This document shows positions 1 through 64,000 of a stretch of 64,000 nt of DNA, in pieces (positions within the stretch are counted from its first letter, which is position 1; each line of letters starts with the position of its first letter). The translations under genes were made by a program, and so were the position numbers. The stretch lies in assembly GCA_040753085.1 (NCBI GenBank), contig JBFMHI010000002.1, positions 4,087-68,086 on the forward strand. The letters run 5' to 3'. This DNA comes from a bacterium. Its GTDB lineage: Bacteria > UBA9089 > JASEGY01. Under the pieces are notes generated by a model. The model did no database searches. It saw nothing but the letters and a program-made list of their open reading frames with translations, and was not told the DNA's origin.

Positions 1-1325
1 AGATTATTGAAATCAATAGGGCTGAAGGTAACATCCATTCCCAATCGCTTTAAATCAGTCTGAATAATGGTTCCGATATCTTTTCTTACCGTGTTCTCAG
101 CATTAGTAAGAAGGGTAAACTTTATGGGATTACCCAGTCTGTCCTCTTTAATTCCATTACCGTCTTGATCTTTATACCCGGCTTCGGACAGGATTCTGGC
201 GGCCATATCAAGATCATAATCGTAAGTAGTCACCTTCGGATTAAAGAAGGCTACCGCCGCTTTGCTCATAGCCGCGGTTTGGGGGTAACCCAGGCTGTTA
301 AAGATATTATTTATGATGGTCTCTTTGTCTAGGGCATAAGCGACCGCCTTTCTGAAGGTCAGATCAGTAAACCAATCTATCTTGGGAGACTTAACCCGAT
401 AAGGATTTTGATTAAAACAGATAAAGTTGGTCCCAAAGGCCGGACCACAATTATAGAGGGTAAAATTGCCTTCCTTTTCTTTACGCTTCAAGTGGGTATA
501 GTCCTTTGACCTCACCCCGATAATATCCAGTTCACCAGACTCAAAATTGACTAACTCCACATCCTGATTTTCTACAATCTGGACGACTATTCGCTCCAGA
601 TAAGGAAGCCTGTTTCCCTCTTTATCCTTCTTCCAGTAATTGGGATTACGCTCGTAAACGAGGCGTTCATCCTGCCGAAATTCTACCATTCTAAATGGAC
701 CGGTGCCAATAAGTTTAGACGGATCAGTATCCACTCCCCAGGTGGAATTAAACCGTTTCTCCTCCACGGCCGGTCTTAGAACATGCTCTGGAAGGATAGC
801 CTGTCCCAGATACCGGAGCAAAGGGACAAAGGGTTTGGGCAGCCTGAAGACCACCGTATAATCGTCTACCTTCTCTATCTTGAATTTCTGTCCATCGATA
901 ATGAATATATCTCGGGAAGAAGACGGGATGGACTCGTTAAAGATGAGATCATTATAAGTAAAGATAACATCATCAGCCGTGAAAGGCTCACCATCGAACC
1001 AGACCACATCATCCCTGAGATGAAAGGTCCAGACCAGACCGTTTTCGCTAAACTCCCAGGATTTGGCCAGGCGGGGAATAACTTCCGTGGTTACCCCATC
1101 GGTTTCGGTCAGACCCTCAAAGAGGTAACCAATCGCACTGGTGGTCGAAGTCTCTTTGGCGATAATGTCATTAAATGACTTGGGGCCGGAAATGGTAGAA
1201 AGAACCAGGGTGCCGCCATACAGACCCTTTGGTTTTACCTCCGGGACCTCCTTTTTTTCTCCGGCACAACCGATGGCCATCAGAATAGACAAAATCAATA
1301 GCCAGCCTGTGGTTAACTGTTTCAT
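1..1325 (-). CDS. ABC transporter substrate-binding lipoprotein (family 5, peptide/nickel type); 3' end lies beyond the window start
   Basis: Own minus-strand translation from the ATG complementary to 1323-1325 gives MKQLTTGWLLILSILMAIGCAGEKKEVPEVKPKGLYGGTLVLSTISGPKSFNDIIAKE..., i.e. a signal peptide, a lipobox-like AIGC and SBP family 5-like sequence. The plus-strand track ORFs 783-1178 and 1141-1422 are antisense artefacts. Confidence 0.75.
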   Translation of the reverse strand, partial: MKQLTTGWLLILSILMAIGCAGEKKEVPEVKPKGLYGGTLVLSTISGPKSFNDIIAKETSTTSAIGYLFEGLTETDGVTTEVIPRLAKSWEFSENGLVWTFHLRDDVVWFDGEPFTADDVIFTYNDLIFNESIPSSSRDIFIIDGQKFKIEKVDDYTVVFRLPKPFVPLLRYLGQAILPEHVLRPAVEEKRFNSTWGVDTDPSKLIGTGPFRMVEFRQDERLVYERNPNYWKKDKEGNRLPYLERIVVQIVENQDVELVNFESGELDIIGVRSKDYTHLKRKEKEGNFTLYNCGPAFGTNFICFNQNPYRVKSPKIDWFTDLTFRKAVAYALDKETIINNIFNSLGYPQTAAMSKAAVAFFNPKVTTYDYDLDMAARILSEAGYKDQDGNGIKEDRLGNPIKFTLLTNAENTVRKDIGTIIQTDLKRLGMDVTFSPIDFNN

Positions 1326-1575
1326 TTTGATATTACCTCACTTCCCCTCTCTGTTTTTAAGCCCTTCTGGTAACTATTCAACCCCTAAGGCACAAAGATT
1401 ACAAATAATAGCCGTTCCGTGAGTTCTATTTCGGGCATACCAATAGGGTAGTTAGCGCCTCTCCCAAAACCGATAGCCGCGACCGTTAGGGAGCGGCTAC
1501 AGGCTCTTGCCCTCTATCCATCGGTAGTTGTCCTCTATCGGCTTTCATCGCGCCGAGGTTTGGGGATAGGCTCTT

Positions 1576-1604
1576 AATATACCTAAATCTTAAAGTTATG
1601 TCAA
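1576..1604 (-). promoter_or_regulatory. candidate sigma70 promoter for the SBP gene (TTGACA-17-TATATT on the minus strand)
   Basis: Reverse complement of 1599-1604 is TTGACA; reverse complement of 1576-1581 is TATATT; the spacer is 17 nt. Confidence 0.4.
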
Positions 1605-1660
1605 GTGAAAAAAACGACCTGGTCAATCGGCTTTCTAAACCGCTAAAACGATGAGGAGGA

Positions 1661-1696
1661 CTCTATGTGAAAAAAGCCGGGGGATGACTGAAAGTC
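1661..1696 (-). terminator. intrinsic-terminator-like hairpin (CCGGGGGATGACT-GAAA-AGTCATCCCCCGG) followed by a T-tract on the minus strand
   Basis: Perfect 12-bp stem with a GAAA loop at 1668-1696; the A6 run at 1661-1666 reads as U6 on the minus strand. Confidence 0.4.
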
Positions 1697-1873
1697 ATCC
1701 CCCGGCGCGCAGGCTAAGAGCCTATCCCACCTGCGCAAGCAGGAAATGCCCAATCAGCATACAACAAGGCTTCCCGGATGAACCATTATTGGCCAAAGAA
1801 GGCGGCAGAGGAGATTTTGGAGAAGATACAGGTGCAGGTGTAGGTATGTGTTTAGCAAGGTGTCGCATTTTAT

Positions 1874-1902
1874 ATTTGACAAAGGAGGATTTGTATAGTA
1901 TA
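1874..1902 (+). promoter_or_regulatory. candidate sigma70 promoter TTGACA-17-TATAAT upstream of the AAA+ ATPase gene
   Basis: ttgacaaaggaggatttgtatagtataat; consensus -35 and -10 hexamers with 17-nt spacing, about 50 nt upstream of the ATG at 1954. Confidence 0.5.
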
Positions 1903-1953
1903 ATCAATATAGTGAATAAAAAAAGACCTTTTTGTTCAGTATAATTATTTAAA

Positions 1954-3225
1954 ATGATAAAAGATGTAGTCTTAGAACACAAATTAGAGAAAGAGAGGCT
2001 TCTTTTGAAGGATTATATCTTACGAGAGAAGCTTGATTTTGCTAAAAAATTTTTGGATTCCACCCTGATAAAGATAATCACCGGACCAAGGAGAGCGGGG
2101 AAATCTATATTTTCACTTCTGCTCCTTAAGGCTAAAAATTTTGCCTATATAAATTTTGATGATGAAGCCATTTTGAAGATAAAGGATTATGATGATCTCA
2201 CAAAGTCAATCTTTGAGGTTTATCCTGAGACTGAGATTATTTTATTTGATGAGATTCAAAATCTACAAGAGTGGGAGCTATTTGTAAATAAACTTCAAAG
2301 AAGGGGGGTTAATCTAATCTTAACCGGCTCAAATGCCCGACTCCTAAATAAGGAGCTATCTACCCGCTTAACAGGAAGATATATCCCGATAGAACTCCTT
2401 CCCTTTGATTTCAAGGAGATTTTGCAGGCTAAAGGTTTTAATCTAAAAGAAGAAGATATTAATCTTGCCAGGACCAAGGCAAGGATTTTAAACTATCTGG
2501 AGGATTATCTTAAGAACGGTGGCTTCCCTGAGGTTGTAGTTACAAATTTAGAGCCAAAGATTTACCTTCAGACACTCTTTGATGCAACCCTTCTCAGAGA
2601 TATAGTTAAAAGATATAATCTTAGATTCCCTCAAAAGATTTATGAATTAGCCCTCTATTTAGCAGATAATTTTTGTAATGAATTCAGTTTCACGAGATTA
2701 AAGAATCTCCTGGAGTTTAGAAGCACAAATACACTTCAGAACTATCTAAAATATCTTGAAGAAGCCTATCTATTTTTCTCTTTAAACAGATTCTCCTTCA
2801 AAATGAAGGAGATAATTAAAACCCCAAAGAAGATATATCTTGTTGACAATGGTTTTATTCTGTCAAAGGCATCTCTATTTTCACAGAATTTAGGTAGATT
2901 GATGGAGAATTTGGTCTTTATAGAGCTTTTAAGAAGGGAATTCCGATTAAACGAGAGCCTCTTTTATTATAAGACAAGAAACAACAGAGAGGTTGATTTT
3001 GTTATAAGGGAGGGGCTAAAGATTAAAGATCTAATCCAGGTATCTTATGAGATTAGTGATTTTAAGATAAAAGATAGGGAGATAAGATCATTAGTTGAAG
3101 CAAGTAAGGAATTAGATTGTAATGAGCTATTGGTGATTACCTGGGATTATGAGAATGAGGAAAGATTTAAAGAAAAGAGGATTAGATTTCTTCCTTTGTG
3201 GAAGTGGCTTTTGTATACAAAATGA
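1954..3225 (+). CDS. AAA+ superfamily ATPase (COG1373-like, DUF4143-type C-terminus)
   Basis: 423-aa ORF with Walker A GPRRAGKS and Walker B ILFDEIQ; C-terminal region typical of COG1373 ATPases. Confidence 0.8.
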   Translation: MIKDVVLEHKLEKERLLLKDYILREKLDFAKKFLDSTLIKIITGPRRAGKSIFSLLLLKAKNFAYINFDDEAILKIKDYDDLTKSIFEVYPETEIILFDEIQNLQEWELFVNKLQRRGVNLILTGSNARLLNKELSTRLTGRYIPIELLPFDFKEILQAKGFNLKEEDINLARTKARILNYLEDYLKNGGFPEVVVTNLEPKIYLQTLFDATLLRDIVKRYNLRFPQKIYELALYLADNFCNEFSFTRLKNLLEFRSTNTLQNYLKYLEEAYLFFSLNRFSFKMKEIIKTPKKIYLVDNGFILSKASLFSQNLGRLMENLVFIELLRREFRLNESLFYYKTRNNREVDFVIREGLKIKDLIQVSYEISDFKIKDREIRSLVEASKELDCNELLVITWDYENEERFKEKRIRFLPLWKWLLYTK

Positions 3226-3247
3226 CAGTCAAGGAGGATGAGGGAAA

Positions 3248-3580
3248 ATGAGACTGACGCTTGAAGAGATAAGCGAGTTATCTACCGAAAGCTCTTTTGA
3301 AAGGGGCCAGGAATACTTCCAGGAAGGTCGGGTTACTGACCTGAAACAATTTGGTGATATGATCACGGCTACTGTAGCTGGTACAAAGGATTATGAAGTA
3401 ACAATCCATATAGATAAGGAGGATATTGAGGCTTCCTGCACCTGCCTTTATGATTGGGGATGTTATTGTAAGCATATTGCTGCCACTTTGATGGCGTTAT
3501 CCGAGGACTACCCAAAGATTGAAGAAGAAGGAAAGAAGGAAAAGAGAAAGGCGGTATATCAGAGTCAAAAATTTCCTTGA
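3248..3580 (+). CDS. SWIM zinc-finger domain protein; may be the N-terminal part of a frameshifted longer gene
   Basis: CTCLYDWGCYCKH matches the SWIM motif CxC-x7-CxH. The ORF ends in a purine-rich homopolymeric run (gaagaagaaggaaagaaggaaaagagaaagg), and ORFs in the two other frames follow at 3519-3728 and 3646-4410. Confidence 0.55.
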   Translation: MRLTLEEISELSTESSFERGQEYFQEGRVTDLKQFGDMITATVAGTKDYEVTIHIDKEDIEASCTCLYDWGCYCKHIAATLMALSEDYPKIEEEGKKEKRKAVYQSQKFP

Positions 3581-3645
3581 GGCAGCTTCAATCTACCAGG
3601 CATTATCCGAGGTCATCTCTGAGAATAAGGATGAGATAAAAACCA

Positions 3646-4410
3646 GTGCCACGACCTTCTTTTATCCACATTTACAACCAAGGGGCCAGTTCGGCTCTAA
3701 ATATTCATCTCATGGCTCAATACCTTAGAGAGAAAACCGGCCTGGATGTTGATATCCGAGGGAATCTTATTCCCACCCACGGCGACACCCAAAAATTAGT
3801 GGCTGAAGAGTTTGCTGGGGCAAAGATTGTTGACCCGCAGAAGAAGGGGCTAAATCCAGACCCGCTGTCGGCTGAGATTGAATATGAATCCAGGCTGCTT
3901 TCTGCTCAAAAGCCTTCCGGACTGCTTTATGATGGTTTCTGCGTGCAAGAGATATTTCGCAAGCTGATTCCTCAAATAGAACATAATCTAACCCATGCGC
4001 ATATCATATTTACTTCCCGGCTCTTTGGGACTTATGAAGACAACCGTTACCATGCCAGGATAGCTGTCTTTGGCATTCCTTCTATTATTTCTACTACCGG
4101 AATAGTTGAGGCGCCGGCCAAACCAAGAGAGTTTTACTTAAAAAAGGAGCTGGGGCAGGATCTAGCCAGGCTCAAAGAGGAATTTAAGGGCAGATTTATT
4201 GACTATGATGACCCGAGGCTGACTGAGGTGATGAAGGGGTATGTGATGCAGGCCCTTTTCTATCATGCCTTCGGTAATCCTTTTTGTGACGACCCTGAGT
4301 GCAGGCTTTACAATGCTCATTGGCAAGAGGAAGTAATCAAAGCCCAGCTTGAGGCCGAATATGAATTCTGTCCCCTTCATGAGCAGGCTTTATGGGAGGC
4401 AGCCAATTGA
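3646..4410 (+). CDS. hypothetical protein with a C-terminal Cys/His-rich motif (FCDDPECRLYNAHW...EFCPLHE); may continue the SWIM gene after frameshifts
   Basis: 254-aa ORF with no motif I can assign; it overlaps the 3519-3728 ORF in another frame, and the true start is uncertain (possibly M at 3712). Confidence 0.4.
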   Translation: MPRPSFIHIYNQGASSALNIHLMAQYLREKTGLDVDIRGNLIPTHGDTQKLVAEEFAGAKIVDPQKKGLNPDPLSAEIEYESRLLSAQKPSGLLYDGFCVQEIFRKLIPQIEHNLTHAHIIFTSRLFGTYEDNRYHARIAVFGIPSIISTTGIVEAPAKPREFYLKKELGQDLARLKEEFKGRFIDYDDPRLTEVMKGYVMQALFYHAFGNPFCDDPECRLYNAHWQEEVIKAQLEAEYEFCPLHEQALWEAAN

Positions 4411-5729
4411 ATAGACAGGCACTTAACAAAGATGGTGGAGAGATCAAAGAGAGGCTCAGGTGCTGGGAGTTTTATGATTGTGATAAAATAGAATGCCCTG
4501 CTTACCAAAATAAAGACCTTCCTTGTTGGCTTGTCTCAGGAACCCATTGTCGGAATGAAATCCAGGGTAAGTTCTACGATAAGCTTGAAGAGTGCGTTAA
4601 GTGCAGGGTCTTTCTTTCAGAAATGGATGGGGAAGAAGGCAGACAGGTCGTAGAAAAGGTGGTTAGTTCCCTCCATTCAATGGTGGCCAAACTGGAGGAG
4701 GAAGAAGAGCATCTGAAGTTAGAGAATATTTATCTAAAGAAAAGACTATCTAAAGAATATGCGCCCGATCTGGTGGTGGGAGCCAATAAGCAAATGGAAC
4801 AAATCTATAGTTTAATCACTAAAGTAGCCGTGACTGACTCGACCGTCCTGCTTACAGGTGAGACAGGTACGGGTAAAGGCCTCTTTGCCAGGGCCGTCCA
4901 CTATCATTCACCAAGATCAAGCCAGCCCTTTGTGCCCGTAAACTGTAGCACCCTGAGCGAAAGCCTCCTTGAATCCGAATTGTTCGGCCATGTAAAAGGG
5001 GCATTTACCAGCGCTACTTCTGATAAACATGGTCTATTCGAGCTGGCCAATAAGGGCACCTTCTTCTTTGATGAAATAGGCGATATTTCTCTGGCCATTC
5101 AGGGCAAATTGCTTGAAGTCCTCCAGGATAAAACTACAAAAAGGGTAGGGGGAACAAAGCCTGTAAAGGTAGATGTGAGGATAATCGCCGCGACCAACAA
5201 GGATATTGAAGCCCACGTGAAAGAAGGCCGGTTTCGGGAAGACCTCTTTTATCGATTAAATGTCTTCCCCATCCATCTGCCGGCTTTAAGAGAACGCAAA
5301 GAAGATATCCCCGCCCTGGCGGAATATTTTTTAGAAAAATTTAACCGGGAAAGAAAGAAGGGCGCCAAAGGTATTCATAAGAAGGCATTAAAAAAGCTGA
5401 TAGAATATGAATGGCCTGGCAATATCCGTGAATTTGAAAATGTTATTGAACGGGCGGTAATCTTAGCGGAGGAAGATCTTATCAGGCTTGAACACTTACC
5501 TATCTATATTAAAGGAAAAAGAGAAGGAACGGCCGCCGTTGAAGAGAAAGAAGTGATAAAAACCCTGGACGAATTAGAGAGAGAGCATATCTTAAGGGTG
5601 CTTAAGCTCACTTCCAACAAAAGGTCTGAAGTAGCTAAATTGTTGGGTATAGACCGAAAAACCCTTTATCGAAAGATAAAGGTATATAAGTTAGAAACAG
5701 CGGGGCATAATGTCCTACCTGTAGCATAA
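4392..5729 (+). CDS. sigma-54-dependent Fis-family transcriptional activator with an N-terminal 7-Cys domain
   Basis: Walker A GETGTGKG, GAFTSA variant of the GAFTGA loop, C-terminal Fis-type HTH (RSEVAKLLGIDRKTLYRKIK). The N-terminus reads CWEFYDCDKIECPAYQNKDLPCWLVSGTHCRNE...ECVKC. There is no receiver domain. Confidence 0.85.
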   Translation: MGGSQLNRQALNKDGGEIKERLRCWEFYDCDKIECPAYQNKDLPCWLVSGTHCRNEIQGKFYDKLEECVKCRVFLSEMDGEEGRQVVEKVVSSLHSMVAKLEEEEEHLKLENIYLKKRLSKEYAPDLVVGANKQMEQIYSLITKVAVTDSTVLLTGETGTGKGLFARAVHYHSPRSSQPFVPVNCSTLSESLLESELFGHVKGAFTSATSDKHGLFELANKGTFFFDEIGDISLAIQGKLLEVLQDKTTKRVGGTKPVKVDVRIIAATNKDIEAHVKEGRFREDLFYRLNVFPIHLPALRERKEDIPALAEYFLEKFNRERKKGAKGIHKKALKKLIEYEWPGNIREFENVIERAVILAEEDLIRLEHLPIYIKGKREGTAAVEEKEVIKTLDELEREHILRVLKLTSNKRSEVAKLLGIDRKTLYRKIKVYKLETAGHNVLPVA

Positions 5730-5863
5730 TGCCTCAATTGGTTATATCTTAATCAGTGATTCAGACATAAGGATTAAGAATTAGGTTATGAATAGAAATA
5801 ACAAGCTTTTGTAGAGGGCGCTTGTTTGGCAAGAGAATATTTATGTCGCCAATGATAGATACT

Positions 5864-5889
5864 GTAGGGGCAACCCCCTGGGGTTGCCC
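5864..5889. terminator. hairpin GGGGCAACCCCCTGGGGTTGCCC between convergent genes
   Basis: 10-bp GC-rich stem between the activator gene (plus strand) and the kinase gene (minus strand); no clear T-tract on either strand. Confidence 0.35.
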
Positions 5890-5890
5890 T

Positions 5891-7486
5891 TCAGACTGAG
5901 TGGTTACCTTCTGCCTTCATTACCCGGCGTAAAATCCGGTTTAGTTTTTCCGGTCTGTATGGCTTAGCGACCGTATCATAAAAACCGTAGTCTTTAAAGT
6001 CGGCCAGCACTGGATAGTCAGAGTAGCCGCTGGCTACAATCACTTTCACCTTGGGATCGATCTCGATCAGCTTGGAAATGGTCTCTTTCCCTCCCATCCC
6101 GCCAGGAACGACTAAATCTAAGATAACCGCATCAAAGGGCTGGTCGAATTCTTTGGCCTTTTGGTAGAGTTTAATGGCTTCATCTCCATCACAGGCTGTC
6201 TCTACATTATATCCAAAGGTCTCCAGGGCCTCCCTAATGATCTGTAAGATATCTTCTTCGTCGTCCATGAGAAGGATCTTTCCCTTTCCTTGGGCAGGCT
6301 CCTCGATCTCTTCCTCCTTTTCAATCACCGCCTCTTGGAAAGAGGCCGGGAGGAAGATGACAAAGCTTGTTCCCTTGCCAGGCTCAGACTCTACCTTAAT
6401 CTCTCCATTATGTCTGATAATAATAGAATGGGCGATGGCCAGTCCCAGGCCACTTCTTTTCTCTTTGGTGGTAAAATAGGGGTCAAATATATGGGGCAGA
6501 TATCCTTGCGAGATACCGGTTCCGTAGTCTCTTACCAGAATCTTTACATATTTGCCTTCTGCTAAAAGTGGTCTTTCTCCCAGTCTTATCTCTGTATTCT
6601 CTGCCCAAACCTCTATTCTACCGCCGGCCGGCTGGGCCTCTCTGGCGTTGACGATCAGATTGTTAAGGGCCTGAACAATCTGGGTTTGGTCACATTCGAC
6701 CGGCCAGAGGTCGTGGGAGATAGATAAATAGCACCGAAGATTAGAACCTGCCAGGCCAAAACCAACCGAATCCGTAATGAGCCTCGAGATAAAAACAGTC
6801 TCCTTGATCGGCGCGCCGCCTCTGGAAAAAGTAAGCAGTTGGTGGGTCAGGTTTCTGGCTTTATCCGAAGCCTTTTCCGCTTGATCCAACCTCTTAAAGA
6901 CCGCATCTCCAGGCCTTAGATCCATCTTGGCCAGGGCAATATTGCCCAGGATTACGGTCAGGATGTTATTAAAATCGTGGGCCAGACCTCCCGCCAGAAC
7001 ACCGATAGATTCGAGCCTTTGAATCTTCTCTCGCTGAAGCCTTTCTTCCATCTTCTTGCGCTCAGTAATGTCTCTGATAATCCCAATACTTCCGAGCAGC
7101 TTCTTATTCTTTTCTACGACAGGTCTGTCCCATTTCCCAAAAGAATGCAGCTCTGCCCAACAATAATCTGCTTCTTTATCTTTTAACCGGAGCCGCACCT
7201 CAAGGTTTTTAGTCATCCTCTCTACCGTCCGTCTCTCATCAAAAAACTTGGGGGAGTCTTCATCCCCGGTTATTCTTCCCTTGTATTTTGGTAAGGCCAC
7301 CAAGTGGCTGACATTCTCAAAATCATCAGGATGGATTATCTCCTTGAAGTGTTTCCCCATGAGTTCTTCCGGATTATAGCCTAATTGCCTGACGGCATTA
7401 TTTAGAAAGGTAAATCTTCCTTCGGCCTCAACCTCATACACTATATCCGGGATTGTTTGAATAAAGGTTCTGTATCTTTCTTCCAT
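5891..7486 (-). CDS. PAS-domain hybrid sensor histidine kinase / response regulator
   Basis: N-terminal PAS region, HisKA H-box LAHDFNNIL, HATPase_c region, C-terminal receiver (KILLMDDEEDIL...DAVILDLVVPGGMGG). Confidence 0.85.
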   Translation of the reverse strand: MEERYRTFIQTIPDIVYEVEAEGRFTFLNNAVRQLGYNPEELMGKHFKEIIHPDDFENVSHLVALPKYKGRITGDEDSPKFFDERRTVERMTKNLEVRLRLKDKEADYCWAELHSFGKWDRPVVEKNKKLLGSIGIIRDITERKKMEERLQREKIQRLESIGVLAGGLAHDFNNILTVILGNIALAKMDLRPGDAVFKRLDQAEKASDKARNLTHQLLTFSRGGAPIKETVFISRLITDSVGFGLAGSNLRCYLSISHDLWPVECDQTQIVQALNNLIVNAREAQPAGGRIEVWAENTEIRLGERPLLAEGKYVKILVRDYGTGISQGYLPHIFDPYFTTKEKRSGLGLAIAHSIIIRHNGEIKVESEPGKGTSFVIFLPASFQEAVIEKEEEIEEPAQGKGKILLMDDEEDILQIIREALETFGYNVETACDGDEAIKLYQKAKEFDQPFDAVILDLVVPGGMGGKETISKLIEIDPKVKVIVASGYSDYPVLADFKDYGFYDTVAKPYRPEKLNRILRRVMKAEGNHSV

Positions 7487-7498
7487 CCCCCTACTCCC

Positions 7499-10291
7499 TC
7501 AACCGGCTTCTTCTCTAAAGACGTTAACCCGGTTGCGTCCCTCTTGTTTGGCTTGATATAAGGCCTTATCGGCTCTTTCAAAAAGTTCTTTTTTGGATGG
7601 GGCAGGAAAGGCCGATACGCCTAAGCTGGCTGACAAAGGGATTGTTTTATCATTAATGGCATAAGGATGTTTAGCTATGGCCTCTCTAATCCTTTCGGCC
7701 ACCTGAGCGGCTTCCTCTTTAATCGTTTCCGGGAGGATGGCCCCAAATTCATCTCCCCCAAAGCGGGCTAAATAGTCTACCGCTCTTATTTGCCGACCGA
7801 CAATATCGGCGATGGTTTTGATCAGCCGATTTCCTTCTTCATGGCCGTAGCGGTCGTTTATCTCTTTTAAGTAATCGAAGTCTAACATAATAAAGGAAAG
7901 GGCGCGGTTGAATTTCCTGGCCCGTTCAAATTCGGCCTCTAATAGACGGTCAAAATAGCGGAAATTGTAAGTCCCAGTCAGCTCATCCCTTTCCGCTTGC
8001 TTCTTGGTCTCGGCAAAAAGCCTGGCCCGGTCGGTGGCTACTCCGGTTTGACTGGCAATAATGGCTATTAACCTCCGATCCAGGGCCGTATATTGATTTC
8101 TCTCTAAATGCTCGATATCTAAAAGTCCAGTGATTACCCCCTTTTCTTTTATCGGGGCAGTAATGAAGGACTTCATTTCTTCCTGGGTAACGGATCCCAA
8201 GACCTCGTATTCACTTTCTTTAATGGAAAACTTGATCTTCCTTTTCTCATCAGGATGAAATTTTTGCCAGGCGCTATTGAGTCGTTCCTCTACGCCTCTT
8301 CGACAGTTTATATCCAGGGGACAGGTTTCCTTTATCTTTCCTATAAGCCGGCCTTCGTCCTCCAGAACATAGGCCCCAAGGTGATAGTCAAAATAAGGCC
8401 TCATCTTTTCCATTACTATTTCTAAAATCCCCTCTGGTGCTTTCATCGGGGCAATCTCTTTGATCGTCTCATAGAGAAGTTTAAGCTCACGGGCCTCGGC
8501 TCTTATCTGGCCCAATTCCTCTTTCTCCTGCCGAAGTCTGTCTAAGCTTTCGGCATAGATCTGTCTGGTTTCCTCATCCGGAGCCTCTTCGTATTGTTTT
8601 TCCGTCTCAGTGATTTCATCCTCCAGGCCAAAGAGCCTGGAGGCTCGCTTGGCCTCCTCTTCCCAGCCTTTTATTTCATCTGTTTGTTCTTTGAGTCTGG
8701 CCTCTTTTTGCTTCAATTCGTCTCCCAGTTTAGCCTTCTCCTCAATAAACCGGATTTGGTCTGTATCTCTTTGTCTTTCAAGCAATTGCATTTCTTTAAT
8801 CTTTTCTTCCAGCCTTTGTCTCTCCTCCTGGATTTTATTCTGATATTCAGCGATTTCCTGGGCCATCCTTTCTGTTTCTTCCCGGGCCTTCTGTCTCAAT
8901 ACCTCTGTTTCCGTCCTTACCCTTTCTTCTACCTCTTCGGCGTATTTGGCCCTTAAGGCAGCCGCCTCTTGTTCTATTTTAGCCCTTTCCGTTTGAATTT
9001 GAGCTTTCAGACCCCTCATTTCTTCCTGAAGCACGGCCAATTGGACGGACTTCTCTTCCGCCTTTTGCCTTTCTTCATCAGCGGCCGCCGCTAATCTTTC
9101 CATCTCGGCCTTTAACCCGGCCAATTCTTCTGCCCGGACGGCGGCCTGCTTTTGCTCAGCCCAGGCCACCGCCTTAGCCTCTTCTAATTCCGCCACCCTT
9201 TTAGCTACTTCAGCCGCTTTCTCTTCCTGGGCCCGGCAATATTCCACCATCCCCTCTACGGCTGATCCAATGTAACCGGTCACCTTAGCCAAAGAACTTA
9301 TATCATTTTCATTAAAGGCCCTTCGGGTAGCCTCATTGTTGATATTCAAGGCCCCCACCACCTTATCCCTTATTTTAAGAGGAGATATCATCAGGGATTT
9401 GGTGTAGTACTTCTTCTTACTCCTTTTGATCCCAAAACGGGGGTCTTTCTCAATATCTTCCACCAGAAGGGGGGCGCCTGTTTTAATCACATGTCCTACA
9501 ATCCCCTCACCATATTTTAACCTGGTGCGTTTAATAATTTCATCTTCCAGCCCCACCGCGGCTTTAATAGTAATATCGCCTGTTTCTTCATCCATGACCA
9601 TTAGGGAACAGATCCTGGAATTCATGGCCCTGGTAGCTAAATCGACTACCAGGGCATAGAATTGCTCCGGCGCCAGATCAATGAGCAGGTCTCTGTTGAG
9701 CTTGAAGATGTCATAAAACTGCCTGGTGGCATCAATTTCAACATTTTCTTCCGTCAGCCTTTCTCCAGCGATAATAAGGTCTATGGAAGCCTGGGCCAAA
9801 AGACTGACTAATTCCGCCTCTTTCCTTAGCTTAGCCAGAGAAGCCGCCGGAGCGCCCTCAATGGCCGCTAAAAATTCCTCTTCCTTAAGCTCTAACTCCC
9901 TGGCCGTCTTTTGATAGACTTCCCTCTCCTGTTCCGATTCGATTACCTGACAGCAGCCGATAACCCCCAGCATCTCTTTATCCACCATAATGGGACTGTT
10001 AAAAGTAAGAAAACCAGCCGGACATGGACCGATGGCCACTTTTCTCTCTTCTTTGATCCTCTGCAAGGCGGCCAGAAAGGTCTCTTCACATTGTTTGCTT
10101 CCCTTGGCCCTTTCTTTGATCATCTTACAGTAAGGATGATCTTCCTTCTCCCGGTAGATAAAGTCTCCCCTTTCATCACCTACCCAACAGTAAACCGAAC
10201 CCAGCTTGTGAAGAAGTATCTCCCGGATGGTCCTCTGCCACATAGTGCTGTCCACAAAATCCTTCAGGTGTCTTTTTATCTTTATATCCAT
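7499..10291 (-). CDS. GGDEF diguanylate cyclase with GAF domain(s) and a roughly 250-aa E/K/A/R-rich coiled coil
   Basis: C-terminal RFGGDEF motif with a typical cyclase context; GAF-like segments; long central heptad-like charged repeat region. Confidence 0.85.
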   Translation of the reverse strand: MDIKIKRHLKDFVDSTMWQRTIREILLHKLGSVYCWVGDERGDFIYREKEDHPYCKMIKERAKGSKQCEETFLAALQRIKEERKVAIGPCPAGFLTFNSPIMVDKEMLGVIGCCQVIESEQEREVYQKTARELELKEEEFLAAIEGAPAASLAKLRKEAELVSLLAQASIDLIIAGERLTEENVEIDATRQFYDIFKLNRDLLIDLAPEQFYALVVDLATRAMNSRICSLMVMDEETGDITIKAAVGLEDEIIKRTRLKYGEGIVGHVIKTGAPLLVEDIEKDPRFGIKRSKKKYYTKSLMISPLKIRDKVVGALNINNEATRRAFNENDISSLAKVTGYIGSAVEGMVEYCRAQEEKAAEVAKRVAELEEAKAVAWAEQKQAAVRAEELAGLKAEMERLAAAADEERQKAEEKSVQLAVLQEEMRGLKAQIQTERAKIEQEAAALRAKYAEEVEERVRTETEVLRQKAREETERMAQEIAEYQNKIQEERQRLEEKIKEMQLLERQRDTDQIRFIEEKAKLGDELKQKEARLKEQTDEIKGWEEEAKRASRLFGLEDEITETEKQYEEAPDEETRQIYAESLDRLRQEKEELGQIRAEARELKLLYETIKEIAPMKAPEGILEIVMEKMRPYFDYHLGAYVLEDEGRLIGKIKETCPLDINCRRGVEERLNSAWQKFHPDEKRKIKFSIKESEYEVLGSVTQEEMKSFITAPIKEKGVITGLLDIEHLERNQYTALDRRLIAIIASQTGVATDRARLFAETKKQAERDELTGTYNFRYFDRLLEAEFERARKFNRALSFIMLDFDYLKEINDRYGHEEGNRLIKTIADIVGRQIRAVDYLARFGGDEFGAILPETIKEEAAQVAERIREAIAKHPYAINDKTIPLSASLGVSAFPAPSKKELFERADKALYQAKQEGRNRVNVFREEAG

Positions 10292-10310
10292 GTTCTCACT
10301 ATTTTCTTCA

Positions 10311-10414
10311 GTAACTATTCAGGTGGATAGGCTGAAGGCTTTTAGAAATAAATACGGAGGGCATATTATTGGACTTCAGCCTTCAGTCTTCAGCCTATCT
10401 ACCTGAGTAGATAC
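10311..10414. repeat. hairpin element of the CTGAAGG heptamer family (imperfect termini GTAACTATTCAGG / CCTGAGTAGATAC)
   Basis: Inverted heptamer arrays gctgaagg / cttcagccttcagtcttcagcc; related copies at 46010-46137 and 54783-54851. Confidence 0.6.
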
Positions 10415-10422
10415 AGCTTGCC

Positions 10423-11055
10423 TTAGATAACGGGCGAGGGTTTTAGCGGGATGTTTCGAAGCATTGCCCTAGAGGTTAAAGAAAAATCAGCTTTTCCGTC
10501 TTGGTTAGTATCCACCTCGATCTCGACCTTTATCTGGCGAATGTTAATGAGGCTCGTCGGCGGTGAAGGAAGGGTGTCGCCCTTAATATCAAGGTAGGTA
10601 AGGCTGAAACCAAGAATGTTGTCGGCAATGGTAGCATTAATGGTAGTTCCTCCCAGGCTCGGGTCCAATTGGTCAACTCTCTGAATATGCCCGGTAGGAT
10701 CTAATGGATCAGGCTTTTCAAAAGAGTATGTGATGGTATGGGTATCGGGGAGAGCAGTATCAGAGGGATTATCATCAACCAATTTTTCGAATACGATGGA
10801 ACTTGTCTCGGCTTTAAGAATGTTACGTAATCTCCTTAGTTCGGGAATGATCCCCGGGTTTTTGACCTCTCTATGAATATCCCCATTCAGAGCCAGCCTG
10901 GCCTTCTGGACCGCATAGGCCTTACTCTCTCCACTTACCCAAGACTTAAGCTCGAAACTAAAAAAAGCCGCTATACTCAAGACTATAATCGCCAGGATAA
11001 CCGCCGTGATAATAACTTCTATCATCGTAAAGCCGGGCTCTCTTCTCATCGCCAT
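10423..11055 (-). CDS. prepilin-type N-terminal cleavage/methylation domain protein (pseudopilin, PilW/GspJ-like)
   Basis: N-terminus MAMRREPGFTMIEVIITAVILAIIVL carries the class III signal motif GFTMIEV followed by a hydrophobic helix. Confidence 0.7.
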   Translation of the reverse strand: MAMRREPGFTMIEVIITAVILAIIVLSIAAFFSFELKSWVSGESKAYAVQKARLALNGDIHREVKNPGIIPELRRLRNILKAETSSIVFEKLVDDNPSDTALPDTHTITYSFEKPDPLDPTGHIQRVDQLDPSLGGTTINATIADNILGFSLTYLDIKGDTLPSPPTSLINIRQIKVEIEVDTNQDGKADFSLTSRAMLRNIPLKPSPVI

Positions 11056-11099
11056 TTTCTCCTTGTATTAGTCCTCAGGGCAATCACCCCAAATTTTAT

Positions 11100-11283
11100 C
11101 GACCTGTATGGTTAGCTTAACCTTACTCACATCTTTTAAAAACCACGAAGCACACGAAGCACACGAAGAATTATAGAACAAATCTTTTAATCCCATTTAC
11201 CTTACCCTTAAATTACTTTCTTCGTGAACTTCGTGTTCTTTGTGGTTTATTTTTGCTTTTCCCTACCTAATCATACAGGTCGA
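11100..11283. mobile_element. MITE-like element with TIR CGACCTGTATGGTTA / TAATCATACAGGTCG, internal CACGAAG heptamer arrays and an 8-bp TSD AATTTTAT
   Basis: AATTTTAT is present immediately on both sides (11092-11099 and 11284-11291). The TIR is related to the 33216-33473 element; the internal arrays ccacgaagcacacgaagcacacgaag / cttcgtgaacttcgtg are inverted relative to each other. Confidence 0.65.
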
Positions 11284-11311
11284 ATTTTATTTTTAGCTTT
11301 TAGGCGGGTCA

Positions 11312-11623
11312 TTACTTTCGCTCGACAATAACCGCCACTGTGCATGAATAGGTATCATCTTCACCTACTATGGTAAAGGAATCCGACCCAGCACCATGGA
11401 CTATCTTATACCAGAAATCAGGATCGTTTTCAAGCCGCCATTCGGCCCTATCAGCCCCTCCCTCAGCCACGGGTAAAGTATGCACTAGCTTTTCATCGAA
11501 CTCTGTCCTCTTTAACTCAGAGGTGAACAGAAAGGTATAACCCAGGGCCAGAATGGCCAGGATGGCTATACTCACCACCACCACGATTAAAACCATTCCC
11601 TTTTCACTATTTGACTTAGTCAT
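11312..11623 (-). CDS. small pilin-like protein (N-terminal hydrophobic prepilin-like segment)
   Basis: MTKSNSEKGMVLIVVVVSIAILAILALGYTF; it lies within the pseudopilin cluster. Confidence 0.5.
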   Translation of the reverse strand: MTKSNSEKGMVLIVVVVSIAILAILALGYTFLFTSELKRTEFDEKLVHTLPVAEGGADRAEWRLENDPDFWYKIVHGAGSDSFTIVGEDDTYSCTVAVIVERK

Positions 11624-11634
11624 ACTTCCACTCC

Positions 11635-12081
11635 TTAAAAATTAAGATAGGTAACGGCTTGTCTTTCTCTATCTACGTTATCTTCCTGCCAGTCTATCTT
11701 TACCTCTACTTTCAAATAATCCCTTGAGTCCGGGATATTGGCGGGCGCTATAGTATCAGTCTCGTCATTCCAATAGTTGACAAAGATGGTCATAGTGGCC
11801 GGATTATCTATGGGGACTGTCACGTTGTAATCGATGTCAGGCACTCCTATTTGCCAATTATTATTAGGATCCACAAACCATTTCCCCCCCCTACCTCTAA
11901 GTTCCTCCATTTCTTCTTCGATCATATGGGTAGCTCTCAGGGCTGTTTTGGTTCTGACGGTCAGGATGCTTCCATGCCGGAACAAGGCGGCCACGGCCAA
12001 GACCACTAACATCAAGATAGCTACCGCTATCACACTCCCAATCAATCCAATACCTTTTTCCGCCTTCCAGTGGTGAGCCAT
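11635..12081 (-). CDS. pilin-like protein (PilV-like); start taken at MAHHWKAEKG, 2 bp after the upstream stop
   Basis: KGIGLIGSVIAVAILMLVV prepilin-like segment. The track ORF extends to 12177, but that overlaps the upstream gene; the internal Met at 12081 fits better. Confidence 0.55.
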   Translation of the reverse strand: MAHHWKAEKGIGLIGSVIAVAILMLVVLAVAALFRHGSILTVRTKTALRATHMIEEEMEELRGRGGKWFVDPNNNWQIGVPDIDYNVTVPIDNPATMTIFVNYWNDETDTIAPANIPDSRDYLKVEVKIDWQEDNVDRERQAVTYLNF

Positions 12082-12082
12082 C

Positions 12083-13267
12083 TTAATCCAACCCCCGAAT
12101 CCAATTAATAAACCTTGCCGGAACCCCTTTTTGTTCATACCAACGGTCCGGGATAAAGTATTCCGGCTGAAACACACTTACTTTCCCCTCAATTATTACT
12201 GTCCTTTCTGCCTTACCATAAATGCCGATGGAGGTAATGGTTGCCCTCATCGACACAAAGGGATCAACTACGTAAGGCTCTTTGTCTCTTACAAAGTATA
12301 AGGCGTTGCCGGCCAGATCAAACCCCCGCTCATCTTCGCCTACTTCATTAATTGGCGGTGGTGGGTTAATGTATTCTCCATTACCAAAGGGTGCTTCCCA
12401 AGAACCCCACTTGTTTGTATTATTATTCCATTTTCTGGTATACCAATAGAGATCATAATTTTCTGGGCCTTTTCGATTAGAGGCGAAAAAGAGATATTTT
12501 CCGTCAGGAGAAATTGATACGTCCTCCTCGTTATAGTCTGTATTAATTTTATAGTTTGGATTAATTGGCTCCGGCACTAACGCCGGGGTTCCCCAGGTAT
12601 CGGCAATTGAATTCCGACGTGTAACCCAGATGTTCCTATCCTCATCCTTCCCTTTCTTTGGCTGATTGAAAGGGTTACTCCGGTCCCTATCAGAGGCAAA
12701 AAAGAGTTCCAGGCCATCAGTCGATATCCCCGCATCATTATCCTCAACGTCGTTGTGGGCGTAAACATTTAATTCACTCAGTTGTCTGGGTGGCCCCCAT
12801 TTGGCTTTAGTGGCATCCCACTCACTTTGCCAGAGTCTCTTTTTGTGGCTAACGGGTGGGGATGACCGTTTGGATTCCCAGATAAGGATGGTGCCATCCC
12901 CATTCATAGTAGGGGAAAAGTCCGGGCTATCTGTGTTTATATCTCCAGTAACACATATATCATTCAAATTGGTCCCGCTATCCCAGGGATCATCTTTCGA
13001 GGTTCTGGTGAACATCCATAGATCCCAGTTCCTCTTTGGTTGATAACCCTTACAATCATTAAGCCCAATAACCATTTTGGTCTGATCGTCTGTTACCGCC
13101 ATTTTCCCAACTCCGTGACAATTGGCGCTGCCATGATGCGTAAAATCTATAATTTCTTCAATCCTCCTCGGCTCTTCCCAGACTATCTCCATCCCTGAGG
13201 CGCCTCCCGGCAAGACCACCAGCAGCAGCCCCCAAAAGACTAAACATTCAGCCCACTTTTTCTTCAT
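12083..13267 (-). CDS. secreted TolB-like WD40/PD40 beta-propeller repeat protein
   Basis: Signal peptide MKKKWAECLVFWGLLLVVLPGGASG; PD40-like repeats (ISPDGKYLFFASNR, STDGLELFFASDRD). Confidence 0.7.
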   Translation of the reverse strand: MKKKWAECLVFWGLLLVVLPGGASGMEIVWEEPRRIEEIIDFTHHGSANCHGVGKMAVTDDQTKMVIGLNDCKGYQPKRNWDLWMFTRTSKDDPWDSGTNLNDICVTGDINTDSPDFSPTMNGDGTILIWESKRSSPPVSHKKRLWQSEWDATKAKWGPPRQLSELNVYAHNDVEDNDAGISTDGLELFFASDRDRSNPFNQPKKGKDEDRNIWVTRRNSIADTWGTPALVPEPINPNYKINTDYNEEDVSISPDGKYLFFASNRKGPENYDLYWYTRKWNNNTNKWGSWEAPFGNGEYINPPPPINEVGEDERGFDLAGNALYFVRDKEPYVVDPFVSMRATITSIGIYGKAERTVIIEGKVSVFQPEYFIPDRWYEQKGVPARFINWIRGLD

Positions 13268-13300
13268 AATGATCTACCTCCTTAATCTTATTTTAGCCCC

Positions 13301-13918
13301 TCACCAATATCTTCCTACGTAATCTTCAAACAGCCTGCTTACCTCTTCCGGATTTACACGGTCATCTCTCTCTTCAATTACATCCGCCAACTTTTGCTTA
13401 AACTCTTCTTCCTCGGTCTCAGTCATACCCCGGTCAGGATACCTTTGTCTAAGTTCACTGGCCTCCTGGCTGATCTCCTCCAATCTCTTTTCAAACCGCT
13501 CTTTCCTCCTTTTGGCGATTTCCCCTATTTTAAAAGGTATCTCGACATATTTCCTCATCAACCTGTCTTTCTCTTGTTCGGAAAAAGAAGAACCAGGCCC
13601 TCTCAGGATATCTTCCAGTCTCTCCCTGAGCCGCCTGAATCCGGCTTCCTTCCGGTACGGGCTAATATCCCTTTGTCCCAATTTCTCGGCTTCCTGGGCC
13701 AGCTCTTCCATCTCCTCCTTCATCGCCGAAACGGCCCGGGATGATCTTTCTCCTTGCCACCCCTCTTTCCTCGCGACATCCTCTTCTCTCCCGGTCTCTA
13801 TGGTAGAGTCTCCGCTGGCCGATGAAGGGGGAGGCATTTCCTCTCTGGCGCAACTCAGGGTCAAAAGTAGAATTAGTAACCATAAGCCGGTGGTCTTTTT
13901 TCTCTTTCTGGAAAACAC
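13301..13918 (-). CDS. hypothetical highly charged lipoprotein (coiled-coil)
   Basis: Signal peptide with LTLSC lipobox; E/K/R-rich helical sequence. Confidence 0.5.
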   Translation of the reverse strand: MFSRKRKKTTGLWLLILLLTLSCAREEMPPPSSASGDSTIETGREEDVARKEGWQGERSSRAVSAMKEEMEELAQEAEKLGQRDISPYRKEAGFRRLRERLEDILRGPGSSFSEQEKDRLMRKYVEIPFKIGEIAKRRKERFEKRLEEISQEASELRQRYPDRGMTETEEEEFKQKLADVIEERDDRVNPEEVSRLFEDYVGRYW

Positions 13919-13923
13919 GAATT

Positions 13924-14038
13924 AATCGCGAATCGCGGATCGCGAATTGCGAATTAAAAAATAGATTCGCGATTCGCAATTCGAGATTCGCGATTCGATA
14001 TGAATGCTTCCTACATTTTCTTCATAACTTTATATTCT
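13924..14038. repeat. ATTCGCG/AATCGCG heptamer array followed by an approximately 80-bp unit (copy 1)
   Basis: aatcgcgaatcgcggatcgcgaattgcgaatt, then aaaaaatagattcgcgattcgcaattcgagattcgcgattcgatatgaatgcttcc...cattttcttcataacttt. Confidence 0.7.
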
Positions 14039-14070
14039 GAGAAATGTTAAATAAAGCGTCTTCTTCCTTT

Positions 14071-14215
14071 CTACTCCGCCAGGTGCTTGTCTATGAATGA
14101 TCCTTTGGCATATTCCAAGGAATCCAGATCGAGCCACCTGACGACATTATCAGGCAGATAATTCAGGAAGAATTCCTTCGCCGTGTCCCGGCGAGTAAAG
14201 ACCTCTTTGAAAAAA
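14071..14215 (-). pseudogene. N-terminal fragment of an Rpn-family (YhgA/transposase_31-like PD-(D/E)XK) recombination-promoting nuclease
   Basis: Minus-strand translation ...FFKEVFTRRDTAKEFFLNYLPDNVVRWLDLDSLEYAKGSFIDKHLAE* matches the conserved Rpn N-terminus (F.K.F....A.DFL...LP......LDL.TL.LE..SFI). It is truncated after about 45 aa and flanked by direct repeats. Confidence 0.45.
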
Positions 14216-14221
14216 CGGTTA

Positions 14222-14298
14222 CAAAAATAGATTCGCGATTCGCAATTCGAGATTCGCGATCCGATATGAATGCTTCCGGCATTTTCTTCATAACTTTG
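14222..14298. repeat. copy 2 of the approximately 80-bp ATTCGCG-containing unit (direct repeat of 13956-14038)
   Basis: Near-identical sequence: aaaaatagattcgcgattcgcaattcgagattcgcgatccgatatgaatgcttcc.gcattttcttcataacttt. Confidence 0.7.
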
Positions 14299-14408
14299 AC
14301 GGGAAACATGTTTCATTATAGCATATTCATTTAAAACTGTCAAGAAGGTTTCCCACCTTTCCCGCCACATAGAACCAAAAAAATTGTTCGGTTTATTAAT
14401 TTTTTCTC

Positions 14409-14437
14409 TTGACAGGGGATGGCAATTATGATAAATT
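14409..14437 (+). promoter_or_regulatory. candidate sigma70 promoter TTGACA-17-TAAATT upstream of rpmG
   Basis: ttgacaggggatggcaattatgataaatt. Confidence 0.4.
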
Positions 14438-14480
14438 AGCCTTCGTATGTGAGGTCTAAAAGGAGGAGGACTATCCTGCT

Positions 14481-14630
14481 ATGCGGGAGATGATTATTAT
14501 TGCTTGCACTGGATGCAAGAGGAGAAATTATACCACGACGAAAAATAAAAAAAAGCATAGTGAGAAGTTAGAGCTGAAGAAGTTTTGTAGATTCTGTCAA
14601 GCCCACGTTCTCCATCGGGAAACAAAGTAA
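14481..14630 (+). CDS. rpmG: 50S ribosomal protein L33 (zinc-ribbon type)
   Basis: Own translation [49 protein letters not shown]; two CxxC pairs; RBS aaaaggagga; canonical position before tRNA-Trp and secE. Not in the ORF track (under 60 aa). Confidence 0.8.
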
Positions 14631-14723
14631 ATTTGTATCTTCTCAATAAAAGAGATAAAGATAACTCCATCTCAAATCTCTATCTCTATCTGACCTTGAG
14701 AGGAATAAATTTCCTGCCGTCGT

Positions 14724-14797
14724 AGGCCAGTAGCTCTAACGGCTAGAGCACCGGACTCCAAATCCGGGTGTTGCGGGTTCGAATCCTGCCTGGCCTG
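14724..14797 (+). tRNA. tRNA-Trp (anticodon CCA)
   Basis: Hand-folded cloverleaf: acceptor AGGCCAG/CTGGCCT, D-arm GCTC/GAGC, anticodon stem CCGGA/TCCGG with loop CTCCAAA, T-arm GCGGG-TTCGAAT-CCTGC, discriminator G; no encoded CCA. Conserved rpmG-tRNA-Trp-secE context. Confidence 0.85.
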
Positions 14798-14861
14798 CTT
14801 ACTCTTAAGCAAGGTGATATGTGTTGGGGATAATAGGAAAGGGGATATTTATGTCTCTGAA

Positions 14862-15070
14862 ATACTCGATACTCGATACTCGATGCTCGATACTCGATGT
14901 TCGATACTGGATATTGGATCCTTTACTAGCCTCGAGCATCGAGGATCGAGCATCGAGCATCGAGGATCGAGGATCGAGCATCGAGGATCGAGCATCGAGC
15001 ATCGAGGATCGAGGATCGAGGATCGAGGATCGAGCATCGAGGATCGAGGATCGAGCATCGAGCATCCAGC
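14862..15070. repeat. CATCGAG-family heptamer hairpin (left array CTCGATR about 6 units, centre GGATCCTTTACTAGCC, right array about 20 units of CATCGAG/GATCGAG)
   Basis: Directly visible tandem heptamers; it lacks the outer GTAACCGTTCA termini seen at other copies. Confidence 0.7.
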
Positions 15071-15073
15071 CTA

Positions 15074-15301
15074 ATGGCAAAGAGAGAAGAAATGAAAGAA
15101 AAGATAGATAGGTTAAAGAAGTTTTTAAAGGAAGTCTGGTTGGAAGTAACCCCTTCTCATGGCAAGGTGGCCTGGCCTTCTCGAAAAATGATCGTGGGGT
15201 CAACTACTGTTGTCTTTATTGCCGTGGCGATCATCAGTGTTTATATCGGTCTGGTAGATGTCATTCTATCCAAGACCATAAATTTTATTATTAGCAGGTG
15301 A
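15074..15301 (+). CDS. secE: preprotein translocase subunit SecE
   Basis: 75 aa with a single C-terminal TM helix and the KVxWPSRKM motif; position before nusG. Confidence 0.8.
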   Translation: MAKREEMKEKIDRLKKFLKEVWLEVTPSHGKVAWPSRKMIVGSTTVVFIAVAIISVYIGLVDVILSKTINFIISR

Positions 15302-15311
15302 GACGATGGTC

Positions 15312-15421
15312 ATCGTTTCGGCCATTTTTCGCAAGCCTCTGGTAGCCGGGTGTTGGGTGGTCTAGTAGGCGGAAGAGCAGGCCACCAAAGACCCGGTGGC
15401 CAGAGGGCTTTGCGTAAATGG
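15312..15421 (+). other. long imperfect hairpin spanning the secE-nusG spacer and the nusG start codon
   Basis: Perfect 16-bp IR ATCGTTTCGGCCATTT (15312-15327) / AAATGGCCGAAACGAT (15406-15421) plus inner IR GCAAGCCTCTGGTAGCCGGGTG / CACCAAAGACCCGGTGGCCAGAGGGCTTTGC; the nusG ATG at 15418 lies in the right arm. Confidence 0.5.
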
Positions 15422-15990
15422 CCGAAACGATAATCAAAGCCGCCGGTGATAATCTAAGGATGGAAAAGTCGTGGTATGTGGTTCATACCTATTCAGGGTA
15501 TGAGAATAAGGTTAAAAACAATCTGGAACGCCGCTTGAAAACGATGGGGCTGGCCGATAAAATTGAAGATATTCTTATCCCCACGGAAGAAGTTGAAGAA
15601 AAAAAAGGGGGCAAGAAAAGGATTACCACCAAGAAATTCTTTCCCGGGTATATCCTGGTCAAAATGGTTATGACAGACGATGCCTGGTATATTGTCCGTC
15701 ATACGCCTGGTGTCTTTGGTTTTATTGGCCAACAGAATAAACCGGTGCCTCTCAAGGAAGAGGATGTTAAAAATATCCTGCATCAGATTGATTTAGGTGA
15801 AACCCGAGTGGGAGCTAAGGTGGCCTTTGAAGAGGGTGAAAGTATTAAAGTGGTGGAAGGGCCTTTTACCAATTTTGTGGGGGAAGTGAAAGAGATCAAT
15901 CTCAAGCAGAACAAGGTAAAGGTAATGATGAACATCCTGGGTCGTCTCACGCCGGTGGAGCTGGAGTTTGGGCAGGTGGAGAAATTATAA
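15418..15990 (+). CDS. nusG: transcription termination/antitermination factor NusG
   Basis: NGN region plus KOW motif IKVVEGPFTNFVGEV. Confidence 0.95.
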   Translation: MAETIIKAAGDNLRMEKSWYVVHTYSGYENKVKNNLERRLKTMGLADKIEDILIPTEEVEEKKGGKKRITTKKFFPGYILVKMVMTDDAWYIVRHTPGVFGFIGQQNKPVPLKEEDVKNILHQIDLGETRVGAKVAFEEGESIKVVEGPFTNFVGEVKEINLKQNKVKVMMNILGRLTPVELEFGQVEKL

Positions 15991-16007
15991 TTTATTGGTA
16001 ACTACTC

Positions 16008-16181
16008 AGCCTCTATATAGTAGCCTTACCTAGCGAAACCACAACATATTGTGTTTAGGTGTTTAAAAGTTAGCTAAAATTCCTAAAAAACGGCTTTCTA
16101 TGCAACCTATAAAAGGAGACGAACCACAATATATTGTGTTCTGTAAGCTTCAAAATCAATATGTGGTGGCTGAGTAGTTAC
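16008..16181. mobile_element. MITE-like hairpin element with TIR GTAACTACTCAGCC / GGCTGAGTAGTTAC and a perfect 8-bp TSD ATTTATTG
   Basis: ATTTATTG at 16000-16007 and 16182-16189; internal palindromic units aaccacaacatattgtgtt and aaccacaatatattgtgtt. Confidence 0.7.
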
Positions 16182-16188
16182 ATTTATT

Positions 16189-16337
16189 GTAACCGTTCAT
16201 CACATGATGCTTGATCCTCGATGCTCGATGCTCGATCCTCGATGCTGGTAAAGGATCCAGTATCCAGGATCGAGCATCGAGCATCGAGCATCGAGCATCG
16301 AGGTTGTGTCTTTGTGGCTTAGTGGCTGAACGGTTAC
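16189..16337. mobile_element. CATCGAG-family MITE (TIR GTAACCGTTCA / TGAACGGTTAC, inverted heptamer arrays around centre GGTAAAGGATCCAGTATCCAGG)
   Basis: gtaaccgttcatcacatgatg...ctcgatg arrays...catcgag arrays...ggctgaacggttac; inserted directly beside the previous element. Confidence 0.7.
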
Positions 16338-16372
16338 TAATTATTAATGATAACTGATCTTAAGGAGTAATC

Positions 16373-16801
16373 ATGGCTAAGAAGAAAGTAGTTAAAGAGA
16401 TTAAGCTTCAGATTCCGGCGGGAAGGGCTAATCCGGCACCTCCGGTTGGTCCGGCGCTGGGACAGGAGGGGGTAAATATCATGGAATTCTGCCGGGCCTT
16501 TAATGAACGCACCTCGAAACAAGAAGGTATGATTATCCCCGCCGTTATCAGTATCTATGAAGACAGGTCTTTTACCTTTGAATTAAAGACCCCGCCTGCC
16601 GCCGTTCTCTTAAAAAAGGCCGCGGCGGTTGAAAAGGGTTCTTCCGACCCCAATCGAAATAAGGTGGGTAAAGTGCCCCGCTCAGAGGTAGAGAAGATTG
16701 CCAAAATAAAGATGCCAGATCTTAATGCCATTAACCTTGAGGGGGCTATGCAGCAAGTCATGGGAACGGCCAGGTCAATGGGGATTGAGGTGGAAGGGTA
16801 G
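16373..16801 (+). CDS. rplK: 50S ribosomal protein L11
   Basis: [39 protein letters not shown]. Confidence 0.95.
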
Positions 16802-16824
16802 AGGGTTTAAGGAGATTCTGATCT

Positions 16825-17349
16825 ATGCCCTTATTTATTGTGGCAGTAGCCTTTCTTTGTTTATTAGGAGCGTCTCCTACCTGGGCTGAGGAGAAATTTT
16901 ACCTGAATTCTATCGAATATCTTCAGGCTGAACCAGAAGGCGATAAACTGGGTCAGCTCTTTCAAGGTATTGAGCTGGAAAAGCTAAGCGAAAAAGGAGA
17001 TTGGGCGGAAGTTCGTCTAACCGGCTGGCTTAAAACCAGTTGGCTATCTACCCAGTCGCCCCAGACCAGAAAATATAAACCGCCTTTAGAGATTATAAAT
17101 CTTGAGGACCGTTTTTCAGATTATGGTGATTATATTCATATCTTAGGGGAAGTGAAGAATCAGGGACCCCAGGACTATAAGTTTTTGCTGGTGACGGTTA
17201 CTTTTTACGATCAAGACAAAAAGATAGTGGATACCACCACTACACTTATCTCCTCTTTGAAGAAAGGAGAGGTAAGACCCTTCAAGACTATATCTAAGAA
17301 TCACGAAACAATAAAGATTTATAAGGCGAAGGTGGAACCGGTTAATTAA
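16825..17349 (+). CDS. hypothetical secreted protein inserted between rplK and rplA
   Basis: 174 aa, signal peptide MPLFIVAVAFLCLLGASPTWA; no recognisable domain; unusual location. Confidence 0.5.
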   Translation: MPLFIVAVAFLCLLGASPTWAEEKFYLNSIEYLQAEPEGDKLGQLFQGIELEKLSEKGDWAEVRLTGWLKTSWLSTQSPQTRKYKPPLEIINLEDRFSDYGDYIHILGEVKNQGPQDYKFLLVTVTFYDQDKKIVDTTTTLISSLKKGEVRPFKTISKNHETIKIYKAKVEPVN

Positions 17350-17425
17350 CTATTAGGGCGATGTTCATCCTTTTGGCCATTTGTCGAATCGCTAATCTTG
17401 AATTGCGAATCGCCAATCTATCTTT

Positions 17426-17559
17426 GTAACCGTTCAGCACATGATGCTGGATGCTCGATGCTCGATCTTCGATGCTGGTAAAGGATTCAGTATCCAGGAT
17501 CGAGCATCCAGCATCGAGGATCGAGGATCGAGTTTGTGCCTTAGGGGCTGAACGCTTAC
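17426..17559. mobile_element. CATCGAG-family MITE (TIR GTAACCGTTCA / TGAACGCTTAC) nested between ATTCGCG heptamer arrays at 17385-17418 and 17572-17612
   Basis: gtaaccgttcagcacatgatgctggatgctcgatgctcgatcttcgatgctggtaaaggattcagtatccaggatcgagcatcc...ggctgaacgcttac, with flanks aattgcgaatcgccaatct and aattcgcaattcgcgatccgcgattcgcgatt. Confidence 0.7.
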
Positions 17560-17664
17560 CTAAGTCTTTTAATTCGCAATTCGCGATCCGCGATTCGCGA
17601 TTAATCCGTAAGCGGCCCCAACGATGAACAAGGCCACAATATTGTTAATGGTTAAGGAGGCAAG

Positions 17665-18372
17665 ATGGCTAAGAAAGGAAAAAGGCTTAAAGAGACAGAA
17701 AAGTTGGTGGAACGGGGGAAATTGTACGAGCTTAAGGAGGCCATCTCCTTAGCTAAAGAAACAGCCAGCGTTAAATTTGACGAGACAGTTGAATTGGCCG
17801 CCAAATTGGGGGTAGAGACAAAACACGCTGATCAACAAGTTAGAAGCACGGTTATTCTCCCTTCCGGAACAGGCAAGCAAGTCCGAGTGGTGGTCTTTAC
17901 CAAAGGAGAAAAGGTGAACGAGGCGCTTTCAGCCGGGGCCATTGAAGCCGGCGCAGAAGACTTAATCGAACGGGTGCAAGGGGGATGGCTTGATTTTGAT
18001 GTGGCGGTGGCTACGCCCGATATGATGCGGGATGTATCCAAGCTGGGCAAGATCTTAGGGCCAAGGGGGCTTATGCCTAATCCCAAGGCCGGCACGGTCA
18101 CCTTTGAAGTAAAGCAGGCTATTGAGGAAATAAAAAAGGGTAAAATTGAATTCAGGGCCGATCGTTATGGCATCGTTCATGCCCCCGTTGGCAAAGTATC
18201 TTTCTCTCTGGAACAACTCTATGCCAACTTAAAGGCGGTGGTGCAGGCCATTATCTCATCTAAGCCGGCCGGCGCCAAAGGGCAATATTTAAGAAGTCTG
18301 CATCTGTCAACCACTATGGGGCCAGGGATAAAACTCGATCTCCTCTCCGCCAGGAAAGCGATGGAAGAATAA
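17665..18372 (+). CDS. rplA: 50S ribosomal protein L1
   Basis: L1 signature sequence; position after rplK. Confidence 0.95.
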   Translation: MAKKGKRLKETEKLVERGKLYELKEAISLAKETASVKFDETVELAAKLGVETKHADQQVRSTVILPSGTGKQVRVVVFTKGEKVNEALSAGAIEAGAEDLIERVQGGWLDFDVAVATPDMMRDVSKLGKILGPRGLMPNPKAGTVTFEVKQAIEEIKKGKIEFRADRYGIVHAPVGKVSFSLEQLYANLKAVVQAIISSKPAGAKGQYLRSLHLSTTMGPGIKLDLLSARKAMEE

Positions 18373-18391
18373 CCTTAATGAGGTAAGAGAT

Positions 18392-18925
18392 ATGAGAGCG
18401 GCTATTATTCAAAAACAAGAAAAGGTTAATAAATTAAAGGAACAGCTAAGTAAGAGTTCCGGCTTTATCCTGACTGATCATCGAGGGTTAACTGTCCGGG
18501 AAATTACTGAACTCAGGCGGCGGTTACGGGAAACCAAGACGGAATATCATATCATAAAAAACACCCTCCTTCAGAGGGCCTTGGAGGGAGGTAAGTTGGC
18601 ATCCCTACGCCAGAGCTTGGAAGGGCCGACGGCGGTGGTCTTTAGTTCTGATCCGAACTTAGCCGCCGCTAAGGTCTTGTTAAGTTTTGCCAAAGAATTT
18701 GAAAAACCGGCTATCAAGGCGGGGGCTATTGCCAACTATGTCTTGACGGCGGAAGAGGTCAAGGCGGTAGCTAATCTGCCCTCCAGAGAGGTTCTCATAG
18801 CCAGGGTGATAGGAGGTATTCAGGCCCCCTTAAGTGGGTTAGTTAACTGTTTAGCCGGTCCGATCAGGGGATTAATTACGGTTTTGAAGGCAGCCAGCCA
18901 AAAAACAGGCAAGGAAAGTGGATAA
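18392..18925 (+). CDS. rplJ: 50S ribosomal protein L10
   Basis: L10-like sequence; position in the rplJL operon. Confidence 0.9.
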   Translation: MRAAIIQKQEKVNKLKEQLSKSSGFILTDHRGLTVREITELRRRLRETKTEYHIIKNTLLQRALEGGKLASLRQSLEGPTAVVFSSDPNLAAAKVLLSFAKEFEKPAIKAGAIANYVLTAEEVKAVANLPSREVLIARVIGGIQAPLSGLVNCLAGPIRGLITVLKAASQKTGKESG

Positions 18926-18950
18926 ATTATAAATGAGGAGGTAAGACAAG

Positions 18951-19340
18951 ATGTCTGTAGCCACAAGAGAAGAGATAGTAGAAGCGGTCTCTAATTTATC
19001 GGTGTTAGAACTTTCAGAGTTGGTTAAAGACCTGGAGGTGAAATTTGGGGTTTCAGCCGCTATACCGATGGCTGTAGCCGGTGGTCCTATGCCTGGCGCC
19101 GCCGCCGAAGCCCCGGCTGTAGAGGAAAAAACAGAGTTTGATGTTATCCTGGTTTCGGTAGGGAGTCAGAAGATTCCTGTGGTCAAGGAAATCAGGGATA
19201 TTACTGCCCTAGGCTTGAAAGAGGCCAAGGCCTTGGCTGATGAAGCGCCTAAACCTATCAAAGAAAAGGTTAGCAAGGAAGAGGCGGCAGAGATTAAGGC
19301 AAAATTGGAGGCAGTAGGCGCGACTATAGAGATAAAGTAA
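18951..19340 (+). CDS. rplL: 50S ribosomal protein L7/L12
   Basis: Ala-rich hinge and conserved C-terminal domain [15 protein letters not shown]...[12 protein letters not shown]. Confidence 0.95.
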
Positions 19341-19380
19341 CAGGGGGCAGAAGACCATCTGACTTCGGAGGAGAGATTCT

Positions 19381-22300
19381 ATGAGTCTGGAAATGCTCAA
19401 TGGGCGAATAAGTTTTGGGAAGACCGAGGAAATCGTACCTATTCCTGATTTGACAGCGATCCAACGTAAGTCTTATGAAGACTTTCTTCAGCGAGAGGTT
19501 CCACCGGAAAAGCGAGCCAATCAAGGATTAGAACAGGTATTTCGTGAAGTTTTTCCGATCGTCTCCTTTAATGAAAAGTTAGTCCTGGAATATGTCAGTT
19601 ACAGCCTAGGGGAACCTAAATACGAGGAAGAAGAGTGTCGGGAAAGAGATGCTACCTATGCAGCTCCCTTGAAGGTAAAAATAAGGCTTATTTGCAAGGA
19701 CACTATGGAGGTTCGGGAACAGGATGTTTATATGCGTGAAATACCCCTTATGACCTCGCGGGGGACCTTTATTATTAATGGAGCTGAAAGGGTGATTGTC
19801 AGTCAGCTTCATCGTTCACCTGGCATTTTCTATGCCTATGATGAGCCGACCCGGACCTATTCCGCCAGATTTATTCCTTATTGGGGCACCTGGGTTGAAT
19901 TGGAGATTGATCCTAACAATCTCATCCTGGTGCGGCTGGCCAGAAAGAGAAAATTATTAGCCACCACTCTCTTGCGAGCCATTGGGTATCCGACTAACAA
20001 GGAAATCCTGGAATTGTTTTATCCTACCTCGAAGGAAGAAACGGCTTCAGATCGTATTATCGGTCTTAGGGTAGCTGAAGACGTAATCGATCCGGCGAGC
20101 GGAAAAATTATACTCGCCTGTAATCAAAAGATCAAACCGGACATCCTGGTCAGGATAAGGGAGGCGGGCATAGAAGCCGTATCCATCCTGGATATTGATG
20201 CCGTAAGTGATGATGTTTCTATCTTAAACACCCTTGACCGGGATGATACTCATTCCAAAGAAGAGGCCCTCCTGAAGATTTATAGTGTTACTCGACCAGG
20301 GGAGCCGACTATCTTAGAGAATGCCACCGTGGCTTTCAACCGGTTATTTTCTGATCCGGTCAGGTATAATCTTGGTCAGGTAGGGAGGTATAAGATTAAC
20401 AAGACCCTGGGCCTTGATGTTTCTCAGGATGAAGGAACTCTAACCAAAGAAGATATAGTCGCGGCCATAAAGCGTCTCATTCGGCTTCATATTGAACACG
20501 GCGAGGCGGATGATATTGACCATCTGGGCAATCGAAGGGTCCGTTCCGTAGGGGAACTACTTCAAAATCATCTTCGAGTAGGCTTTGCCAGGTTGGAGAG
20601 AGGGGTTCAGGAACGAATGACCATCCAGGACCCGGAGACGATGATCCCCCAAACAGTGATTAATATCAAACCTGTTACGGCCGCCATAAACGAATTTTTT
20701 GGTTCTTCACAACTCTCTCAGTTTATGGATCAAACCAATCCGCTGGCTGAATTGACTCATAAACGCCGATTATCCGCCCTGGGGCAGGGTGGTCTTTCTA
20801 AAGAGCGGGCCGGATTTGAGGTCAGAGATGTGCACCATACTCACTATGGAAGGATATGTCCTATTGAGACCCCTGAAGGACCTAATATCGGCCTTATTGT
20901 TTCCCTTTCTACTTACGCTCAGGTAGATAAGTATGGTTTTATCGAGATACCTTATCGGAAGGTAGTGGAGGGGAAAATAACCAATGAAATTGAGTATTTA
21001 CGTGCCGACGACGAAGAGAGGGTTTATATCAGCCAGGCTTCTACCTCTGCCGATGCTGAAGGAAGGCTGACAGAAAGCCTTATCTCGGTCAGGCACGGAG
21101 ATAATTACCCCCTCGTGCCTCCGGAAGAGGTAAACTATATGGATGTATCTTTTAAACAGTTGGTTAGTGTCTCTACAGCTTTGATTCCCTTTTTGGAACA
21201 TGATGATGCCAACCGGGCCTTAATGGGCTCTAATATGCAGCGTCAGGCCGTCCCCCTCCTGAAAGCTGAGCCGCCACTGGTAGGGACAGGCATAGAAGGT
21301 AAGGTGGCCTCTGACTCAGGGACGGTAGTCATTTCTGATGTGGAAGGGGTGGTAAGCCATGTCACCGGTGATGAAATCCAGATAAAGACCACCGCCGGAG
21401 AGACCAGGGAGTTTAGGTTGCGAAAATTTAAACGCTCTAACCAGGGGACCTGTATCAACCAGGTGCCCATAGTCAAAAAAGGGGATCAGGTAAAAATAGG
21501 CCAGGTCCTGACCGAGGGAACCGCTACGGCCGCAGGTGAATTGGCCCTGGGCCGTAATATTCTGGTGGCCTTTATGCCCTGGGAAGGATATAACTTTGAA
21601 GATGCTATCCTTATCTCGGAAAGACTGGTTCGGGAAGACGTTTTTAGTTCTATCCATATTGAACGTTTTGAAGTTGAAGCCAGGGATACTCAACTTGGAC
21701 CGGAGTCTATTACCAGAGATATACCTAATTTAGGCGAAGAGGCCCTCAAAGAGTTGGATGAATCAGGTATAGTTAGAATCGGGGCGCATGTGCGGCCGGG
21801 TGATATCCTGGTGGGTAAGGTTACCCCCAAGGGGGAAACTGATCTATCTCCCGAATATAAACTCCTTCATTCGATCTTTGGTGAAAAGGCCCGTGAGGTG
21901 AGAGATACCTCTCTCAGGGTCCCTTATGGTAAAGACGGGATAGTAATTGATGTTAAGGTCTTTTCTCAGGAGGCCAGAGATGAGTTGTCCTCGGGCGTGG
22001 AAAAAATGGTGCAGGTCTATGTGGCCAAAAAGAGGAAGATATCGGTAGGGGATAAGATTGCCGGCCGGCACGGAAATAAAGGGGTTATTTCCAAGATACT
22101 ATCCGATGAAGATATGCCTTTTATAGCTGATGGGACCCCCATAGACATGGTCTTAAATCCACTTTCCGTGCCTTCCAGAATGAATTTGGGACAGATTATG
22201 GAAACGCATCTGGGGTGGGCCGGCTTTAAACTTGGTCAAAAATACGCCTCGCCTATTTTTGACGGGGCCACCGAGGATGAGATTAAGGCAGCGTTAAAAG

Positions 22301-22872
22301 AGGCCTCCTTGCCCGAAGATGGAAAGGTAAGCCTTTACGATGGTCGGACCGGCGAGAAGTTTGATCAAAAGGTGACCGTAGGGTATATCTATATTATGAA
22401 ATTGGCCCATTTAGTAGAAGATAAGATTCACGCCCGTTCTACAGGTCCTTATTCTTTGGTTACCCAACAACCCCTGGGTGGCAAGGCCCAATTTGGCGGT
22501 CAGAGATTGGGGGAAATGGAGGTTTGGGCCCTGGAAGCTTATGGCGCCGCGTATACCTTACAGGAGCTTTTGACCGTAAAAAGTGATGATATTATTGGCC
22601 GGGCCAAGGTTTATGAGGCCATTATTAAAGGAAAGAATGCCCGTTCCCCGGGAATTCCTGAATCCTTTAATGTTCTGGCCCATGAACTCAGAGGCTTGGC
22701 CCTGGATATTGAAGTTATGGATAAACAGGGTAAACCAGTAGATACGAAAAAACTGGACGAGATGCGGCGATTCTTTGATGAACCCAAAATAACCCCCCCA
22801 GAGAGAATCCTGGGTAAAAGGGAAGAAAAACCGGAACCAACCGTAACTGAGGTCTTTGCTAAGAGGGGGTAA
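19381..22872 (+). CDS. rpoB: DNA-directed RNA polymerase subunit beta
   Basis: 1163 aa; conserved RpoB blocks ([38 protein letters not shown], etc.). Confidence 0.97.
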
Positions 22873-22892
22873 ATGTCAATTATCAAAGGGAC

Positions 22893-22960
22893 CAAAGGGA
22901 CTATTGGCTATTGGCTATTGGCTTCTGTAATTTTAGTGGCTTTGTGTCTTTGTGACTGAG
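22893..22960. repeat. short heptamer arrays (CTATTGG x3; GGCTTTGTGTCTTTGTGAC) in the rpoB-rpoC spacer
   Basis: ctattggctattggctattggct ... ggctttgtgtctttgtgactgagtaattac; a partial member of the GTGTCTT family. Confidence 0.5.
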
Positions 22961-22998
22961 TAATTACATTAATTGTTTTAGAGAGGAGGGATCTTTAC

Positions 22999-25900
22999 TT
23001 GAGTGCTGAAGCGGCGGTTGCTAAGAGTCAATCGAGGAGTCTTCCGGTGACCTTGAATTATCAGGCGGATCACGATGATAAGCTCTTTGATTTTGCTTCT
23101 ATTACCATTAAGCTTGCTTCGCCGGAACGAATTCGATCCTGGTCTCACGGTGAGGTAAAAAAACCGGAAACTATTAATTACCGAACATTTAAGCCGGAAC
23201 GAGATGGTCTCTTTTGTGAGCGGATATTCGGGCCGACTAAGGATTACGAATGCTACTGTGGGAAATATAAGAGTATTCGTTATCGGGGTGTTATCTGCGA
23301 TCGATGCGGGGTGGAAGTAACCCGGGCGGAAGTAAGAAGGGAACGCATGGGACACATTGAGCTGGTAGCCCCGGCCGCTCATATATGGTATTTTAAGCGG
23401 ATCCCTTCTCAAATGTCTCTTCTTTTGGATATCTCGGTTAGAGACCTGGAACGGGTGCTTTACTTCGAAGAATACATCGTGACCAGGGTAGCTGGATCAG
23501 TGCCGCTCCAACTCGGAACCGTTATGGGAGAAGAGGACTTCTGGATGTATAAGGAGAAATATGGGGATGGATTTTCGGCGGGAATGGGGGCGGAGGCGGT
23601 TAGAAAATGTCTGCAGTCCTTAAACCTGGAAAAGCTGGCGGTGGAACTGCGTCAAGAAATGAAAGAGGAGTCTTCCAGCCAGAAGAAAAAAAAGGCAGTC
23701 CGTCGTTTAGCGGTCATTGACGCCTTTCTGAAATCGAATAATAAACCAGAATGGATGATACTCGATTGTGTGCCGGTTATCCCTCCAGAACTCAGACCGA
23801 TGGTTCAATTGGATGGGGGCAGGTTTGCCACCTCTGATCTAAATGACCTTTATCGCCGGGTGATTAATCGTAATAATAGACTTCAGCGGTTGCTTGATTT
23901 AAAGGCGCCTGAGATTATTATTCGAAATGAAAAAAGAATGCTTCAGGAAGCCGTGGATACCCTCTTTGATAATTCCAGGCGGGGTAGAGGCGTCAAGGGA
24001 CACGGGAGCAGACTGCTTAAATCTCTTTCCGACATTTTAAAAGGAAAACGGGGCAGGTTCAGACAGAACCTGTTAGGTAAACGGGTTGACTACTCCGGCC
24101 GGTCAGTCATTGTGGTTGATCCTAAGCTAAGACTGTATCAATGCGGTCTGCCGAAGAAGATGGCCATCGAGTTATTTAAGCCCTTTATTATGAAGGAATT
24201 AGTGGATAGGGGACTGGTTCATAATATCAAGTCAGCCAAGCGAATGGTGGAGAGGGAGGATAAAGAGATATGGGATGCGCTGGAAAAGGTCATTGCGGGT
24301 CATCCGATTCTCTTGAACCGAGCGCCGACCCTTCACCGGGCTGGTATTCAGGCCTTTGAGCCTATTTTGGTGGAAGGAGAAGCCATTAAAATACATCCCC
24401 TGGTCTGTGCCGCCTTCAATGCCGATTTTGATGGGGATCAAATGGCCGTTCACGTCCCCCTTTCTTTAGAGGCTCAATTAGAATGCGAGATGTTAATGCT
24501 TTCCGTCTACAATATCCTCTCCCCGGCTAACGGACATCCCCTGATGGTTCCCAGTCAGGATATTGTTCTGGGTTGCTGTTATCTAACCAAGGAGGTCCTG
24601 CCGACTTCCGATAGATTAAGATCCTATTATAATTCGGAAGAAGTTATGGCGGCTTATGATGCCGGAGTAATCGGCCTCCATACCCTGGTTAATGTCAGGA
24701 TGAACGGATCCAAAGTAAAGACCACCGCCGGGAGACTCATTTTCAACCAGGTCATCCCACCGGAATTAGGTTTTATTAATCAAATGGTGGACAAGCACAC
24801 CCTGTCTGAAATCGTCTATACCTCTTATCGAAAAAACGGCCTGGCCAGGACCGTCAATTTGCTTGACGAAGTTAAACAGCTTGGATTCAAGTATGCCACC
24901 AAATACGGGGGGTCAATCAGTATAGATGATATTAAGGTTCCGGGTGTGAAAAAGCAGGTGTTGGAAAAAGGGCATAAAGAGGTAGAGCATATCCTAAATG
25001 AGTATCAACAAGGCTTGATTACCGATGAAGAGAGATACAATCGGATCGTGGATATATGGACCTCTCTGGGAGAAGAGGTGGCTGATGCTACCTTTGAGCA
25101 GTTGGCCCGTGATATGGAGGGCTTTAATCCGATTTACATTATGGTCGAATCAGGCGCCAGGGGAAGCAAACAACAAGTCAGACAGTTAGCCGGAATGCGC
25201 GGACTGATGGCCAAGCCATCGGGAGAGATTATCGAGTTGCCTATTACGGCCAACTTCCGGGAAGGGCTTTCGGTGTTGGAATATTTCATTTCCACCCATG
25301 GAGCCAGGAAAGGGTTGGCTGATACCGCCCTGAAAACAGCTGATGCAGGTTATTTGACCAGGAGATTGGTTGATATAGCCCAGGATGTGATTGTTACCGA
25401 AATAGATTGTGGAACGATGAATGGCATGGTGGCTGAGTCCATCAAAGAAGGAGATGAAGTTATCGAGTCACTCAAGGAGCGGATTTTGGGCCGGGTTACC
25501 CTGGATGAGATTGTAGACCCCAGGTCGGGTAAGGTCCTAGTTGAGCCAGGCGAGGAAATAGATGAAGAGGCCGCCGACGCCATAGAAGATGCGGACATAG
25601 AAAGGATCAGGATGAGAACTGTCCTTACCTGTGAAACGGCTCGGGGTGTATGTGCCAAATGTTATGGAAGAAATTTGGCTACAGGGAGATTGGTGGATAT
25701 AGGTGAAGCCGTGGGAATTATTGCGGCTCAGTCTATTGGTGAGCCTGGAACCCAGCTTACTATGCGGACCTTCCATATTGGGGGAACCGCCTTCCGTCAG
25801 GTAGAAGAAAGGGAAATCCGCTTGAACTATCCGGTTGAAATTGTCGCTTTACCCAGATACCTCATCTCCTTGAAGGAGGAGCAGGGGATGATTGTCTCGC

Positions 25901-27291
25901 GGGGGGGAAATATGCTGATCAGAAAGATTCTTAAAGAATATACCCTGGCCCCGGGAAGCAAGATTATGGTATTTGATGGATTATGGATTAATATGGGTGA
26001 AGTCGTGGCTGAAACAAGTGAAGGAGAAAGTATTAAGGCGGAAGTAGCCGGAATAGGTCGAATAACGGAAGAAGGCAAGGTCTTAATAGAGGCCAGGGAG
26101 AGGGAGATTCATCTTCGAACCGGCACGAAGATTTATGTCCAACCAAACACCTTTGTCGAGGCCGGACAGATCATCGCTGAATTTGATCCTTACAATGAGC
26201 TTATTCTGACTGAAACCACTGGTGAAGCCAGATTCAAAGATATTATCAAAGGTAGAACCCTACGGGAGGAGCTGGATGAAAATACCGGTCTTTTTAACCG
26301 GGTCGTGGTTGAAGACAGGGAAGAGGAATTACAGCCTTCGGTGGATATCATCAAAGAGGATGGAAAGGCCGTTAACTACATCTTGCCTCATGGAGCCAGG
26401 TTAGTGGTTCAGGACGGACAAAAATTGACGGCTGGAGATACATTAGCCAAGTTCCCTCAAGAATTGTCTAAGACTAAGGACATTACCGGTGGATTGCCCC
26501 GCGTGGCTGAGCTTTTTGAAACCAGGTGTCCCAAGGATAATGCGGTGATAGCTGAAATTGACGGTGTCATCGAGTTTAAACCAGCCGCGGGAGGCACAAG
26601 GACGGTGGTGATTAGAAATAAGGCCACTAATACCACCAGAGAATATTATATATCGGTAGGTAAACATTTGAAGGTTCATGAAGGGGATGAGGTTAAAGCC
26701 GGAGATCAGTTGATTGAAGGCCCTATAGATCCGCACGATATCCTTCGGATTAAAGGAGATTATGCCCTGCAGCAATATCTTTTAAACGAGGTCCAGGAAG
26801 TTTATAAACTTCAGGGGGTGGATATTAATGATAAACATATTGAAGTTATCGTTCGTCAGATGTTGAGACGGGTAGAGATAACTTCAGCCGGCGATACGGA
26901 TTTTCTCGTGGGGGAACATATGGATAAGTTCCGCTTTATGGAGGAGAATAAACGGGTGGTCGCTCAAGGAGGCACACCGGCTCAGGCCAGCCCGCTTCTT
27001 TTGGGGATAACGAAGGCCTCATTAGCTACTGATTCTTTTATTTCAGCGGCCTCATTCCAGGAGACTACCAGGGTTTTAACGGAAGCGGCCATTAAAGGCA
27101 GAACGGATGACTTGCTTGGTTTGAAAGAAAATGTAATTATTGGCAGACTTGTTCCGGCCGGGACAGGAATGCCGATGTATAAAGACAGGCAATTTACTTT
27201 TAACCGATTAGGGGAAGAGACTGTTTCGGAGGAGGAACATCCACTTACGGCTGGTTCATTACCGATAACCGAATCACCGATTACCGATTAG
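22999..27291 (+). CDS. rpoC: DNA-directed RNA polymerase subunit beta' (TTG start)
   Basis: 1430 aa; zinc-binding [19 protein letters not shown]...CDRCG and the catalytic NADFDGD motif. Confidence 0.97.
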
Positions 27292-27469
27292 GTGAGGAGT
27301 CTAGCTCGACGAAAGTTCTTGGGCGGTTTCAGGAGGGTTCAAGGGTTCAAGAGTAGATTTCTGTTACTCGATGTCCAAGTTTTTTTCTGTAGTTAACAGT
27401 AAATGGTTTTCTGCCGATAGTTAAAATAGCGCAAGGTTATGCTAACTTACTAGGGGAGAGGACCAAATT

Positions 27470-28456
27470 ATGTTCAAGATGGCTAATAATAGACAGATGA
27501 CATTATTAAAGGCAGAAGAGGAGCATATCAGGAGGGTTCTTCCCTTACTCCTAAAGAAAGATGACAGGTTTAGAACCGAGGTCTCTATTATCCTAAGCGA
27601 GGTCTTTGCCAAGAAGGATGAGCTAAGGATAGTTATAGAGGAGATTCAGAAAAGCAGAGAAGAGACAAGCCGAAGGTTTGAGGAGATGCGAGAAGAGACA
27701 AGCCGAAGGTTTGAGGAGATGCGAGAAGAGACAAACCGAAGGTTTGAGGAGATGCGAGAAGAGACAAACCGAAGGTTTGAGGAGATGCGAGAAGAGACAA
27801 ACCGAAGGTTTGAGGAGATGAACCAAAGGTTTGAAGAACATCGCGAAGAGACAAACCGAAGGTTTGAGGAGATGAACCGAAGGTTTGAAGAACATTGCGA
27901 AGAGACAAACCGAAGGTTTGAGGAGATGAACCGAAGGTTTGAAGAACATCGCGAAGAGACAAATAAGAGGTTTGAGGCAGTAGAAACCCAACTTCAGGAA
28001 CAAACAAAGCAGCTAAGGGAGCATTCAGTCCAACTTCAGGAACAATCAAGGGAAATAAGAAGGATGGGGATAAGCATCAGAACCGTAGGGGCAAGGTGGG
28101 GAATATTTGCTGAAGGGACAATCCGAAATACCTTAAAGGAGCTACTCCTCAAAAAGCTTAAAGTAAAAGAGGTATCCTCGTGGAAGGTAATGGATAAAGA
28201 GGGAAAGGTAGGTATTCCTAATTCAGAGGTAGAGGTAGACATCCTTATCCAGAATGAGAAGCATTTTCTAATAGAGATAAAATCCTCTGCCGATGAAGAA
28301 AATGTAGAGAGGTTTTATAAAATAGGAAATTTTTATTATGAGAAGACAAAGATTAAGCCAAATCTTATCTTTGTAGCGGTGGAGATGAACAAAAAGGGAG
28401 AAGACCTCTGCAAAAAACTAGATATCCAGCTTATAACCTACGAGGATTTGGACTGA
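27470..28456 (+). CDS. tandem-repeat coiled-coil protein with a C-terminal PD-(D/E)XK (restriction-endonuclease-like) domain, possibly DUF3782-like
   Basis: About nine 11-aa repeats REETNRRFEEM, then a C-terminal region with EVEVDILIQNEKHFLIEIKSS (D..E.K pattern) and LIFVAVEM; inserted between rpoC and rpsL. Confidence 0.65.
   Translation: MFKMANNRQMTLLKAEEEHIRRVLPLLLKKDDRFRTEVSIILSEVFAKKDELRIVIEEIQKSREETSRRFEEMREETSRRFEEMREETNRRFEEMREETNRRFEEMREETNRRFEEMNQRFEEHREETNRRFEEMNRRFEEHCEETNRRFEEMNRRFEEHREETNKRFEAVETQLQEQTKQLREHSVQLQEQSREIRRMGISIRTVGARWGIFAEGTIRNTLKELLLKKLKVKEVSSWKVMDKEGKVGIPNSEVEVDILIQNEKHFLIEIKSSADEENVERFYKIGNFYYEKTKIKPNLIFVAVEMNKKGEDLCKKLDIQLITYEDLD
27655..27985 (+). repeat. array of about nine 33-nt tandem repeats (gaagagacaagccgaaggtttgaggagatgcga) inside the CDS
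   Basis: Directly visible near-identical 33-mers; they produce the spurious antisense ORFs 27623-28003 and 27633-28049. Confidence 0.85.
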
Positions 28457-28475
28457 AGAAGGTAGGTAGTACTCT

Positions 28476-28583
28476 ATGACATTTGATAGGGTGGATAGAG
28501 TCTTTTGAGTTTGAGGCGGGCTTTTCGGGATGGTAAATTGCCAGTTTACTGACTTATACCTGACCCACCATATCAAATGTCAT
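28476..28583. other. 19-bp inverted repeat ATGACATTTGATAGGGTGG / CCACCATATCAAATGTCAT separated by about 70 bp
   Basis: Near-perfect IR (1 mismatch) directly downstream of the repeat-protein gene. Confidence 0.5.
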
Positions 28584-28712
28584 CGAGGAGTAGTTATATG
28601 GTCACAAAAGTAATGACAAGGGGGCGTGTTATCTAAGTTCTTATAACACTGTCGGTTAACGGGCAGGCTAATTAAAAAATCGCATCTTGATAAATGTTTT
28701 AGAAAAAAACTG

Positions 28713-28741
28713 TTGACAAAATAAAAATATGGTGGTAAACT
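28713..28741 (+). promoter_or_regulatory. candidate sigma70 promoter TTGACA-17-TAAACT
   Basis: ttgacaaaataaaaatatggtggtaaact. Confidence 0.45.
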
Positions 28742-28747
28742 GGTAAC

Positions 28748-28884
28748 TCCAACGCCAGAGGGAAGTGCCAGGGTTAAGAAGCTGTTTTTTAAGTATCCCT
28801 AAGGGGGTGATTACCTATTTAGTTCTTAACGAAAGAAGAAAAGGTAGACGCTTAAAAAGGCAGCTCTGCGGGCTGCTTTTTTTT
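28748..28884 (+). ncRNA. candidate small RNA (about 135 nt) between a promoter and an intrinsic terminator (GCAGCTCTGCGGGCTGC plus T8)
   Basis: The promoter at 28713-28741 and the terminator hairpin at 28860-28876 followed by tttttttt bracket a segment with no plausible ORF. Confidence 0.3.
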
Positions 28885-28904
28885 GATTATCAATTGCTAA
28901 TGGT

Positions 28905-29040
28905 TAATGGGCCATACCGCCAAGGTCACCCCGACCACTTATTTTTGGTGATGGGTAGTCTGGTAACGGTCAGACCATAGACCCCAAGCCCCAGACGACC
29001 AGACACCAGATAAAGTGGTGGGTGGGCGAGTTTGGCCGTA
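28905..29040. repeat. hairpin repeat, copy 1 (arms CATACCGCCAAGGTCACCCCGACCACTT / AAGTGGTGGGTGGGCGAGTTTGGCCGTATG); inverted copy at 47150-47245
   Basis: The two loci align over about 100 bp in opposite orientation; both sit immediately upstream of an operon-leading r-protein gene (rpsL, rpsM). Confidence 0.55.
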
Positions 29041-29080
29041 TGACGTTAAGGGTTAATTATTAGCCAAGAGGAGGAAGATT

Positions 29081-29464
29081 TTGCCGACGATTAATCAATT
29101 GATCAGGAAGGGTAGAGAAAAAGGAAAGAAGAAGACTAAAACTCCGGCTTTAGCGGGCTCGCCGCAAAGAAGGGGAGTTTGCACCAAGGTTTATACCACC
29201 ACACCCAAGAAGCCAAATTCTGCTTTAAGAAAAATAGCCAGGGTAAGATTATCCAGTGGCTTTGAAGTTACTACTTATATCCCCGGGATTGGGCATAATT
29301 TGCAGGAGCACTCCGTTATTCTTCTGAGGGGAGGAAGGGTGAAGGATATACCAGGGGTGAGATATCATATTATTAGGGGAGCCTACGATGCCAGCGGCGT
29401 AGCTGATCGATTCCAAGGCAGGTCAAAATACGGAGCCAAGACACCGAAAAAGAAAGCAGAGTAA
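29081..29464 (+). CDS. rpsL: 30S ribosomal protein S12 (TTG start)
   Basis: [14 protein letters not shown]...; RBS gaggagg. Confidence 0.95.
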
Positions 29465-29465
29465 A

Positions 29466-29529
29466 AGTTTCGAGTTTCGAGTTGGCCGGAAGACGAAAGG
29501 CGAAACTTTAAACCCGAAACTCGAAACTT
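29466..29529. repeat. GAAACTC/GAGTTTC heptamer inverted arrays
   Basis: gtttcgagtttcgagtt ... aaacccgaaactcgaaactt. Confidence 0.6.
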
Positions 29530-29551
29530 AAGAAGAAGGGGAGGTTTTTTC

Positions 29552-30022
29552 GTGCCCAGAAGGCGATTGACTAAAAAGCGTGATATCCCAGCGGACGCGG
29601 TTTATAACAGTCAGATGGTGGGTAGATTTGTCAATAAGCTTATGAGGCGGGGGAAAAAGAGTCTGGCGGAGAGGATATTCTATCGGACAATGAAAGTGGT
29701 TGAAGAAAAGACCGGTGAACCACCTTTAAAGATCTTTAAAAAGGCCGTCGATGGGGTAAGACCCAGATTGGCGGTTAAAGCCAGGCGAGTAGGTGGGGCC
29801 ACCTACCAGGTTCCGGTAGAGGTGACTAAAGACCGGGGAATATCCTTGTCTATGCGATGGATTATTTCCTTTGCTAAACAAAGAAAAGGCAAAAGTATGG
29901 TGGAGAGGTTAGCGGCCGAATTAATAGATGCCGCTAAAGGCACGGGCACTTCTATCAAGAAACGAGATGATACTCACCGGATGGCTGAGGCAAACAAGGC
30001 CTTTGCCCATTATCGTTGGTAG
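29552..30022 (+). CDS. rpsG: 30S ribosomal protein S7 (GTG start)
   Basis: S7-like sequence; position after rpsL. Confidence 0.95.
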   Translation: MPRRRLTKKRDIPADAVYNSQMVGRFVNKLMRRGKKSLAERIFYRTMKVVEEKTGEPPLKIFKKAVDGVRPRLAVKARRVGGATYQVPVEVTKDRGISLSMRWIISFAKQRKGKSMVERLAAELIDAAKGTGTSIKKRDDTHRMAEANKAFAHYRW

Positions 30023-30120
30023 GTAGCCATATTGAAACAGGGAGCAATTAATTTTCCCCACAAAAAGCTATTGAGTTAACTCAGAAAAGGTTTTTGCCTA
30101 ACAACTCACTGCACCTGACC

Positions 30121-30141
30121 AAAACCGCCAGCGGTTTTTGC
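30121..30141 (+). terminator. short terminator-like hairpin AAAACCGCCAGCGGTTTTTG
   Basis: Stem CCGC/GCGG with a T5 tail, between rpsG and the GC-rich orphan ORF. Confidence 0.3.
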
Positions 30142-30246
30142 AGGTGAGTTCTATTGTTAGGCGGTACAACAAGTGTGCAAGATAAAAATCGCGGCCACGC
30201 TATGGCTCTCAGTGCAATCAAGCTCTACTGCATACGGAGGTAAGCA

Positions 30247-30516
30247 ATGAATTTGCGTGAGATTCTCGCCGACATCCATGCTCTCGAAACGGAACTATTG
30301 GACTTTGAGCGGCGATATGGCGTCCGCTCGGAAACTTTCTACACAGCATACATCAATGGCGAAGAACCCGAAGATGACAACTGGGTATTGGATTTTGGAG
30401 AGTGGGCTAGTGTGTATCGAACCTGGCTGGCTCGCCAAGCCGAATATCGCAACGAAGTCCAGCGGGTCCAACTCCACGTGCCGAGTCTGGCGGGATTAGT
30501 CCGAGTAGCCGCATGA
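30247..30516 (+). CDS. hypothetical 89-aa protein, GC-rich with atypical codon usage; foreign insertion between rpsG and fusA
   Basis: Codon third positions are visibly richer in G/C than the flanking genes. No recognisable motif; an overlapping alternative-frame ORF at 30257-30499 makes the coding frame uncertain. Confidence 0.4.
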   Translation: MNLREILADIHALETELLDFERRYGVRSETFYTAYINGEEPEDDNWVLDFGEWASVYRTWLARQAEYRNEVQRVQLHVPSLAGLVRVAA

Positions 30517-30632
30517 GCAATCCCTTGCGTACGTCAGAGGACTATGAACTGTTTCTAATTGGTAATTAAATTAATTAAGGAGAGGCATTCTTAAACGATG
30601 AGGATTCTTTCTTCGGGATGCGGAATTAAATT

Positions 30633-32717
30633 ATGGCGGAAACAATTTTACTTAAGTATATTAGAAATATTGGTATTATGGCTCATATCGATGCTGGTAA
30701 GACCACCACTACAGAGCGGATGCTTTACTATACTGGTAAAGTTTATAAGTTGGGTGAAGTCGATGCTGGCACCGCTACTATGGATTGGATGGAACAGGAG
30801 CAGGAGCGTGGGATTACTATCACGGCGGCCGCCACCACCCTATCCTGGCGAGATCACCGGATCAACCTTATTGATACGCCCGGACACGTAGATTTTACTA
30901 TGGAAGTGGAGCGGTCTTTAAGGGTTCTCGATGGGGCCGTGGCTCTTTTCTGTTCGGTAGGGGGAGTAGAACCTCAATCAGAGACGGTCTGGCATCAGGC
31001 TGAGAAATACAAGATTCCAAGGATTGCCTTTGTTAATAAGATGGATAAGGTAGGCGCTAATTTCCATCAAGTTATCCGAATGATGGAAGAGAGGCTTTCG
31101 GCGCGGGCCGTTCCGATACAACTTCCGATAGGTAGCGAAGAAAATTTTGTGGGTGTCATTGATTTAGTGGGAATGAAGGCTATCCGCTGGCAAGCTGATG
31201 ACTTGGGGGCCAGTTTTACGGTGGAAGATATTCCGGAAGATTATTTAGAAGAAAGCTGGCATCATCATAATTTACTTATCGAGGCGCTGGCTGAATCCGA
31301 TAATGAATTAATGGAGAAATATATTGAGGAGGAAGATATAAGCGAGGCTGAAATTAAGGCAACTCTCAGAAGGCTGACCATTGGGGCTAAGATATCCCCT
31401 GTTTTATGTGGGAGTTCCTTTAAAAACAAAGGAGTTCAGCCGCTGCTTGATGCCATTGTTGATTATTTACCGGCGCCCTCCGACGTTCCCGCTGTGGTGG
31501 GGATTAATCCTGACACAGAGGTAAGAGAAGAGAGGCTCGGGACCAAAGAGGAACCCTTTTCTGCCCTTATCTTTAAGGTGGCGGCTGACCCCTATGTGGG
31601 GAATTTAAGTTACATTCGGGTGTATTCAGGTTCTTGTGCCACCGGGGACCAGGTTTATAATTCAGTGGTCAGGAAGAGAGAACGACTAGGCCGGCTTGTT
31701 CAGATGCATGCTAACAAGAGGGCGGATATTAAGGAGGTTTCGGCCGGGGATATTGTGGCCATAGTCGGACTAAAAAATACCGCTACCGGTCAGACCCTAT
31801 GTGATCGAAATCATCCTATCCTCCTGGAATCCATTCACTTTCCTGAACCGGTTATCTCGGTAGCTATAGAGCCTAAAACAAAATTGGATGAGGAAAAGCT
31901 GTCTCTTTGTCTTTCTTCTTTATCACAGGAGGATCCGACTTTCAAGGTGGTCACGGATCCGGAGACCGGCCAGATGATCATATCCGGGATGGGGGAGCTT
32001 CATCTTGAAGTCTTAACCGACCGGATGCAAAGGGAATTCAAGGTCGGGGTGAGGGTAAGTAAACCTCATGTCGTTTATCGGGAGACGATAAGGCGAAGCG
32101 TCAAATCCGAAGGTAGATATATCAAACAAACGGGTGGGCGCGGCCAGTATGGACACGTTTGGATTGAATTTATTCCTGGTGAACCAGGCTCCGAATTTAC
32201 TTTTACTAATCGAATTGTAGGCGGAGCTATTCCCAAAGAATATATTTCAGCGGTGGAAAAGGGGGTTAAAGAAGCGGCTGAACATGGAGTTCTGGCCGGC
32301 TATCCCTTAGTGGATTTTGAGGCTGTTCTTTATGATGGTTCCTACCATGAAGTTGATTCATCCGAACTGGCCTTTAAAAATGCCGGGGCTTTAGCCCTTA
32401 GAGAGGGGCTTAAACGGGCGGCCCCTGTTTTGCTGGAGCCGGTAATGAAGATAGAAGTTGTTGTTCCGAGGGATTTTACGGGAGATGTAATTGGTGATCT
32501 TAATGCCAGGCGGTCCAATATTTCCGGGATGGAACCTCGGGGCAGAGAGACCCAGGTAATTAAAGGAATCGTTCCTTTAGCCGAGATGTCCGGCTACGCT
32601 ACCTCCCTCAGGTCGTTAACCCAGGGCCGGGCAACCTATCATATGGAATTTTCTCACTATGAAGAGGTCCCGCGTCAAATCTCGGATGAGATTACCAAGG
32701 GATTGAAGGCGGCCTAA
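30633..32717 (+). CDS. fusA: translation elongation factor G
   Basis: [19 protein letters not shown] and DTPGHVDF G-domain motifs; 694 aa. Confidence 0.97.
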
Positions 32718-32723
32718 AACTAA

Positions 32724-32811
32724 GCTCGATGCTCGATGCTCGATGCTGGGTAAAGGATCCCGTATCCAGGATCGAGCATCCAGCATCGAGGATCGAGCAT
32801 CGAGGATCGAG
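32724..32811. repeat. CATCGAG-family heptamer hairpin (no outer TIR) directly after the fusA stop
   Basis: gctcgatgctcgatgctcgatgctgggtaaaggatcccgtatccaggatcgagcatccagcatcgaggatcgagcatcgaggatcgag. Confidence 0.7.
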
Positions 32812-32821
32812 AGGAGTTGTT

Positions 32822-33130
32822 GTGGTTTCCCAAAAGATTCGTATTAAGCTTAATGCCTATGACCATAGGATCCTGGATCAGTCGGCGGGTGAAATTGTTT
32901 CTACGGCTAATCGGACCGGCGCCAGGGTGGCCGGCCCTATCCCTCTGCCGACAAAGATAAGTCGATATACGGTCTTAAGATCCCCTCACGTGGATAAAAA
33001 GTCAAGGGAACAATTTGAAATGCGCATCCACAAAAGGGTCTTGGATATCCTGGAGCCGACTGAAGATACCATCGCGGCTTTAATGAAGTTAGAGCTTCCG
33101 GCAGGAGTCGAGGTAGAGATAAAGCTCTAA
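32822..33130 (+). CDS. rpsJ: 30S ribosomal protein S10 (GTG start assumed)
   Basis: ...[43 protein letters not shown]... matches S10. The track ORF start at 32729 reads through the heptamer repeat; RBS gaggag at 32811. Confidence 0.85.
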
Positions 33131-33215
33131 TTAGGGCGGACTTGTATCTACTCAGCCCTCATAGGGAACACCGATTATCCAGATTTTTCCCTGATGGCCC
33201 AGATTAAAAATAATT

Positions 33216-33473
33216 CGACCTGTACGGTTAGGTTGTAGACTACTGACGCTGAAAGCGTTGAATTTTAAATAGCCGTAGATGCAATCTCCGGAAACAAATC
33301 GCCACGCTCGACCCTGCAAGGGTCGAATATTATCCATCGCCTAGAATTCAACCCTTTCAGGGTTGAGATGTTCGTAGCTGTTTTACCTTCCGCAGGTTTC
33401 ACCTGTGGTTATGTAAAATTCAAACCTTTCAGGTTTGAAGGGAATTGCTTGTAATCTCTAACCGCACAGGTCG
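33216..33473. mobile_element. 258-bp MITE-like element (TIR CGACCTGTACGGTTA / TAACCGCACAGGTCG), internally a chain of short hairpins, perfect 8-bp TSD AAATAATT; second copy at 50696-50949
   Basis: AAATAATT at 33208-33215 and 33474-33481; internal hairpins gacgctGAAAgcgtc, cgaccctGCAAgggtcg, caaccctTTCAgggttg, caaaccTTTCAggtttg, ccgcaggtttcacctgtgg. The two copies are about 90% identical. Confidence 0.75.
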
Positions 33474-33570
33474 AAATAATTCCTGAGAAGGGCTGAAATC
33501 GGGGTGCCTCTTTTGGTTTGGCTGAATATTTAGATGGGGGAGTGCAGGATAAAAAACCATGAATAAACAA

Positions 33571-33600
33571 TCCGAAATCCGAAATCCGAAATCCGAAATG
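33571..33600. repeat. AATCCGA heptamer array (x4) immediately upstream of / overlapping the rplC start
   Basis: caatccgaaatccgaaatccgaaatccgaaatg. Confidence 0.7.
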
Positions 33601-34230
33601 CGATTAGGCATTTTAGGGAAAAAAATCGGGATGACTCAGATATTTGGAGAGGCCCAGCAGCTTATTCCAGTAACTGTTATTGAGACTAAGCCTTGTGTAG
33701 TAACCCAGGTTAAAAGCCGGGAGTCGGAGGGATATAATGCGGTCCAACTGGGCTTTGAAAAACAAAAAGAAGGGCTGGTGGCCAAACCCCTTTTAGGCCG
33801 GTTCAAGAAGGTTAAGATACCTCCTATGAAATATTTGAGAGAATTCAGGTTGGATGATATTTCGGGGCACGAAGTTGGCCAGGAAGTGAGAGTAGAAAGT
33901 CTCTTTAAGCCGGGAGAATATGTGGATGTCACCGGAACATCTAAAGGAAAAGGATTTGCGGGGGTGGTTAAGCGATGGGGTTTTAAAGGCGGGAAGGCCA
34001 GCCATGGTTCTATGTTTCACCGGGCGCCCGGTTCTATTGGCGCTTCAGCGGCTCCGTCCAGGGTCTTTAAAGGGACCAGGCTTCCAGGACGGATGGGGGG
34101 AAAACAGAGCACCATTCAAAATCTAGAGATAGTCAAGGTAGAGGCAGAGAAAAATTTGCTTTTAGTTAAAGGAGCGGCCCCCGGGAAAAAGGGGGAACTT
34201 CTGGTTATCAGGAAAGCGAAGAAGAGGTAA
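33598..34230 (+). CDS. rplC: 50S ribosomal protein L3 (start taken at the MRLGILGKKIGMTQIF Met)
   Basis: The canonical L3 N-terminus begins at the Met at 33598. The track start at 33559 would add an extension encoded by the heptamer array. Confidence 0.85.
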   Translation: MRLGILGKKIGMTQIFGEAQQLIPVTVIETKPCVVTQVKSRESEGYNAVQLGFEKQKEGLVAKPLLGRFKKVKIPPMKYLREFRLDDISGHEVGQEVRVESLFKPGEYVDVTGTSKGKGFAGVVKRWGFKGGKASHGSMFHRAPGSIGASAAPSRVFKGTRLPGRMGGKQSTIQNLEIVKVEAEKNLLLVKGAAPGKKGELLVIRKAKKR

Positions 34231-34233
34231 GGG

Positions 34234-34851
34234 ATGCCGAAAGCGGATTTGTATAATATGGAAGGAAGTATCCTGGGACAAGTTAGTCTTAAGGAAGATA
34301 TTTTTGGCCAATCAGTATCCGAAGGCCTTTTATATGAGGTAGTGAGAGCTTATCTGCTTAATCAACGCCTGGGTTGCGCTTCCACCAAAGGGAAAGCTGA
34401 AGTTCGAGGCGGCGGACGAAAACCATGGAGACAAAAAGGCACCGGCCGGGCCAGAGCAGGCTCTACCAGGTCGCCTCTTTGGAAAGGGGGAGGCACTATC
34501 TTTGGCCCTCAACCCGGGCAGCACCGAATAAGAATTTCTGCTCAGGCTAAGCAGAAAGCCCTGCGTGGGGTCTTAAGTGAAAAGGTGGAGCAGGGGAATT
34601 TCAGAGTTCTGGAGACATTAAATCTGAATGAGGCGAAAACTTCGGCTATGGTTGAGCTGTTGAACCGCTTGCAACTGAATAGGCCTTTAATCGTCCTGGA
34701 TGGGAATGATCAAAAAATATTAATGGCTTCTAAGAATATAAAAGGCTTAAAAGTGACCGGCGTAGATAATCTTAACCCTTATCTGGTCATTAAACATGAG
34801 AAAGTCCTTATGACCAAGGCCGCTTTAGCTCGATTGGAGGATTCATTATGA
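34234..34851 (+). CDS. rplD: 50S ribosomal protein L4
   Basis: L4-like sequence; operon position. Confidence 0.9.
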   Translation: MPKADLYNMEGSILGQVSLKEDIFGQSVSEGLLYEVVRAYLLNQRLGCASTKGKAEVRGGGRKPWRQKGTGRARAGSTRSPLWKGGGTIFGPQPGQHRIRISAQAKQKALRGVLSEKVEQGNFRVLETLNLNEAKTSAMVELLNRLQLNRPLIVLDGNDQKILMASKNIKGLKVTGVDNLNPYLVIKHEKVLMTKAALARLEDSL

Positions 34852-35144
34852 TGCCCCATCATATTATCAAACGTCCTTTAATTAATGAAAAGGCGACTAA
34901 GATGCGGCAAGAGAAAAAAGACTCTAAGAAGTATTGCTTTGTGGTTGATAGAAAAGCGAATAAGTTTCAAATAAAACAGGCCATAGAGGAATTTTTCAAG
35001 GTTAAAGTAGTCAAGATAAATACGATGATTCAACATGGTAAACGCCGAAGGGTGAGATTTCGCCCTGGTCTGAGGCCGGATTGGAAGAAGGCTATGGTGA
35101 CACTGGCGCCGGGTCAGACGATAGGTTTTTTTGAGGGGATCTAA
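34848..35144 (+). CDS. rplW: 50S ribosomal protein L23
   Basis: L23-like sequence; 4-bp overlap with rplD. Confidence 0.9.
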   Translation: MMPHHIIKRPLINEKATKMRQEKKDSKKYCFVVDRKANKFQIKQAIEEFFKVKVVKINTMIQHGKRRRVRFRPGLRPDWKKAMVTLAPGQTIGFFEGI

Positions 35145-35146
35145 CC

Positions 35147-35281
35147 AGGGCAGATTGGGGATGGCCAAGGGCGGATTTAGTATCTGCTTTGCCATCCGAA
35201 ATAAAAAGTGGAGGTTAGGATGGGCGTATTTTAGATGGGGGAAGAAAAGGTTTTAAATCCGCCATTCGAAATCTGCCCTCC
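35147..35281. other. inverted-repeat element in the rplW-rplB spacer (arms GGGCAGATTGGGGATGGCCAAGGGCGGATTTAG / TTAAATCCGCCATTCGAAATCTGCCC)
   Basis: About 30-bp imperfect arms separated by about 70 bp; this spacer is normally only a few bp. Confidence 0.5.
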
Positions 35282-35292
35282 AAAATTGTAGC

Positions 35293-36117
35293 GTGCCTAT
35301 TAAGAAATGCAAACCAACTACCCCCTCCAGGCGGGGGATGTCGATAAATGTTTCTTCTGAAATTACGAGGCATAAGCCCGAAAAGTCGCTCCTTAAACCA
35401 CTTACTCGCCGCGGGGGGCGAAACGTAAATGGACGAATAACGGTCAGGCATCGGGGAGGAGGCGCCAAAAGGCGGCTGAGAGTAATTGATTTCAGAAGGG
35501 AAAAACATGGAATTGCGGCCAAGGTAGCGGCCATAGAATATGATCCTAATCGTTCGGCTAATATTGCGCTTCTTCACTATCTGGACGGAGAAAAGAGGTA
35601 TATCCTGGCTCCGGTAGGGCTTGAAGTAGGCGAGCCTCTTTCTTCGGGACCAGAGGCGGAAATTAAGCCTGGCAACGCCCTTCCCTTGAGAAATATTCCC
35701 CTGGGAAGCAGCATTCACAACATTGAAATGAAAATAGGCAAGGGTGGACAACTGGTCAGATCGGCTGGATCAGCGGCCCAGTTAATGGCTAAAGAGGGTA
35801 AATATGCCCAGGTTAAACTTCCTTCCGGTGAGGTGAGACTGATACATCTTGACTGTCTGGCCACGGTAGGTCAGGTAGGAAACTTAGAGCATGAAAATGT
35901 CTCACTGGGAAAGGCCGGCCGGTCAAGATGGTTGGGCAGACGTCCGCGGGTTAGAGGCGTGGCTATGAATCCGGTTGACCACCCCATGGGAGGCGGAGAA
36001 GGAAAATCATCGGGAGGTCGTCATCCTTGCAGTCCGTGGGGACAACTGGCTAAAGGTGCAAAAACTCGACGAAATAAGGCTACGGGTAAATTTATCATTA
36101 AGAGGAGGGGAAAATAA
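35293..36117 (+). CDS. rplB: 50S ribosomal protein L2
   Basis: [16 protein letters not shown]...; conserved C-terminal GGGEGK region. Confidence 0.95.
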
Positions 36118-36120
36118 GGG

Positions 36121-36402
36121 ATGGGTAGATCAGTTAAGAAGGGTCCTTACATCGCTGAGGAATTATTAGCTAAGATTGAAGGGATGAATAATACCGGCGA
36201 AAAGAGGGTCGTTCGAACGTGGTCAAGAAGATCCACCATTTTTCCGGAATTGGTAGGTCATACTATTGCGGTTCATAATGGACGGAAGTTCATCCCTATC
36301 TATATCAGTGAAAATATGGTGGGCCATAAATTAGGCGAATTCTCCCCGACCAGAACCTTCCGCAGCCATGCCAGGGGTGAAAAAACGACTTCCAAGAGAT
36401 AA
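36121..36402 (+). CDS. rpsS: 30S ribosomal protein S19
   Basis: [16 protein letters not shown].... Confidence 0.95.
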
Positions 36403-36406
36403 ATCA

Positions 36407-36467
36407 AGGGCGGATTGCGGATTGCGGATTGAAGATTTTAAATCCGAAATCAGAAATCCGAAATCCG
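36407..36467. repeat. CGGATTG / AATCCGA heptamer inverted arrays in the rpsS-rplV spacer
   Basis: ggattgcggattgcggattgaagattttaaatccgaaatcagaaatccgaaatccgcaat. Confidence 0.7.
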
Positions 36468-36486
36468 CAATAATCAGGAGACTTAG

Positions 36487-36822
36487 GTGGAAACAAGAGC
36501 CATAGCCAAATATGTTAGAATCTCTCCCAGAAAGGCCAGACAGGCCATCGATCTAATCAGGGGAAAGCATGTTAGGGAAGCGATTAATATCCTTACCCTT
36601 ACCCCTAAAAAATCGGCCAGATTGGTCCAAAAGGTTTTAAAATCAGCGGTAGCTAATGCTACCCAGGGGAGCTTGGGGATGGATGAAGAAGATTTGTATA
36701 TTAAAAGGGCCTTTGTGGATGGCGGTCCAAGTTTAAAACGGACAAGACCGCAACCTATGGGACGAACAGGGAGAATACTGAAAAGAACAAGTCATATTAC
36801 GGTGGTGGTCGCCGACGAATGA
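36487..36822 (+). CDS. rplV: 50S ribosomal protein L22 (GTG start)
   Basis: L22-like sequence; operon position. Confidence 0.9.
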
Positions 36823-36923
36823 ATCAGAACACAGAGCCCAGAATACAGACAAAAGCAAATCTACCATCTGTAGGTGGGGATATGGGTTCTGTCCTCTGAA
36901 TTAGGAAGGGAGATAGAAAAGGT

Positions 36924-37574
36924 ATGGGGCAGAAGGTTCATCCGATTGGGTTTCGATTGGGCTATATCTATGATTGGCAGTCGAAGTGGTTTGCTAAAAA
37001 AAATTATGTCAAGAATTTACACGAAGACCTTAATATCCGTAATTTTATTAAAAAAGAATTGGCTCAAGCCGCTATCTCTAAGGTAACGATCGAGCGGTTC
37101 GGTCAAAAGACCAGGATTAATATCCATACCGCCAGACCAGGGATTGTTATTGGTCGAGGCGGGGCCGGCGTAGAAAAACTAAGAAAGCAAGTTCAGAAGA
37201 TGACCAATGATAAAGTGCATATTGATATCCAGGAGATAAGGAGACCGGAGTTAGATGCTCAACTGGTGTCAGAAAACATTGCTCAACAACTTACGAAAAG
37301 GATTTCTTTCAGACGGGCAATGAAGCAATCAGTCACCACCGCCCTTAGACATGGCGCCAAAGGGATCAAGGTCCAATGTGCCGGAAGGCTGGGTGGCGCT
37401 GAGATCGCCCGAACAGAGTGGTATCGGGAAGGCCGGGTCCCCTTACACACTATTCGGGCTGAAATAGATTACGGTTTTTCAGAATCACCCACAACTTATG
37501 GCCAAATCGGCGTTAAGGTCTGGATATTTAAAGGAGAGGTCATGCCTAAAGGGGCGACGGAGGTGAATATCTAA
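36924..37574 (+). CDS. rpsC: 30S ribosomal protein S3
   Basis: [13 protein letters not shown]...; KH domain. Confidence 0.95.
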
Positions 37575-37592
37575 TTAGCCATTAACAATTAT

Positions 37593-37754
37593 GTAACCGT
37601 TCATCCCATAAGGCTGGATGCTGGATGCTCGATTCTCGATGTTCGATCCTCGATGCTGGATACTGGATCCTTTACCAGCATCGAGGATCGAACATCGAGA
37701 ATCGAGCATCGAGCATCGAGGATCGAGTTTGTGCCTTAGGGGCTGAACGCTTAC
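37593..37754. mobile_element. CATCGAG-family MITE with TIR GTAACCGTTCA / TGAACGCTTAC and a perfect 8-bp TSD ACAATTAT
   Basis: ACAATTAT at 37585-37592 and 37755-37762; inverted heptamer arrays around centre GGATACTGGATCCTTTACCAGC. Confidence 0.8.
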
Positions 37755-37787
37755 ACAATTATTAATTGTTAATGGTAAATTATAATT

Positions 37788-38192
37788 ATGTTATTACCTA
37801 AGCGAGTTAAGCACAGAAAAACCCACCGAGGAAGACGAAGAGGAATGGCTACTCGAGGTTCAACCTTGGCCTTTGGCGAATATGGTCTTCAGGCTATGGA
37901 ATGTTGCTGGATGACTAATCGGCAGATAGAGGCAGCCAGGGTAACAATGACCAGACATATTAAAAGGGGCGGAAAAATCTGGATCAGAGTTTTTCCGGAT
38001 AAGCCGATTACCGCTAAACCGGCTGAAACTCGAATGGGTAAAGGAAAAGGAAACCCCGAAGGATGGGTGGCGGTAATTAAGCCAGGCCGGATTCTATTTG
38101 AAATGGCGGGCGTAAGTCAAGAATTAGCCAGGGAGGCTATGCAATTAACCGCGTATAAGCTGCCTATTAAAACCAGATTCTTGGTTAGATAA
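37788..38192 (+). CDS. rplP: 50S ribosomal protein L16
   Basis: [19 protein letters not shown].... Confidence 0.95.
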
Positions 38193-38223
38193 TTTAGTTT
38201 CGAGTTCGCTTTGAGGTAAGGTA

Positions 38224-38421
38224 ATGAAAATCGATGAGTTGAGACAGCTTACTTCGGAAGAGTTAGCCCAAAAAAGGCTCGATCTTTCTTCAGAATTAAT
38301 CAATCTTAGGCATCAAAGGGTCATAAGTCCCATAGAAAATCCGATGCGAATTAGAGAGGTCCGGCGGACGTTGGCTCAAGTTGAGACCTTATTTCGGGAA
38401 AGAGAGCTGGGGATAAGGTAG
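38224..38421 (+). CDS. rpmC: 50S ribosomal protein L29
   Basis: 65 aa with an L29-like helical sequence; operon position. Confidence 0.9.
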   Translation: MKIDELRQLTSEELAQKRLDLSSELINLRHQRVISPIENPMRIREVRRTLAQVETLFRERELGIR

Positions 38422-38504
38422 TCTGATCCCTATCTGACTCTAAACTGGGGAGGAACTTAGGCCGTGAGAAAATCTAAAGGTCAAAGGCTTCAAAGGGTGA
38501 AACA

Positions 38505-38771
38505 ATGAACAAACAATCCGAAATCCAGCAGCGTGGTAAAAGAAAAGTAAAGGAAGGAGAGGTGCTTTCCAATCGGATGGATAAGACGGTGGTTGTTTCT
38601 GTAGAGAGGCTAATCAGGCATCCCTTGTATGGCAAGGTGGTTAAAAAAAGGAGCAAATTCTATGCTCACGATGAGACCAACCAATGTCAAGTAGGAGATA
38701 AAGTAAAAATTATGGAAACAAGACCCCTTTCCAGGCTTAAAAGATGGCGGGTTATTGAAAGGATGAATTAA
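38505..38771 (+). CDS. rpsQ: 30S ribosomal protein S17
   Basis: ...[48 protein letters not shown]... The 5' end (atgaacaaacaatccgaaatcc) resembles the heptamer-bearing starts at 33559 and 61537. Confidence 0.9.
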
Positions 38772-38773
38772 AC

Positions 38774-39142
38774 ATGGTTCAACAAGAGACTTATCTTAAA
38801 GTGGCTGATAATTCAGGAGCGAGAAAGATAATGTGTATTAAGGTCCTGGGCAGCACCAGGGCTCGATATGCCCGGGTAGGAGATGTCATTGTGGCCTCTG
38901 TCAAGGAAGCCACTCCCCACACCCCGATCAAAAAAGGTGAGGTGGTCAGGGCGGTAGTGGTGCGAACAGTTAAAGAAACACGGCGACCGGATGGTTCTTA
39001 TATTAAGTTTGACAACAATGCAGCGGTAATAATAAATGAGGCGATGGAACCCAGGGGAACGCGAATATTTGGGCCAGTGGCCAGAGAACTTCGGCAGCGA
39101 AATTTTATGAAGATCGTAACTCTTGCCCCGGAAGTGTTCTAA
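38774..39142 (+). CDS. rplN: 50S ribosomal protein L14
   Basis: [26 protein letters not shown].... Confidence 0.95.
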
Positions 39143-39229
39143 ATAATTAACAAGGTGGATAGGCTGAATAGTTACTTAACCATTAACCATGATCAATTAT
39201 CAATTGATAATGGTTGATCGAACATTAAA

Positions 39230-39547
39230 ATGAGATTGTCAGTCAAGAAAGGTGATAATGTTATAATCCTGGGCGGTAAAGACAGGGGGAAAAGTGGGAA
39301 GATCCTCCATGTCTTTCTCAAGAGGGAAAGAGTGATTGTAGAGGGCCTTAATTTAGTTAAAAAACATAGCCGGGTCCGGAGCGCGCAAGGTCCTGGAGGG
39401 ATTAGTGATCAGGCGGCGCCTATCCATGTGTCCAATGTGATGCTTATCTGTCCTAACTGTAATAAACCGGCGCGAGTGGGCAAAAGGAGGCTGGAAGATG
39501 AGCGAAAGGTCCGGGTTTGTAAGCGATGTTCCGAAATTATAGACTAA
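39230..39547 (+). CDS. rplX: 50S ribosomal protein L24 (variant with a C-terminal CxxC...CxxC motif)
   Basis: KOW-like N-terminus; C-terminus ICPNCNKPARVGKRRLEDERKVRVCKRC. Confidence 0.9.
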   Translation: MRLSVKKGDNVIILGGKDRGKSGKILHVFLKRERVIVEGLNLVKKHSRVRSAQGPGGISDQAAPIHVSNVMLICPNCNKPARVGKRRLEDERKVRVCKRCSEIID

Positions 39548-39610
39548 AAGCAGATAGAGATAGGGACTTGAGAGCAGAGAGGTTCTCACCCCTCTCACTA
39601 CGGGAGTCAG

Positions 39611-40153
39611 ATGATGGCGATATTAAAAGAAAAATTCAAAAATGAAGTCATTTCTGCCATGGAAAAGGAATTTAATTACGGAAATGTTTGTGCCATCCCC
39701 CGGCTAAAGAAGATTGTGGTTAATATGGGGGTGGGCGAGGCGAGTAAGAATATAAAGTTGTTAGATTCGGCGGTGGAAGAGTTGACTCAGATTGCGGGAC
39801 AGCGGCCGGTAAGGACTTACGCTAAAAAATCCATTGCCGGTTTTAAACTCCGGGCTGGAATGCCGGTCGGGTGTAAGGTTACTCTCCGAGGAAGCAGAAT
39901 GTATGAGTTCCTGTATCGCTTGATTAATATTGCCTTGCCCAGGGTTCGTGATTTTAGAGGATTGTCAAGTAAGGCCTTTGACGGTCGAGGTAATTATACC
40001 CTGGGCATTACTGAGCAGATTATTTTCCCCGAAATTAACTATGATAAGGTAGAGCACTTTCGGGGGATGGATGTTTGCATAGTTACCTCGGCTAAAACCG
40101 ATCGCGAGGGAAAGGAACTTCTCCGCTTGTTGGGGATGCCGTTTAGAGAGTAA
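39611..40153 (+). CDS. rplE: 50S ribosomal protein L5
   Basis: L5-like sequence; operon position. Confidence 0.95.
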
Positions 40154-40202
40154 AGTTTCGAACGACTGGCCACTGGCAACTCGAAAGGAGAAAGTTAAGT
40201 AG

Positions 40203-40388
40203 ATGGCTAAGCTGTGTCTAAAACTTAAGGCACAACGTGAACCTAAATTTAAGGTCAGGGCTTATCATAGGTGTCCCCTTTGTGGACGTCCCCGCGCCTA
40301 TCTTCGCCGGTTCGGTATGTGCCGAATATGTTTCAGAAAGCTGGTCCTGGAAGGGAAAGTCCCTGGCGTAGTTAAAGCCAGTTGGTAA
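40203..40388 (+). CDS. rpsN: 30S ribosomal protein S14 type Z (zinc-binding)
   Basis: 61 aa, [22 protein letters not shown]. Confidence 0.95.
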
Positions 40389-40421
40389 TTAAATCGTTAC
40401 CAGAAGAGGAGAAAAGATTTC

Positions 40422-40817
40422 ATGATGACTGATCCTGTGGCTGATATGTTAACGAGACTTCGGAATGCCAATTACGCTCAACACGAAAAGGTTGACATAC
40501 CTTCTTCACAACTAAAGACAGATATTGCCCGAATACTTAAACAACGAAAATTTATCAAGAGTTATAAGTTTATTGAAGATAGGAAGCAAGGCATTTTGAG
40601 GATCTATTTGAGATACGGTCCTAATAAGGAACGAGTCCTGACTAATCTTAAGCGAGTTAGCCGTCCGGGATACCGTCGCTATGTAAGGGTTGATGAGATT
40701 CCAAGGGTCTGTGGCGGTTTGGGAATAGCTATCCTTTCTACCTCTCGGGGAATCAAGAGCGATAAGGAATGTAAACGGGAGAGGATGGGGGGAGAACTCC
40801 TTTGCTATGTCTGGTAA
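40422..40817 (+). CDS. rpsH: 30S ribosomal protein S8
   Basis: [16 protein letters not shown].... Confidence 0.95.
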
Positions 40818-40874
40818 GCAGATAACCGAGCCCCCAAAAATTGGTGGGTGGTGGTTTAAGGAAAGGTTTTTGAT

Positions 40875-41414
40875 ATGTCACGAATAGGTCAGATGCCCAT
40901 TCCGATTCCGGATGGGGTAAAGCTAAATATTGAGGGAAGAAGGGTTTCGGTTGTAGGCCCTAAAGGGACATTAACCCAGGAGATCCCTTACCCCATTACC
41001 TGTGAAGAGAAGAATGGCCATCTGGTCGTGGAACGGCCTAATGATACCCGATCCTATAGAGCCTTGCATGGATTATCGCGAGCATTACTTAACAATATAA
41101 TCAAGGGAGTAACCGCCGGTTTCGAAAAGGTCCTTGAAATCAGTGGGGTGGGATATCGGGCTCAACTTCAAGGAAAACGCTTAACCCTTCAGATGGGCTT
41201 TTCTCACCCTGTAGTTTTTGAAGCTCCAAAAGGGGTGGAACTGGAGTTATTATCACCTACCAGGATAAAAGTTTTTGGCATTGATAAACAGTTGGTGGGA
41301 GAAGCCGCCGCCGAGATCCGGGCCATCAAAAGTCCTGAGCCTTACAAGGCCAAAGGTATCAGATATGCGGGTGAATATATCCGGCGCAAGGTAGGCAAGG
41401 CGGGCGTGAAATAA
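40875..41414 (+). CDS. rplF: 50S ribosomal protein L6
   Basis: [15 protein letters not shown].... Confidence 0.95.
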
Positions 41415-41416
41415 CC

Positions 41417-41764
41417 ATGACGGATAAAAATATCCTTAAGGCTAAAAGAAAAAAGAGGATTCGGTCTAAGGTCCTGGGATCAAGTAATCGACCCAGGTTC
41501 AGTGTTTATAGGAGCTTGAGACATAGTTATGCCCAATTGATAGATGATGAAGAGGGAAGGACTTTAGTTTCAGCCTCCAGTACCAAGAAAGGGATTAATA
41601 CCATAAATAGAATGGAGGCGGCTAAACAGGTGGGCAAAGAAATTGCCAAACGGGCGTTAGCGGCCGGGATAGATTCTGTGGTTTTTGATAGAGGCGGTAA
41701 TCTGTATCACGGCCGGGTAAAAGCCTTAGCTGAGGCGGCCAGGGAGGAGGGATTGAAGTTTTGA
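41417..41764 (+). CDS. rplR: 50S ribosomal protein L18
   Basis: L18-like sequence; operon position. Confidence 0.9.
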
Positions 41765-42258
41765 GTAATGATAAGTTGACCCCAGATGTCCAGCCAGTCG
41801 AATTAAGAGAAGAAGTGATTCACATTAATCGAGTAGCCAAGGTGGTCAAAGGGGGAAGGAGATTCAGTTTTTCGGCCCTGGTAGCCGTGGGTGATGGTCA
41901 AGGTCGAGTGGGCGTGGCTATAGGCAAAGCCAATGAGGTCCCTCAAACTATTAGTAAAGGGATAGAGGCGGCTAAGAAAAATATGATTGATATCCCCTGT
42001 AAAGGGACGACTATTCCTCACGAAATTGTAGGCCACTTTGGGGCGGGCAAGGTTATGTTAAAACCGGCTGCTCCAGGGACAGGAATTATTGCGGGAGGAG
42101 CGGTCCGGGCAGTAATGAAGGTGGCCGGAATCCAGGACATCTTGACCAAATCTTTAGGTAATGATAATCCCCTTAATGTAGTCAATGCTACGATGGAAGG
42201 CTTAAAACAAATAAAGCTTTTTCAAGAAAGGGCTATCCTGCGGGAGAAACCTGGATGA
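41761..42258 (+). CDS. rpsE: 30S ribosomal protein S5
   Basis: S5 dsRBD and C-terminal domain; operon position. Confidence 0.95.
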
Positions 42259-42376
42259 ATGAAACCACGAATAAACACTTAGTAGTGGTCATTAGTAAGG
42301 GCCTCAAGGCCCAGTGACTAATGAGGGAGAGCTCTCTATTCGGGCCTATTCGGGTGTCTTCGTGGCTAAATTTACG

Positions 42377-42463
42377 GTAACTATTCAGCCACAAAGACAC
42401 TAAGACACGAAGATTATAAGAATTATTCTTTGTGCCTTTGTGCCTTGGTGGCTGAATAGTGAC
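42377..42463. mobile_element. GTGTCTT-family MITE (TIR GTAACTATTCAGCCAC / GTGGCTGAATAGTGAC) with a perfect 8-bp TSD AATTTACG, inserted into a CTATTCGGG/GTGTCTTCGTGGC repeat context
   Basis: AATTTACG at 42369-42376 and 42464-42471; internal arrays aaagacactaagacacgaag / ctttgtgcctttgtgcc. Confidence 0.75.
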
Positions 42464-42471
42464 AATTTACG

Positions 42472-42654
42472 ATGAATACCTTACGGATTAAGTTGATTAA
42501 GAGTCAAATCGGTCGAAAAGAAAAACAGAGGCGAACTCTGTTTGCCCTGGGCCTTCGACGACTTAACCAAACCGTGATAAAACCGGACAATCCCCAGATC
42601 AGGGGGATGGTAGCCCATGTGGTTGATATGGTAGAGGTAGAAGAAGGGAATTGA
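42472..42654 (+). CDS. rpmD: 50S ribosomal protein L30
   Basis: 60 aa, L30-like; operon position. Confidence 0.85.
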   Translation: MNTLRIKLIKSQIGRKEKQRRTLFALGLRRLNQTVIKPDNPQIRGMVAHVVDMVEVEEGN

Positions 42655-42692
42655 GTTTCGGGTTACGAGTTTTAAGAGGCAACTCGAAACTT
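42654..42692. repeat. GAGTTTC/GAAACTC heptamer inverted pair
   Basis: gagtttcgggttacgagttttaagaggcaactcgaaactt. Confidence 0.5.
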
Positions 42693-42701
42693 ATTTAAAA
42701 G

Positions 42702-43139
42702 ATGAGACTTAACGAATTAAGGCCTCCTAAAGGGGCCAAAAAGGCTAAAAAGCGGGTGGGTCGAGGGGTTGGTTCAGGCAGAGGGAAAACGGCCGGCCGT
42801 GGACACAAGGGCCAGTTAGCTCGGTCAGGCGGTAGATCACGACGGGGATTTGAAGGGGGTCAGATGCCGCTCGCCCGAAGGGTTCCTAAAAGAGGATTTA
42901 CCAGCCTTAAAAAGAAATTGTATGCGATAGTAAATGTGCAAGACTTAAACCGGTTTGAGTCAGGGGCCTTGATTACACCGGATGTGCTTAAAGAAAGCGG
43001 ACTGATAAAAGGGACCAAGTATGGGGTTAAGATTTTAGGGAAAGGCGACTTGAAGGTTCCTTTGATGGTAGGGATTGGGTGGATGAGTGAAGGCGCCAAG
43101 GCGAAAATCTTGAGGGCGGGAGGAAGCGTCGAGGGATGA
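42702..43139 (+). CDS. rplO: 50S ribosomal protein L15
   Basis: Gly/Arg-rich N-terminus typical of L15. Confidence 0.95.
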   Translation: MRLNELRPPKGAKKAKKRVGRGVGSGRGKTAGRGHKGQLARSGGRSRRGFEGGQMPLARRVPKRGFTSLKKKLYAIVNVQDLNRFESGALITPDVLKESGLIKGTKYGVKILGKGDLKVPLMVGIGWMSEGAKAKILRAGGSVEG

Positions 43140-44452
43140 TTAACAGTATTGCTAGCCCTTTTAAGGCGCCGGATTTACGAAAGCGGATTCTCTTTACCGT
43201 CGCCTTGCTTGCTGTCTATAGGGTGGGGGCCTTTGTCCCAACTCCAGGGATAAATGGGCCGGCTCTCTCCGATTGGTTTCAACAACTGAAAGGGACGATC
43301 TTCGGTTTTCTTAATCTCTTCTCCGGTGGCGCCTTCGAGCAATTTTCCGTCTTTTCCCTGGGGATTATGCCCTATATCTCTGCCTCTATCATCCTCCAGC
43401 TTTTTACCATTGTCTTTCATTATTACGAAAAGCTTTCCAAAGAAGGAGACCAGGGAAGGAAAAAGATTACGCAACATACCCGATATGGCACTATTATCAT
43501 AAGTATCATTCAGGCTCTGGGGGTCGGTTCCTACCTTCAAAGTCAGGTGGCTCCTTCCGGAGAGCCGATTGTTTACAATCCGGGTGTTAGTTTTCTCTTG
43601 ATGACGGTTCTTACCCTCACTACGGGCACGGCTTTTATTATGTGGTTAGGGGAGCAGATTTCCGATAGAGGGATGGGAAATGGGATGTCGCTGATTATAG
43701 CGACAGGTATCATCGCTAATATCCCCGGGGCCATATCCAATACTGCCAAACTTGTCTTGACCGGCGAAATGAATCTCCTATCCCTAATCGGGATCATTAT
43801 CGTTATCGTGGCGGTTACGGCGGCCGTAGTGATTATGCTCCAGGGACAGCGCCGAATTCCGGTTCAATATGCCAAGCGGGTGGTGGGACGCAAGGTTTAT
43901 GGGGGGCAGAGCACCCATATCCCTCTTCAGATAAATCCGGCCGGGGTTATCCCGGTTATATTTGCCGCGGCTATCCTCGATTTTCCCAGGACAGTAGCTC
44001 TCTTCTTTAGTCAGAAAAACGTCATTGTGAGCACCTTTGTTAATATGTTCAGCCGGGAACATGTAGTTTATTCCCTTTTTTATTTTGTTATGGTTATTTT
44101 CTTTACCTACTTTTATACGGCCATTGTTTTTAAACCCGATGAGGTGGCTGACAATATGCGTAAATACGGGGGTTTTGTGCCGGGTATTCGTCCGGGCAAA
44201 CCCACCGCTGACTATATCGAAAGGGTATTGAGCCGAATTGTCCTGGTGGGAGCGGTATTTTTAGCCTTGATTGCCCTGCTTCCTTCCATTCTTTATATGA
44301 GCCTGAAAGTGCCCTTTTGGTTCGGAGGTACCTCACTTTTAATTGTAGTGGGGGTAGTGCTGGATACGGTGAAACAGATTGAATCACAGCTCTTAATGAG
44401 TCATTATGAAGGATTTCTGAAGAAGGGCAAGTTAAGGGGACGGTTGAGGTAA
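43136..44452 (+). CDS. secY: preprotein translocase subunit SecY
   Basis: 438 aa, 10 predicted TM helices, SecY-like sequence; operon position. Confidence 0.95.
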   Translation: MINSIASPFKAPDLRKRILFTVALLAVYRVGAFVPTPGINGPALSDWFQQLKGTIFGFLNLFSGGAFEQFSVFSLGIMPYISASIILQLFTIVFHYYEKLSKEGDQGRKKITQHTRYGTIIISIIQALGVGSYLQSQVAPSGEPIVYNPGVSFLLMTVLTLTTGTAFIMWLGEQISDRGMGNGMSLIIATGIIANIPGAISNTAKLVLTGEMNLLSLIGIIIVIVAVTAAVVIMLQGQRRIPVQYAKRVVGRKVYGGQSTHIPLQINPAGVIPVIFAAAILDFPRTVALFFSQKNVIVSTFVNMFSREHVVYSLFYFVMVIFFTYFYTAIVFKPDEVADNMRKYGGFVPGIRPGKPTADYIERVLSRIVLVGAVFLALIALLPSILYMSLKVPFWFGGTSLLIVVGVVLDTVKQIESQLLMSHYEGFLKKGKLRGRLR

Positions 44453-44463
44453 TTAATAATTGG

Positions 44464-44597
44464 TAACCGTTCATCCCATGAGGCTAGAGGCTCGATCCTC
44501 GATGCTCGATGCTGGTAAAGGATCCAGTATCCAGGATCGAGCATCGAAGATCGAGCATCGAGTGGGTGTTTTTGTGCCTTACGGGCTGAACGCTTAT
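44464..44597. mobile_element. CATCGAG-family MITE (TIR GTAACCGTTCA / TGAACGCTTAT) with a perfect 8-bp TSD AATAATTG
   Basis: AATAATTG at 44456-44463 and 44598-44605. Confidence 0.8.
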
Positions 44598-44621
44598 AAT
44601 AATTGTTAATTATTAAGAAGG

Positions 44622-45266
44622 ATGAGACTAATACTTTTAGGCCCTCCAGGGTCAGGCAAGGGAACTCAAGCTAAGTTTTTGATGACCAGCCACGGTATCC
44701 CTCAGATATCTACCGGTGATATATTGAGGGAAGCCGTGGCTAAAGGCACCAAATTAGGCCAGGAAGCAAAGGCTTATATGGAAGAGGGAAAACTGGTGCC
44801 CGATAAGCTCATCGTAGATATTATTAGAGAGAGGTTAGTAAAACCGGATTGTAAGAAGGGTTTTATCCTTGACGGGTTCCCTCGGACCCAGGCCCAGGCC
44901 GAGGCCTTACGGACCACCCTGGCTGAGATGGGTATCTCACTTTCTGCCGTCCTTAACATTCAGGTGGATGAACCTACCCTGGTTAGAAGACTTTCCGGGA
45001 GAAGGATTTGTCGTGATTGTCAAACCCCCTACCATATAGATTTTTCTCCACCTAAGATTTCTAATAAGTGTGATAAATGCGATGGGGAACTCTACCAGAG
45101 GAAGGACGATAAAGAAGAAGTAATTAAAAATCGACTGAAGGTCTATCTTGATCAAACAGAACCACTAATCAAGTATTATAAAGACCTGAGCGGGGTGCTT
45201 AAAGATATAGATGGAAAGGGAGAGATCGAGGAGATCTTTGATCGAATCGTAAGCGTCCTGAAATGA
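44622..45266 (+). CDS. adk: adenylate kinase (zinc-binding lid CRDC...CDKC)
   Basis: P-loop GPPGSGKGT; Cys4 lid. Confidence 0.95.
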   Translation: MRLILLGPPGSGKGTQAKFLMTSHGIPQISTGDILREAVAKGTKLGQEAKAYMEEGKLVPDKLIVDIIRERLVKPDCKKGFILDGFPRTQAQAEALRTTLAEMGISLSAVLNIQVDEPTLVRRLSGRRICRDCQTPYHIDFSPPKISNKCDKCDGELYQRKDDKEEVIKNRLKVYLDQTEPLIKYYKDLSGVLKDIDGKGEIEEIFDRIVSVLK

Positions 45267-46006
45267 TTCACATAAGGTCTCCAAAAGAATTGGCTAAAAT
45301 GCGGCGTGGGGGCCGACTGGTAGCCGAGACCTTACAAATGCTGACCAAGTTGGTTAGACCGGGGATTAAAACCCTGGAATTAGATCGGGCCGCTTATGAG
45401 TTTATCACCTCACGGGGAGCAAAACCGGCCTTTTTGGGATATCGAGGGTTTCCGGCCAGTATCTGTACCTCCGTTAATTGCCAGGTAGTTCATGGAATTC
45501 CGGGTCAATATAGGCTTAAAGAAGGAGATATTATTGGAGTTGATCTGGGTGTAATTTGGGAAGGTTATTGTACCGATGCCGCTATTACTATTCCGATATG
45601 TGAAGTAACTCCTGAGACCTCGAGATTATTGGAAGTGGCTTTCGACGCCTTAAAGGCGGCGATGTCTGAGGCCAGGTCAGGCAAGCGAGTGCAAGACATC
45701 TCCTTTGCTATTCAATCTACGGCGGAAGCAGAAGGATTTTTCGCGACAAAAGATTTCGTCGGCCACGGTATTGGCAAAAAGATACATGAAGAACCTCAAA
45801 TACCAAATATCGGCCAGCCAGGGAAGGGGCCGCGTCTTAAACCCGGGATGGTATTATGTCCGGAACCAATGATAAATGCGGGCACAGGAGAGACGGAAGT
45901 CCTGGCAGATGGGTGGACAGCCGTAACTAAAGATAGAAGCCTGTCAGCTCACTTTGAACATACTATTGTGGTGACTGAGGGTGAGCCGGAAATACTAACC
46001 ATATAA
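45263..46006 (+). CDS. map: type I methionine aminopeptidase
   Basis: Metal ligands in conserved context (D..D..H..E..E); 247 aa. Confidence 0.95.
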   Translation: MIHIRSPKELAKMRRGGRLVAETLQMLTKLVRPGIKTLELDRAAYEFITSRGAKPAFLGYRGFPASICTSVNCQVVHGIPGQYRLKEGDIIGVDLGVIWEGYCTDAAITIPICEVTPETSRLLEVAFDALKAAMSEARSGKRVQDISFAIQSTAEAEGFFATKDFVGHGIGKKIHEEPQIPNIGQPGKGPRLKPGMVLCPEPMINAGTGETEVLADGWTAVTKDRSLSAHFEHTIVVTEGEPEILTI

Positions 46007-46009
46007 TTA

Positions 46010-46137
46010 ACGTAACTATTCAGGCAGATAGGCTGAAGGCTTTTAGAAATAAATGCGGAGAGCAGATGATTGCACGTCAGCCTTCAGCCTTCAGTCTTCA
46101 GCCTTCAGCCTTCAGTCTTCAGCCTATCTACCTGAAT
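46010..46137. repeat. CTGAAGG-family hairpin element (GTAACTATTCAGGCAGATAGGCTGAAGG ... (CCTTCAG)n ... CCTATCTACCTGAAT)
   Basis: Close relative of the 10311-10414 element; 8 tandem ccttcag/tcttcag units. Confidence 0.65.
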
Positions 46138-46158
46138 AAATTGTTAATGGGGTGCTAA

Positions 46159-46380
46159 ATGGCTAAGAAGGAAGAGGCAATCCGGGTAGAGGGAACAGTG
46201 GTTGAAGCCTTGCCGAATACCAATTTTAAGGTAGAATTGGAGAATGGACATAAGGTCTTAGCCCATATATCCGGGAAGATGAGAATGCATTTTATCAGGA
46301 TATTGCCTGGAGACAAGGTGACAGTGGAGCTTTCTCCTTATGATCTCACCAGGGGGAGAATTATCTATCGGGCTAAATAA
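46159..46380 (+). CDS. infA: translation initiation factor IF-1
   Basis: [42 protein letters not shown].... Confidence 0.95.
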
Positions 46381-46484
46381 TCAGAAGACAGAAATCAGAG
46401 GACAGATGACAGACATCTATATTTGAAACTTCGCCTTGTTCATCGTTTGGGCTATTTACCGACTTCAGCGAAAGGAGATGTATC

Positions 46485-46892
46485 ATGGCCACCGACGAGC
46501 TATGGAGAGAATACGATTATCTCTTCAAACTGGAACAAAAGCTTAACAAGACTCGATGGACGGTATTTGTTGCCTTCTTATCGGTTAGCTTTATCGTCGC
46601 GTGCCTTGTTCTCAAGGAGATGGCTACGCTTGGGCCGTTGTTTGGAAAGTGTGGTATGACATTCGGGTGGCTCGTTTTCATGGCGGGCTTCTACCATTAC
46701 TGGTGGTTTCATAGGAGAGCACATGAACTCCGGAACCGTATGTGCGAACTCGAGAAAAAGCTTGCCATCAGTGTATTCATAATCCGCACGAATAGACCAC
46801 AACTGTGGGGTATGAAGATTTACTACCACTGGGCGGTGGACACTATGGCCATTGCTTACACCTTCATACTGATAATCCTCTTGGTGCGGTAG
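46485..46892 (+). CDS. hypothetical small membrane protein (3 predicted TM helices), GC-rich foreign insertion between infA and rpmJ
   Basis: Codon usage distinct from the flanking genes; helices WTVFVAFLSVSFIVACLVL, FGWLVFMAGFYHYWWF, WAVDTMAIAYTFILIILLV. Confidence 0.5.
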   Translation: MATDELWREYDYLFKLEQKLNKTRWTVFVAFLSVSFIVACLVLKEMATLGPLFGKCGMTFGWLVFMAGFYHYWWFHRRAHELRNRMCELEKKLAISVFIIRTNRPQLWGMKIYYHWAVDTMAIAYTFILIILLVR

Positions 46893-47005
46893 CCGGAGGG
46901 TACGATATTGAGCGCCAGCTAACAACCGGTTGCAGTGGACGGCCTTTGGCCGCCGCTGAACCGTAGCGATGAACAAGGCTGGTAAGTTGAATTGAGGTTT
47001 TAGAA

Positions 47006-47119
47006 ATGAAAGTCAGGGCATCGGTTAAAAAGATATGTGAGAAATGCAAGATCATCAAAAGAAAAGGGATAGTGCGGGTTATCTGTGCTAACCCCAGACA
47101 TAAACAGAGGCAAGGGTAA
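47006..47119 (+). CDS. rpmJ: 50S ribosomal protein L36
   Basis: Own translation [37 protein letters not shown]; below the ORF-track size cutoff. Confidence 0.9.
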
Positions 47120-47149
47120 TAATTATCAATTGATAATTGGCCATATCGC

Positions 47150-47245
47150 AAAACTCGCCCAGAAGTCACTTTGTCTGGTGTCTGGCGGTTATCAGACTAC
47201 CAAACACCAAAGACAAGTGGCCGGGGTGACTTTGGCGGTAGGGCG
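47150..47245. repeat. hairpin repeat, copy 2 (inverted relative to 28905-29040)
   Basis: cgcccagaagtcactttgtctggtgtctgg ... accaaacaccaaagacaagtggccggggtgactttggcggtagggcg; flanked by ttatcaattgataattgg / attgataatggtcaattac. Confidence 0.55.
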
Positions 47246-47302
47246 ATAATTGATAATGGTCAATTACTAATTGTTAATGGAGAAGAGGGGGGTGTGGTTT
47301 AG

Positions 47303-47680
47303 TTGGCCAGAATTGTGGGCGTAGATTTGCCGCGTGATAAGCGAGTTGAAGTAGCTTTAAGCTATATCTATGGCATCGGTATGTCCTCTTCCAGGAAAAT
47401 TATTGGTATGGCTAACATTAATCCTGATACTCGGGTCCGGGATTTGACGGAAGAAGAAGTGACCAGGCTGAGGAATGTTATTGAGAAGAATTTTAAAGTG
47501 GAAGGTGATCTGCGAAGAGAGGTAACGCAGAATATAAAGAGACTTATGGATATAGGCTGTTATCGTGGGCTGAGACATCGTAGGGGTTTGCCGGTGAGGG
47601 GACAACGGACCCATACTAATGCCAGGACCAGAAAGGGCCCCAAAAGGATTATGGTAGGCAGAAAGAAAGGAAAGACGTAA
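47303..47680 (+). CDS. rpsM: 30S ribosomal protein S13
   Basis: [26 protein letters not shown].... Confidence 0.95.
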
Positions 47681-47682
47681 AA

Positions 47683-48069
47683 ATGGCTAAAAAAAGTTCT
47701 AAGAAGGCAGGGGGTAAGAAAAACATAAGAGTCGGGGTGGCTCACATACAATCTACTTTTAATAATACTATTGTTACCATTACTGATCAGATAGGTAATG
47801 CCTTGACGTGGGCTAGCGCGGGGACGGTGGGCTTTAAAGGTTCACGGAAATCGACACCTTTTGCGGCTCAAATGGCGGCTGAGGTAGCCGGAAAAAAGGC
47901 AAAGGATCAGGGGATGGAAGAGATTTCCGTTTATGTAACCGGTCCGGGAGCAGGGAGAGAATCAGCTATCCGGTCTCTTCAAGCCACTGGCCTGGAGGTC
48001 AAATTAATTAAGGATGTGACCCCTATTCCTCATAATGGTTGTCGGCCCAGAAAGCGGAGAAGGGTATAG
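47683..48069 (+). CDS. rpsK: 30S ribosomal protein S11
   Basis: S11-like sequence; operon position. Confidence 0.95.
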
Positions 48070-48088
48070 TAAAAGGAGGGAGTTACTA

Positions 48089-48718
48089 ATGGCTCGATAT
48101 AAGGGGCCGGTTTGTAGGCTTTGCCGTCGGGAAGGTTCTAAACTGTTTTTGAAGGGCGAAAGGTGCCTTACTGAGGAATGCAGTATTACCAAGCGTAATT
48201 ATGTTCCTGGATTCAAAGGTCAGGATAAGCGTCGTAAGATTTCCGAGTATGGAATCCAGCTTCGAGAAAAACAAAAAATAAAAAGAACCTATGGAATTTT
48301 GGAGCGGCAGTTTAGAAACTATTTTTATAAGGCCGAACGACAGCCTGGTATGACCGGCCAAAATCTTATCTTTCTTTTAGAACGAAGGCTGGATAATGTT
48401 ATTTATAGGTTAGGATGGGCGTCCTCCAGAGCCCAGGCGCGACAGTTGGTTGAACACGGCCATTTTCTGGTTAACGGTAAAAAGGTAGATATTCCCTCTT
48501 TTATGGTTAAACCTGATGATGAGTTGGGGGTCTACCCACGAGACAGGAGTAAAAAACTAATAAAGGAATCGGTGGCCAGGCGGGCTAAAAAGGGAATTTC
48601 TGCCTGGTTAGAGGTCAATCCGGAGAATTTAACGGGTCGGTTTGTCAGAATCCCTGAAAGAGAAGAGATCGACCTTGAGGCCAATGAATCTTTGGTGGTG
48701 GAGCTTTATTCTAAGTAA
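48089..48718 (+). CDS. rpsD: 30S ribosomal protein S4 (start at MARYKGPVCRLCRREG)
   Basis: Canonical S4 N-terminus begins at 48089; the track ORF start at 48035 overlaps rpsK. Confidence 0.9.
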   Translation: MARYKGPVCRLCRREGSKLFLKGERCLTEECSITKRNYVPGFKGQDKRRKISEYGIQLREKQKIKRTYGILERQFRNYFYKAERQPGMTGQNLIFLLERRLDNVIYRLGWASSRAQARQLVEHGHFLVNGKKVDIPSFMVKPDDELGVYPRDRSKKLIKESVARRAKKGISAWLEVNPENLTGRFVRIPEREEIDLEANESLVVELYSK

Positions 48719-48730
48719 TTAACAATTATC

Positions 48731-48866
48731 GTAACCGTTCATCACATGATGCTCGATGCTCGATCCTGGATGCTCGATGCTCGATGACGGGATCCTTTTT
48801 TATCATCGAGGATCGAGCTTCGAGGATCGAGTTGGTGTCCTTGTGCCTGAGGGGCTGAACGTTTAC
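48731..48866. mobile_element. CATCGAG-family MITE (TIR GTAACCGTTCA / TGAACGTTTAC), TSD CAATTATC / CAATTATT (7 of 8)
   Basis: gtaaccgttcatcacatgatgctcgatgctcgatcctggatgctcgatgctcgatgacgggatccttttttatcatcgaggatcgagcttcgaggatcgag...ggctgaacgtttac. Confidence 0.75.
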
Positions 48867-49033
48867 CAATTATTAATTCAGCTGGGCGAAAGTTTCGGGG
48901 TGGTTTCAGGAGGGTTGGAGGATTCATCACTTGAATCCTCCAACCCTTGACCCCTATCTGACTTCAAACCAGGCAGGAATTTACGCCGGGCTGTATTAAT
49001 GGTTAATTACCAGTATTGGAGGGAAATAGTGGT

Positions 49034-50056
49034 ATGGGTGCAATACTATCCAGCAAGAGAGGGATAAAAGATATTGCTAAACTAAAGCGAGTAGATTACG
49101 AGGAAGCGACTCTAACTAATACTTACGGAAGATTCTTTGCCGGTCCTTTCGAAAAAGGCTTAGCCATTACTATTGGTAATAGTATCCGAAGGATGCTTCT
49201 TTCATCATTAACCGGAGCAGCTGTGACCTCAGTGAAGATAGCCGGTGCCCTCCATGAATTCTCGACCCTGCCGGGGGTAGTGGAAGATATAACTGATATT
49301 ATCCTTAATTTGAAGGGACTGGTGGTCAAATTACATAATAGTAGCGGGCCTAAGACGATGCGTTTGGAGGTAGAGAGAGAGGGAGAGGTAACAGCCGCCG
49401 ACATAGATGCCCCAGCTCAGGTAGAGATTTTAAATCCGGATCATCATATCGCTACGCTTAATTCAGAAGGGACAAAATTGGAGATGGAAATAGAAGTTGA
49501 TACCGGAATTGGTTATGTCCCAGCGGAAATAAATAAGCAAGATAATCAGTCTGTTGGAGTTATACCCATAGATTCTTTCTTTTCTCCGGTAAAGAAGGTT
49601 AAATATGAAATCGAGGACGTCCGGGTAGAACATGTGACTGATTATGAGCGTCTTATTATAGAAGTTTGGACTAATGGCAGTATGGTTCCTCGGGATGCCC
49701 TGGCCTACGCCGCTAAACATCTCAAAGATAATCTGGCTATTTTTATCAACTTTGAAGAGGGCGTAATAGAAGAACCGGAGACAGAAGAAGATAAAGAACG
49801 GGAGAGACTTAAGGCCATTTTGAGAATACCTGTCGAGGAATTGGAACTCTCTGTTCGTTCGGCTAATTGTCTAAGGAGCGATAATATTCGGACCCTGGGA
49901 GAGATGGCTATGAAAACAGAGCAAGATATGTTGAAGACCAGGAATTTTGGAAAAAAATCTTTATTGGAAATTAAGGAGAAATTGGCCGCTTATGGCCTTC
50001 ATTTGGGTATGGAAGGTATTGAAGAATTAATGAAGGAAGATGAGGAAGAGAAGTAA
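49034..50056 (+). CDS. rpoA: DNA-directed RNA polymerase subunit alpha
   Basis: NTD and CTD of RpoA; start chosen at the ATG following RBS ggaggg. Confidence 0.93.
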
Positions 50057-50427
50057 TGCGCCACTTAAAAAAAGGAAAGAAATTAGGACGAACTGTTTCC
50101 CACCGGAAGGCAATGCTTTCTAATTTAACCACCTCTCTCTTCAGACATGGCAGGATTACTACCACCGAAGCTAAGGCTAAGGAGCTGGTCAAAGTAGCCA
50201 GCCGGGTGATAACTACGGCTAAGGGGGAAGATCCTCTACATGCCAGACGTCAAGTCGTAAAGCTGATTAAGGATAAAGAAATAGTAAAGACTCTTTTTGA
50301 CGATATTGCGCCCAGGTTTAAAGACAGGCCAGGGGGATATATTCGTGTTTTAAGAGCCGGCCAACGACAAGGAGATGCGGCCCAGTTAGCCATAGTTGAG
50401 TTGGTAGAAGAAGCCTATGAAGTTTAA
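50056..50427 (+). CDS. rplQ: 50S ribosomal protein L17
   Basis: [21 protein letters not shown].... Confidence 0.95.
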   Translation: MRHLKKGKKLGRTVSHRKAMLSNLTTSLFRHGRITTTEAKAKELVKVASRVITTAKGEDPLHARRQVVKLIKDKEIVKTLFDDIAPRFKDRPGGYIRVLRAGQRQGDAAQLAIVELVEEAYEV

Positions 50428-50505
50428 GGCATTATTTCGTAAATACGCTCAACTCGCTTTCGACTACGTTCAGCCAACTTCCGCGCCTCGGCGTAAGATA
50501 TGTAT

Positions 50506-50545
50506 TTCTAACCTCTCCGCCAAACGCCGGGCTTCTGTGCTCCCG
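50506..50545 (+). terminator. terminator-like hairpin AAACGCCGGGCTTCTGTGCTCCCGGGCGTTT downstream of rplQ
   Basis: 10-bp GC-rich stem; weak T-tract. Confidence 0.35.
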
Positions 50546-50695
50546 GGCGTTTACCTTCCGCCAGCTACCTAACAGTCAATGTATTTCTTTTTCATGCCGA
50601 TTCTCCTTTCTATAACACATTGCTATCATATTAGAGATATCGACATAATTGCCTAATAACTAAATCAAAGGTCATGGAAAAATTTCGACCTGTAC

Positions 50696-50949
50696 GGTTA
50701 AGGTTGTAGACTACTACTGACGCTGAAAGCGTCAAATTTTAAATAGCCGTAGGTGCAAGCTACGGAAGATAAATACATCCGCAACGCTCGACCCTGCAAG
50801 GGTCGAATTATCCATCACATAGAATTCAACCCTTTCAGGGTTGAGCTGTGGTAGATGCTTCGTTTCCGCAGGTTTTACCTGTGGTTATGTAAAATTCAAA
50901 CCTTTCAGGTTTGAGGAGAATTGCTTGTAATTCCTAACCGTACGGGTCG
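50696..50949. mobile_element. second copy of the approximately 258-bp structured MITE (TIR CGACCTGTACGGTTA / TAACCGTACGGGTCG)
   Basis: About 90% identical to 33216-33473, including all internal hairpins. Confidence 0.75.
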
Positions 50950-50957
50950 AAATTTTT

Positions 50958-51245
50958 CGACCTGTGAAATAGGTTTATACAAATATCCCCCAATTAGGGT
51001 AAGAAAGAGAATAAACAGATCGCTCCTCTGGAGCTAATTTGTTATGAGAGATATATTCTACAAACATGTCGCTCCTCTGGAGCTAACCTGAATAAAGCTC
51101 CGTAGGAGAGCAATCTGTTTGTAGTATTTCGCAAAAGCAATATATTTGCAGCTCCGTAGGAGCGACCTGTTTTTAGTAGTAGAGCTTGAATATCTATGTC
51201 TATGGGAAGTTTCTTGCATTTTATTTAAATCTATTTCACAGGTCG
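50958..51245. mobile_element. 288-bp MITE (20-bp TIR CGACCTGTGAAATAGGTTTA / TAAATCTATTTCACAGGTCG) with a perfect 8-bp TSD AAATTTTT; the internal GCTCC-nnn-GGAGC hairpin units (GTCGCTCCTACGGAGC and its variant GCTCCAGAGGAGC) are arranged as a long palindrome; inverted copy at 62578-62866
   Basis: AAATTTTT at 50950-50957 and 51246-51253; the element is inserted immediately after the terminus of the previous element. Confidence 0.8.
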
Positions 51246-51261
51246 AAATTTTTCTTCACGG

Positions 51262-51294
51262 GTAACCGTTCATCCCATGAGGCTGAACGCTTAC
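51262..51294. mobile_element. minimal ('solo-TIR') CATCGAG-family element, GTAACCGTTCATCCCATGAGGCTGAACGCTTAC, with a perfect 8-bp TSD CTTCACGG
   Basis: CTTCACGG at 51254-51261 and 51295-51302; it contains only the two termini, with the heptamer core absent. Confidence 0.75.
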
Positions 51295-51327
51295 CTTCAC
51301 GGCTGACGCATAAATTACCGAATATTA

Positions 51328-52086
51328 ATGTCAAGGTCAAAAACTATGTCCATCTATAAAACCAGGGCCATTGTTTTAAGAACCAGGGAGTTAGGCGAGA
51401 CAAGCCGGATTATTAGGCTGTATTCTCTTAGGTATGGTAAGATAGATGCTGTAGCTAAAGGAATCAGGAACTTGACTTCCCGTTTTGGGGCGAGACTGGA
51501 GCCTTTTACCCTGGTCGATCTGGTCCTTTGGGGAGATGTAGAAAAAGAAGGACTCCAGATCATTACCCAGGCCCAAATTATTAATTCACATCAAGCCCTG
51601 CGTGAAGACCTCGACCGGATAGCTATCAGCTCCTTTCTGGTCGAGTTAGTAGAATCCCTGGTTGAAGGAGGCAGTGAGGCGAATATCTTTTATCTCCTTG
51701 AAAACTTCCTTTACGCCTTAGAGACCAGAATCTCTCCCCTGTTTATTTACGCCTTTTTGCTTAAATTACTTTCCTTGCTTGGCCTTAAGCCCCATCTAAA
51801 AGACTGTCTAAATTGTCACGGCCAAGTAGAGACCAGGGTCGTATTTTCTGCCGCCGAGGGAGGAATTTTCTGCCTTTCCTGTGCTCCACCCCGAGGAGTA
51901 ATCACTATTTCAGCCGGAACCCTGGCGCTGGCCAAACAGCTTTTGGCCCTTCCCCCCTTAAAGATAGACCAAATAAGGCCTTCCCCCCCTCTCTTGCTCG
52001 AGCTGAAATCAATGATTCTTGACCATTTATTGGCTCAGCATCTGCCGAGGCATCTGAAAAGCTTGAAGTTCCTTATTATTCCTTGA
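51328..52086 (+). CDS. recO: DNA repair protein RecO
   Basis: OB-fold N-terminus, C4 zinc finger CLNCHG...CLSC. Confidence 0.85.
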   Translation: MSRSKTMSIYKTRAIVLRTRELGETSRIIRLYSLRYGKIDAVAKGIRNLTSRFGARLEPFTLVDLVLWGDVEKEGLQIITQAQIINSHQALREDLDRIAISSFLVELVESLVEGGSEANIFYLLENFLYALETRISPLFIYAFLLKLLSLLGLKPHLKDCLNCHGQVETRVVFSAAEGGIFCLSCAPPRGVITISAGTLALAKQLLALPPLKIDQIRPSPPLLLELKSMILDHLLAQHLPRHLKSLKFLIIP

Positions 52087-52930
52087 GCGCCCCCATGCGG
52101 ATGCCTTTAACAAAGAATCCTTGAAAGGCAAAAAAGATAATCATCATCGGCACGGCCGCCACGACTGCTCCAGCCATAAGCAGGCCATAGTCTAACACCT
52201 GTTTACTTTGCAGGGTGGCCAGACCGACAGGGAGGGTATAGCGAGAGGCTGAATTAAGGACAATCAGCGGCCAGAGGAAGGCATTCCAGTAAGTGATAAA
52301 AGTAAAAATCCCCAAAGCTCCTAAGACCGGTTTCGAGAGAGGCAGTATAATATGCCGGTAAATACCGGCTTCTGAGCAGCCGTCCATTCTGGCGGCATCT
52401 TCCAGGTCCCGCGGTAGGCCTTCCATATACTGCTTCATCAGGAATATTCCGAAAGGACCGGCCAAACCGGGTAAAATAACCGCCCAGAGAGAATCAAGCA
52501 GATGCAGTTTGCTCATCATTAAATAAAGAGGCACTACTATCACCTGTCCCGGAATCATCATTAAAGATATAATCGCCCAGAAGAGGATGGTCTTGCCAGG
52601 AAAATCCTTGCGGGCAAAGGCATAGCCGGCCAGGGAATCAAAGAGAAGGTGAAAAAAGGTGACGGCCAGGCTGATTAAAGTAGAGTTAAAAAGCCAGCGC
52701 AATATCTCGGAATGGCTGAAGAGGTCTTTAAAGTTCATCCAGGTGTAGTCCCGGCCAAGTAAATCAGGGGGCACCTGGGTGATACTCTCCGGATGAGTAA
52801 AGGCCGTGACAAACATCCAGACCAGGGGAAAAAGAAAAATGGCTGCTCCGGCAAACAATAAGGCGTAAAGGCCGATTTCGAGTTTCGAGTTGGGGGCAGC
52901 CGCTTGCGGGTCGTCGAGTTTCGGGTTCAT
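52076..52930 (-). CDS. carbohydrate-type ABC transporter permease (orphan; its N-terminal codons are encoded by a GAGTTTC heptamer array)
   Basis: EAA loop [22 protein letters not shown]; 6 TM helices. The track N-terminus [20 protein letters not shown] is translated from heptamer repeats at 52880-52925, so the true start is uncertain. Confidence 0.75.
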
Positions 52931-52936
52931 TTAATG

Positions 52937-53092
52937 CTCTCTTTTGGTCCAGAAGATACAAAGTTTTGCCGGTTGCGCGCCTCGAAAGCTCGGTTGATAA
53001 TTTAACCCTCTGCGCCTCGCCGCCGGAAAGGGTTGTCGGGGGTTGGCCGAGCTTGATGTATCCGAGGCCAACGTCATAAAGGGTCTGGACGA
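52937..53092 (-). pseudogene. remnant of uvrA (C-terminal ABC signature region), GC-rich
   Basis: Own minus-strand translation [49 protein letters not shown] matches the UvrA consensus [27 protein letters not shown]....TLYILDEPTTGLH. It then loses frame (QKRALNEPE) with no upstream continuation. Confidence 0.6.
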
Positions 53093-53289
53093 TTTTTTAA
53101 TCTCTACTGTTCCATATTGGGTAGCAGACAATATTATCCTCCTTTATCTTAAGTTCGTATTGTCAACCTAAGTTTTGCACGAAATCGAATTTATCGTCTT
53201 TCTTTTTTTATAAGCCACAGATTTACACGGATGAACACAGATAAAAACTAACTCTCTACAAGAATTTGTTCTTGTGATTTTTGTGAGAA

Positions 53290-53700
53290 TCAATGAACAT
53301 TCTTCTTTAGCATAACTTCTTTCACTGGAACAGGGTAAGCACTGATGACATCATCCATCGTTGTAATGATCAGACCGTGCGCCAATGCTTGGCAAATTAG
53401 CATACGGTCAAACGGATCACGGTGAATCGATGGCAGATTGGCAAGTTTACACACGCTGGCTTCATCGAGCGACAAGCTGGCAATTTGATGCTGTTGGCGC
53501 TGAATGGGGAGATAAACATCGGGTGGTTGAGGTAATGGCAATTTGCCAAGGTGATACTTGACCGTGGCCTCCCACAGAGATACCACGCTCAAATAGACCT
53601 CATTACTCAAGTCACGAATCGCATCACGCATACCAGCCGATAGGCGTCTGTCTGCGCTGATAAACCAAAGGAAGATCTGGGTATCTAGTAAGTGCTTCAT
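53290..53700 (-). CDS. vapC: type II toxin VapC-like PIN-domain ribonuclease
   Basis: N-terminal LLDTQIFLW with conserved Asp; PIN-like acidic residues; 4-bp overlap with the upstream antitoxin gene; GC-rich. Confidence 0.7.
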   Translation of the reverse strand: MKHLLDTQIFLWFISADRRLSAGMRDAIRDLSNEVYLSVVSLWEATVKYHLGKLPLPQPPDVYLPIQRQQHQIASLSLDEASVCKLANLPSIHRDPFDRMLICQALAHGLIITTMDDVISAYPVPVKEVMLKKNVH

Positions 53701-53957
53701 CTTCCCTCGAACTCTTGAATGACATGTTCTGGCAACGGAGCATCAAAATCGTCTGGTGCACTAAATTCCCCAACACACAATCCAAAAGGGCGTAAGAGTT
53801 CAGCCGGCGGAGCAATTGGCCTGATTTCTGCCAATGGCCTACCAGCCTTGACAATCACGAAAGTCTCGCCACCTTCCACACGTTGGAGGTAGGCCGGCAA
53901 ATCCTGCTTTATTTCGTCCACATTGACCTGGACCGTATCAGTACTGATCACAGACAT
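53697..53957 (-). CDS. type II antitoxin (Phd/YefM-like)
   Basis: 86 aa, MSVISTDTVQVNVDEIKQDLPAYLQRVEGGETFVIVKAGRPLAEIRP resembles Phd/YefM; translationally coupled to vapC. Confidence 0.6.
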   Translation of the reverse strand: MSVISTDTVQVNVDEIKQDLPAYLQRVEGGETFVIVKAGRPLAEIRPIAPPAELLRPFGLCVGEFSAPDDFDAPLPEHVIQEFEGR

Positions 53958-54154
53958 TTCAGTTCAATCCTCCGATTCGTCTTCAGCGGCGCGGCATCGC
54001 GGTAGGACGGCCAGTTACCCGACCGCCCCCGCACAGATCCCGGCGTGCAGTTTTGCCGCATCGGGCTCTTCAGTTATCCTCGCTTCCGCCTTCGGCCCTT
54101 GGGCCTTCTTCGCTATTCCCTGCAAGAAGGTGGATAAGCCTTAGTGCAGGTTAT

Positions 54155-54190
54155 TGACTCAAAATCCGAAACTCGAAACCCGAAACGCGG
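54155..54190. repeat. GAAACnCG heptamer array
   Basis: aaatccgaaactcgaaacccgaaacgcggaac. Confidence 0.6.
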
Positions 54191-54193
54191 AAC

Positions 54194-54769
54194 TTAATGT
54201 GGCGGTATATGTGCGGTGGAAATGACACTGTAAATCGGCCCGGCCGGCGTTAACTGGCTCTTCATTAAATTGATCTTAGTCACCGGCATTTTAATAGAAA
54301 CAACCTTTAGTGAACTCATTATTTCAGCCAATTTGTCTCTATTATCTATTTCTTTTACCCGGCCGAGGGTGATGTGAGAGACAAATTCTTTGTCCTCCTT
54401 TGGCACCCCTATACTGAATAATCGGCGATCCAATTCCTGAGCCAGTTGTTTCAGTCTCTCCCGCGGGTCTTTTATCCCTACCCAGACTATTCTTGGCTTT
54501 TTAAGAGACGGGAAAGCCCCTAAGGCATCCAGAGATATCTCGAACCATTCTTTTCTCTGAGCGGTTTCCTGAATGATCTTCGTCACAGACTTGAGATTGT
54601 TCCTGGGAATATTTCCCATGAATTTCAAAGTGAGATGGATAGAATCCGGCTCAACCCACTTTACTTTTGCTACAGCCTTTTTTAGCCGCTCCTGAACACT
54701 AATTAATTCTTCTTTTATCTCCGGGGTAATGGGAATGGCAATAAAGCATCTGATATCAGCATCACTCAT
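54194..54769 (-). CDS. thpR: RNA 2',3'-cyclic phosphodiesterase (2H family)
   Basis: Two H-x-T-x motifs (HLTLKF and HITLGR) at typical spacing. Confidence 0.85.
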   Translation of the reverse strand: MSDADIRCFIAIPITPEIKEELISVQERLKKAVAKVKWVEPDSIHLTLKFMGNIPRNNLKSVTKIIQETAQRKEWFEISLDALGAFPSLKKPRIVWVGIKDPRERLKQLAQELDRRLFSIGVPKEDKEFVSHITLGRVKEIDNRDKLAEIMSSLKVVSIKMPVTKINLMKSQLTPAGPIYSVISTAHIPPH

Positions 54770-54782
54770 AGGTTCATATCTC

Positions 54783-54851
54783 GTAACTACTCAGGTAGAT
54801 AGGCTGTCCCTAAAAGCCTTCCAACTTCAGTTTATTTACCTGAGTAGTTAC
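54783..54851. mobile_element. 69-bp hairpin MITE (TIR GTAACTACTCAGG / CCTGAGTAGTTAC) with a perfect 8-bp TSD CATATCTC, inserted into the 3' end of cinA/pncC
   Basis: CATATCTC at 54775-54782 and 54852-54859; the stop codon of the minus-strand gene (54810-54812) lies inside the element. Confidence 0.75.
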
Positions 54852-55340
54852 CATATCTCCTTGGATTACTCCTTCTATCAACCTAAAGGCTTCAGCGGCT
54901 GTTTGATTCTTGATCTCTATTCGCTCACCAGTGAAATTAAACTTCCTTATAGTAACTTTTCCTTTAAAGGAAAGGGCGATGTAGACCAGACCAACCGGTT
55001 TTTCTTTAGTCCCTCCTGAGGGCCCGGCGATACCGGTCACCCCTAAGCCCACATCGGTCTTCAATAGCCGGGCTATCCCAAGGGCCATCGCTCTGGCTGT
55101 CTCCCGGCTCACGGCTCCGAACCGCTGAATTACCTCAGGGTTAACACCCAGAATTTTCATTTTGACCTCGTTACTATAGGCCACCACCCCCCCTATAAAG
55201 TAATTCGAACTGCCCGGAACATTGGTAAATTGATGCGAGATTAAACCACCGCTGCATGATTCAGCTATCCCGATGGTTAATTGTCGCTCACTTAGAATCT
55301 GGCTGACACGCCTTGCGATTGCGGATGGCGGATTTTTCAT
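54810..55340 (-). CDS. pncC: CinA C-terminal domain protein / nicotinamide-nucleotide amidohydrolase PncC (C-terminal 14 aa encoded by an inserted MITE)
   Basis: LTIGIAESCSGGLISHQFT and GVTGIAGP motifs. Confidence 0.85.
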   Translation of the reverse strand: MKNPPSAIARRVSQILSERQLTIGIAESCSGGLISHQFTNVPGSSNYFIGGVVAYSNEVKMKILGVNPEVIQRFGAVSRETARAMALGIARLLKTDVGLGVTGIAGPSGGTKEKPVGLVYIALSFKGKVTIRKFNFTGERIEIKNQTAAEAFRLIEGVIQGDMVTTQVNKLKLEGF

Positions 55341-55355
55341 TTTGGATTCCAGATG

Positions 55356-56219
55356 TTACATTCTGCTCCTTACTTCTTTCCTAGTAAAAACCCGGTTGAT
55401 TACCTCCCCTTTTTTCCCCAGCGGGGGTAAGACTCGACCATTCCATCTAAGGATTAAGTTGCCGGCATCGCCAACGGTTATCTCTATCCTGTCAAACGCT
55501 TCCCATCTCACAGTCTGTCCCGGAGTAAGTGTCTCTTCCTCTTCTTCACCGTCCAGGGAAACCAGAACCCAAACTTCCTTCAGGATTTCGGCTTCCAAGA
55601 CCAACATTTTCGGATTATAATCCTGCCTATCAGCGATCTGTTTCTCTTCAACAGCTTGAGCTTCCAAGGCCGTTGAAGTTTCACGGGTATCTATTAATTC
55701 TGTTGAAGTAAACGTCAAGAATTCAGGCGTATCGGTTGATTCTTCAGGCGCAAGTGATTCCTCCGAGAGCGGTTTTTTCTGAAAGATATCCCTTTCTGTC
55801 TCTACGGATTGAGTGGCCGGGGTGATGTCCTTCTCTCCTTCCATAAATTGGGCTAAAGAAAACCAGAGGATAGCTCCCAAAACAAGAATTGAGAAGCCAA
55901 ACAGCACATCCTTTCGTCCACCTGAAGAAACAGCATCAGCCTCTCGCTGCCGAGGGAGAGGGACAGCCTTTTTAGTCACATGCGGATGAGAGGATATCTC
56001 CTCTTTCAATAGGCGATTCATTTCCTCAGGGTCAAGGCCAAGAAAGGCACAGTATTTCCGTAAAAATCCGTAGAGGTAAGTTTCCCCAGGAATCAGATCA
56101 TAGGCCTCATTTTCCAGGGCCTTCAGATGCTTTTGGTTAATATGTGTTTCTCTGGCGGCCTCTTCCAGTGAAATTTCTTTTTCTTCCCGTTTGGCCTGCA
56201 GGATTTCGCCTAAAGACAT
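55356..56219 (-). CDS. rodZ: RodZ-like cytoskeleton protein (XRE-type HTH, TM segment, C-terminal DUF4115-like)
   Basis: N-terminal HTH MSLGEILQAKREEKEISLEEAARETHINQKHLKALE; TM helix VLFGFSILVLGAILWF. Confidence 0.75.
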   Translation of the reverse strand: MSLGEILQAKREEKEISLEEAARETHINQKHLKALENEAYDLIPGETYLYGFLRKYCAFLGLDPEEMNRLLKEEISSHPHVTKKAVPLPRQREADAVSSGGRKDVLFGFSILVLGAILWFSLAQFMEGEKDITPATQSVETERDIFQKKPLSEESLAPEESTDTPEFLTFTSTELIDTRETSTALEAQAVEEKQIADRQDYNPKMLVLEAEILKEVWVLVSLDGEEEEETLTPGQTVRWEAFDRIEITVGDAGNLILRWNGRVLPPLGKKGEVINRVFTRKEVRSRM

Positions 56220-56378
56220 GTTTACCCCCTTTATCTATTACCCAATATATCATAGATATAATCTTATTTCAAGACATTTTTATCTTGAGCCATCTGTGAA
56301 GAATGAAAATCTTGACTTCGCCCCTGATTTATGTTATGATAAGCGTTGAAAATGGAGAGCAGTGTCAAAAGATATACG

Positions 56379-56467
56379 GTAACCGTTCATCCCTCGATGC
56401 TGGATCCCCGATGCTCGATGCTCGAGCATCGGGGATCGAGTTTGTGCCTTAGTGGCTGAACGCTTAC
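56379..56467. mobile_element. short CATCGAG-family MITE (TIR GTAACCGTTCA / TGAACGCTTAC)
   Basis: gtaaccgttcatccctcgatgctggatccccgatgctcgatgctcgagcatcggggatcgagtttgtgccttagtggctgaacgcttac. Confidence 0.7.
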
Positions 56468-56531
56468 GAAATATGAAAGTGGATATGTTAGGCTCTTGTT
56501 TCTCTGGAAGGACAAGTGAAGATTAGGCCCT

Positions 56532-58829
56532 ATGAAAGATTTCAATCTCTTACAGGTAAGCAGTATAATTTTACTCCTTTTGCTCTTCCTCCCTGGTTGC
56601 TGGACCAGGGATGAAGTAATGACCATCCGTCTTTGGGAATTCCCCCGCTGGCGTGAGGGGGATGAGCTGGACCGCTTTGTCTGGATCAAGCGTCAGATAG
56701 CCGAGTTTGAAGCGAGCCATCCTGGGGTCAAGATCGAGTTGACTGAGTTGACCTGGGATAGGGGCCAGGATAAGATCCGGATCGCCACCGCGGCCGGGTT
56801 GGGGCCGGACATTGTCTCCGGCAGTCTGCCGGTGGAATATATTGAAGCCGGAGTGATAGAACCAATAGATGATTATCTGGCTCTCGAGGATAAGAAAGAT
56901 TACTACCCGGCCGGCTTCAGCGCCTATACCTATAAAGGCAAACACTGGGGCTGGCCATGGTTTCTGACCGGTCAGATGCTTTTTTTGAATCTGGATATAT
57001 TTAAAGAACGGGGAGTGGAACCCCCACAGGGTCCCTGGACTTACGAAGAGTTTGCCGCTAAAATGAAGGCCATGACCTTTGATTCTGACGGAGATAAAAG
57101 GGTAGACACTTATGGCTTCGGCTTTACAGTCACTCCCGGCGCCACCGATATCTGGCCATTTCTTTATATGGATGGCGGCCGCGCCTTGAGTGATGATCTC
57201 ACGCAATATACCTTTGATGAACCACCTGGCGTCTCCGGCCTGAGCCAACTGCGGGACCTGGTCCATACCTACCGGGTGTCTTTACCGGAGAGTGGTGGTC
57301 TGAAAACAACCGACCTCTGGCAGGCCTTTGCCAAGCAGAGACGGATTGCCTGCGCTCCCTGGGGTATTTGGGCCATCCCTGCCCTAAGGTTTGATGAGGC
57401 CCAAAAAGCGAAGGGATTAACGGAGGAGGATTTCTTTGACTTCACGGTGGTCGGTTATCCTATGGGCAAGAGCGGCCAACCTTTAACTTTCATTGGGGTA
57501 AGTGGGTTCATTGTCTTTAAACAGCCTGACCCTGCCAGGCGAGATATGTGCATAGAACTGGCTAAATCTCTTACCAGCGGTCAGAACCAGAAGGCTCTGG
57601 CTGCTTATGGGGTCTTTCCTACCCGCGTCTCAGCCGGGAATATTTATCCGGACGATCCCTATATGACTAAGGCGGCTAAAATCCTTCAGGATGGCCTAAC
57701 TGTTCCGGCTCATCCTGATTGGGGTAAGATGGATGAGGTCATTCAGCGGCAGATCCAATTGGCTGTTTTGGGTGAAAAAAGTGCGGCTGCCGCCCTGACT
57801 GATGCCGGAGTAGAGGTTGAAGCTATCCTGTCTCAAAGGCTAAAGACCACTGCCGACTTGAAGGGCATTGGAGTCGGGGAAAAGGCGGGAAACTACCTCT
57901 ATCTTTTTCTATTTCTGGCTGGAGCCTTGATACTCTGGTTAGGACTGAAGATGAGGGGCATAAAGGAATCCACCCGCTTTGCCTACCTAGCTATTTCCCC
58001 GGCGATGCTTATCTTTGCCGTTTTCCTGGCCTTTCCGGTCGGTCGGGCCTTTTTATTGGCCTTTCAGGAATACGAAATCGGCGGCCCTATCCTGGGGAAT
58101 TGGGTCGGCGCCGACAACTTTCGGGCCTTAGCTAAAAATGAGGTCTTCTGGAAATCCCTGAAGAATACCCTGGTCTACACGGCCTTTACGGTCCCGATAA
58201 ATGTCCTGATTGCCCTTATTCTGGCTAGCCTCATTCATCCCTTATCCGACCGCATGCGGACCTTTTTCCGGGCGGCCTATTATCTCCCCCATGTCACCTC
58301 AGTAGTGGTCATCTCCATGGTCTGGCGCTGGCTTTTTGATTACAACTACGGTCTCTTAAACCAGGTCCTTACCGGCCTGGGCCTTGAAGGCCTTCACTGG
58401 CTGACTGATGTTCACCTGGCCATGGGCAGCATCATTGGCTCCAGCCTGCTTTACACCCCTGGCGGCCCGATTATTATCTATCTGGCGGCTCTGGCGGCCA
58501 TGCCTTCTTCCCTTCACGAAGCAGCCCTGATGGACGGGGCCGGGCCAATCCGCCGCTGGTGGCACATCACCCTCCCCCTGCTTCGACCCACTACCCTGTT
58601 TTTGTTAGTCACTACTTCCATCGCCTCCTTTCAGGTCTTTGCCCAGGTGCTCATTCTAACTGATGGCGGCCCTGGCTATGCCACTTCTGTCTTAGTTCAC
58701 CGCATCTACACCACCGCCTTTAGAGACTTTGACTTCGGCCTCGCCTCAGCTATGGCCTTGATTCTTTTTGTAGTCATTATGACTATCTCTGCCATCCAAT
58801 TTAAGATTTTCAGGAAAAAATGGGAGTAA
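56532..58829 (+). CDS. fused ABC transporter: carbohydrate substrate-binding lipoprotein (aa 1 to about 450) plus permease domain (aa about 460-765)
   Basis: Lipoprotein signal LLLLLFLPGCW; SBP family 1-like domain; then 6 TM helices with EAA loop EAALMDGAGPIRRWWHITLP in the same reading frame. Confidence 0.7.
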   Translation: MKDFNLLQVSSIILLLLLFLPGCWTRDEVMTIRLWEFPRWREGDELDRFVWIKRQIAEFEASHPGVKIELTELTWDRGQDKIRIATAAGLGPDIVSGSLPVEYIEAGVIEPIDDYLALEDKKDYYPAGFSAYTYKGKHWGWPWFLTGQMLFLNLDIFKERGVEPPQGPWTYEEFAAKMKAMTFDSDGDKRVDTYGFGFTVTPGATDIWPFLYMDGGRALSDDLTQYTFDEPPGVSGLSQLRDLVHTYRVSLPESGGLKTTDLWQAFAKQRRIACAPWGIWAIPALRFDEAQKAKGLTEEDFFDFTVVGYPMGKSGQPLTFIGVSGFIVFKQPDPARRDMCIELAKSLTSGQNQKALAAYGVFPTRVSAGNIYPDDPYMTKAAKILQDGLTVPAHPDWGKMDEVIQRQIQLAVLGEKSAAAALTDAGVEVEAILSQRLKTTADLKGIGVGEKAGNYLYLFLFLAGALILWLGLKMRGIKESTRFAYLAISPAMLIFAVFLAFPVGRAFLLAFQEYEIGGPILGNWVGADNFRALAKNEVFWKSLKNTLVYTAFTVPINVLIALILASLIHPLSDRMRTFFRAAYYLPHVTSVVVISMVWRWLFDYNYGLLNQVLTGLGLEGLHWLTDVHLAMGSIIGSSLLYTPGGPIIIYLAALAAMPSSLHEAALMDGAGPIRRWWHITLPLLRPTTLFLLVTTSIASFQVFAQVLILTDGGPGYATSVLVHRIYTTAFRDFDFGLASAMALILFVVIMTISAIQFKIFRKKWE

Positions 58830-59025
58830 CTATTCAGCCACGGATTAACCCGGATTAGCACGGATAAAATAGAATGAGTTTAAAATAGGGAAAAATAACA
58901 GAGGACATTATCGGGAGGAGCATTTGAAGTTTACAATTTGGAAGAGAAAGAGTTGAATTTAAACGATTCATATTATTAAAAAAAATCAGTGTTTCATCCG
59001 TGTAAATCTGTGGCTGAATAGTTAC
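58826..59025. repeat. hairpin element with TIR GTAACTATTCAGCCAC / GTGGCTGAATAGTTAC and CGGATTA-type heptamers, large central loop
   Basis: gtaactattcagccacggattaacccggattagcacggat ... tcatccgtgtaaatctgtggctgaatagttac; partial relatives at 53215-53260, 62367-62405 and 62880-62930. Confidence 0.6.
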
Positions 59026-59112
59026 TCGTGAACAAAGATTAGAGGGAAATCGAGGATCGAGCATCGAACATCGAGCATCGAGGATTATCGGGTGGCGGCG
59101 GGAGGCAGCGCT

Positions 59113-59718
59113 ATGAAATACCTGGCGAATTTAATTTTCTTTGTCCTGATTTTACTCGCTGGCTGTGGAGAAAAGAAAGAGCCGCCCATTAAAATATTTG
59201 ACCTTAAAAAGACTAATATTCAACAGAAGGTTATCCCAACTGGTGAACCGATTCCCTGGGATGAGTTAATTCATACCCTACCTTCCCCTTTGGAGGGATT
59301 TATAGAAAAATGGCAGCGGGAGGGAAGAACATTCAGTTCTAAGACGTGGAAGGTCTCAGAAGTTAAGGCAGGTTATACCTCCCCTGAGACCCCCCTCATT
59401 GAAGTAAAAATTACTGACTTTGCCTATATTTCTTCTTATCCTCTTTATAAAAACTGGCTTGAATTCAGAAAATCTGAAGAAAACTTTTCCGCTGGTTACC
59501 GGCTGGCCACGTGGATCAGGAATCATCCCGCTATTGAGGAATATTATTATCAAGGAGGCAAGGGCAGCTTAACCTTTATGATCGGTAAAAGATTCGCCGT
59601 CGAAATTAGAGGCGAGGGGATGAAAGCTCCGGCTATACTCTCCAAGTTCGCTAAGCAGATAGATATTGAGCAGTTAACTAAATGGGCTAAATCATTAGAC
59701 AGTAGTCAGTCGAAATGA
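59113..59718 (+). CDS. hypothetical lipoprotein encoded inside the ABC transporter operon
   Basis: MKYLANLIFFVLILLAGCGEKKE; no domain recognised; start chosen at the second Met of the track ORF. Confidence 0.5.
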   Translation: MKYLANLIFFVLILLAGCGEKKEPPIKIFDLKKTNIQQKVIPTGEPIPWDELIHTLPSPLEGFIEKWQREGRTFSSKTWKVSEVKAGYTSPETPLIEVKITDFAYISSYPLYKNWLEFRKSEENFSAGYRLATWIRNHPAIEEYYYQGGKGSLTFMIGKRFAVEIRGEGMKAPAILSKFAKQIDIEQLTKWAKSLDSSQSK

Positions 59719-60578
59719 AGAAAACCACCCTCTTCCTTTTACTATCCCCCTGGCTTATTACCTTCAGTCTCTTCTGGGCCTATCCTATTTATCATTCCCT
59801 GATTCTGAGCTTTATGGATTATAACCCTCTTCGGCCTGAGACAGTCAGGTGGATCGGCCTGGATAACTACCAGGCCCTTATTTCTGACCCCACCTTTCGC
59901 ATGGCCCTGCGCAATACCAGCTTCTTTGTCTTCGGGACAATTCCGATTACTACTATTCTGGCCCTTAGCCTGGCCCTCTTGATAAACAAACTTCCCCTCC
60001 AGGGTCTCTATCGGGCCGGATTCTTTATGCCTTCTATTATCTCGATAGTGGTTATTGCCCTGATCTTCAAAGGGTTATATGCCCCTAACGGTTATCTTAA
60101 CTACTTTTTAAGTTTCTTCGGGATTAAGGCCCAAAGCTGGCTGGTAGATCCAAAACTGGCCCTGCCATCTATTATGGCGATGGATATATGGGAGGCGGTT
60201 GGTTACTATATGGTCCTTTTTCTGGCCGGACTTCAGACCATACCGTCTGAAGTTTACGAATCAGCTCATCTGGATGGGGCCGGAGCCTGGAGAAGGTTTT
60301 GGCATATCACCCTCCCCTATCTTCGACCTATGGTCCTCTTTGTGCTGGTCATAAATACTATTAGATCCTTTCAGATATTCACTGAAATATTTACCCTGAC
60401 CAGAGGCGGCCCCTTAAAGAGCACCTATACTATTGTCTACTACCTTTATGAAGCTGGTTTTCACCATTTTACCGCCGGCTATGCCTCAGCCATAGCCTAT
60501 CTTCTGTTTCTCATTATTCTTGGCTTTTCGCTGCTTCAGATGAAGGCCTTCAGGCTTGGTAAGGGAATAGCGGATTAA
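59715..60578 (+). CDS. carbohydrate-type ABC transporter permease
   Basis: EAA loop ESAHLDGAGAWRRFWHITLP; 6 TM helices. Confidence 0.85.
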   Translation: MKKTTLFLLLSPWLITFSLFWAYPIYHSLILSFMDYNPLRPETVRWIGLDNYQALISDPTFRMALRNTSFFVFGTIPITTILALSLALLINKLPLQGLYRAGFFMPSIISIVVIALIFKGLYAPNGYLNYFLSFFGIKAQSWLVDPKLALPSIMAMDIWEAVGYYMVLFLAGLQTIPSEVYESAHLDGAGAWRRFWHITLPYLRPMVLFVLVINTIRSFQIFTEIFTLTRGGPLKSTYTIVYYLYEAGFHHFTAGYASAIAYLLFLIILGFSLLQMKAFRLGKGIAD

Positions 60579-60595
60579 CTCGAATCACGAATCAC

Positions 60596-61537
60596 TCAGG
60601 TAGCTGAGAGGTGTCCACCCCAGCGGAGCTTTGTTTTCAAGACCTGGTAAAAACTCCTGGCCTCGGGCTTGACTAAATAAATACACTCTTTGGCCTTTCC
60701 GGCGGTGATTCTGTCGCCTGACTTTAATGGATAGCCTGACTGGCCATCCTGGGTGAGCATCATCTCTCCTCGCGGTCCGGAGGAGACAACCAGGGATATC
60801 TCCTCATCAGGGCCAATGATGACAGGTCGCAGGGCCAGGGTATGAGGGCAAATAGGCGTGGCCATCAAGACCTCTAATCCGGGATTCAAGATTGGCCCAC
60901 CAGCCGAGAGGGAGTAAGCCGTAGAGCCGGTGGGGGTGGCCAGGATCATCCCGTCGGCTTCAAAGTTGGCTACTAATTCATCAGCAATAAAGAGGGTAAT
61001 GTTGATAGACCTGGCTAATGCCCCGCAGGTGATGACCACATCGTTTAAGGCCTTAAAGGCGGCGGCTTCAGTTCCTTCTCTCTCCACCTTCGCCTCCAGC
61101 ATCATCCTGGGCTCCAGTTCAAAGCGGTGGGCTAAGATGGACTCGATGGCAGGAAAAAGTTCCTCCTGGGTTACTTCGGTTAGAAAACCCAGGCTGCCTA
61201 AATTCACCGCCAGAATAGGCACGCCTTCAGGCCAGGCCAGTTGGGCCGTGTGAAGAAGGGTGCCATCTCCGCCCAGGGCGATAAGTAGGTCGGCCTCAGC
61301 TCCCAAATTAGCTGAAACAGAAATGGCTTTCTTGGCCAGGTCTAAAGACGCCCCTGGTTCGATAAGGGCCTTAATGTCCTTCTTATCCAGCCAGTCAATC
61401 AATTTAGAGGCCACTACTGCCGCCCCTGGCCGGTAAGGATTGACTACCAAACCTATCTTCTTTATGGCGGATGGCGCACCCACTTTGTGGGTAGCCGGGA
61501 TTGCGGATTGCGGATTGCGGATTGCGGATTGTTTCAT
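60596..61537 (-). CDS. nadK: NAD+ kinase (true start probably downstream of the repeat-encoded N-terminus)
   Basis: GGDGTLL motif and NAD-kinase fold. The track N-terminus MKQSAIRNPQSAIP is translated from a CAATCCG heptamer array. Confidence 0.85.
   Translation of the reverse strand: MKQSAIRNPQSAIPATHKVGAPSAIKKIGLVVNPYRPGAAVVASKLIDWLDKKDIKALIEPGASLDLAKKAISVSANLGAEADLLIALGGDGTLLHTAQLAWPEGVPILAVNLGSLGFLTEVTQEELFPAIESILAHRFELEPRMMLEAKVEREGTEAAAFKALNDVVITCGALARSINITLFIADELVANFEADGMILATPTGSTAYSLSAGGPILNPGLEVLMATPICPHTLALRPVIIGPDEEISLVVSSGPRGEMMLTQDGQSGYPLKSGDRITAGKAKECIYLVKPEARSFYQVLKTKLRWGGHLSAT
61493..61532. repeat. CGGATTG heptamer array (x5) at the 5' end of nadK
   Basis: gggattgcggattgcggattgcggattgcggattg. 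Confidence 0.7.
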
Positions 61538-61555
61538 CAGAAAAACTCCCTAATA

Positions 61556-61640
61556 TGGATGCTGGATGCTCGATACTCGATACTCGATACTCGATGCTCG
61601 AGCCTCGAGTATCGAGTATCGAGTATAGAGCATCGAGGAT
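61556..61640. repeat. CATCGAG-family heptamer hairpin (no outer TIR)
   Basis: gatgctggatgctcgatactcgatactcgatactcgatgctcgagcctcgagtatcgagtatcgagtatagagcatcgagg. Confidence 0.7.
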
Positions 61641-61644
61641 GGCG

Positions 61645-62352
61645 TTACGCCTCCCCCAGGTAGGCCCTTTTGACCTGCTCATTATTAAGGAACCATTTTG
61701 CCTGGCCGGAAAGGGTAATTCGGCCTGTCTCCAGGACATATCCCCGGTTGGCTAATTTTAAGGCCATATGGGCGTTCTGCTCTACCAGGAAAATAGTCAC
61801 GCCCTCTTTATTTATTTCTTCAAGAATAGTGAAAATCTGCTGAACCAGTTTGGGGGCCAGCCCCAGAGAAGGCTCATCCAGCAGGAGGAGTTTAGGCCTG
61901 GCCATCAATCCCCGGCCAATAGCCAGTATCTGCTGTTCTCCGCCGCTTAGGGTTCCGGCTATCTGTTTCCTTCGCTCCTTAAGGATAGGAAAGAGATTAA
62001 AGACCCTGTCCATATCAGCTTTAATCCGCCCTTTATCCTGATTGAGGTAAACGCCTATCTCCAGGTTTTCTATGACGGTCATATCGGAGAAAAGCCGGCG
62101 ACCTTCGGGAACCTGGCAGATGCCAAGTTTCACAATCTCAGTCGTAGGCAGCCGGGTGATATCTTTACCCTGAAATTCGATCAGCCCGGTTCTTTTTTCT
62201 ACTACCCCGCAAATAGTATTAAGGGTGGTCGACTTTCCGGCCCCGTTAGATCCAATCAGGGTAACGATCTCCCCTTCAGCTATTTGAAGAGATATCTCTC
62301 TCAAGACCTGACGATGACCGTAAAAAGCCGATACCAAATCGAGTTTGAGCAT
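61645..62352 (-). CDS. livF: branched-chain amino acid-type ABC transporter ATP-binding protein (LivF-like)
   Basis: Walker A GSNGAGKST, signature LSGGEQQ, Walker B LLLLDEPS. Confidence 0.85.
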   Translation of the reverse strand: MLKLDLVSAFYGHRQVLREISLQIAEGEIVTLIGSNGAGKSTTLNTICGVVEKRTGLIEFQGKDITRLPTTEIVKLGICQVPEGRRLFSDMTVIENLEIGVYLNQDKGRIKADMDRVFNLFPILKERRKQIAGTLSGGEQQILAIGRGLMARPKLLLLDEPSLGLAPKLVQQIFTILEEINKEGVTIFLVEQNAHMALKLANRGYVLETGRITLSGQAKWFLNNEQVKRAYLGEA

Positions 62353-62405
62353 AAGTTTAATAGATAGTAACTATTCAGCCACACAGATTTAAACACTGAT
62401 TTTTT

Positions 62406-62577
62406 GTAACCGTTCAGCCACCAAGGCACGAAGACACGAAGGGAAAAAAATATGTGTCTTAGAGAGCAGTAGAGCCATAGAGCAGCCGTTCTGGAACTTT
62501 CAGAAAAATCTCTAACTACTGCTCTGCTGCTCTACTGCTCTATTTTTGTGTCTTTGTGTCTTTGTGGCTGAACACTT
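62406..62577. mobile_element. GTGTCTT-family MITE (TIR GTAACCGTTCAGCCAC / GTGGCTGAACACTTAC) with a nested AGAGCAG/CTGCTCT heptamer hairpin
   Basis: Two nested inverted heptamer arrays (cacgaagacacgaag/gtgtctttgtgtctttgtgg and agagcagtagagccatagagcag/ctgctctgctgctctactgctct); the right terminus is interrupted by the next element. Confidence 0.7.
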
Positions 62578-62866
62578 ACGACCTGTGAAATAGGTTTAAA
62601 TAAAATGCAAGAAATTTCCCATAGACATAGATATTCAAGCTCTACTCCTACTAAAAACAGGTCGCTCCTACGGAGCTGCAAATATATGCTTTTGCGAAAT
62701 ACTACAAACAGATTGCTCCTACGGAGCTTTATTCAGGTTAGCTCCAGAGGAGCGACATGTTTGTAGAATATATCTCTCATAACAAATTAGCTCCAGAGGA
62801 GCGATCTGTTTATTCTCTTTCTTACCCTAATTGGGGGATATTTGTATAAACCTATTTCACAGGTCG
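62578..62866. mobile_element. inverted copy of the 288-bp MITE (TIR CGACCTGTGAAATAGGTTTA) with a perfect 8-bp TSD AACACTTA, inserted into the terminus of the preceding element
   Basis: AACACTTA at 62570-62577 and 62867-62874; the sequence is the reverse complement of 50958-51245 at about 95% identity. Confidence 0.8.
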
Positions 62867-62931
62867 AACACTTACAACTCATTCTATTTTATCCGTGCTA
62901 ATCCGTGTTAATCAGTGGCTGAATAGTTACG

Positions 62932-63732
62932 TTAGAGATATCTCGAAAGAAAATCAAGGATTTTTGGGAAAAGAATCCGGGCTTCCCTAATAAAGTCTTT
63001 AATTCTATCATAAATAATATCTAAATATTCATGAGCTAAAATATTTCTTAATCTCGCAAAACTTGAAAGTTTTTTCGCCTCTTCTTCTTTAAATCCCATA
63101 AAAAATCCAAAATTTGATAAAGATTGTTCATAAGTTTTGGGTATTTCTTTTTTTTCTGAAGCCAGAATAATCTTGGCAATATCAATGGTAGCATTAACTA
63201 TATTCTCAGTCCACCTTTCAATATTCCTCCTTTTTACCTTATCTTCTTGATATTCTCGAAAGGTTAGACTCTCGAATCCTTTAATTTCTTGAAACTCACT
63301 TTCTAAAAACTGTATTCTCTCCATCAAACGCACTTTATCCTCAGGAATTAAGGAGCTACTTCTTGAATAAATCCTCCAGTAATCTCTTACAAATTCATAA
63401 AAATCTTCGGCTTCAAGCGTTGCTGTTAAATATGTATCCAAGTACAAGTATCTATCTTTAATAACAAGCGGGATACCTGTTTTAAAGACATTAGAAATCA
63501 AAGTTGGAGGAACATTATTAAGCAATACTAAATCAATTTCTTTTTCCATAATTTTACATATTTCACTCCAAATTTTATCCTCCTCTTTTATATCTCTTAG
63601 ATACACCCCGATATCTACATCCGAATCTTCCCCCGCAAATCCTTTAACTGAGGAGCCAAAAATAAAAGATAAAGCTACATTTTCATTTTCTTTAAAATAC
63701 TTCTCCAATCTTTCTAATTTATCTTTTTCCAT
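62932..63732 (-). CDS. fused nucleotidyltransferase (MNT) - HEPN domain protein, AT-rich
   Basis: N-terminal GSSVKGFAGEDSDVDIGV (NTase GS..D.D motif); C-terminal RLRNILAHEY (HEPN Rx4-6H motif); visibly lower GC than its neighbours. Confidence 0.65.
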   Translation of the reverse strand: MEKDKLERLEKYFKENENVALSFIFGSSVKGFAGEDSDVDIGVYLRDIKEEDKIWSEICKIMEKEIDLVLLNNVPPTLISNVFKTGIPLVIKDRYLYLDTYLTATLEAEDFYEFVRDYWRIYSRSSSLIPEDKVRLMERIQFLESEFQEIKGFESLTFREYQEDKVKRRNIERWTENIVNATIDIAKIILASEKKEIPKTYEQSLSNFGFFMGFKEEEAKKLSSFARLRNILAHEYLDIIYDRIKDFIREARILFPKILDFLSRYL

Positions 63733-63841
63733 TTTTTGTCTCCTGATAATTCAGCAATGTCTTCCGTTCTGCCATTACCATCCACACAGTATATACAGGT
63801 GTTATAGTTATGTCAACTACTTTCCGAGTACAGATGATGGC

Positions 63842-64000
63842 TATCTACTTATAGAGAGAAGCGAGCTATTTGCTATATGCCACTTATCTGGCATCCGCAT
63901 CACTTGCTCTGCTACCCTATCTGCCTCCTGTTCGTAAGTATCATTTAGTTTGCCGATTTTCAGTTTTGCATGAATAACTCCCGCTTTGAACAATCTTTGC
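63842..64000 (-). CDS. partial ORF running off the window end, with a DUF4157-like motif (YEQEADRVAEQVMRM)
   Basis: Minus-strand translation ...QRLFKAGVIHAKLKIGKLNDTYEQEADRVAEQVMRMPDKWHIANSSLLSISR*; my recollection of the motif family is tentative. Confidence 0.25.

Follow-up and report, generated by a model that had tools for sequence, protein, structure and literature searches.

TAACTGA heptamer direct repeats have been described in marine Beggiatoaceae, some Cyanobacteria and Bacteroidetes (MacGregor 2015, PMC4679880), where most lie a few nucleotides from start codons, including those of ribosomal-protein genes, and often stand in for a recognisable Shine-Dalgarno (SD) sequence; they have been suggested to act post-transcriptionally or in translation, and a few of them are translated as the ends of proteins (PMC4679880). 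Other bacterial heptamer arrays include the STRR repeats of Calothrix and Nostoc, TTTTGAA and GGGGATT of Nostoc PCC 7120, and GGGAATC of Xanthomonas, which are over-represented in intergenic DNA, with some in inverted pairs and some near or overlapping starts, and which turn over in length and sequence between related genomes (PMC4692102; 10.1101/2022.06.06.494920). [quoted passage not shown] The 64-kb stretch of DNA analysed here (the window), from an uncultured bacterium, resembles the TAACTGA genomes in having tandem 7-nt units at many loci, with about 30 period-7 arrays from several unit families. At several genes, a tract of AATCCGA or AATCCGC units begins 10 nt after an SD-preceded ATG and runs in frame into a conserved protein. 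This unit, AATCCGM, differs from TAACTGA, TTTTGAA, GGGGATT and GGGAATC.

In rplC, encoding ribosomal protein L3 (33559..34230, plus strand; open reading frame with a Pfam Ribosomal_L3 match), an upstream ATG at 33559..33561 lies 39 nt, or 13 in-frame codons, before the canonical ATG at 33598..33600 (MRLGILGKK), and the sequence from 33559 to 33600 reads ATGAATAAACAATCCGAAATCCGAAATCCGAAATCCGAAATG. The six phased 7-nt units behind the upstream ATG (33562..33603; AATAAAC, four of AATCCGA, and AATGCGA) were scored by Tandem Repeats Finder as 5.0 copies at 96% match and encode NKQSEIRNPKSEMR, with the canonical, ancestral start codon falling within the last unit, AATGCGA. L3 homologues in other lineages begin M-x-LGILGKK, and the public annotation of the window's L3 (P0001, 210 aa) starts at 33598. 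An SD-like purine tract (GGGGGAG ... AGGA, 33536..33549) serves the upstream ATG, giving an anti-SD duplex energy of -8.2 kcal/mol compared with +0.1 kcal/mol before the canonical ATG, where the preceding region is pure repeat without an SD.

The leader was compared with that of the nearest relative, the MAG Yes70-08, whose L3 is 75% identical to the window's. The rplC leader of Yes70-08 is also 39 nt long, and the ATG-plus-array sequence is identical at 42 of 45 nt (93%), as against 78% for the gene body and 64% for third codon positions; just 3% of 45-nt windows within the L3 gene body match this level of conservation. The 400-nt spacer between rpsJ and rplC cannot be aligned between the two genomes, and conservation sets in about 4 nt before the upstream ATG. 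All three substitutions in the leader are non-synonymous, and homogenisation of the repeats, as opposed to purifying selection, could account for part of its high identity. In Yes70-08 an ATC stands in place of the canonical ATG, leaving the upstream ATG as the sole usable start there, and the public annotation of that genome gives L3 an ATC start. Given its frame and the onset of conservation, the upstream ATG at 33559 is probably the real start of rplC, and if anything the public annotation of L3 errs by trimming, in the opposite direction to what an earlier note on this DNA had suspected. Since the canonical ATG is intact in the window's rplC, dual or downstream initiation is possible in that gene.

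The gene for ribosomal protein S17, rpsQ (38505..38771, plus strand; Pfam Ribosomal_S17 domain from residue 18), opens at 38505 with ATGAACAAACAATCCGAAATCC, its leader (38505..38528) consisting of ATG followed by AACAAAC, AATCCGA and AATCCAG and encoding MNKQSEIQ, such that rplC and rpsQ both begin with ATG, AAYAAAC and (AATCCGA)n. The SD region, AAGGGTGA, gives an anti-SD duplex of -8.3 kcal/mol with pairing that stops 4 nt before the ATG, and apart from the leader ATG there is no start codon upstream of the conserved RKVKEGEV. The S17 of a lineage with 66% L3 identity (L010) begins MLNRGRRKVKTGEV, is 6 residues shorter and lacks the repeat.

The NAD kinase gene, nadK (60596..61537, minus strand; Pfam NAD_kinase domain from residue 28), opens at 61537 with ATGAAACAATCCGCAATCCGCAATCCGCAATCCGCAATCC on the minus strand. 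Its leader (61496..61537), made up of ATG, AAAC, four AATCCGC units and AATCCCG, encodes MKQSAIRNPQSAIP, scores 4.9 copies at 100% match in Tandem Repeats Finder, and is preceded by GGGAG 8 nt upstream of the ATG, with an anti-SD duplex of -7.4 kcal/mol. The ancestral start position, placed by comparison with relatives and outgroups 24 codons into the open reading frame (61463..61465), is now ATA; outgroup NadK proteins (54% identity) have no leader and begin MKK(V/I)G at that position. All three genomes compared have ATA at the old start, with ATA AAG AAG ATA GG common to the window, L011 and L012, and the in-frame repeat leaders of three genomes are 24, 12 and 13 codons long. The repeat unit is AATCCGC in the window versus AATCCGA in Yes70-08, where the upstream ATG has an AGGAG 5 nt ahead of it. 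When the nadK N-terminus was used as query in an exhaustive HMMER search, the only two hits were open reading frames filled with repeat.

A fifth case, absent from the earlier note's list, is cinA/pncC (Pfam CinA from residue 7), whose ATG at 55340 on the minus strand lies inside five phased units, AATCCAA AATGAAA AATCCGC CATCCGC AATCGCA (55314..55348). The weakest of the leader cases is an ABC permease, the 5' end of which (52876..52930, minus strand; MNPKLDD...NSKLEI) holds two short, degenerate CGAAACT patches of about two units each (TTTCGAG x2.3 at 52876-52891), although the A+C content of its +4..+45 region, 0.71, exceeds that of all 46 background genes. Between rpsS and rplV, an inverted pair of GCGGATT x3 and AAATCCG x4 (36410..36468, plus strand) ends in a sense AAATCCG arm (36440-36468) that stops 8 nt short of the rplV SD. 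The five independent AATCCGM arrays of the window (rplC, rpsQ, nadK, cinA and the rplV 5' UTR) are all in sense orientation and no more than 45 nt from a start, and in the first four of these genes the 7-nt units, a length not divisible by 3, stand directly behind the ATG. The 22-mer ATGAAYAAACAATCCGMAATCC has three matches in the window at up to 3 mismatches, with the nadK leader as a variant one codon shorter that carries 3 mismatches, and none in any of 100 shuffles. The earlier note had described a repeat leader before the canonical L3 start, a near-identical one opening rpsQ and CAATCCG-repeat codons opening nadK, and had called the recurrence of one leader on unrelated genes odd; its description is correct for all three genes and the recurrence is odd as it said, while at the permease, for which it also proposed an opening from repeat codons, repeats are present only as the two short patches.

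Searching 596 Gb of genomes for the exact 22-mer recovered 8 stretches representing 7 distinct loci (L007 duplicates L001), and at each locus the leader reads in frame into a recognisable protein. In Yes70-08 the 22-nt leader opens rplC, hypE and hflX, and four Acidobacteriota MAGs have it at the start of orthologous genes for a single FAD-binding oxidoreductase. A match in Weeksella (L005) was set aside, as it has no array and fits the ~0.3 chance matches estimated for the database size. Pfam assigns the leader-bearing genes to L3, S17, NAD kinase, HflX, HypE and CinA, and the leaders add to the proteins a hydrophilic N-terminal tail, 6-24 residues long and of the type MNKQSEIRNPKSEI. In the Acidobacteriota oxidoreductase genes a conserved TATAAT precedes the ATG by 14-17 nt and an SD is lacking, which points to a near-leaderless mRNA; heptamer arrays also encode internal loops of this enzyme, and in four Acidobacteriota genomes an array abuts, from the 5' side, the start of a neighbouring gene for a metallo-beta-lactamase-fold (MBL-fold) protein.

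In metagenomes, the 22-mer leader had no match among JGI metagenome contigs or viral contigs, while at least 120 loci carry four or more AATCCGM units. Among 141 metagenome AATCCGM arrays, those at the 5' ends of open reading frames are 28 sense and 25 antisense, and none of the 141 bears the ATGAAYAAAC flank. An initial sense bias upstream of long open frames (91 versus 60) was discounted, being due to arrays inside long open frames (25 versus 6). The lack of a sense excess at metagenome 5' ends indicates that the start-codon association is specific to a lineage or to particular genes. A profile search with the padded 14-aa leader peptide, using a word index that is blind to N-terminal tags, gave 22 candidates, and the 13 at E<=10 are all short, spurious open reading frames spanning intergenic arrays. 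Exact-protein look-up with L3 (both starts, including P0001) or L14 found no contig of the same species.

The leaders share a composition and a lack of structure. A+C content over +4..+45 is 0.69-0.71 in four leaders, whereas 46 other genes average 0.52 and reach at most 0.64. Folding energies for 42 nt are -0.8 kcal/mol for (AATCCGA)6 and -1.6 kcal/mol for (AATCCGC)6, in contrast to -15.4 kcal/mol for GATGCTC and -25.1 kcal/mol for AATCGCG arrays. No RNA structure was found around the leaders (z of -0.3 to +1.1 against shuffles), Rfam matched no known RNA at any leader site, and the folding energy of the initiation region from -25 to +35 is unexceptional among the genes. Coding starts hold only A+C-rich, structure-free units, always in sense orientation (seven of seven independent genes), whereas the other heptamer arrays form hairpins within intergenic palindromic elements. 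Intergenic arrays at equal positions in the window and Yes70-08 consist of unrelated units, AATCCGM alone being common to both. Several candidate mechanisms were dropped: pairing of the arrays with TCGG(G)AT inside the genes for L3 and S17 is no more than chance would give, complementarity of the unit to the 3' end of 16S rRNA extends to just 4 nt, and there is no slippery motif for programmed frameshifting. An upstream open reading frame or leader-peptide attenuator of the ribosomal-protein operons was likewise rejected, the leader being fused in frame, without a stop and without structured RNA. A rule that tract length is an exact multiple of three units does not hold either, as lengths of 39, 36, 39 and 72 nt divide by 3 and not by 21.

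We favour, with moderate confidence, the view that these leaders are fixed, translated microsatellites of the 5' coding region that are probably retained for a role at the mRNA level. On this view, translation of the leaders and preservation of their frame across related species make them a fixed feature of these genes, which neither switches expression nor results from faulty annotation. We infer that the array originally occupied the 5' UTR immediately next to the old start codon, a stage that would still be visible in rplC, where the old ATG lies in the last unit, and beside the MBL-fold gene of the Acidobacteriota. As the unit is stop-free in every frame, initiation could then pass to an ATG at the array's 5' edge, after which the old ATG would have decayed, becoming ATC in the rplC of Yes70-08 and ATA in the nadK of all three genomes. 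With the total tract length held at a multiple of 3, no on/off switching would occur. The likeliest role is that of an unstructured, CA-rich initiation region: the tract may keep the first ~45 nt after the AUG in a state resembling the downstream CA-repeat enhancers of E. coli, with the encoded peptide presumably a tolerated, disordered tail. An enhancer role alone is insufficient to explain the identical AAYAAAC first unit on unrelated genes.

A more sceptical reading, which we consider doubtful but worth weighing in full, is that the leaders are neutral passengers, that is, arrays produced by slippage or insertion that survive where harmless, a few of which were fixed in frame, without function, at N-termini able to tolerate a hydrophilic tail, so that frame constraint, shared ancestry and repeat homogenisation alone account for their conservation. 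This is consistent with the abundance of heptamer arrays of many unit types in 64 kb, with arrays that encode the C-terminal tails of RpoC in the window and of NadK in Yes70-08 as well as the oxidoreductase loops, with the uniformly non-synonymous leader substitutions between species, with the varying length and unit of the nadK leaders, and with the absence of a general start-codon link among metagenome arrays. However, the rplC leader ranks in conservation with the best 3% of the L3 gene, next to a spacer that is scrambled, and selection should remove a tract prone to frameshifts from essential genes if nothing favoured it. The restriction of starts to A+C-rich sense units in all seven genes, and the recurrence of the AAYAAAC first unit on unrelated genes in two distant lineages, also argue against mere survival.

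Two further explanations can be given for the leaders. An unlikely one is that ATG-AAY-AAA-(CAATCCG)n is a portable start-codon cassette and possibly also the address tag of a translational regulon. A module of ~45 nt would bring a new initiation codon together with an unstructured, CA-rich tract; it might spread by array recombination or an unknown insertion mechanism among unrelated essential genes and distant lineages, and either an RNA-binding factor specific to the repeat or antisense repeat RNAs might recognise the tag. The other, which we likewise judge improbable, is that (AAUCCGM)n is a shared recognition platform through which a trans-acting factor, such as S1, Csp or a CsrA-like protein, or else a complementary (KCGGAUU)n RNA made at another locus, co-regulates translation of rplC, rpsQ, nadK, hflX and hypE. 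One sequence-specific leader on unrelated genes, its high nucleotide-level conservation and the presence of complementary GCGGATT arrays on transcribed strands would fit such a factor, and precedents exist in the regulator binding proposed for the TAACTGA repeats of Beggiatoaceae (PMC4679880) and for Nostoc heptamers (10.1101/2022.06.06.494920) and in the small RNA GcvB, which targets CA-rich enhancers in enterobacteria (PMC3879156). On the other hand, no candidate factor was found, the gene set has no obvious common physiology, nadK orthologues differ in their unit, and the window's single complementary array is itself engaged in the local hairpin upstream of rplV.

Both readings offered by the earlier note, annotation noise and phase variation, fared less well than its description of the repeats. 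If starts were mis-called, the array would be an untranslated 5'-UTR element and initiation would occur at the downstream canonical start; arrays located 5' of starts do exist, at rplV and at the MBL-fold gene in four Acidobacteriota, and the ATG at 33598 in the window is intact and used by the public annotation. This is decidedly unlikely, and it fails for most cases, as no SD precedes 33598, Yes70-08 has ATC at the orthologous L3 codon, three genomes have ATA at the old nadK start, rpsQ offers no downstream alternative, and the frame is kept in every case. L3, S17 and NadK are essential across bacteria in general. It is very improbable that 7-nt slippage toggles expression by moving the upstream ATG in and out of frame. 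In favour of such a switch, the unit length is not divisible by 3, the tracts are perfect or near-perfect (96-100% match over 5 copies), and in an allele of the window's rplC with one more unit the shifted frame would run into a TAG that overlaps the canonical ATG, making rescue by translational coupling conceivable. Against it, the targets are essential, single-copy housekeeping genes, the rplC tract is of equal length in two species whose L3 proteins are 75% identical, and each of the three nadK alleles keeps the frame. No out-of-frame (OFF) allele was seen in these between-species comparisons (two species for rplC, three genomes for nadK), although slippage at a low level may occur within populations, and rplC and nadK of Yes70-08 have no back-up start, so that switching either gene OFF there would abolish an essential function.

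Non-triplet microsatellites in the first codons of essential genes are an expected mutational hazard, and yet one such tract is nearly unchanged between species whose L3 proteins are 75% identical and also opens unrelated genes. If the leaders do act as natural enhancers or insulators, they would give a function to the long-noted and unexplained heptamer excess in bacteria, show how start codons migrate, and provide a compact natural expression tag. At the practical level, homology-guided annotation trims the N-termini that leaders encode, even invoking an ATC start, and stop-free repeats give rise to many spurious open reading frames in such genomes.

In the literature searched, no mention of the repeat-specific DNA or peptide strings was found, and each of the closest described systems differs from the leaders in some respect. 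TAACTGA contains stops in all forward frames and so must remain upstream of the start, whereas AATCCGM, of different sequence, is stop-free, lies downstream of the start and is translated; cross-species conservation of a defined ATG-plus-array leader has not been reported for TAACTGA, unlike here. The fixed sense orientation near starts that marks start-associated families is found for AATCCGM in the window and not in the metagenome sample. The cyanobacterial and Xanthomonas arrays are intergenic and G-rich or AT-rich, and none has been described as a conserved in-frame leader of essential genes. Phase-variable repeat loci of Haemophilus, Neisseria and Campylobacter (PMC12721329) likewise place a non-triplet tandem repeat after the start; however, they typically affect dispensable surface, host-interaction or restriction-modification genes instead of essential housekeeping genes, and the tracts here are conserved in length or changed in frame only, with no OFF allele seen. 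The CA-repeat and ACA-motif enhancers of E. coli and Salmonella, as presented in the sources cited above, share with the leaders an A+C-rich, unstructured tract after or near the AUG, but they take the form of synthetic (CA)n inserts or short native ACA motifs and not of natural heptamer microsatellites.

At rplC, the leader (33559-33600, plus strand) consists of ATG AAT AAA C followed by four AATCCGA units and AATG, placing the upstream ATG (33559) 39 nt, or 13 codons, in frame before the canonical L3 start at 33598 (MRLGILGKK). The window L3 shows 100% identity to the publicly annotated 210-aa protein P0001, which starts at the canonical ATG. By L3, the nearest relative is the MAG Yes70-08 (GCA_030019105.1; 75% identity), followed by a lineage at 66%. 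Yes70-08 rplC reads ATGAATAAACAATCCGAAATCCAAAATCCGAAATCCGAAATC CAA TTA GGC, with a leader likewise of 39 nt and ATC as the canonical-position codon; its public 210-aa L3 results from the annotation having invoked an ATC start. The leader is identical at 42 of 45 nt in the two genomes; identity in the remainder of the gene is 78%, falling to 64% for third codon positions, and only 3% of 45-nt gene-body windows are as conserved. The rpsJ-rplC spacers (~400 nt) could not be aligned between the two, and identity sets in only ~4 nt ahead of the upstream ATG. That ATG follows an SD-like tract (duplex energy -8.2 kcal/mol); ahead of the canonical ATG there is only repeat (+0.1). In the 66% lineage (L010), rplC is without the repeat and begins GTG TCT TTA GGG. 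The upstream ATG is accordingly placed here as the predicted start of rplC. The spacer in the window is itself unusually long (428 nt) and holds a ~250-nt repeated element (33239-33482) with a second copy at 50713-50958 (91% identity), downstream of rplQ; it looks like an insertion hotspot, since Yes70-08 has unrelated repeats there.

The nadK leader (ATG at 61537, minus strand) consists of ATGAAAC, four AATCCGC units and AATCCCG, and encodes MKQSAIRNPQSAIP. The NadK N-terminus reads MKQSAIRNPQSAIPATHKVGAPSAI-KKIGL in the window, MNHQFAIRNPPSAI-KKIGL in a Logan assembly (87% identity to the window protein) and MRKSEIRNPKSEI-KKIGL in Yes70-08 (79%); outgroups (≤54% identity) begin MKKVGI, and the outgroup locus examined had no array. 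At the outgroup start-codon position, the DNA of all three genomes has ATA. Their leaders span 24, 13 and 12 codons, each in frame, and the unit differs (AATCCGC in the window versus AATCCGA in Yes70-08), indicating that the tract evolves only in ways that preserve the frame. In Yes70-08, AGGAG lies 5 nt ahead of the leader's ATG. The window leader differs from those of its relatives by an extra small hairpin-forming insert, ACCCACAAAGTGGGT (61483-61495, minus strand), which accounts for part of its 24 codons. Repeats were also seen at gene 3′ ends. An AGGTTCA x4.7 array in Yes70-08 (nadK locus L011, 2634-2666) encodes a C-terminal extension of NadK, which has 316 aa versus 302 aa in the closest relative, and in window rpoC a degenerate ATTACCG heptamer array (27258-27291) supplies the last ~11 codons and contains the stop codon, giving a repeat-encoded C-terminal tail.

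At rpsQ, the ATG at 38505 opens ATGAACAAACAATCCGAAATCCAG and has an SD sequence at a suitable distance (-8.3 kcal/mol). No other start codon was found upstream of the conserved RKVKEGEV, and S17 of the 66% lineage is six residues shorter at its N-terminus and without the repeat. The sequences at rplC, rpsQ and nadK thus bear out the earlier note, which had placed heptamer arrays at translation starts. The ABC permease that it also listed (52930) has just two short degenerate CGAAACT patches and is the weakest member of the set. A fifth gene, cinA/pncC, can be added to those four, its ATG (55340, minus strand) lying inside five phased units, AATCCAA AATGAAA AATCCGC CATCCGC AATCGCA. At rplV, an AAATCCG array ends 8 nt before the SD sequence. 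The leader tracts are real, in frame, preceded by SD sequences, and conserved or altered only in frame; judged from sequence, they are the sole route to the protein in the relatives.

Phase-variable control by slippage of the 7-nt units had been proposed for these genes. The frame logic is correct, and in window rplC one added unit would shift reading onto a stop, a TAG that overlaps the retained ATG, where, speculatively, translational coupling might conceivably buffer it in part. The evidence nevertheless goes against a switch, as the target genes are essential, the rplC tract is equally long in two species, all nadK alleles in the three genomes are in frame, and Yes70-08 is without a fallback start. 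Both length comparisons are between species; look-ups for further contigs of the window's own species returned none.

The 22-mer leader query matched the window three times at ≤3 mismatches, and no match was obtained in 100 shuffles. Searching 185,579 species genomes for ATGAAYAAACAATCCGMAATCC, with an estimated chance expectation of ~0.3, returned eight stretches representing seven distinct loci (L007 and L001 are one contig). Three matches were in Yes70-08, at rplC, hypE and hflX; four others, from Acidobacteriota MAGs, open orthologous genes for a single FAD-binding oxidoreductase (MNKQSAIRNPQSAIAIVGAGPAG and variants), and one was in Weeksella. At every locus except that in Weeksella, the leader ATG reads in frame into a recognisable protein; the Weeksella match is without an array and is probably due to chance. 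The Acidobacteriota loci have a conserved TATAAT 14-17 nt before the ATG and no SD sequence, implying a near-leaderless mRNA. At their divergent MBL-fold neighbour gene, an AATCCGM array adjoins the ATG on its 5′ side, the same layout as is retained at the old rplC start (AATGCGA). The leader-bearing oxidoreductases also contain an internal in-frame CAAAAAT/CAAAATC array (~2580-2660 in L003, ~2620-2650 in L004) encoding a lysine- and glutamine-rich loop (…KSQISNLRFQTKDQKSKIKNQKSK…).

No match to the 22-mer was found in JGI metagenome contigs or viral contigs. AATCCGM arrays are widespread, with at least 120 metagenome loci having ≥4 perfect units, none of them with the ATGAAYAAAC flank. Sense arrays were no commoner than antisense at ORF 5′ ends (28 vs 25) and were commoner inside long open frames (25 vs 6). 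Between rpsL and rpsG the array units are AGTTTCG/CGAAACT in the window and TACCTAC in Yes70-08, and between fusA and rpsJ they are GCTCGAT/ATCGAGC and GAAATTA; AATCCGM alone is common to both genomes, at gene starts in each. This contrast argues for constraint on the leaders, with ordinary arrays turning over.

The window (45.8% G+C), which contains rpoBC and the str, S10, spc and alpha ribosomal-protein gene clusters, holds ~30 heptamer arrays per 64 kb by Tandem Repeats Finder and a period-7 scan. The majority belong to the GATGCTC/GAGCATC family, whose arrays form both arms of palindromic MITE/REP-like elements of 150-170 nt whose termini are conserved (GTAACCGTTCA ... TGAACGCTTAC). At least seven copies (14842-15101, 16180-16334, 17417-17564, 37584-37759, 44454-44594, 48722-48863 and 56370-56472) are intergenic, some of them within ribosomal-protein operons, and one folds at -109 kcal/mol (z = -14.8). 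Unlike these palindromes, the coding-start arrays are solitary, in sense orientation, and built only from the most A+C-rich units (AATCCGA, AATCCGC and CGAAACT, 0.71 each). Tracts of 42 nt of AATCCGA or AATCCGC are essentially structure-free (-0.8 and -1.6 kcal/mol), compared with -15.4 for GATGCTC and -25.1 for AATCGCG arrays.

Most heptamer units in the window are stop-free in all frames, making mechanical ORF calls spurious or over-extended (32729-33130, 13662-13979, 14821-15111 and others). The rpsJ ORF was over-extended by 31 codons across the fusA-rpsJ hairpin, the true start being the GTG after a conserved GAGGAG near 32821. Three pairs of short repeated elements (10311-10396 and 46012-46097; 13957-14031 and 14223-14297; 58826-58880 and 62876-62930) share 88-96% identity and the first bases GTAAC(T/C)(A/G)TTCAG, each with its own array (TCAGCCT, GATTCGC or the 10-mer CACGGATTAA), which points to one family of mini-elements that carry arrays and have termini in common. 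A ~300-nt sequence at 50946-51254 recurs in inverted orientation ~11.3 kb away (62570-62878), its arms being 98% and 93% complementary, and a small ORF, MQE(T/I)SHRHRYSSS..., lies in each copy. Between rpoC and rpsL, a 328-aa ORF (27470-28456) with DUF3782 and PD-(D/E)XK nuclease domains has an N-terminal half made of in-frame 33/54-nt tandem repeats (27657-28002).

The observed states, namely the 5′ array of the MBL-fold gene and the old rplC start, suggest a path from UTR to coding sequence, in which an array adjoining the start codon would first lie in the UTR, the start would then pass to an ATG at the 5′ border of this array, which is stop-free, and the old ATG would decay. Over positions +4 to +45, the A+C content of four leaders is 0.69-0.71, compared with a mean of 0.52 and a maximum of 0.64 for 46 other window genes; no conserved or significant fold was found around the leaders, and no Rfam match at their sites. 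Two papers (PMC9031893, PMC3879156) report that CA repeats downstream of the start codon raise translation of leadered and leaderless mRNAs in E. coli, and that ACA/CA-rich motifs are transferable enhancers. Given the high A+C, the little structure and these enhancers, we favour a role at the mRNA level, in which the leader would be kept as an open, CA-rich initiation region and the peptide would be a tolerated tail. The invariant first unit, AAYAAAC, falls outside what such a role explains; it suggests that the leaders share one origin or that the module was exchanged as a whole between genes, and is compatible with a trans-acting factor that reads the repeat.

Heptameric SSRs are over-represented in bacteria and clustered near start codons (PMC4679880; 10.1101/2022.06.06.494920; PMC4692102), as with TAACTGA repeats in Beggiatoaceae (PMC4679880), several heptamers in Nostoc (10.1101/2022.06.06.494920; PMC4692102), and GGGAATC heptamers, inverted pairs included, in Xanthomonas (PMC4692102). 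A search of a full-text paper library for six repeat-specific DNA and peptide strings found no occurrence. Compared with these systems, the new feature is a stop-free unit that lies downstream of the functional start and is translated, in a defined leader of ~45 nt that is conserved on essential genes across species and is also present in a second phylum.

Follow-up and report, generated by a model that had tools for sequence, protein, structure and literature searches.

Miniature elements with 8-bp target duplications and heptamer hairpins in the ribosomal-protein operon spacers of a bacterial genome

Results

The 64-kb window, by which we mean the whole stretch of DNA analysed here, comes from a metagenome-assembled genome and carries at least 17 hairpin modules or elements with paired termini (shell elements), many of which occupy the cell's most conserved operons. 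Pfam identifies the genes that flank the copies as nusG and rplK, a 174-aa ORF after rplK and rplA, fusA and rpsJ, rpsC and rplP, secY and adk, rpsD and rpoA, and rplQ and recO, in agreement with the placement in ribosomal-protein operons that had been proposed in an earlier reading of the letters (the sequence-only reading). That reading had listed eleven coordinates as copies of one family of hairpin MITEs, and inspection of each site, parsed in heptamer register, found the described features at all eleven. The window elements are 33-162 bp long and non-coding; ORFs that run over the arrays are only frames through the repeats.

Seven elements in the window are bounded by the termini GTAACCGTTCA...TGAACGNTTAC and form what we call family 1. 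Allowing at most one mismatch, the left terminus GTAACCGTTCA is found at 15 places in the window, where chance would give 0.38. The description as a multi-copy non-coding element with terminal inverted repeats holds for these seven copies. The core of the repeat is the terminal 11 nt, and with mismatches it extends to about 22 nt, the left end reading GTAACCGTTCA-(T/G)C(C/A)C.. and the right end ..GGGGC-TGAACGCTTAC. The representative copy lies at 37593-37754 on the + strand, in the rpsC-rplP spacer, and is flanked by a duplication of ACAATTAT at 37585-37592 and 37755-37762. It runs from the left end GTAACCGTTCATCCCATAAGG through eight CTCGATG-type units, the loop GGATACTGGATCCTTTACC and seven CATCGAG-type units to TTTGTGCCTTAGGGGCTGAACGCTTAC, and it sits at the apex of an AT-rich hairpin whose arms are 37572-37591 and 37763-37782. 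The copy at 16189-16337 (+) in the nusG-rplK spacer has two perfect termini, the loop GGTAAAGGATCCAGTATCC and flanks that match at 6 of 8 positions, while the copy at 17426-17559 (+), upstream of rplA and with flanks matching at 5 of 8, interrupts a heptamer hairpin of the GCGAATC type (17384-17425 / 17570-17602) within its loop. In the secY-adk spacer, the copy at 44463-44597 (+) has a perfect 8/8 duplication of AATAATTG and a right end mutated to TTAT; the rpsD-rpoA spacer holds the copy at 48731-48866 (+), whose flanks CAATTATC and CAATTATT agree at 7 of 8 positions. The AATTA-rich flanks of the copies at 44463, 48731 and 16189 resemble the AT-rich setting of the representative. A 33-bp element at 51262-51294 (+) has the sequence GTAACCGTTCATCCCATGAGGCTGAACGCTTAC, with the interior absent, and a perfect 8/8 duplication of CTTCACGG; it is either an internal-deletion derivative, formed across a GGCT microhomology, or a bare shell. 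The last copy, at 56379-56467 (+), is short and its flanks match at 6 of 8.

All seven family-1 copies point the same way, along the + strand. For six of them both neighbouring genes also run on the + strand; the copy at 56379 is the exception and lies in a divergent intergenic region. By our own arithmetic the two-sided probability of such agreement by chance is about 0.016, and simple random insertion does not predict it. The shared orientation suggests selection against the opposite orientation in transcripts or a strand bias of insertion.

The 8-bp duplications were compared with a control in which left flanks were paired with the right flanks of other elements (90 pairs). These control pairs had a mode of 2/8 and a maximum of 7/8, which was reached once, and the signal of the true pairs was lost when the compared 8-mers were shifted 8-24 nt outward. 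The exact duplications claimed at 37593, 44463 and 51262, and the 7/8 duplication at 48731, are thereby reproduced. Over the whole window there are four perfect 8-bp duplications, including one at the family-2 element 42377 described below, and one at 7/8. The duplications of the remaining three family-1 copies are decayed (5-6 of 8). Since 8-bp duplications recur in the window and at many metagenome loci, the data support the view that the family-1 elements are real MITEs, inserted by a transposase supplied in trans.

The repeat units inside the shells are distributed differently. The double heptamer CATCGAGSATCGAG, with at most one mismatch, occurs 65 times in the window against 0.02 expected, and four CATCGAG-type sites lack the GTAACCGTTCA/TGAACGNTTAC termini. 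One of these, at 14862-15070, lies between a tRNA (14724-14797) and secE and is asymmetric, with 8 left units, about 19 right units and a loop of the flipped type. A second, at 32724-32811, has the loop GGTAAAGGATCCCGTATCC and occupies the whole fusA-rpsJ spacer. At 59049-59083 there is one arm of CATCGAG-type units, 24 nt downstream of a family-2 element that ends at 59025, and the hairpin at 61556-61640 is built of the variant units CTCGATA/TATCGAG. Thus, the proposal that all eleven copies belong to one MITE family stands for the seven with termini and fails for these four, which have neither termini nor duplication. Hairpins of this kind are not explicable by transposition of the shell alone.

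Shelled and shell-less hairpins are nevertheless related in their interiors. The loop GGTAAAGGATCCCGTATCC of the shell-less hairpin at 32724 recurs with one or two substitutions in the shelled copies at 16189, 17426 and 44463. In 37593 and 14862 the loop is its exact reverse complement, although the shell around 37593 is oriented like the others. The number of units per arm ranges from 2 to about 19 across copies. Unit variants are found at mirrored positions of the two arms, namely TTCGATC/GATCGAA and CTCGATT/AATCGAG in 37593, CCCGATG/CATCGGG in 56379 and CTCGATA/TATCGAG in 61556; as these variants are specific to single copies and yet present on both arms, the arms co-evolve. The heptamer hairpin is therefore a separable module and more than the interior of the MITE: some copies have no shell, the loop is flipped in some, unit numbers vary and variants are mirrored, and at 51262 the shell occurs alone with a perfect duplication.

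In computational folding, the representative copy with its flanking AT-rich hairpin (37572-37782) reached -125.8 kcal/mol for RNA (z = -18.2), and the corresponding DNA fold had -79.4 kcal/mol (z = -18.6), which bears out the statement that the whole element folds into a very long hairpin. Individual elements of 89-236 nt gave -48 to -113 kcal/mol.

A relaxed search of the window for termini revealed an eighth shell element and a second terminus family, both of which the sequence-only reading had overlooked, as it had many other heptamer hairpins. The eighth element, at 62406-62579 (+), is bounded by GTAACCGTTCAGCC...GGCTGAACACTTAC and has another interior, composed of CACGAAG 8-mers and a GAGCAGT-type hairpin. 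Family 2 is defined by the terminus GTAACTATTCAGCC and is found at 1370, 10311, 39175, 42377, 46012, 58826-59025 and 62367-62930. Its member at 42377-42463 is an 87-bp MITE (GTAACTATTCAGCC...GGCTGAATAGTGAC) with CAC(N)AAG 8-mer arrays and a perfect 8/8 duplication of AATTTACG. In the 200-bp element at 58826-59025, arrays of the 10-mer CACGGATTAA adjoin the termini. The element at 62367-62930 is inverted relative to it, and its interior has been replaced by the nested eighth shell element together with a third element at 62580-62866, the ends of which read GACCTGTGAAATAGG. At 10311-10414 there is a family-2 variant with CTTCAGC heptamers and a degenerate right end, and a sister copy is found at about 46012-46141. 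Mirrored arrays thus also occupy the interiors of family 2 and of the eighth shell element, as CAC(N)AAG 8-mers, CTTCAGC 7-mers and CACGGATTAA 10-mers.

The GCGAATC-type hairpin that is split at 17426 exists in an uninterrupted form at 13957-14031, with an inverted arm that reaches about 13920, and a 9-nt remnant, GTAACCGTT, lies at 14214-14222 after a second copy of the left arm of the GCGAATC hairpin. Tandem Repeats Finder detected many further period-7 arrays in spacers, mostly as mirrored pairs; other heptamer units in the spacers are AATCGCG, AGTTTCG, GCGGATT/AATCCGA, CTATTGG, ATTACCG and GGATTGC. With these, the 64 kb hold at least eight types of heptamer hairpin, of which CATCGAG is one. 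An Rfam scan of the window matched only a tRNA and none of the elements.

The S3 protein is 100% identical to one from an NCBI metagenome-assembled genome, on a contig of 73.9 kb. The next relatives by S3 are L121 (95%) and L122 (86%), followed by sequences at about 70% that include Desantisbacteria and Nitrospirota proteins. A cyanobacterial origin was rejected on the strength of these relatives at about 70% and of a putative rpoC that forms a single ORF of 1430 aa. A comparison of empty sites was made at a single site, the rpsC-rplP spacer, which is free of the shell element in both L121 (rpsC 95% identical) and L122 (86%). The L122 spacer contains an AT-rich heptamer palindrome similar to the reconstructed empty site, and in L121 its place is taken by a TCATTGG/TCATTAG hairpin; the rplV-rpsC spacer of L121 holds another heptamer hairpin, unlike that of the window. 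Between genomes with 86-95% identical S3, the heptamer palindromes turn over fast but keep their pairing.

A scan of the genome collection with a 17-mer gave 120 matches, which are due to chance apart from L120 and possibly L034. L120, another metagenome-assembled genome, has a 207-bp element with the same termini, a different heptamer hairpin inside and a perfect duplication of ACCTTCCG. Scanning metagenome contigs with the conserved end GTAASYRTTCAGCCMCTAAGGCAC returned 92 loci. When each terminus was paired with its best inward partner, the resulting elements measured 81-617 bp, lay in AT-rich targets and included 23 with perfect 8-bp duplications and 6 at 7/8. Hence, for the shell, the duplications recur at further copies, and the refuting outcome named in the sequence-only reading did not occur. 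For the CATCGAG subfamily itself our searches brought to light no further copy outside the window: in viral contigs (SATCGAG)4 matched nothing but plain direct simple-sequence repeats, and the translated heptamer array, used as a protein query, matched only repeat ORFs, apparently from eukaryote-type and TARA contigs.

The largest of the metagenome elements (477-617 bp) contain a single ORF, which encodes a GxxExxY protein (TIGR04256, E = 1.8e-41; Pfam PDDEXK_3, PF13366) and is placed directly between inverted subterminal arrays of CAC(N)AAGG 8-mers. At least 11 shorter metagenome elements retain fragments of the gene. The search pattern contained 13 nt of the cassette array, and the enrichment of GxxExxY among the matches is therefore partly produced by construction. 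Intact GxxExxY genes have dN/dS values of 0.05-0.11 at dS 0.5-1.5, which indicates strong purifying selection. Among 25 aligned homologs, the D...ExK motif has a D and a K that never vary and an E that at least 90% of them share. An AlphaFold prediction from a shallow alignment reached a pLDDT of 39, and a sequence search of solved structures gave no match. Homologs that are 85-97% identical occur in WOR-3, Acidobacteriota and Desulfobacterales genomes. More distant homologs, at 39-46% identity (L160, L157, L119), also have inverted arrays of 8-9-mers on both sides, among them arrays with CGCGGATTA-type units as in the window.

Many of these cassettes have no GTAAC shell. It is lacking in L250, L215, L160 and L157; in Acidobacteriota and WOR-3 genomes the arrays of the cassettes are present and the shell is absent, and about five gene-less copies stand in tandem at the WOR-3 locus. 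Shell and cassette are therefore separable, as are shell and heptamer palindrome in the window. Cassettes that bear the GTAAC shell show the 8-bp duplication. In copies with perfect duplications (L145/L210, L189) the GxxExxY gene has in-frame stop codons, so these copies moved in trans. The right end of family 1 and the ends of 42377 align with cassette ends: inverted-array ends of the GCCAC(N)AAGG type are complete in 42377-42463 and 62406-62579, and family 1 has the right end only (GTGCCTTAGGGGC). The element at 42377-42463 corresponds to a GxxExxY cassette minus its gene. In the window itself, tblastn detected neither a GxxExxY gene nor a remnant of one, and searches of viral contigs and proteins found no cassette with CATCGAG units.

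No transposase gene is present in the window, as had been reported; the sole transposase-like sequence is a YhgA-like pseudogene fragment. A search of the window, the 92 metagenome loci, plasmids and viral contigs for an autonomous partner bearing these terminal repeats was negative. For the metagenome loci we clustered the ORFs within 3.5 kb of the 92 termini and, over the loci as a whole, every ORF of 150 aa or more, and no multi-copy transposase emerged; the ten largest of the ORFs listed resemble, as judged by eye, ordinary host proteins. Against 72,556 plasmids the terminus gave only two sub-significant matches (E = 2 and 6), against viral contigs it gave none, and a literature search for the terminus strings returned primers only.

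Insertion sequences of the IS66 family have terminal repeats of 20-30 bp that start with GTAAGCG and generate 8-bp direct repeats (PMC11946415); one example of such a terminal repeat is GTAAGCGTCCGG... (PMC12888890). The right ends of family 1 read GTAAGCGTTCAGCC, with the GTAAGCG start, in five of the seven copies, and the repeat length of about 22 bp and the 8-bp duplication also agree with IS66. In contrast, the left ends read GTAACCG, the commonest metagenome terminus is GTAACTA with the wider consensus GTAACTATTCAGCC, and TnpA, TnpB and TnpC were not found here. The descriptions of IS66 consulted make no mention of subterminal 8-mer arrays or of a heptamer core like those of the window elements (PMC11946415, PMC12888890). 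As GTAAGCG is confined to right ends, the IS66 assignment rests on GTAA and the 8-bp duplication. Among insertion-sequence families, compared by duplication length and terminal repeats, IS66 is the best available match, and it is only a signature. The sequence-only reading had not recognised the termini as those of a described element. They do have precedent: a GTAAGCG start with an 8-bp repeat is the published IS66 signature (PMC11946415), and the right end aligns with the ends of the GxxExxY cassettes, which are widespread in sediment metagenomes.

Discussion

We consider it probable that the elements consist of two layers, a non-autonomous MITE shell inserted by a transposase acting in trans and, within it, an independent and unstable heptamer palindrome. 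In the outer layer, the transposase would make 8-bp staggered cuts and thereby insert the shell. From the GTAAGCG start of the right ends and the 8-bp duplication we infer that the partner is an IS66-family-like DDE enzyme. Insertions land in AT-rich sequence, and four of the seven family-1 copies lie in AT-rich spacer palindromes, clearly so for 37593 and 44463. One copy lies in the loop of the GCGAATC hairpin. Shells in hairpin loops and hairpins in shells together imply that palindromes are preferred targets. The inner layer would be a separate, unstable module, a palindrome of NATCGAG heptamers around a GGATCC-centred loop. Replication slippage may account for the variation in unit number, recombination between the long inverted arms might invert the loop, and the mirrored variants could be due to template switching within the palindrome or to selection for pairing.

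A different origin of the hairpins is suggested by the GxxExxY cassettes. Inverted arrays of 7-10-nt repeats might be the functional ends of widespread, separate miniature cassettes whose sole gene encodes the GxxExxY nuclease. The heptamer hairpins, including the CATCGAG cores, would then be gene-less derivatives that nest in palindrome loops and are moved or maintained by the nuclease, and the GTAAC/8-bp shell would be a second, independent mobile layer that occasionally carries them. Much of what we found in the metagenomes fits this idea: the 477-617 bp cassettes with nothing but the gene between inverted CAC(N)AAGG arrays, the recurrence of inverted 8-9-mer arrays around the 39-46% identical homologs, the shell-less cassettes of Acidobacteriota and WOR-3 with their tandem gene-less copies, the short elements with gene remnants, the purifying selection and conserved D...ExK motif, the close homologs across several phyla, and the alignment of the family-1 right end and the 42377 ends with cassette ends. 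Cassettes and window elements are alike in their inverted short-repeat arrays and in these aligned ends. They are unlike in that the window has no GxxExxY gene, the unit is CATCGAG and not CAC(N)AAGG, and many cassettes have no shell. Moreover, we know of no way in which a hydrolytic nuclease of about 130 aa could join DNA or make 8-bp duplications, and the copies with perfect duplications carry stop codons and moved in trans. In view of these points, of the separable shell and of the array sequence included in the search pattern, the nuclease is treated here as a passenger or accessory gene, and a cassette origin of the heptamer hairpins as a minority hypothesis that we regard as doubtful. 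If it were true, the large GxxExxY family, without a characterised role in the literature searched, would gain a function, and the origin of bacterial heptamer hairpins and heptanucleotide arrays would be explained. No description of such miniature cassettes was found in the literature searched.

It is also conceivable, though unlikely, that the host keeps the hairpins as functional RNA or DNA structures in its spacers, where they might serve as RNase III sites, 3'-end protectors or translational insulators, with the MITE as the vehicle; this is compatible with the two-layer reading. A hairpin is found in many of the ribosomal-protein operon spacers examined, orthologous spacers in relatives retain a hairpin although its unit sequence has changed completely, the family-1 copies share one orientation with six of seven between co-directional + genes, and the RNase III binding and cleavage described for Correia elements (PMC2649163) offers a precedent. 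The mirrored unit variants point in the same direction, but they are equally expected from template switching in a palindrome. Against maintenance by the host stand the wide variation in length, the deletion of the hairpin down to the 33-bp shell at 51262 and the lack of a conserved position relative to start codons. Long multi-copy intergenic palindromes with a strong orientation bias also recall REP/REPIN-like sequences, whose spread would be due to the action of a RAYT (HUH tyrosine) transposase on single-stranded hairpins. REPINs, however, have no target-site duplication and no terminal inverted repeats of this type, whereas 8-bp duplications were found at 4 window sites and 23 metagenome sites together with terminal inverted repeats, and a RAYT gene was not seen in the window; such an identity is thus disfavoured and in our judgement very improbable. 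Finally, heptamer arrays are hard to assemble, and in a metagenome-assembled genome unit counts could be wrong. That the elements as such are collapsed or chimeric repeats at low-complexity sites is hardly credible, given that the same architecture appears in independent NCBI, JGI, ENA and Logan assemblies and that the flanking genes are intact and syntenic.

The two-layer reading places the elements in a class that is already known, since MITEs have been described before and the core claim is no surprise in itself. The literature searched makes no mention of this particular family, of the way it nests or of its link to GxxExxY cassettes. Beyond the window, a terminus of 24 nt recurs in conserved form in many sediment metagenomes, where it is joined to cassettes for the GxxExxY nuclease. 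[quoted passage not shown] It is similar to the window elements as an AT-rich hairpin MITE with a very stable RNA fold and a copy in an operon. Compared by description, it differs in its 21-bp terminal repeats and its 9-bp direct repeats, against 8 bp here, and no heptamer core is reported for it; identity with Chunjie was rejected on the duplication length.

Correia elements, which are short MITEs of intergenic regions, share transcripts with the genes beside them and give hairpin RNAs (PMC2649163). As short intergenic hairpin MITEs they are the best model for the effects that the window elements may have on operons. They have 26-bp terminal repeats and a TA duplication, carry IHF sites and no tandem-repeat core, and are unrelated in sequence; the 8-bp duplication of varied sequence in the window, as opposed to TA, rules out identity. 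Arrays of 7-nt units in intergenic regions, often beside start codons, are known from cyanobacteria and Beggiatoaceae (STRR, TAACTGA), where heptamers are the commonest class of long simple-sequence repeats and polymerase slippage has been proposed as their cause (PMC4679880). Those arrays are direct repeats, with only one inverted case reported among 170 TAACTGA sets (PMC4679880), whereas the arrays described here are mirrored, hairpin-forming pairs, some of them within a shell with its duplication.

Because of their place within co-directional operons, the copies are expected to appear in transcripts as near-perfect hairpins of 90-200 nt. A role as intrinsic terminators was rejected, since a scan for consensus terminators flags none of the elements. 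If the hairpins have any effect, it is probably, by analogy with the Correia elements, as substrates of RNase III or in stabilising 3' ends. The copies in these spacers offer a natural test of how much secondary structure is tolerated by a polycistronic ribosomal-protein mRNA.

Turnover of the hairpin units in related genomes

Heptamer hairpins also occupy the orthologous ribosomal-protein spacers of related genomes, at L121:365-461, L121:1113-1223 and L122:736-792 (L-numbers denote contigs or loci from other genomes or metagenomes). The units at these sites are GTGATCA/GTAATCG, TCATTGG/TCATTAG and AATTATC/AATTAAT, and the unit sequences differ entirely across orthologous spacers, although the S3 proteins of these relatives are still 86-95% identical. 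The heptamer-hairpin units turn over fast, with the palindrome retained.

Nuclease cassettes and a possible archaeal copy of the shell

Cassettes of 0.48-0.62 kb carrying a GxxExxY gene (TIGR04256 / PF13366) were found at seven loci outside the window, L189:1846-2322, L145:635-1251, L210:2495-3111, L141:1148-1620, L162:984-1549, L225:1453-1930 and L250:3960-4420. They are bounded by inverted CAC(N)AAGG 8-mer arrays, and part of the cassettes additionally possess the GTAAC...GTTAC shell, that is the terminal inverted repeats, with a perfect 8-bp duplication. Purifying selection acts strongly on the GxxExxY protein, which is shared by several phyla at 85-97% identity. At L249:4394-4900, in a WOR-3 MAG, about five gene-less copies of the cassette ends lie in tandem 3' of a GxxExxY gene, each running from GCCAC 8-mers through an AT-rich core to 8-mers and GTGGC. 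A Nitrosopumilus (archaeal) MAG contains, at about L034:7251-7485, an element roughly 235 bp long whose ends are GTAACCGTTCAGCC...GGGTTGAACGGTTAC; it may represent the same shell in an archaeon.

Further repeats and unusual reading frames in the window

An additional element with the ends GACCTGTGAAATAGG is present as inverted copies at 50946-51254 and 62570-62878 (93-98% identical). The copy at 62580-62866 has inserted within the right end of a shell element with a different interior, 62406-62579, and is flanked on both sides by the duplicated GAACACTTAC. The rpsJ-rplC and rplQ-recO spacers are unusually long, and at 33239-33482 and 50713-50958 they contain two more dispersed repeats, of 55 and 95 nt and with 91% identity, that carry small GAAA-loop hairpins.

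The longest rplC ORF begins inside the AATCCGA heptamer array 33569-33603 (window 33559-33610), which gives the protein the odd N-terminus MNKQSEIRNPKSEMR. Translation probably starts further downstream; alternatively, the coding sequence has taken in the array. The L11-L1 operon is unusual in having a 174-aa ORF (16825-17349) inserted between rplK and rplA; this ORF has an FxLYD domain and matches SH3_3 weakly. Downstream of rpoC, a 328-aa ORF (27470-28456) contains coding tandem repeats at 27657-28002, with periods of 33, 54 and 108 nt and up to 99% identity.

An N-terminal fragment of a YhgA/Rpn-like PD-(D/E)XK 'Transposase_31' gene (E = 3.4e-10) is found on the minus strand at 14071-14370, together with 13301-13918; it is preceded by an array of GCGAATC heptamers and by a 9-nt remnant, GTAACCGTT. 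Positions 13957-14031 and 14223-14297 are two copies of one 75-nt segment.

Follow-up and report, generated by a model that had tools for sequence, protein, structure and literature searches.

The spacer between rplQ and recO of an uncultured bacterium is occupied by three small, non-coding transposon derivatives inserted side by side (Table 1). The spacer belongs to a 64-kb stretch of DNA, hereafter referred to as the window, and is very likely an insertion hot spot that has taken up three non-autonomous DNA transposons of two unrelated families: MITE-A and MITE-B, which are Mutator-like, and a 33-bp element that is putatively of the IS66/ISBst12 type. The block is well preserved but otherwise a commonplace example of MITE insertion. 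A sequence-only reading of the block had described it as a record of separate insertion events left by MITE-type, non-autonomous elements that make 8-bp target-site duplications (TSDs), and on both counts it is supported. Its tally of three different MITEs has to be revised, however, in that MITE-A and MITE-B carry one type of terminus, CGACCTGT...ACAGGTCG. Likewise, a perfect 8-bp TSD had been assigned to every insert; this stands for MITE-B and the 33-bp element, but for only two of the three elements, because the flanks of MITE-A agree at 6/8 positions.

Table 1. Positions of the elements, their flanks, and the complete insertion sequences (ISs) with similar ends. The first 12 features are numbered from the start of the window; the ISs are numbered within their own loci.
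Feature	Position	Strand	Details
MITE-A left flank, AAAAATTT	50678..50685		6/8 match with right flank AAATTTTT
MITE-A, 264 bp, CGACCTGT superfamily	50686..50949	+	TIRs CGACCTGTACGGTTA (50686-50700) and TAACCGTACGGGTCG (50935-50949)
MITE-B TSD, left copy, and MITE-A right flank, AAATTTTT	50950..50957		
MITE-B, 288 bp	50958..51245	+	TIR CGACCTGTGAAATAGGTTTA and its reverse complement, 19/20 match between ends
MITE-B TSD, right copy, AAATTTTT	51246..51253		8/8 match
33-bp element TSD, left copy, CTTCACGG	51254..51261		
33-bp element, GTAACCGTTCATCCCATGAGGCTGAACGCTTAC	51262..51294	+	Core-less member of the GTAACCGTTCA...TGAACGCTTAC family; flanked by perfect TSD CTTCACGG
33-bp element TSD, right copy, CTTCACGG	51295..51302		8/8 match
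Second copy of MITE-B, inverted	62579..62866	-	Perfect TSD AACACTTA at 62571-62578 and 62867-62874
Three-level nest	62367..62930	+	Outer GTAACTATTCAGCCAC...GTGGCTGAATAGTTAC element containing GTAACCGTTCAGCC...GGCTGAACACTTAC element containing MITE-B
Second copy of MITE-A, 258 bp	33216..33473	+	Between rpsJ and rplC; perfect TSD AAATAATT at 33208-33215 and 33474-33481
183-bp relative	11100..11282	+	TIRs CGACCTGTATGGTTAG / CTAATCATACAGGTCG; perfect TSD AATTTTAT at 11092-11099 and 11283-11290
Complete IS, L014	1160-2819		IRL CGACCTGTGAAATAGGTTTT; TSD AAAGATTT, 8/8
Complete IS, L017	100-1781		TSD AAAAATTT, 8/8
Complete IS, L016	1780-3457		TSD 7/8
Complete IS, L023			No TSD

MITE-A had been taken to begin at 50696 and to measure 254 bp, but its TIRs, which match at 14/15 positions, and an end-to-end alignment place the start at 50686 and set the length at 264 bp. 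From end to end it forms an imperfect palindrome, and its RNA fold has an energy of -115.6 kcal/mol (z = -10.7). Aligned as the earlier reading had suggested, its two copies (264 and 258 bp) are 86% identical over their full length. The flanks of the spacer copy, AAAAATTT and AAATTTTT, do not form a perfect 8-bp repeat; the direct repeat is perfect only over AAATTT, the 6 bp in their middle.

The span previously given for MITE-B, together with the AAATTTTT duplication on either side, is confirmed from the sequence, and the 20-bp TIRs reported for it are present, with a match of 19/20. Its interior contains four copies of the unit ACAG(A/G)TCGCTCC-N4-GGAGC, two per orientation, and its fold has a z of -8.6. 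The inverted second copy was correctly credited with a perfect TSD of its own, but it starts at 62579 rather than 62578. Alignment of the two copies, also proposed earlier, yielded 97% identity, a value that fits recent activity. Such similarity between copies at different sites, one of which interrupts another repeat, is indirect evidence of mobility. The inverted copy does sit inside the terminus of another heptamer element, namely the right terminus (TGAACACTTAC) of a GTAAC-type element starting at 62406. This GTAACCGTTCAGCC...GGCTGAACACTTAC element, the middle one of the nest, comprises 62406-62578 plus its last C at 62875, and the empty junction predicted for the locus is GGCTGAACACTTACAACTC. 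A 10-bp duplication with GACCTG ends was also considered; it suits the copy at 62579, fails at 11100, and was rejected.

Elements with CGACCTGT...ACAGGTCG termini are flanked by duplications far beyond chance. Perfect 8-bp TSDs occur at four of five such elements in the window, and at nine of the 13 complete elements counted in the window, two other MAGs, and metagenomes, with AAAWWTTT as the target. The probability of an 8/8 match is 6.6e-5 for random pairs from the window and 0.029 under the family's own target preference; under the latter model, at least 9/13 perfect duplications have a probability of 9e-12. MITEs of this family are 177-346 bp long, lack a conserved ORF, and are palindromic over their entire length; the window contains five copies, and MAG210 contains others. 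The 20-mer TIR CGACCTGTGAAATAGGTTTA is also found in six contigs of MAG210 and in one contig labelled Nitrospira, and perfect duplications are present at L003, L006, and L008 among these loci. Since the interior of the L008 element is unrelated, the TIR is the conserved part. The flanks of further copies, where the earlier reading had expected a coincidental TSD to reveal itself, carry 8-bp duplications at 11100 and 33216, in MAG210, on the Nitrospira-labelled contig, and around full-length ISs. L008 has a second CGACCTGT...GTGAAATAG match, at position 7234, but this falls within an ispG-like gene and was dismissed as a chance match. Viral contigs scanned for the termini gave no match, and searching the literature for the CGACCTGT terminus returned nothing relevant.

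The pre-insertion sequence proposed earlier for the block, ...GGGTCG AAATTTTT CTTCACGG CTGACG..., is a direct consequence of the confirmed flanks. Before all of the inserts arrived, the spacer probably read ...CATGG AAAAATTTTT CTTCACGG CTGACG..., with an A5T5 tract that would have been an ideal target, and CATGGAAAAATTTTTCTTCACGGCTGACG is the predicted empty junction. The unmatched flanks of MITE-A could alternatively stem from homologous recombination between two MITE-A copies or from a chimeric assembly join, in which case the rplQ/recO neighbourhood would itself be doubtful. For instance, unrelated targets of the family match at 4.9/8 positions on average and reach 6/8 in 10 of 36 pairs, the contig is MAG-derived, and the nearest relative (L001; RpoA 78%) has a His_biosynth gene, not recO, after rplQ. 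Nevertheless, an original A5T5 tract, a 6-bp AAATTT duplication by MITE-A, and an 8-bp duplication by MITE-B together yield exactly the sequence observed. An 8-bp duplication at MITE-A might also have been changed by slippage within its A and T runs, and because the MITE-A copies differ by 14%, this insert is older and could have gathered changes. Recombination or a chimeric join is thus considered unlikely, and neither MITE-B nor the 33-bp element contains a join, because their flanks matched. We prefer separate insertions into the original spacer, an order of events that we infer. No empty site, whether orthologous or polymorphic, was recovered; L001 offers no orthologous one because a different gene follows its rplQ, and its rpsD-rpoA-rplQ spacers contain no MITEs.

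The 33-bp element and its perfect CTTCACGG duplication, as first described, are also confirmed from the sequence. Whereas members of the GTAACCGTTCA...TGAACGCTTAC family carry heptamer hairpins, this one corresponds to full-length copies (those compared lie at 44463-44597 and 37593-37754) reduced to their first 23 nt and last 10 nt, joined at a GGCT microhomology, and its ends form a 10/11 inverted repeat. It is a member of a GTAA(C/G)CGTTCA-ended family, and its heptamer hairpin core would have been lost, most likely via deletion between GGCT repeats. A different origin, in which two fused terminal repeats moved as a 33-bp unit without core loss in place, would agree with the perfect duplication, the two intact termini, and the inverted repeat of the ends. 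However, no second 33-bp copy was detected in the window, in 22 loci searched, or in viral contigs, and the GGCT microhomology of the junction is also seen in full-length copies, on either side of the heptamer core. Long perfect hairpins are, moreover, prone to deletion, and copy lengths in the family already range from 89 to 174 bp. Movement as a 33-bp unit therefore seems rather improbable, and deletion of the core in place is the reading retained here.

Among ten copies of this GTAAC family, three have perfect 8-bp duplications (the 33-bp element included), one has a 7/8 match, and six are without a clear duplication. The family's ends are GTAACCGTTCA on the left and GTAAGCGTTCAGCC on the right, and a subfamily end, GTAACTATTCAGCC, matches that of ISDge4 at 11/14 positions. 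IRs of IS66 begin with GTAAGCG, and its members generate 8-bp duplications (PMC11946415). ISDge4, an ISBst12-group element of Deinococcus geothermalis whose transposition has been shown experimentally, has TIRs GTAACTGCTCAGCA / GTGACTACTCAGCA and an 8-bp duplication (PMC12898284). Both window ends, GTAACTATTCAGCC and GTAA(C/G)CGTTCAGCC, resemble GTAACTGCTCAGCA of ISDge4, and in combination with the 8-bp duplications of some copies they point to a putative transposase of IS66/ISBst12 type. In contrast to IS66 and ISBst12, the window elements are 33-200 bp long, non-coding, and full of heptamer-repeat hairpins. No IS66-type transposase with GTAAC-family ends was found; the scans covered viral contigs for this family, and genomes and metagenomes for the CGACCTGT family.

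Cyanobacterial STRR elements are heptamer tandem repeats. It is possible, if doubtful, that the STRR-like heptamer hairpins of this genome (e.g., GATGCTC/GAGCATC) are variable cargo of a MITE chassis mobilised by IS66/ISBst12 enzymes, with the 33-bp element representing a chassis without cargo. If this were true, transposition would disperse the heptamer arrays, and these would afterwards lengthen or shorten within the mobile shell, which would give STRR-type repeats outside cyanobacteria a concrete origin. The bare 33-bp shell might then rank among the smallest transposable units known.

The search for a transposase with matching ends, recommended by the sequence-only reading, was successful for ends of the MITE-B type. 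Insertion sequences of 1.66-1.68 kb in other metagenomes have a left end that matches the first 19 bases of MITE-B; for the autonomous IS in L014 the IRL and these bases are identical, and L017, L013, and L011 also match the MITE-B end. IRs of the ISs are ~17-20 bp long and begin with C(GACCTGTG), and two of the four complete ISs have perfect 8-bp duplications. Similarity between MITEs and ISs is restricted to the terminal 15-19 bp. MITE-A has only its terminal 8-11 bases in common with the ISs found, and its IS partner is predicted to bear CGACCTGTACGGTTAGG ends. In the 64-kb window no autonomous IS was seen, and the closest complete one (L014) is from another MAG.

Metagenome matches with a single TIR adjoin transposase fragments. 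The fragment in L011 is C-terminal and matches the NCBIfam profiles ISLre2 (5.6e-11) and ISKra4 (1.1e-10). That in L013 comprises the N-terminal 360 aa and is recognised by neither Pfam nor NCBIfam; the family matches come only from the C-terminal part and from full-length homologues. The latter match ISKra4 at 4.4e-26 (profile positions 24-409 of 422) and ISLre2 at 1.6e-20, while Pfam UPF0236 matches only one distant homologue. With an ISKra4 score of 92 bits against an NCBIfam equivalog cut-off of 205, assignment to ISKra4/ISMich2 is by resemblance and not by threshold. Judged by these profile matches, the transposase is a distant DDE relative of ISKra4/ISLre2, and thus prokaryotic Mutator-like. 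In L013, L014, L015, and L017 it is split between ORF1 (frame 2) and ORF2 (frame 1), which overlap at TCN AAA AAA AAR, and a -1 frameshift at ATG TCN AAA AAA AAR is conserved. The more distant members, L016 and L023, have an unsplit transposase.

The ISKra4 family, with its ISMich2 group, belongs to p-MULT 4 of the prokaryotic Mutator-like transposases (Guerillot et al. 2014, PMC3942029), and the hallmark of the ISMich2 group is a transposase encoded by two ORFs with a -1 frameshift (PMC3942029). In ISKra4-type families the IRs measure 18-39 bp and have a terminal C, the duplications measure 8-9 bp, and the parallel with MULEs has been drawn in the same work (PMC3942029). The ISs found here are similar to the ISMich2 group in their ~20-bp IRs ending in C, their 8-bp duplications, and a single transposase made of two ORFs rejoined by a -1 shift on an A-run, and similar to ISKra4 in matching its profile over nearly the full length (E = 4e-26). 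They differ from the ISMich2 group in the absence of the frameshift from L016 and L023, in scores far below the equivalog cut-off, and in an ISLre2 match that is nearly as good; given these scores, their transposases form a divergent clade. MITE derivatives of the ISKra4/ISLre2 group were not found described in the searchable literature.

Mobilisation of MITE-A and MITE-B would involve a transposase supplied in trans, which binds the 15-20-bp terminal repeats. The element would enter at a staggered 8-bp cut, preferably in AAAWWTTT, and repair would duplicate the 8 bp. Since the target is thereby restored at either edge of the insert, another element could enter immediately next to it. It had been suggested that the CGACCTGT and GTAAC families, which both generate 8-bp duplications and occur adjacent to and nested within one another, may depend on a single transposase or on related enzymes. 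This is very improbable: the two kinds of terminus show no similarity, and CGACCTGT ends bound ISs with an ISKra4/ISLre2-like transposase, a group in which the terminal C of the IRs is conserved (PMC3942029), whereas GTAA(G/C)CG ends combined with 8-bp duplications are characteristic of a different family, IS66/ISBst12 (PMC11946415, PMC12898284). Target preferences also differ, with AAAWWTTT for CGACCTGT elements and TTAACAATTATTAA-like palindromes for GTAAC elements. The two families are unrelated, and it is by coincidence that their duplications are of the same length.

There is hardly any likelihood that the elements are immobile, structured regulatory or terminator repeats (REP/BIME-like) with flank repeats drawn from AT-rich surroundings, as the very strong folds of MITE-A and MITE-B and the eight terminator-like hairpins in the block (1.2 expected) might suggest, since the duplications differ per copy, exceed chance by far, and include AACACTTA and CTTCACGG, which are not AT-rich, ISs that encode a transposase are bounded by identical termini, and Rfam at gathering thresholds matched only tRNA-Trp and none of the elements. 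The MITEs may have a secondary terminator role, which would leave their origin unexplained.

Eukaryotic Mutator MITEs and MULEs share with the present elements a Mutator-superfamily transposase, non-coding derivatives bounded by TIRs, 8-9-bp duplications, and preferred targets that are AT-rich or intergenic. Compared with these, the window elements are bacterial and have much shorter TIRs, and the kinship is at the superfamily level only. Bacterial MITEs such as Correia, ERIC, and RUP, along with Nezha and STRR of cyanobacteria, are small, palindromic, intergenic elements with TIRs and duplications, and are often nested or clustered. The present elements differ from them in their termini, their parent IS families, and their host, an uncultured, non-cyanobacterial lineage; the likeness to Nezha and STRR is by description only. 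A paper on MITEs and heptamers of Thiomargarita proved not to be related.

While the general understanding of MITEs is unchanged by these results, a set of MITEs is now tied to the ISKra4/ISLre2 (prokaryotic Mutator-like) group, in a clade defined by CGACCTGTG... ends, an 8-bp duplication, an AAAWWTTT target, and a conserved -1 frameshift site. Because these repeats occupy spacers within the ribosomal-protein operons of an uncultured lineage and reappear in other MAGs, they are relevant to annotation and to the quality of assembly and binning. Finally, a simple reason is suggested for side-by-side insertion, i.e., that the duplicated preferred target is re-formed next to the first insert.

The 900-bp spacer between rplQ (L17, 50056-50427) and recO (51328-52086), both genes confirmed with Pfam, holds three adjacent elements. 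The window contains a ribosomal-protein/RNA-polymerase super-operon from the MAG of an unclassified bacterium, whose RpoA is 100% identical to NCBI MEW5766122.1, with the next relative at 78% and named phyla at ≤60%. The elements are real MITEs, as the sequence-only reading rightly recognized; it erred in one boundary, one duplication and the idea of a shared transposase.

MITE-A and MITE-B have a CGACCTGT start and a ACAGGTCG end in common, so that only the 33-bp element stands apart among what had been taken for three different MITEs. The proposed extent, terminal inverted repeats (TIRs) and duplication of MITE-B were borne out, as was the perfect duplication around the 33-bp element. MITE-A was thought to begin at 50696, but its ends and a full-length alignment with the copy at 33216-33473 (86% identity) place its true start at 50686. 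Since its flanks agree at 6/8, it lacks the perfect 8-bp duplication ascribed to all three elements. The 6/8 match is uninformative, because unrelated targets of this family already average a mutual match of 4.9/8. The inverted MITE-B copy lies inside the right end of another repeat with a perfect duplication, as described, and starts at 62579 rather than 62578.

Positions, ends and flanks of the elements and related insertion sequences (ISs); coordinates refer to the window unless a contig is named
Element	Position	Length (bp)	Ends	Flanking duplication
MITE-A	50686-50949	264	CGACCTGTACGGTTA and TAACCGTACGGGTCG	AAAAATTT and AAATTTTT
MITE-A copy	33216-33473	258		AAATAATT, perfect
MITE-B	50958-51245	288	20-bp TIRs, 19/20	AAATTTTT, perfect
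MITE-B copy, inverted	62579-62866	288		AACACTTA, perfect
Fifth element of this type	11100 (start)			AATTTTAT, perfect
33-bp element	51262-51294	33		CTTCACGG, perfect
Family of the 33-bp element, at least 8 copies	16189, 17426, 37593, 44463, 48731, 51262, 56379, 62406	89-174 (full-length)
Sister type	58826, 62367	up to 200	GTAACTATTCAGCCAC...GTGGCTGAATAGTTAC
IS, L014 (GCA_040757115.1)	1160-2819	1660	CGACCTGTGAAATAGGTTTT and TAGACCTATTTCACAGGTCG	AAAGATTT, 8/8
IS, L017	100-1781	1682		AAAAATTT, 8/8
IS, L016 (marine sample)	1780-3457		CGACCTGTGCAGTGAAAA	7/8
IS, L023			CGACCTGTGCAATAGGTTT	none
Frameshift-site copy, L015	1301-2916
Frameshift-site copy, L013	1-1164 (minus strand)

Five elements with CGACCTGT...ACAGGTCG termini occur in the window, four of them with perfect 8-bp duplications. 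When one genome per species was scanned with the 20-mer terminus, it was found in six MAG210 contigs and one Nitrospira-labelled contig. Duplicated flanks at further copies, on which the earlier interpretation depended, are present elsewhere in the window, in MAG210 (79-91% identity to the window copies; perfect at L003, TATTTTTT, and L006, AAATTCTT; 7/8 at L004 and 6/8 at L007) and around the Nitrospira-labelled element (ATATTTTT, perfect). Over the ten MITEs and three complete ISs that were scored (n=13), nine duplications are perfect. The chance of an 8-mer match is 6.6e-5 for a random window pair and 0.029 under the family's own target preference, and under the latter model 9/13 has P = 9e-12. 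The 8-bp duplications of these elements are real, and the consensus of the duplicated sites is AAAWWTTT.

The Nitrospira-labelled element (L008:228-404; SBAY01000261.1, Nitrospira sp.) is 177 bp long and combines the same 15-21-nt ends with an unrelated interior. This terminus also bounds a 346-bp MAG210 variant carrying ~150 bp extra (L003:3593-3938; compare L005:7315-7439). Unrelated interiors within a common terminus point to new cores having been captured repeatedly, to spread from lineage to lineage, or to contig mis-binning. MITE-B itself contains four copies of ACAG(A/G)TCGCTCC-N4-GGAGC, two per orientation (51010-51175; also 62650-62815), one of which reads AAAACAGGTCG, the very 8 bases of the element terminus; a 241-bp MAG210 variant (L007:128-368) lacks exactly the stretch between the two direct copies. 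Such units may serve the transposase as additional binding sites or represent pseudo-ends within the element.

In a metagenome scan, this 20-mer was found on five contigs, always as a single terminus with no partner terminus nearby. In L011 and L012 an ORF fragment of 103 aa ends in a stop codon 10 bp inward of the terminus; it matches the C-terminal portions of two NCBIfam transposase profiles, ISLre2 (5.6e-11) and ISKra4 (1.1e-10). In L013 a 360-aa reading frame begins 60 bp inward and extends to the contig end. The L013 protein as query yielded 132 homologues, most of them on contigs of 1.3-3 kb, a length to be expected because ISs break assemblies; these contigs supplied the four complete ISs of the table. 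The transposase with matching ends that had been sought is found in L014, which comes from another MAG and where the left end of the IS is identical to the first 19 bases of MITE-B. MITEs and ISs show no similarity past the terminal 15-19 bases, so the MITEs are not simple internal deletions of the ISs found. The terminal repeat that they have in common is presumably the transposase-binding end.

For full-length homologues the best matches reach 4.4e-26 with ISKra4 (profile positions 24-409 of 422) and 1.6e-20 with ISLre2; ISH6 is matched weakly, and every score falls far short of the curated cut-off. The sole Pfam match is UPF0236, in one distant member. ISKra4/ISLre2-type families are prokaryotic Mutator-like elements with inverted repeats of 18-39 bp, a conserved terminal C and 8- or 9-bp duplications, and in the ISMich2 group two transposase ORFs are joined by a -1 frameshift (Guerillot et al. 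2014, PMC3942029). The ISs found here agree in inverted repeats, duplications and two-ORF arrangement. In the four diverged copies L013, L014, L015 and L017 (the latter three transposases being ~60% identical to the L013 protein), ORF1 (~100 codons) and ORF2 (~440 codons, -1 frame) overlap at ATG TCN AAA AAA AAR, while the more distant L016 and L023 have a single ORF. The retained site resembles one for programmed frameshifting or for slippage during transcription, such as has been reported in the ISMich2 group. Since the published features all fit, the partner may be called an ISKra4-family, ISMich2-like IS, or possibly a sister clade, since its scores lie below the profile cut-offs.

Excision of MITE-B and the 33-bp element, each with one duplication copy, restores ...GGGTCG AAATTTTT CTTCACGG CTGACG..., precisely the pre-insertion sequence proposed earlier. 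With MITE-A also removed, the sequence suggests an original site of CATGG-AAAAATTTTT-CTTCACGG. Duplications of 6 bp (AAATTT) for MITE-A and 8 bp (AAATTTTT) for MITE-B reproduce the observed sequence exactly in either order; 8 bp for both leaves two bases over. The unmatched MITE-A flanks may be the product of recombination between two MITE-A copies or of a chimeric assembly join. Tandem insertion is sufficiently explained, since the A5T5 tract would be an ideal AAAWWTTT target that duplication would regenerate next to the first insert. The MITE-A insert is probably the older, as its copies differ by 14% versus 3% for MITE-B.

A purely structural or regulatory origin would suit the very strong folding of MITE-A (z = -10.7) and MITE-B (z = -8.6) and the eight terminator-like hairpins (short GC stem, T-rich tail; both strands) inside them at 50700-51170, against 1.2 expected by shuffling, but is not supported, given that autonomous ISs exist and the duplications are site-specific. 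With such folds and hairpins the elements may affect transcription secondarily, and the MITE block might terminate it in both directions between rplQ and recO. Repeats also occupy ribosomal-protein operon spacers at 33216-33473 (rpsJ-rplC), 48731-48866 (rpsD-rpoA) and 44463-44597 (between ORFs 43136-44452 and 44622-45266), and would be expected to form long hairpins in essential mRNAs through co-transcription.

The 33-bp element belongs to the GTAAC family, whose full-length members open with GTAACCGTTCA(T/G)C.C... and close with ...GGCTGAACGCTTAC; in between, a heptamer array (GATGCTC or a variant of it) and its inverse enclose a loop. The sequence of the 33-bp element is that of the 44463 copy reduced to its first 23 and last 10 nt, joined where both core borders read GGCT, and we take it to be a copy whose hairpin core was lost through slippage; a search of the window, 22 loci and viral contigs gave no further 33-bp copy. 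Of the family's duplications, those at 37593, 44463 and 51262 are perfect and that at 48731 is 7/8, while six further copies show none or a degraded one. IS66 inverted repeats begin GTAAGCG, with 8-bp duplications (PMC11946415), and an IS66-type end reads GTAAGCGTCCGG... (PMC12888890). ISDge4 (ISBst12 group), whose transposition was shown experimentally, has GTAACTGCTCAGCA / GTGACTACTCAGCA and an 8-bp duplication (PMC12898284); it is matched at 11/14 by GTAACTATTCAGCC of the window, and the window also has GTAAGCGTTCAGCC. We infer a link to IS66 from these resembling ends; no transposase with GTAAC-family ends was found. That one transposase, or related ones, moved both families, as had been suggested, is not supported, for their ends, parent families and target preferences all differ.

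Several elements of the GTAACCGTTCA type share a near-identical AT-rich palindromic context, TTAACAATTATTAA (9 matches versus 0.9 expected; 37582-37772, 44453-44609, 48720-48876, 16334-16347), so that this motif is apparently a specific target favoured by the family; an unoccupied look-alike lies at 47264-47277, just upstream of rpsM. At 62367-62930, between genes for an ABC-transporter ATPase and a fused nucleotidyltransferase/HepT-like protein, a GTAACTATTCAGCCAC element encloses a GTAACCGTTCAGCC element that encloses MITE-B. In the nearest relative (L001, 78% RpoA), the rpsD-rpoA spacer lacks a GTAAC element and contains just a short heptamer hairpin. Many heptamer hairpins without GTAAC-type termini occur at 13924-14297, 14862-15066, 32724-32811, 36410-36471 and 61498-61637 (GATTCGC, TCGAGGA/ATACTCG, GCTCGAT, GCGGATT, GATACTC); one large array adjoins tRNA-Trp, and 13957-14031 and 14223-14297 form a 75-nt direct repeat (96% identity). 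Just downstream of rpoC, the ORF at 27470-28456 includes what appears to be repetitive coding sequence, with long 33/54/108-nt tandem repeats (up to 99% matches) at 27657-28002.

In the literature searched, we found no account of MITEs that descend from the ISKra4/ISMich2 group. The MITE families are new, though of a kind already known; what is new here is their parent IS clade, their target and the frameshifted transposase.

Follow-up and report, generated by a model that had tools for sequence, protein, structure and literature searches.

The window, the whole stretch of 64,000 nucleotides of DNA that was analysed, harbours on its reverse strand an open reading frame (ORF) that codes for one protein, in which an MntA-type nucleotidyltransferase (MNT) half is followed by a HepT-type HEPN half (Table 1). 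The gene was confirmed to be real and intact. Its product is identical to NCBI entry MEW5766136.1, which is labelled 'HepT-like ribonuclease domain-containing protein'. An earlier note on this DNA had described the gene as encoding a single-polypeptide MNT-HEPN fusion, and the ORF, Pfam and NCBIfam all agree with that description. Instead of mntA and hepT as two separate adjacent genes, one uninterrupted ORF is found, and there is no second MNT or HEPN gene within the window. The fusion gene is a stand-alone unit, with a promoter-like site and a ribosome binding site of its own and without a partner gene. The -10 hexamer of the candidate promoter ends 55 nt upstream of the ATG; promoter-like sites show no excess across the fusion-gene region, and the TTGACA-17-TATACT arrangement is a consensus match only. 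An internal start for a free HepT at M137, where the HEPN half begins, was considered and rejected as a trait of the family. This methionine is not conserved (the position is mostly L or I in the alignment), and the sole GAGGA upstream of it lies at 13 nt, a long spacing for a Shine-Dalgarno sequence. Just upstream of the fusion gene lies an ORF of 50 amino acids on the same strand (63841-63993). We presumed it to resemble the N-terminal motif of DUF4157 proteins, a reading that is unsupported, as Pfam gave no match.

Table 1 Features of the fusion gene and its surroundings (positions are those of the window)
Feature	Position	Strand	Remarks
Complete fused MntA-HepT ORF	62932..63732	-	ATG start, 266 aa plus stop
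MNT (MntA-type, pol-beta fold) nucleotidyltransferase half, residues 1-123	63364..63732	-	Pfam, NCBIfam, model, Foldseek
Nucleotidyltransferase motif G26-S27-x10-D38-x-D40	63613..63657	-	residues 26-40
Inter-domain junction, residues 124-129	63346..63363	-	non-helical in model
HEPN (HepT-type) RNase half, residues 130-266	62935..63345	-	Pfam, NCBIfam, phmmer, Foldseek
RNase motif and acceptor tyrosine R229-N-I-L-A-H234-E-Y236	63025..63048	-	sequence and ungapped alignment
Sigma-70-like promoter TTGACA-17 nt-TATACT	63788..63816	-	11/12 consensus matches
Shine-Dalgarno AGGAGA	63739..63744	-	6 nt before ATG, direct sequence reading
Spacer, fusion-gene stop codon to livF start codon	62353..62931	.	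579 bp, nested MITE-like elements
MITE, 288 bp	62579-62866		26-nt terminal inverted repeats, 8-bp target-site duplication AACACTTA
Second copy of the 288-bp MITE, 97 % identical	50958-51245		different 8-bp target-site duplication AAAAATTT
Perfect 16-nt inverted repeat GTAACTATTCAGCCAC	62367-62382 and 62915-62930		second arm ends one base before fusion-gene stop codon
Three terminator-like hairpins inside the MITE	62802-62790, 62727-62715, 62676-62664	-	

Both halves of the protein were assigned by profile searches with scores far beyond chance. Pfam places a nucleotidyltransferase domain of the pol-beta type at residues 7-94 (PF18765, E 2.6e-18; PF01909, E 1.7e-10) and a HepT-like HEPN domain at residues 146-251 (PF01934, E 1.2e-16). 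The NCBIfam equivalogs MntA_antitoxin (64.6 bits, residues 14-113) and HepT_toxin (68.3 bits, residues 140-250) both score above the curated threshold of 60 bits. The two motifs named in the earlier note, GS..D.D and Rx4-6H, were indeed found, the former as GS-x10-DxD at residues 26-40 and the latter as RNILAH at residues 229-234, directly followed by E235 and Y236. The third carboxylate of the nucleotidyltransferase is probably D67, conserved in 37 of 39 relatives.

An AlphaFold2 model based on 39 aligned family members (mean pLDDT 88.4, pTM 0.69) shows an alpha/beta nucleotidyltransferase core with strands at residues 19-25, 39-45, 66-70 and 87-91. A long helix (residues 94-123), carrying an invariant E107-A-E109-D110-F motif, closes the MNT half, and after the short junction the C-terminal half is all-helical. 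In Foldseek searches against the PDB the N-terminal half superposes on MntA structures 8xeo, 6m6u and 7bxo (TM 0.69-0.75). Residues ~130-266 superpose on the HEPN toxin of A. flos-aquae (7ae6, 7ae8, 7ae9; target-normalised TM 0.74-0.79, rmsd 2.5-2.9 Å) and the C-terminal half also on HepT of S. oneidensis. The assignment of the C-terminal region to HEPN, on which the earlier reading depended, is thereby borne out. Phmmer likewise matched the HEPN half to the 7ae9 toxin (E 1e-4), its residues 136-256 forming a gap-free alignment with positions 9-129 of the A. flos-aquae protein. In this alignment R229, H234 and Y236 correspond to R102, H107 and Y109, and R173 to R46. R102, H107 and Y109 are, according to the titles of PDB entries 7ae2, 7ae6, 7ae8 and 7ae9, the residues that were mutated or AMPylated; Y236 thus sits at the position of Y109, the AMPylated residue of the A. 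flos-aquae HEPN protein.

Conservation was analysed in 39 family members of 51-72 % identity. G26, S27, D38, D40, H234 and Y236 are each found in all 39 relatives, R173 in 38, N230 in 37 and R229 in 36, so the Rx4-6H motif is conserved among homologues, as the earlier reading had demanded. The residues that matter in characterised systems are all present in the fusion protein and, judged from the alignment, are kept family-wide. The junction lies within a conserved motif, RSxSL(I/A/V)PE(D/E), of which S127, L128 and E131 are invariant among the 39 relatives. The sole cysteine of the fusion protein, C59, is located in the MNT half. The HEPN half lacks cysteines altogether in 28 of the 39 family members, and no cysteine is conserved there.

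These data bear on the possibility that the protein is a domesticated nucleotidyltransferase acting on a small molecule or protein, with the HEPN-like domain as a substrate-binding lid without RNase function, as in the kanamycin, streptomycin and lincosamide nucleotidyltransferases on which this idea is modelled. Full-length Foldseek matches to ANT(4'), AadA, AAD(9) and LinB (E 7e-4 to 1e-2) are in line with such a role, and MNT-fused HEPN domains were reported to 'typically lack' catalytic residues and to be domesticated (Anantharaman et al. 2013; PMC3710099). However, the whole-chain superposition on ANT(4'), AadA and LinB is poor (TM 0.24-0.30, rmsd ~15 Å), and the protein has no Pfam or NCBIfam match to aminoglycoside or lincosamide nucleotidyltransferase families while passing the HepT_toxin equivalog cut-off. 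With R-x4-H and the acceptor tyrosine near-invariant in the family, a role as a domesticated nucleotidyltransferase is considered very unlikely.

A search of 5.8 billion proteins yielded 508 matches. Both domains are present in all of the best 120 of these, and their lengths nearly all fall between 242 and 302 amino acids, with outliers of 213 and 347 amino acids. Scanning one genome per species revealed family loci in at least 292 genomes at species level, the majority of them MAGs. The best 80 of the 292 loci belong to Deltaproteobacteria, WOR-3, Clostridia, Aerophobetes, Thermodesulfobacteriota, Patescibacteria, Omnitrophota, Brocadiales, Nitrospirota, Chloroflexota, Elusimicrobiota, Spirochaetota and others; the Brocadiales carriers include the complete genome of Ca. 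Brocadia pituitae. The gene might also be looked upon as an inert remnant, either a decaying product of accidental stop-codon loss in an operon or an assembly or frameshift artefact, since it lies in a repeat-ridden, compositionally foreign patch with an apparent short ORF fragment just upstream. Against this stand the number of homologues and the fused architecture in all best 120, the spread of the family over so many species-level genomes, the invariant or nearly invariant catalytic residues and junction motif, and the intact ORF with its promoter-like site and ribosome binding site. Family-wide conservation effectively refutes the remnant reading, which is regarded as extremely unlikely.

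The base composition of the gene differs from that of its surroundings. Its GC content is 0.306, compared to 0.484 for the 10 kb to the left and 0.458 for the whole window, and its GC3 is 0.243 versus 0.39-0.59 in ten other genes of the window. Host genes have a GC content of 0.42-0.54 versus ~0.31 for the fusion gene. The AT-rich block described earlier is therefore real, and the strongly deviant base composition suggests horizontal acquisition of the fusion gene. Family genes are lower in GC than their flanks in 55 of 63 loci (median difference -0.05), and AT-richness is therefore partly a trait of the family and not only a sign of recent transfer; the difference of -0.18 at the window locus is larger than at every other locus.

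The earlier note had also placed a stack of MITEs between the fusion gene and livF. This spacer indeed consists of nested inverted-repeat elements, and the product of livF is an ABC-transporter ATPase that matches the branched-chain C-terminal motif only weakly. The 288-bp element is a true MITE, having target-site duplications at both of its copies in the window, while the other spacer elements are defined solely by dispersed inverted-repeat motifs. The GTAACTATTCAGCCAC motif occurs at six or more further sites in the window. The flanking MITEs show that the site of the fusion gene is a target for mobile DNA.

Links of the family itself to phages and plasmids were searched for in several collections. 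No family members were found in a scan of 2.9 million viral contigs, tblastn against 50,697 phage records gave no family match, and the fusion protein has no match in PHROGs. Among 72,556 plasmids tblastn revealed no close relatives; its 8 matches were all distant and in most cases split pairs from haloarchaea, of 23-25 % identity. No integrase or phage genes were seen, and the window ends 268 bp upstream of the gene. No conserved partner gene was detected in 81 loci, the commonest neighbour cluster occurring in 6 of them; the genes that recur nearby are further MNT and HEPN genes, AAA ATPases, a HicB-like ORF and a second fused paralogue.

An alternative concerns the biological role of the protein and not its chemistry. 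The same protein could act as an anti-phage abortive-infection sensor and provide defence from a single gene, instead of being a toxin-antitoxin system for stress or addiction. A signal from the phage (one of its proteins, a collapse of ATP or activation of a protease) would then free the HEPN RNase, as in fused CapRel. The analogy with CapRel has been drawn in the literature (PMC13000451). The MNT, HEPN, HicB-like and AAA-ATPase genes that often adjoin related loci are typical of variable islands, and PADLOC gave weak matches to two candidate families, PDC-S09 for the MNT part (E 7e-7) and PDC-M05B for the HEPN part (E 3e-4). These two families are unvalidated candidates, however, no known defence gene was identified beside the window copy, and there is no MntA-HepT system with a known trigger. 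A role in anti-phage defence is therefore viewed as quite improbable.

The relation between fused and split forms was studied with the HEPN half alone, which was searched against 1.84 billion cluster representatives and gave 467 matches at E <= 1e-3, of which 170 at E <= 1e-10. Among the 102 matches that cover most of the HEPN domain, 45 are fused, with a length of ~280 amino acids and HEPN at ~140-280, 20 are ambiguous and 37 have stand-alone length, a count that needs checking because short matches inside the fused clade may be contig-edge fragments and at least one 'split' entry is of this kind. This entry, P0122 (139 amino acids, 60 % identity), begins only 31 nt away from the end of its contig and was rejected as a stand-alone HepT; it is a truncated fused gene. 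About half of the HepT subfamily to which the fusion protein belongs is thus fused.

All three stand-alone HepT relatives that were examined (P0165, P0156 and P0164) have an MNT gene directly upstream, which codes for 124-142 amino acids and overlaps the start of the HepT gene by 4-32 nt. The nearest stand-alone HepT relatives are 35-41 % identical to the HEPN half of the fusion protein, and the split MntA partners are 34-41 % identical to its N-terminal half. Projected onto the fusion, the C-termini of split MntA and the N-termini of split HepT fall at about residues 120-131, and the order of the parts in the split operons, MNT before HEPN, is that of the fusion. The two halves are collinear with the split mntA and hepT genes, and the fusion therefore corresponds to read-through of the entire operon.

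In a neighbour-joining tree of the HEPN domain, calculated without support values, fused and split forms, whose distribution the earlier note had proposed to examine, are interleaved (~15 parsimony changes). This suggests that fusions probably arose more than once. All 10 fused proteins located within a mostly-split part of the tree are true MNT-HepT fusions. Given the lack of support values and the contig-edge fragment among the split entries, we propose no more than that the state changed, by fusion or by fission, on more than one occasion. A parallel is known from Shewanella, where fused and split forms that are >90 % similar coexist, which matches repeated fusion or fission (PMC13000451).

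Fusions of this kind have been described before. A HEPN-MNT fusion was mentioned on plasmid pAgK84 (Makarova et al. 2009; PMC2701414), and the DUF86 HEPN family was reported to be 'occasionally fused to MNT', in a study that also predicted nucleotidylation of the conserved tyrosine (Anantharaman et al. 2013; PMC3710099). More recently a fused MNT-HEPN protein, FhepTA (SO_1440, 276 amino acids) of prophage CP4So of Shewanella oneidensis MR-1, was characterised (Yao et al. 2026; PMC13000451). Full-length FhepTA is non-toxic, whereas its isolated HEPN domain is toxic and dimeric. AMPylation by the MNT domain places three AMP on Y240, which is part of the motif R-(polar)-x3-H-x-Y, and requires D41 and D43 of the GS-x10-D41xD43 motif, mutation of which abolishes it. 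The reaction is intramolecular and the linker SAQNHFIIL is essential for it; the protein is monomeric, dimerisation of HEPN being blocked by the attached MNT domain. Cysteines C163 and C270, specific to FhepTA, form a redox-dependent switch of oligomerisation (all PMC13000451). A scan of the viral contigs for the back-translated linker sequence AQNHFIIL gave 2 matches, both due to chance, as neither site has an MNT-HEPN gene. The novelty of the architecture was overestimated in the earlier note. It is not novel, being present in the literature (PMC2701414, PMC3710099, PMC13000451) and in the NCBI annotation of MEW5766136.1, and, as stated above, the fused form is common in this HepT subfamily. 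The design is also widespread among bacteria that have not been cultured.

The gene is likely to be a type VII mntA-hepT operon fused into one polypeptide of the FhepTA kind, in which self-AMPylation of Y236, together with the monomeric status that the MNT domain imposes, would keep the RNase inactive. This reading draws directly on the domains, the fold, the conservation of residues, the collinearity with the operon and the stand-alone layout of the gene. By homology to solved proteins of ~25 % identity, the protein is predicted to perform AMPylation, to have RNase activity and to be toxic when released, and a trigger for its release is likewise postulated on this basis. The N-terminal domain would attach one or more AMP, derived from ATP, to Y236, two residues past the catalytic H234, and the AMP would block the RNase site. 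In addition, the tethered MNT domain may hinder HEPN-HEPN dimerisation, on which the activity of HEPN RNases depends. Only once this control is lost would RNA be cleaved and growth arrested, possibly because ATP is depleted, AMP is taken off again or the N-terminal half is proteolysed. In FhepTA, abolishing AMPylation was by itself not enough to free the toxicity (PMC13000451), which counts against this explanation, and either layer of control may be the dominant one. The suggestion in the earlier note that the protein could be a self-regulated RNase or a nucleotide-modifying enzyme is supported, and self-regulation has been demonstrated for FhepTA (PMC13000451).

A different view of the release step is that the cysteine-free clade, with its at least 292 species-level genomes, represents a fusion lineage independent of FhepTA. 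The junction S127-L128-x-x-E131 and the E107-A-E109-D110-F helix might then provide another release mechanism, e.g. a trigger-binding or protease-sensing hinge. We put this forward tentatively and as an unlikely alternative; if true, the protein would be a single-gene defence or stress switch and not a simple tethered toxin-antitoxin pair. The discovery value of an operon fused in the manner of FhepTA is small, because its architecture, chemistry and regulation have been published and the protein has been annotated, and its value lies mainly in comparison with known systems.

The antibiotic nucleotidyltransferases ANT(4')/KNTase (1kny), AadA (5g4a) and LinB (3jyy) resemble the window protein in combining, within a chain of ~250-265 amino acids, a pol-beta nucleotidyltransferase domain with a helical bundle behind it that belongs to the HEPN clan. 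The bundle of these enzymes has no Rx4H RNase motif, whereas the window protein has retained it. Further known systems are the type VII HepT/MntA pairs, i.e. HEPN/MNT of A. flos-aquae (7ae2, 7ae6, 7ae8, 7ae9), SO_3166/SO_3165 of S. oneidensis (5yep, 6m6u-w, 7bxo) and 8xeh/8xeo. With these two-gene systems the protein shares the domains, their order (MNT 5', HEPN 3'), the catalytic residues, the acceptor tyrosine and the folds (TM 0.69-0.79). It differs from them in being encoded by one ORF instead of two overlapping genes and in its ~25 % identity to the solved proteins. As MNT and HEPN are encoded in one ORF, their stoichiometry is fixed at 1:1, and any differential turnover of the antitoxin must act within one chain.

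[quoted passage not shown] Both proteins are encoded monocistronically, without a partner gene, and for both closely related two-gene versions exist beside the fused ones. FhepTA is located in prophage CP4So, whereas no phage match or close plasmid match was found for the window family. Intact-RNase MNT-HEPN fusions are not confined to mobile elements of Shewanella and are spread over many phyla. The HEPN half of FhepTA contains C163, C186, C213 and C270, whereas that of the window protein is free of cysteines. The redox and oligomerisation switch of FhepTA therefore cannot operate in the window protein, and this redox layer is not a general property of MNT-HEPN fusions. The junctions occupy an equivalent place and are both short, yet the RSxSL(I/A/V)PE(D/E) motif of the window family differs from SAQNHFIIL, the essential linker of FhepTA, and intramolecular AMPylation is therefore only assumed here. 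This conserved motif is a specific candidate for arranging self-AMPylation or toxin release within one chain.

The spacer between the fused MntA-HepT (fusion) gene and livF, an ABC-transporter ATPase gene, is in its entirety enclosed by one perfect inverted pair of the motif GTAACTATTCAGCCAC and harbours one of two copies of a 288-bp MITE. The copies share 97% identity and lie in opposite orientation, with a separate 8-bp target-site duplication around each (AACACTTA; AAAAATTT). Inside this MITE, GCTCC-NNN-GGAGC hairpins were found that scored as terminator-like. Sites with GTAACTATTCAGCCAC or the variant form GTAACCGTTCAGCCAC(CAAGGCACGAAGACACGAA) are scattered across the window, frequently as inverted pairs; the motif is probably the terminus of a second small repeat family, more abundant than the 288-bp MITE.

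Coordinates of repeats, neighbouring genes and related loci
Feature	Location	Strand	Remarks
288-bp MITE, copy one	window 62579-62866		26-nt terminal inverted repeats CGACCTGTGAAATAGGTTTAAATAAA
288-bp MITE, copy two	window 50958-51245		26-nt terminal inverted repeats CGACCTGTGAAATAGGTTTAAATAAA
GTAACTATTCAGCCAC, inverted pair	window 62367-62382 / 62915-62930		
GTAACTATTCAGCCAC or variant, other sites	window 58825-58841, 59009-59026, 42377-42393, 17423-17438, 16306-16337, 56444-56469		
Heptamer tandem-repeat runs	window 61498-61637		between NAD-kinase-like gene and livF
50-aa ORF	window 63841-63993	-	immediately upstream of fusion gene promoter
PIN-domain protein, 136 aa	window 53290-53700	-	PF01850, E 2.3e-11
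Fusion-family member	L045 10001-10816		Elusimicrobia MAG
Second fused MNT-HEPN paralogue	L045 11322-12248		308-aa ORF, ~500 bp downstream of family member
Separate small MNT gene	L045 12245-12595		after second paralogue
HEPN-like gene	L045 12592-12984		after small MNT gene
Example plasmid match	NZ_CP100403.1 22569-23300		tblastn

The heptamer runs are ordered as (GGATTGC)x5, followed by (GATACTC)x5 opposed to (TCGAGTA)x5 as an inverted pair, and these repeats account for the strings 'IRNPQSAIRNPQ' and 'SSIEYRVSSIE' in spurious ORFs of this region. The 50-aa ORF includes 'YEQEADRVAEQVMRMP' followed by a stop. It bears some resemblance to the N-terminal motif of DUF4157 proteins, but a Pfam comparison of this ORF gave no match. 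The ORF is possibly a truncated gene on the margin of the AT-rich patch; the window itself ends at 64000. The PIN-domain protein is probably a VapC-type toxin.

At L045, one of the family loci compared for neighbouring genes, the second fused paralogue is followed by separate MNT and HEPN-like genes, and fused and split modules thus occur in tandem. In H1-H5, distant tblastn matches of the fusion protein on haloarchaeal megaplasmids, one alignment spans 89% of the fusion at 23-25% identity. This single alignment runs over two adjoining annotated genes, a nucleotidyltransferase and then a DUF86 gene, and so reveals split pairs ordered as in the fusion and apparently sharing one reading frame.
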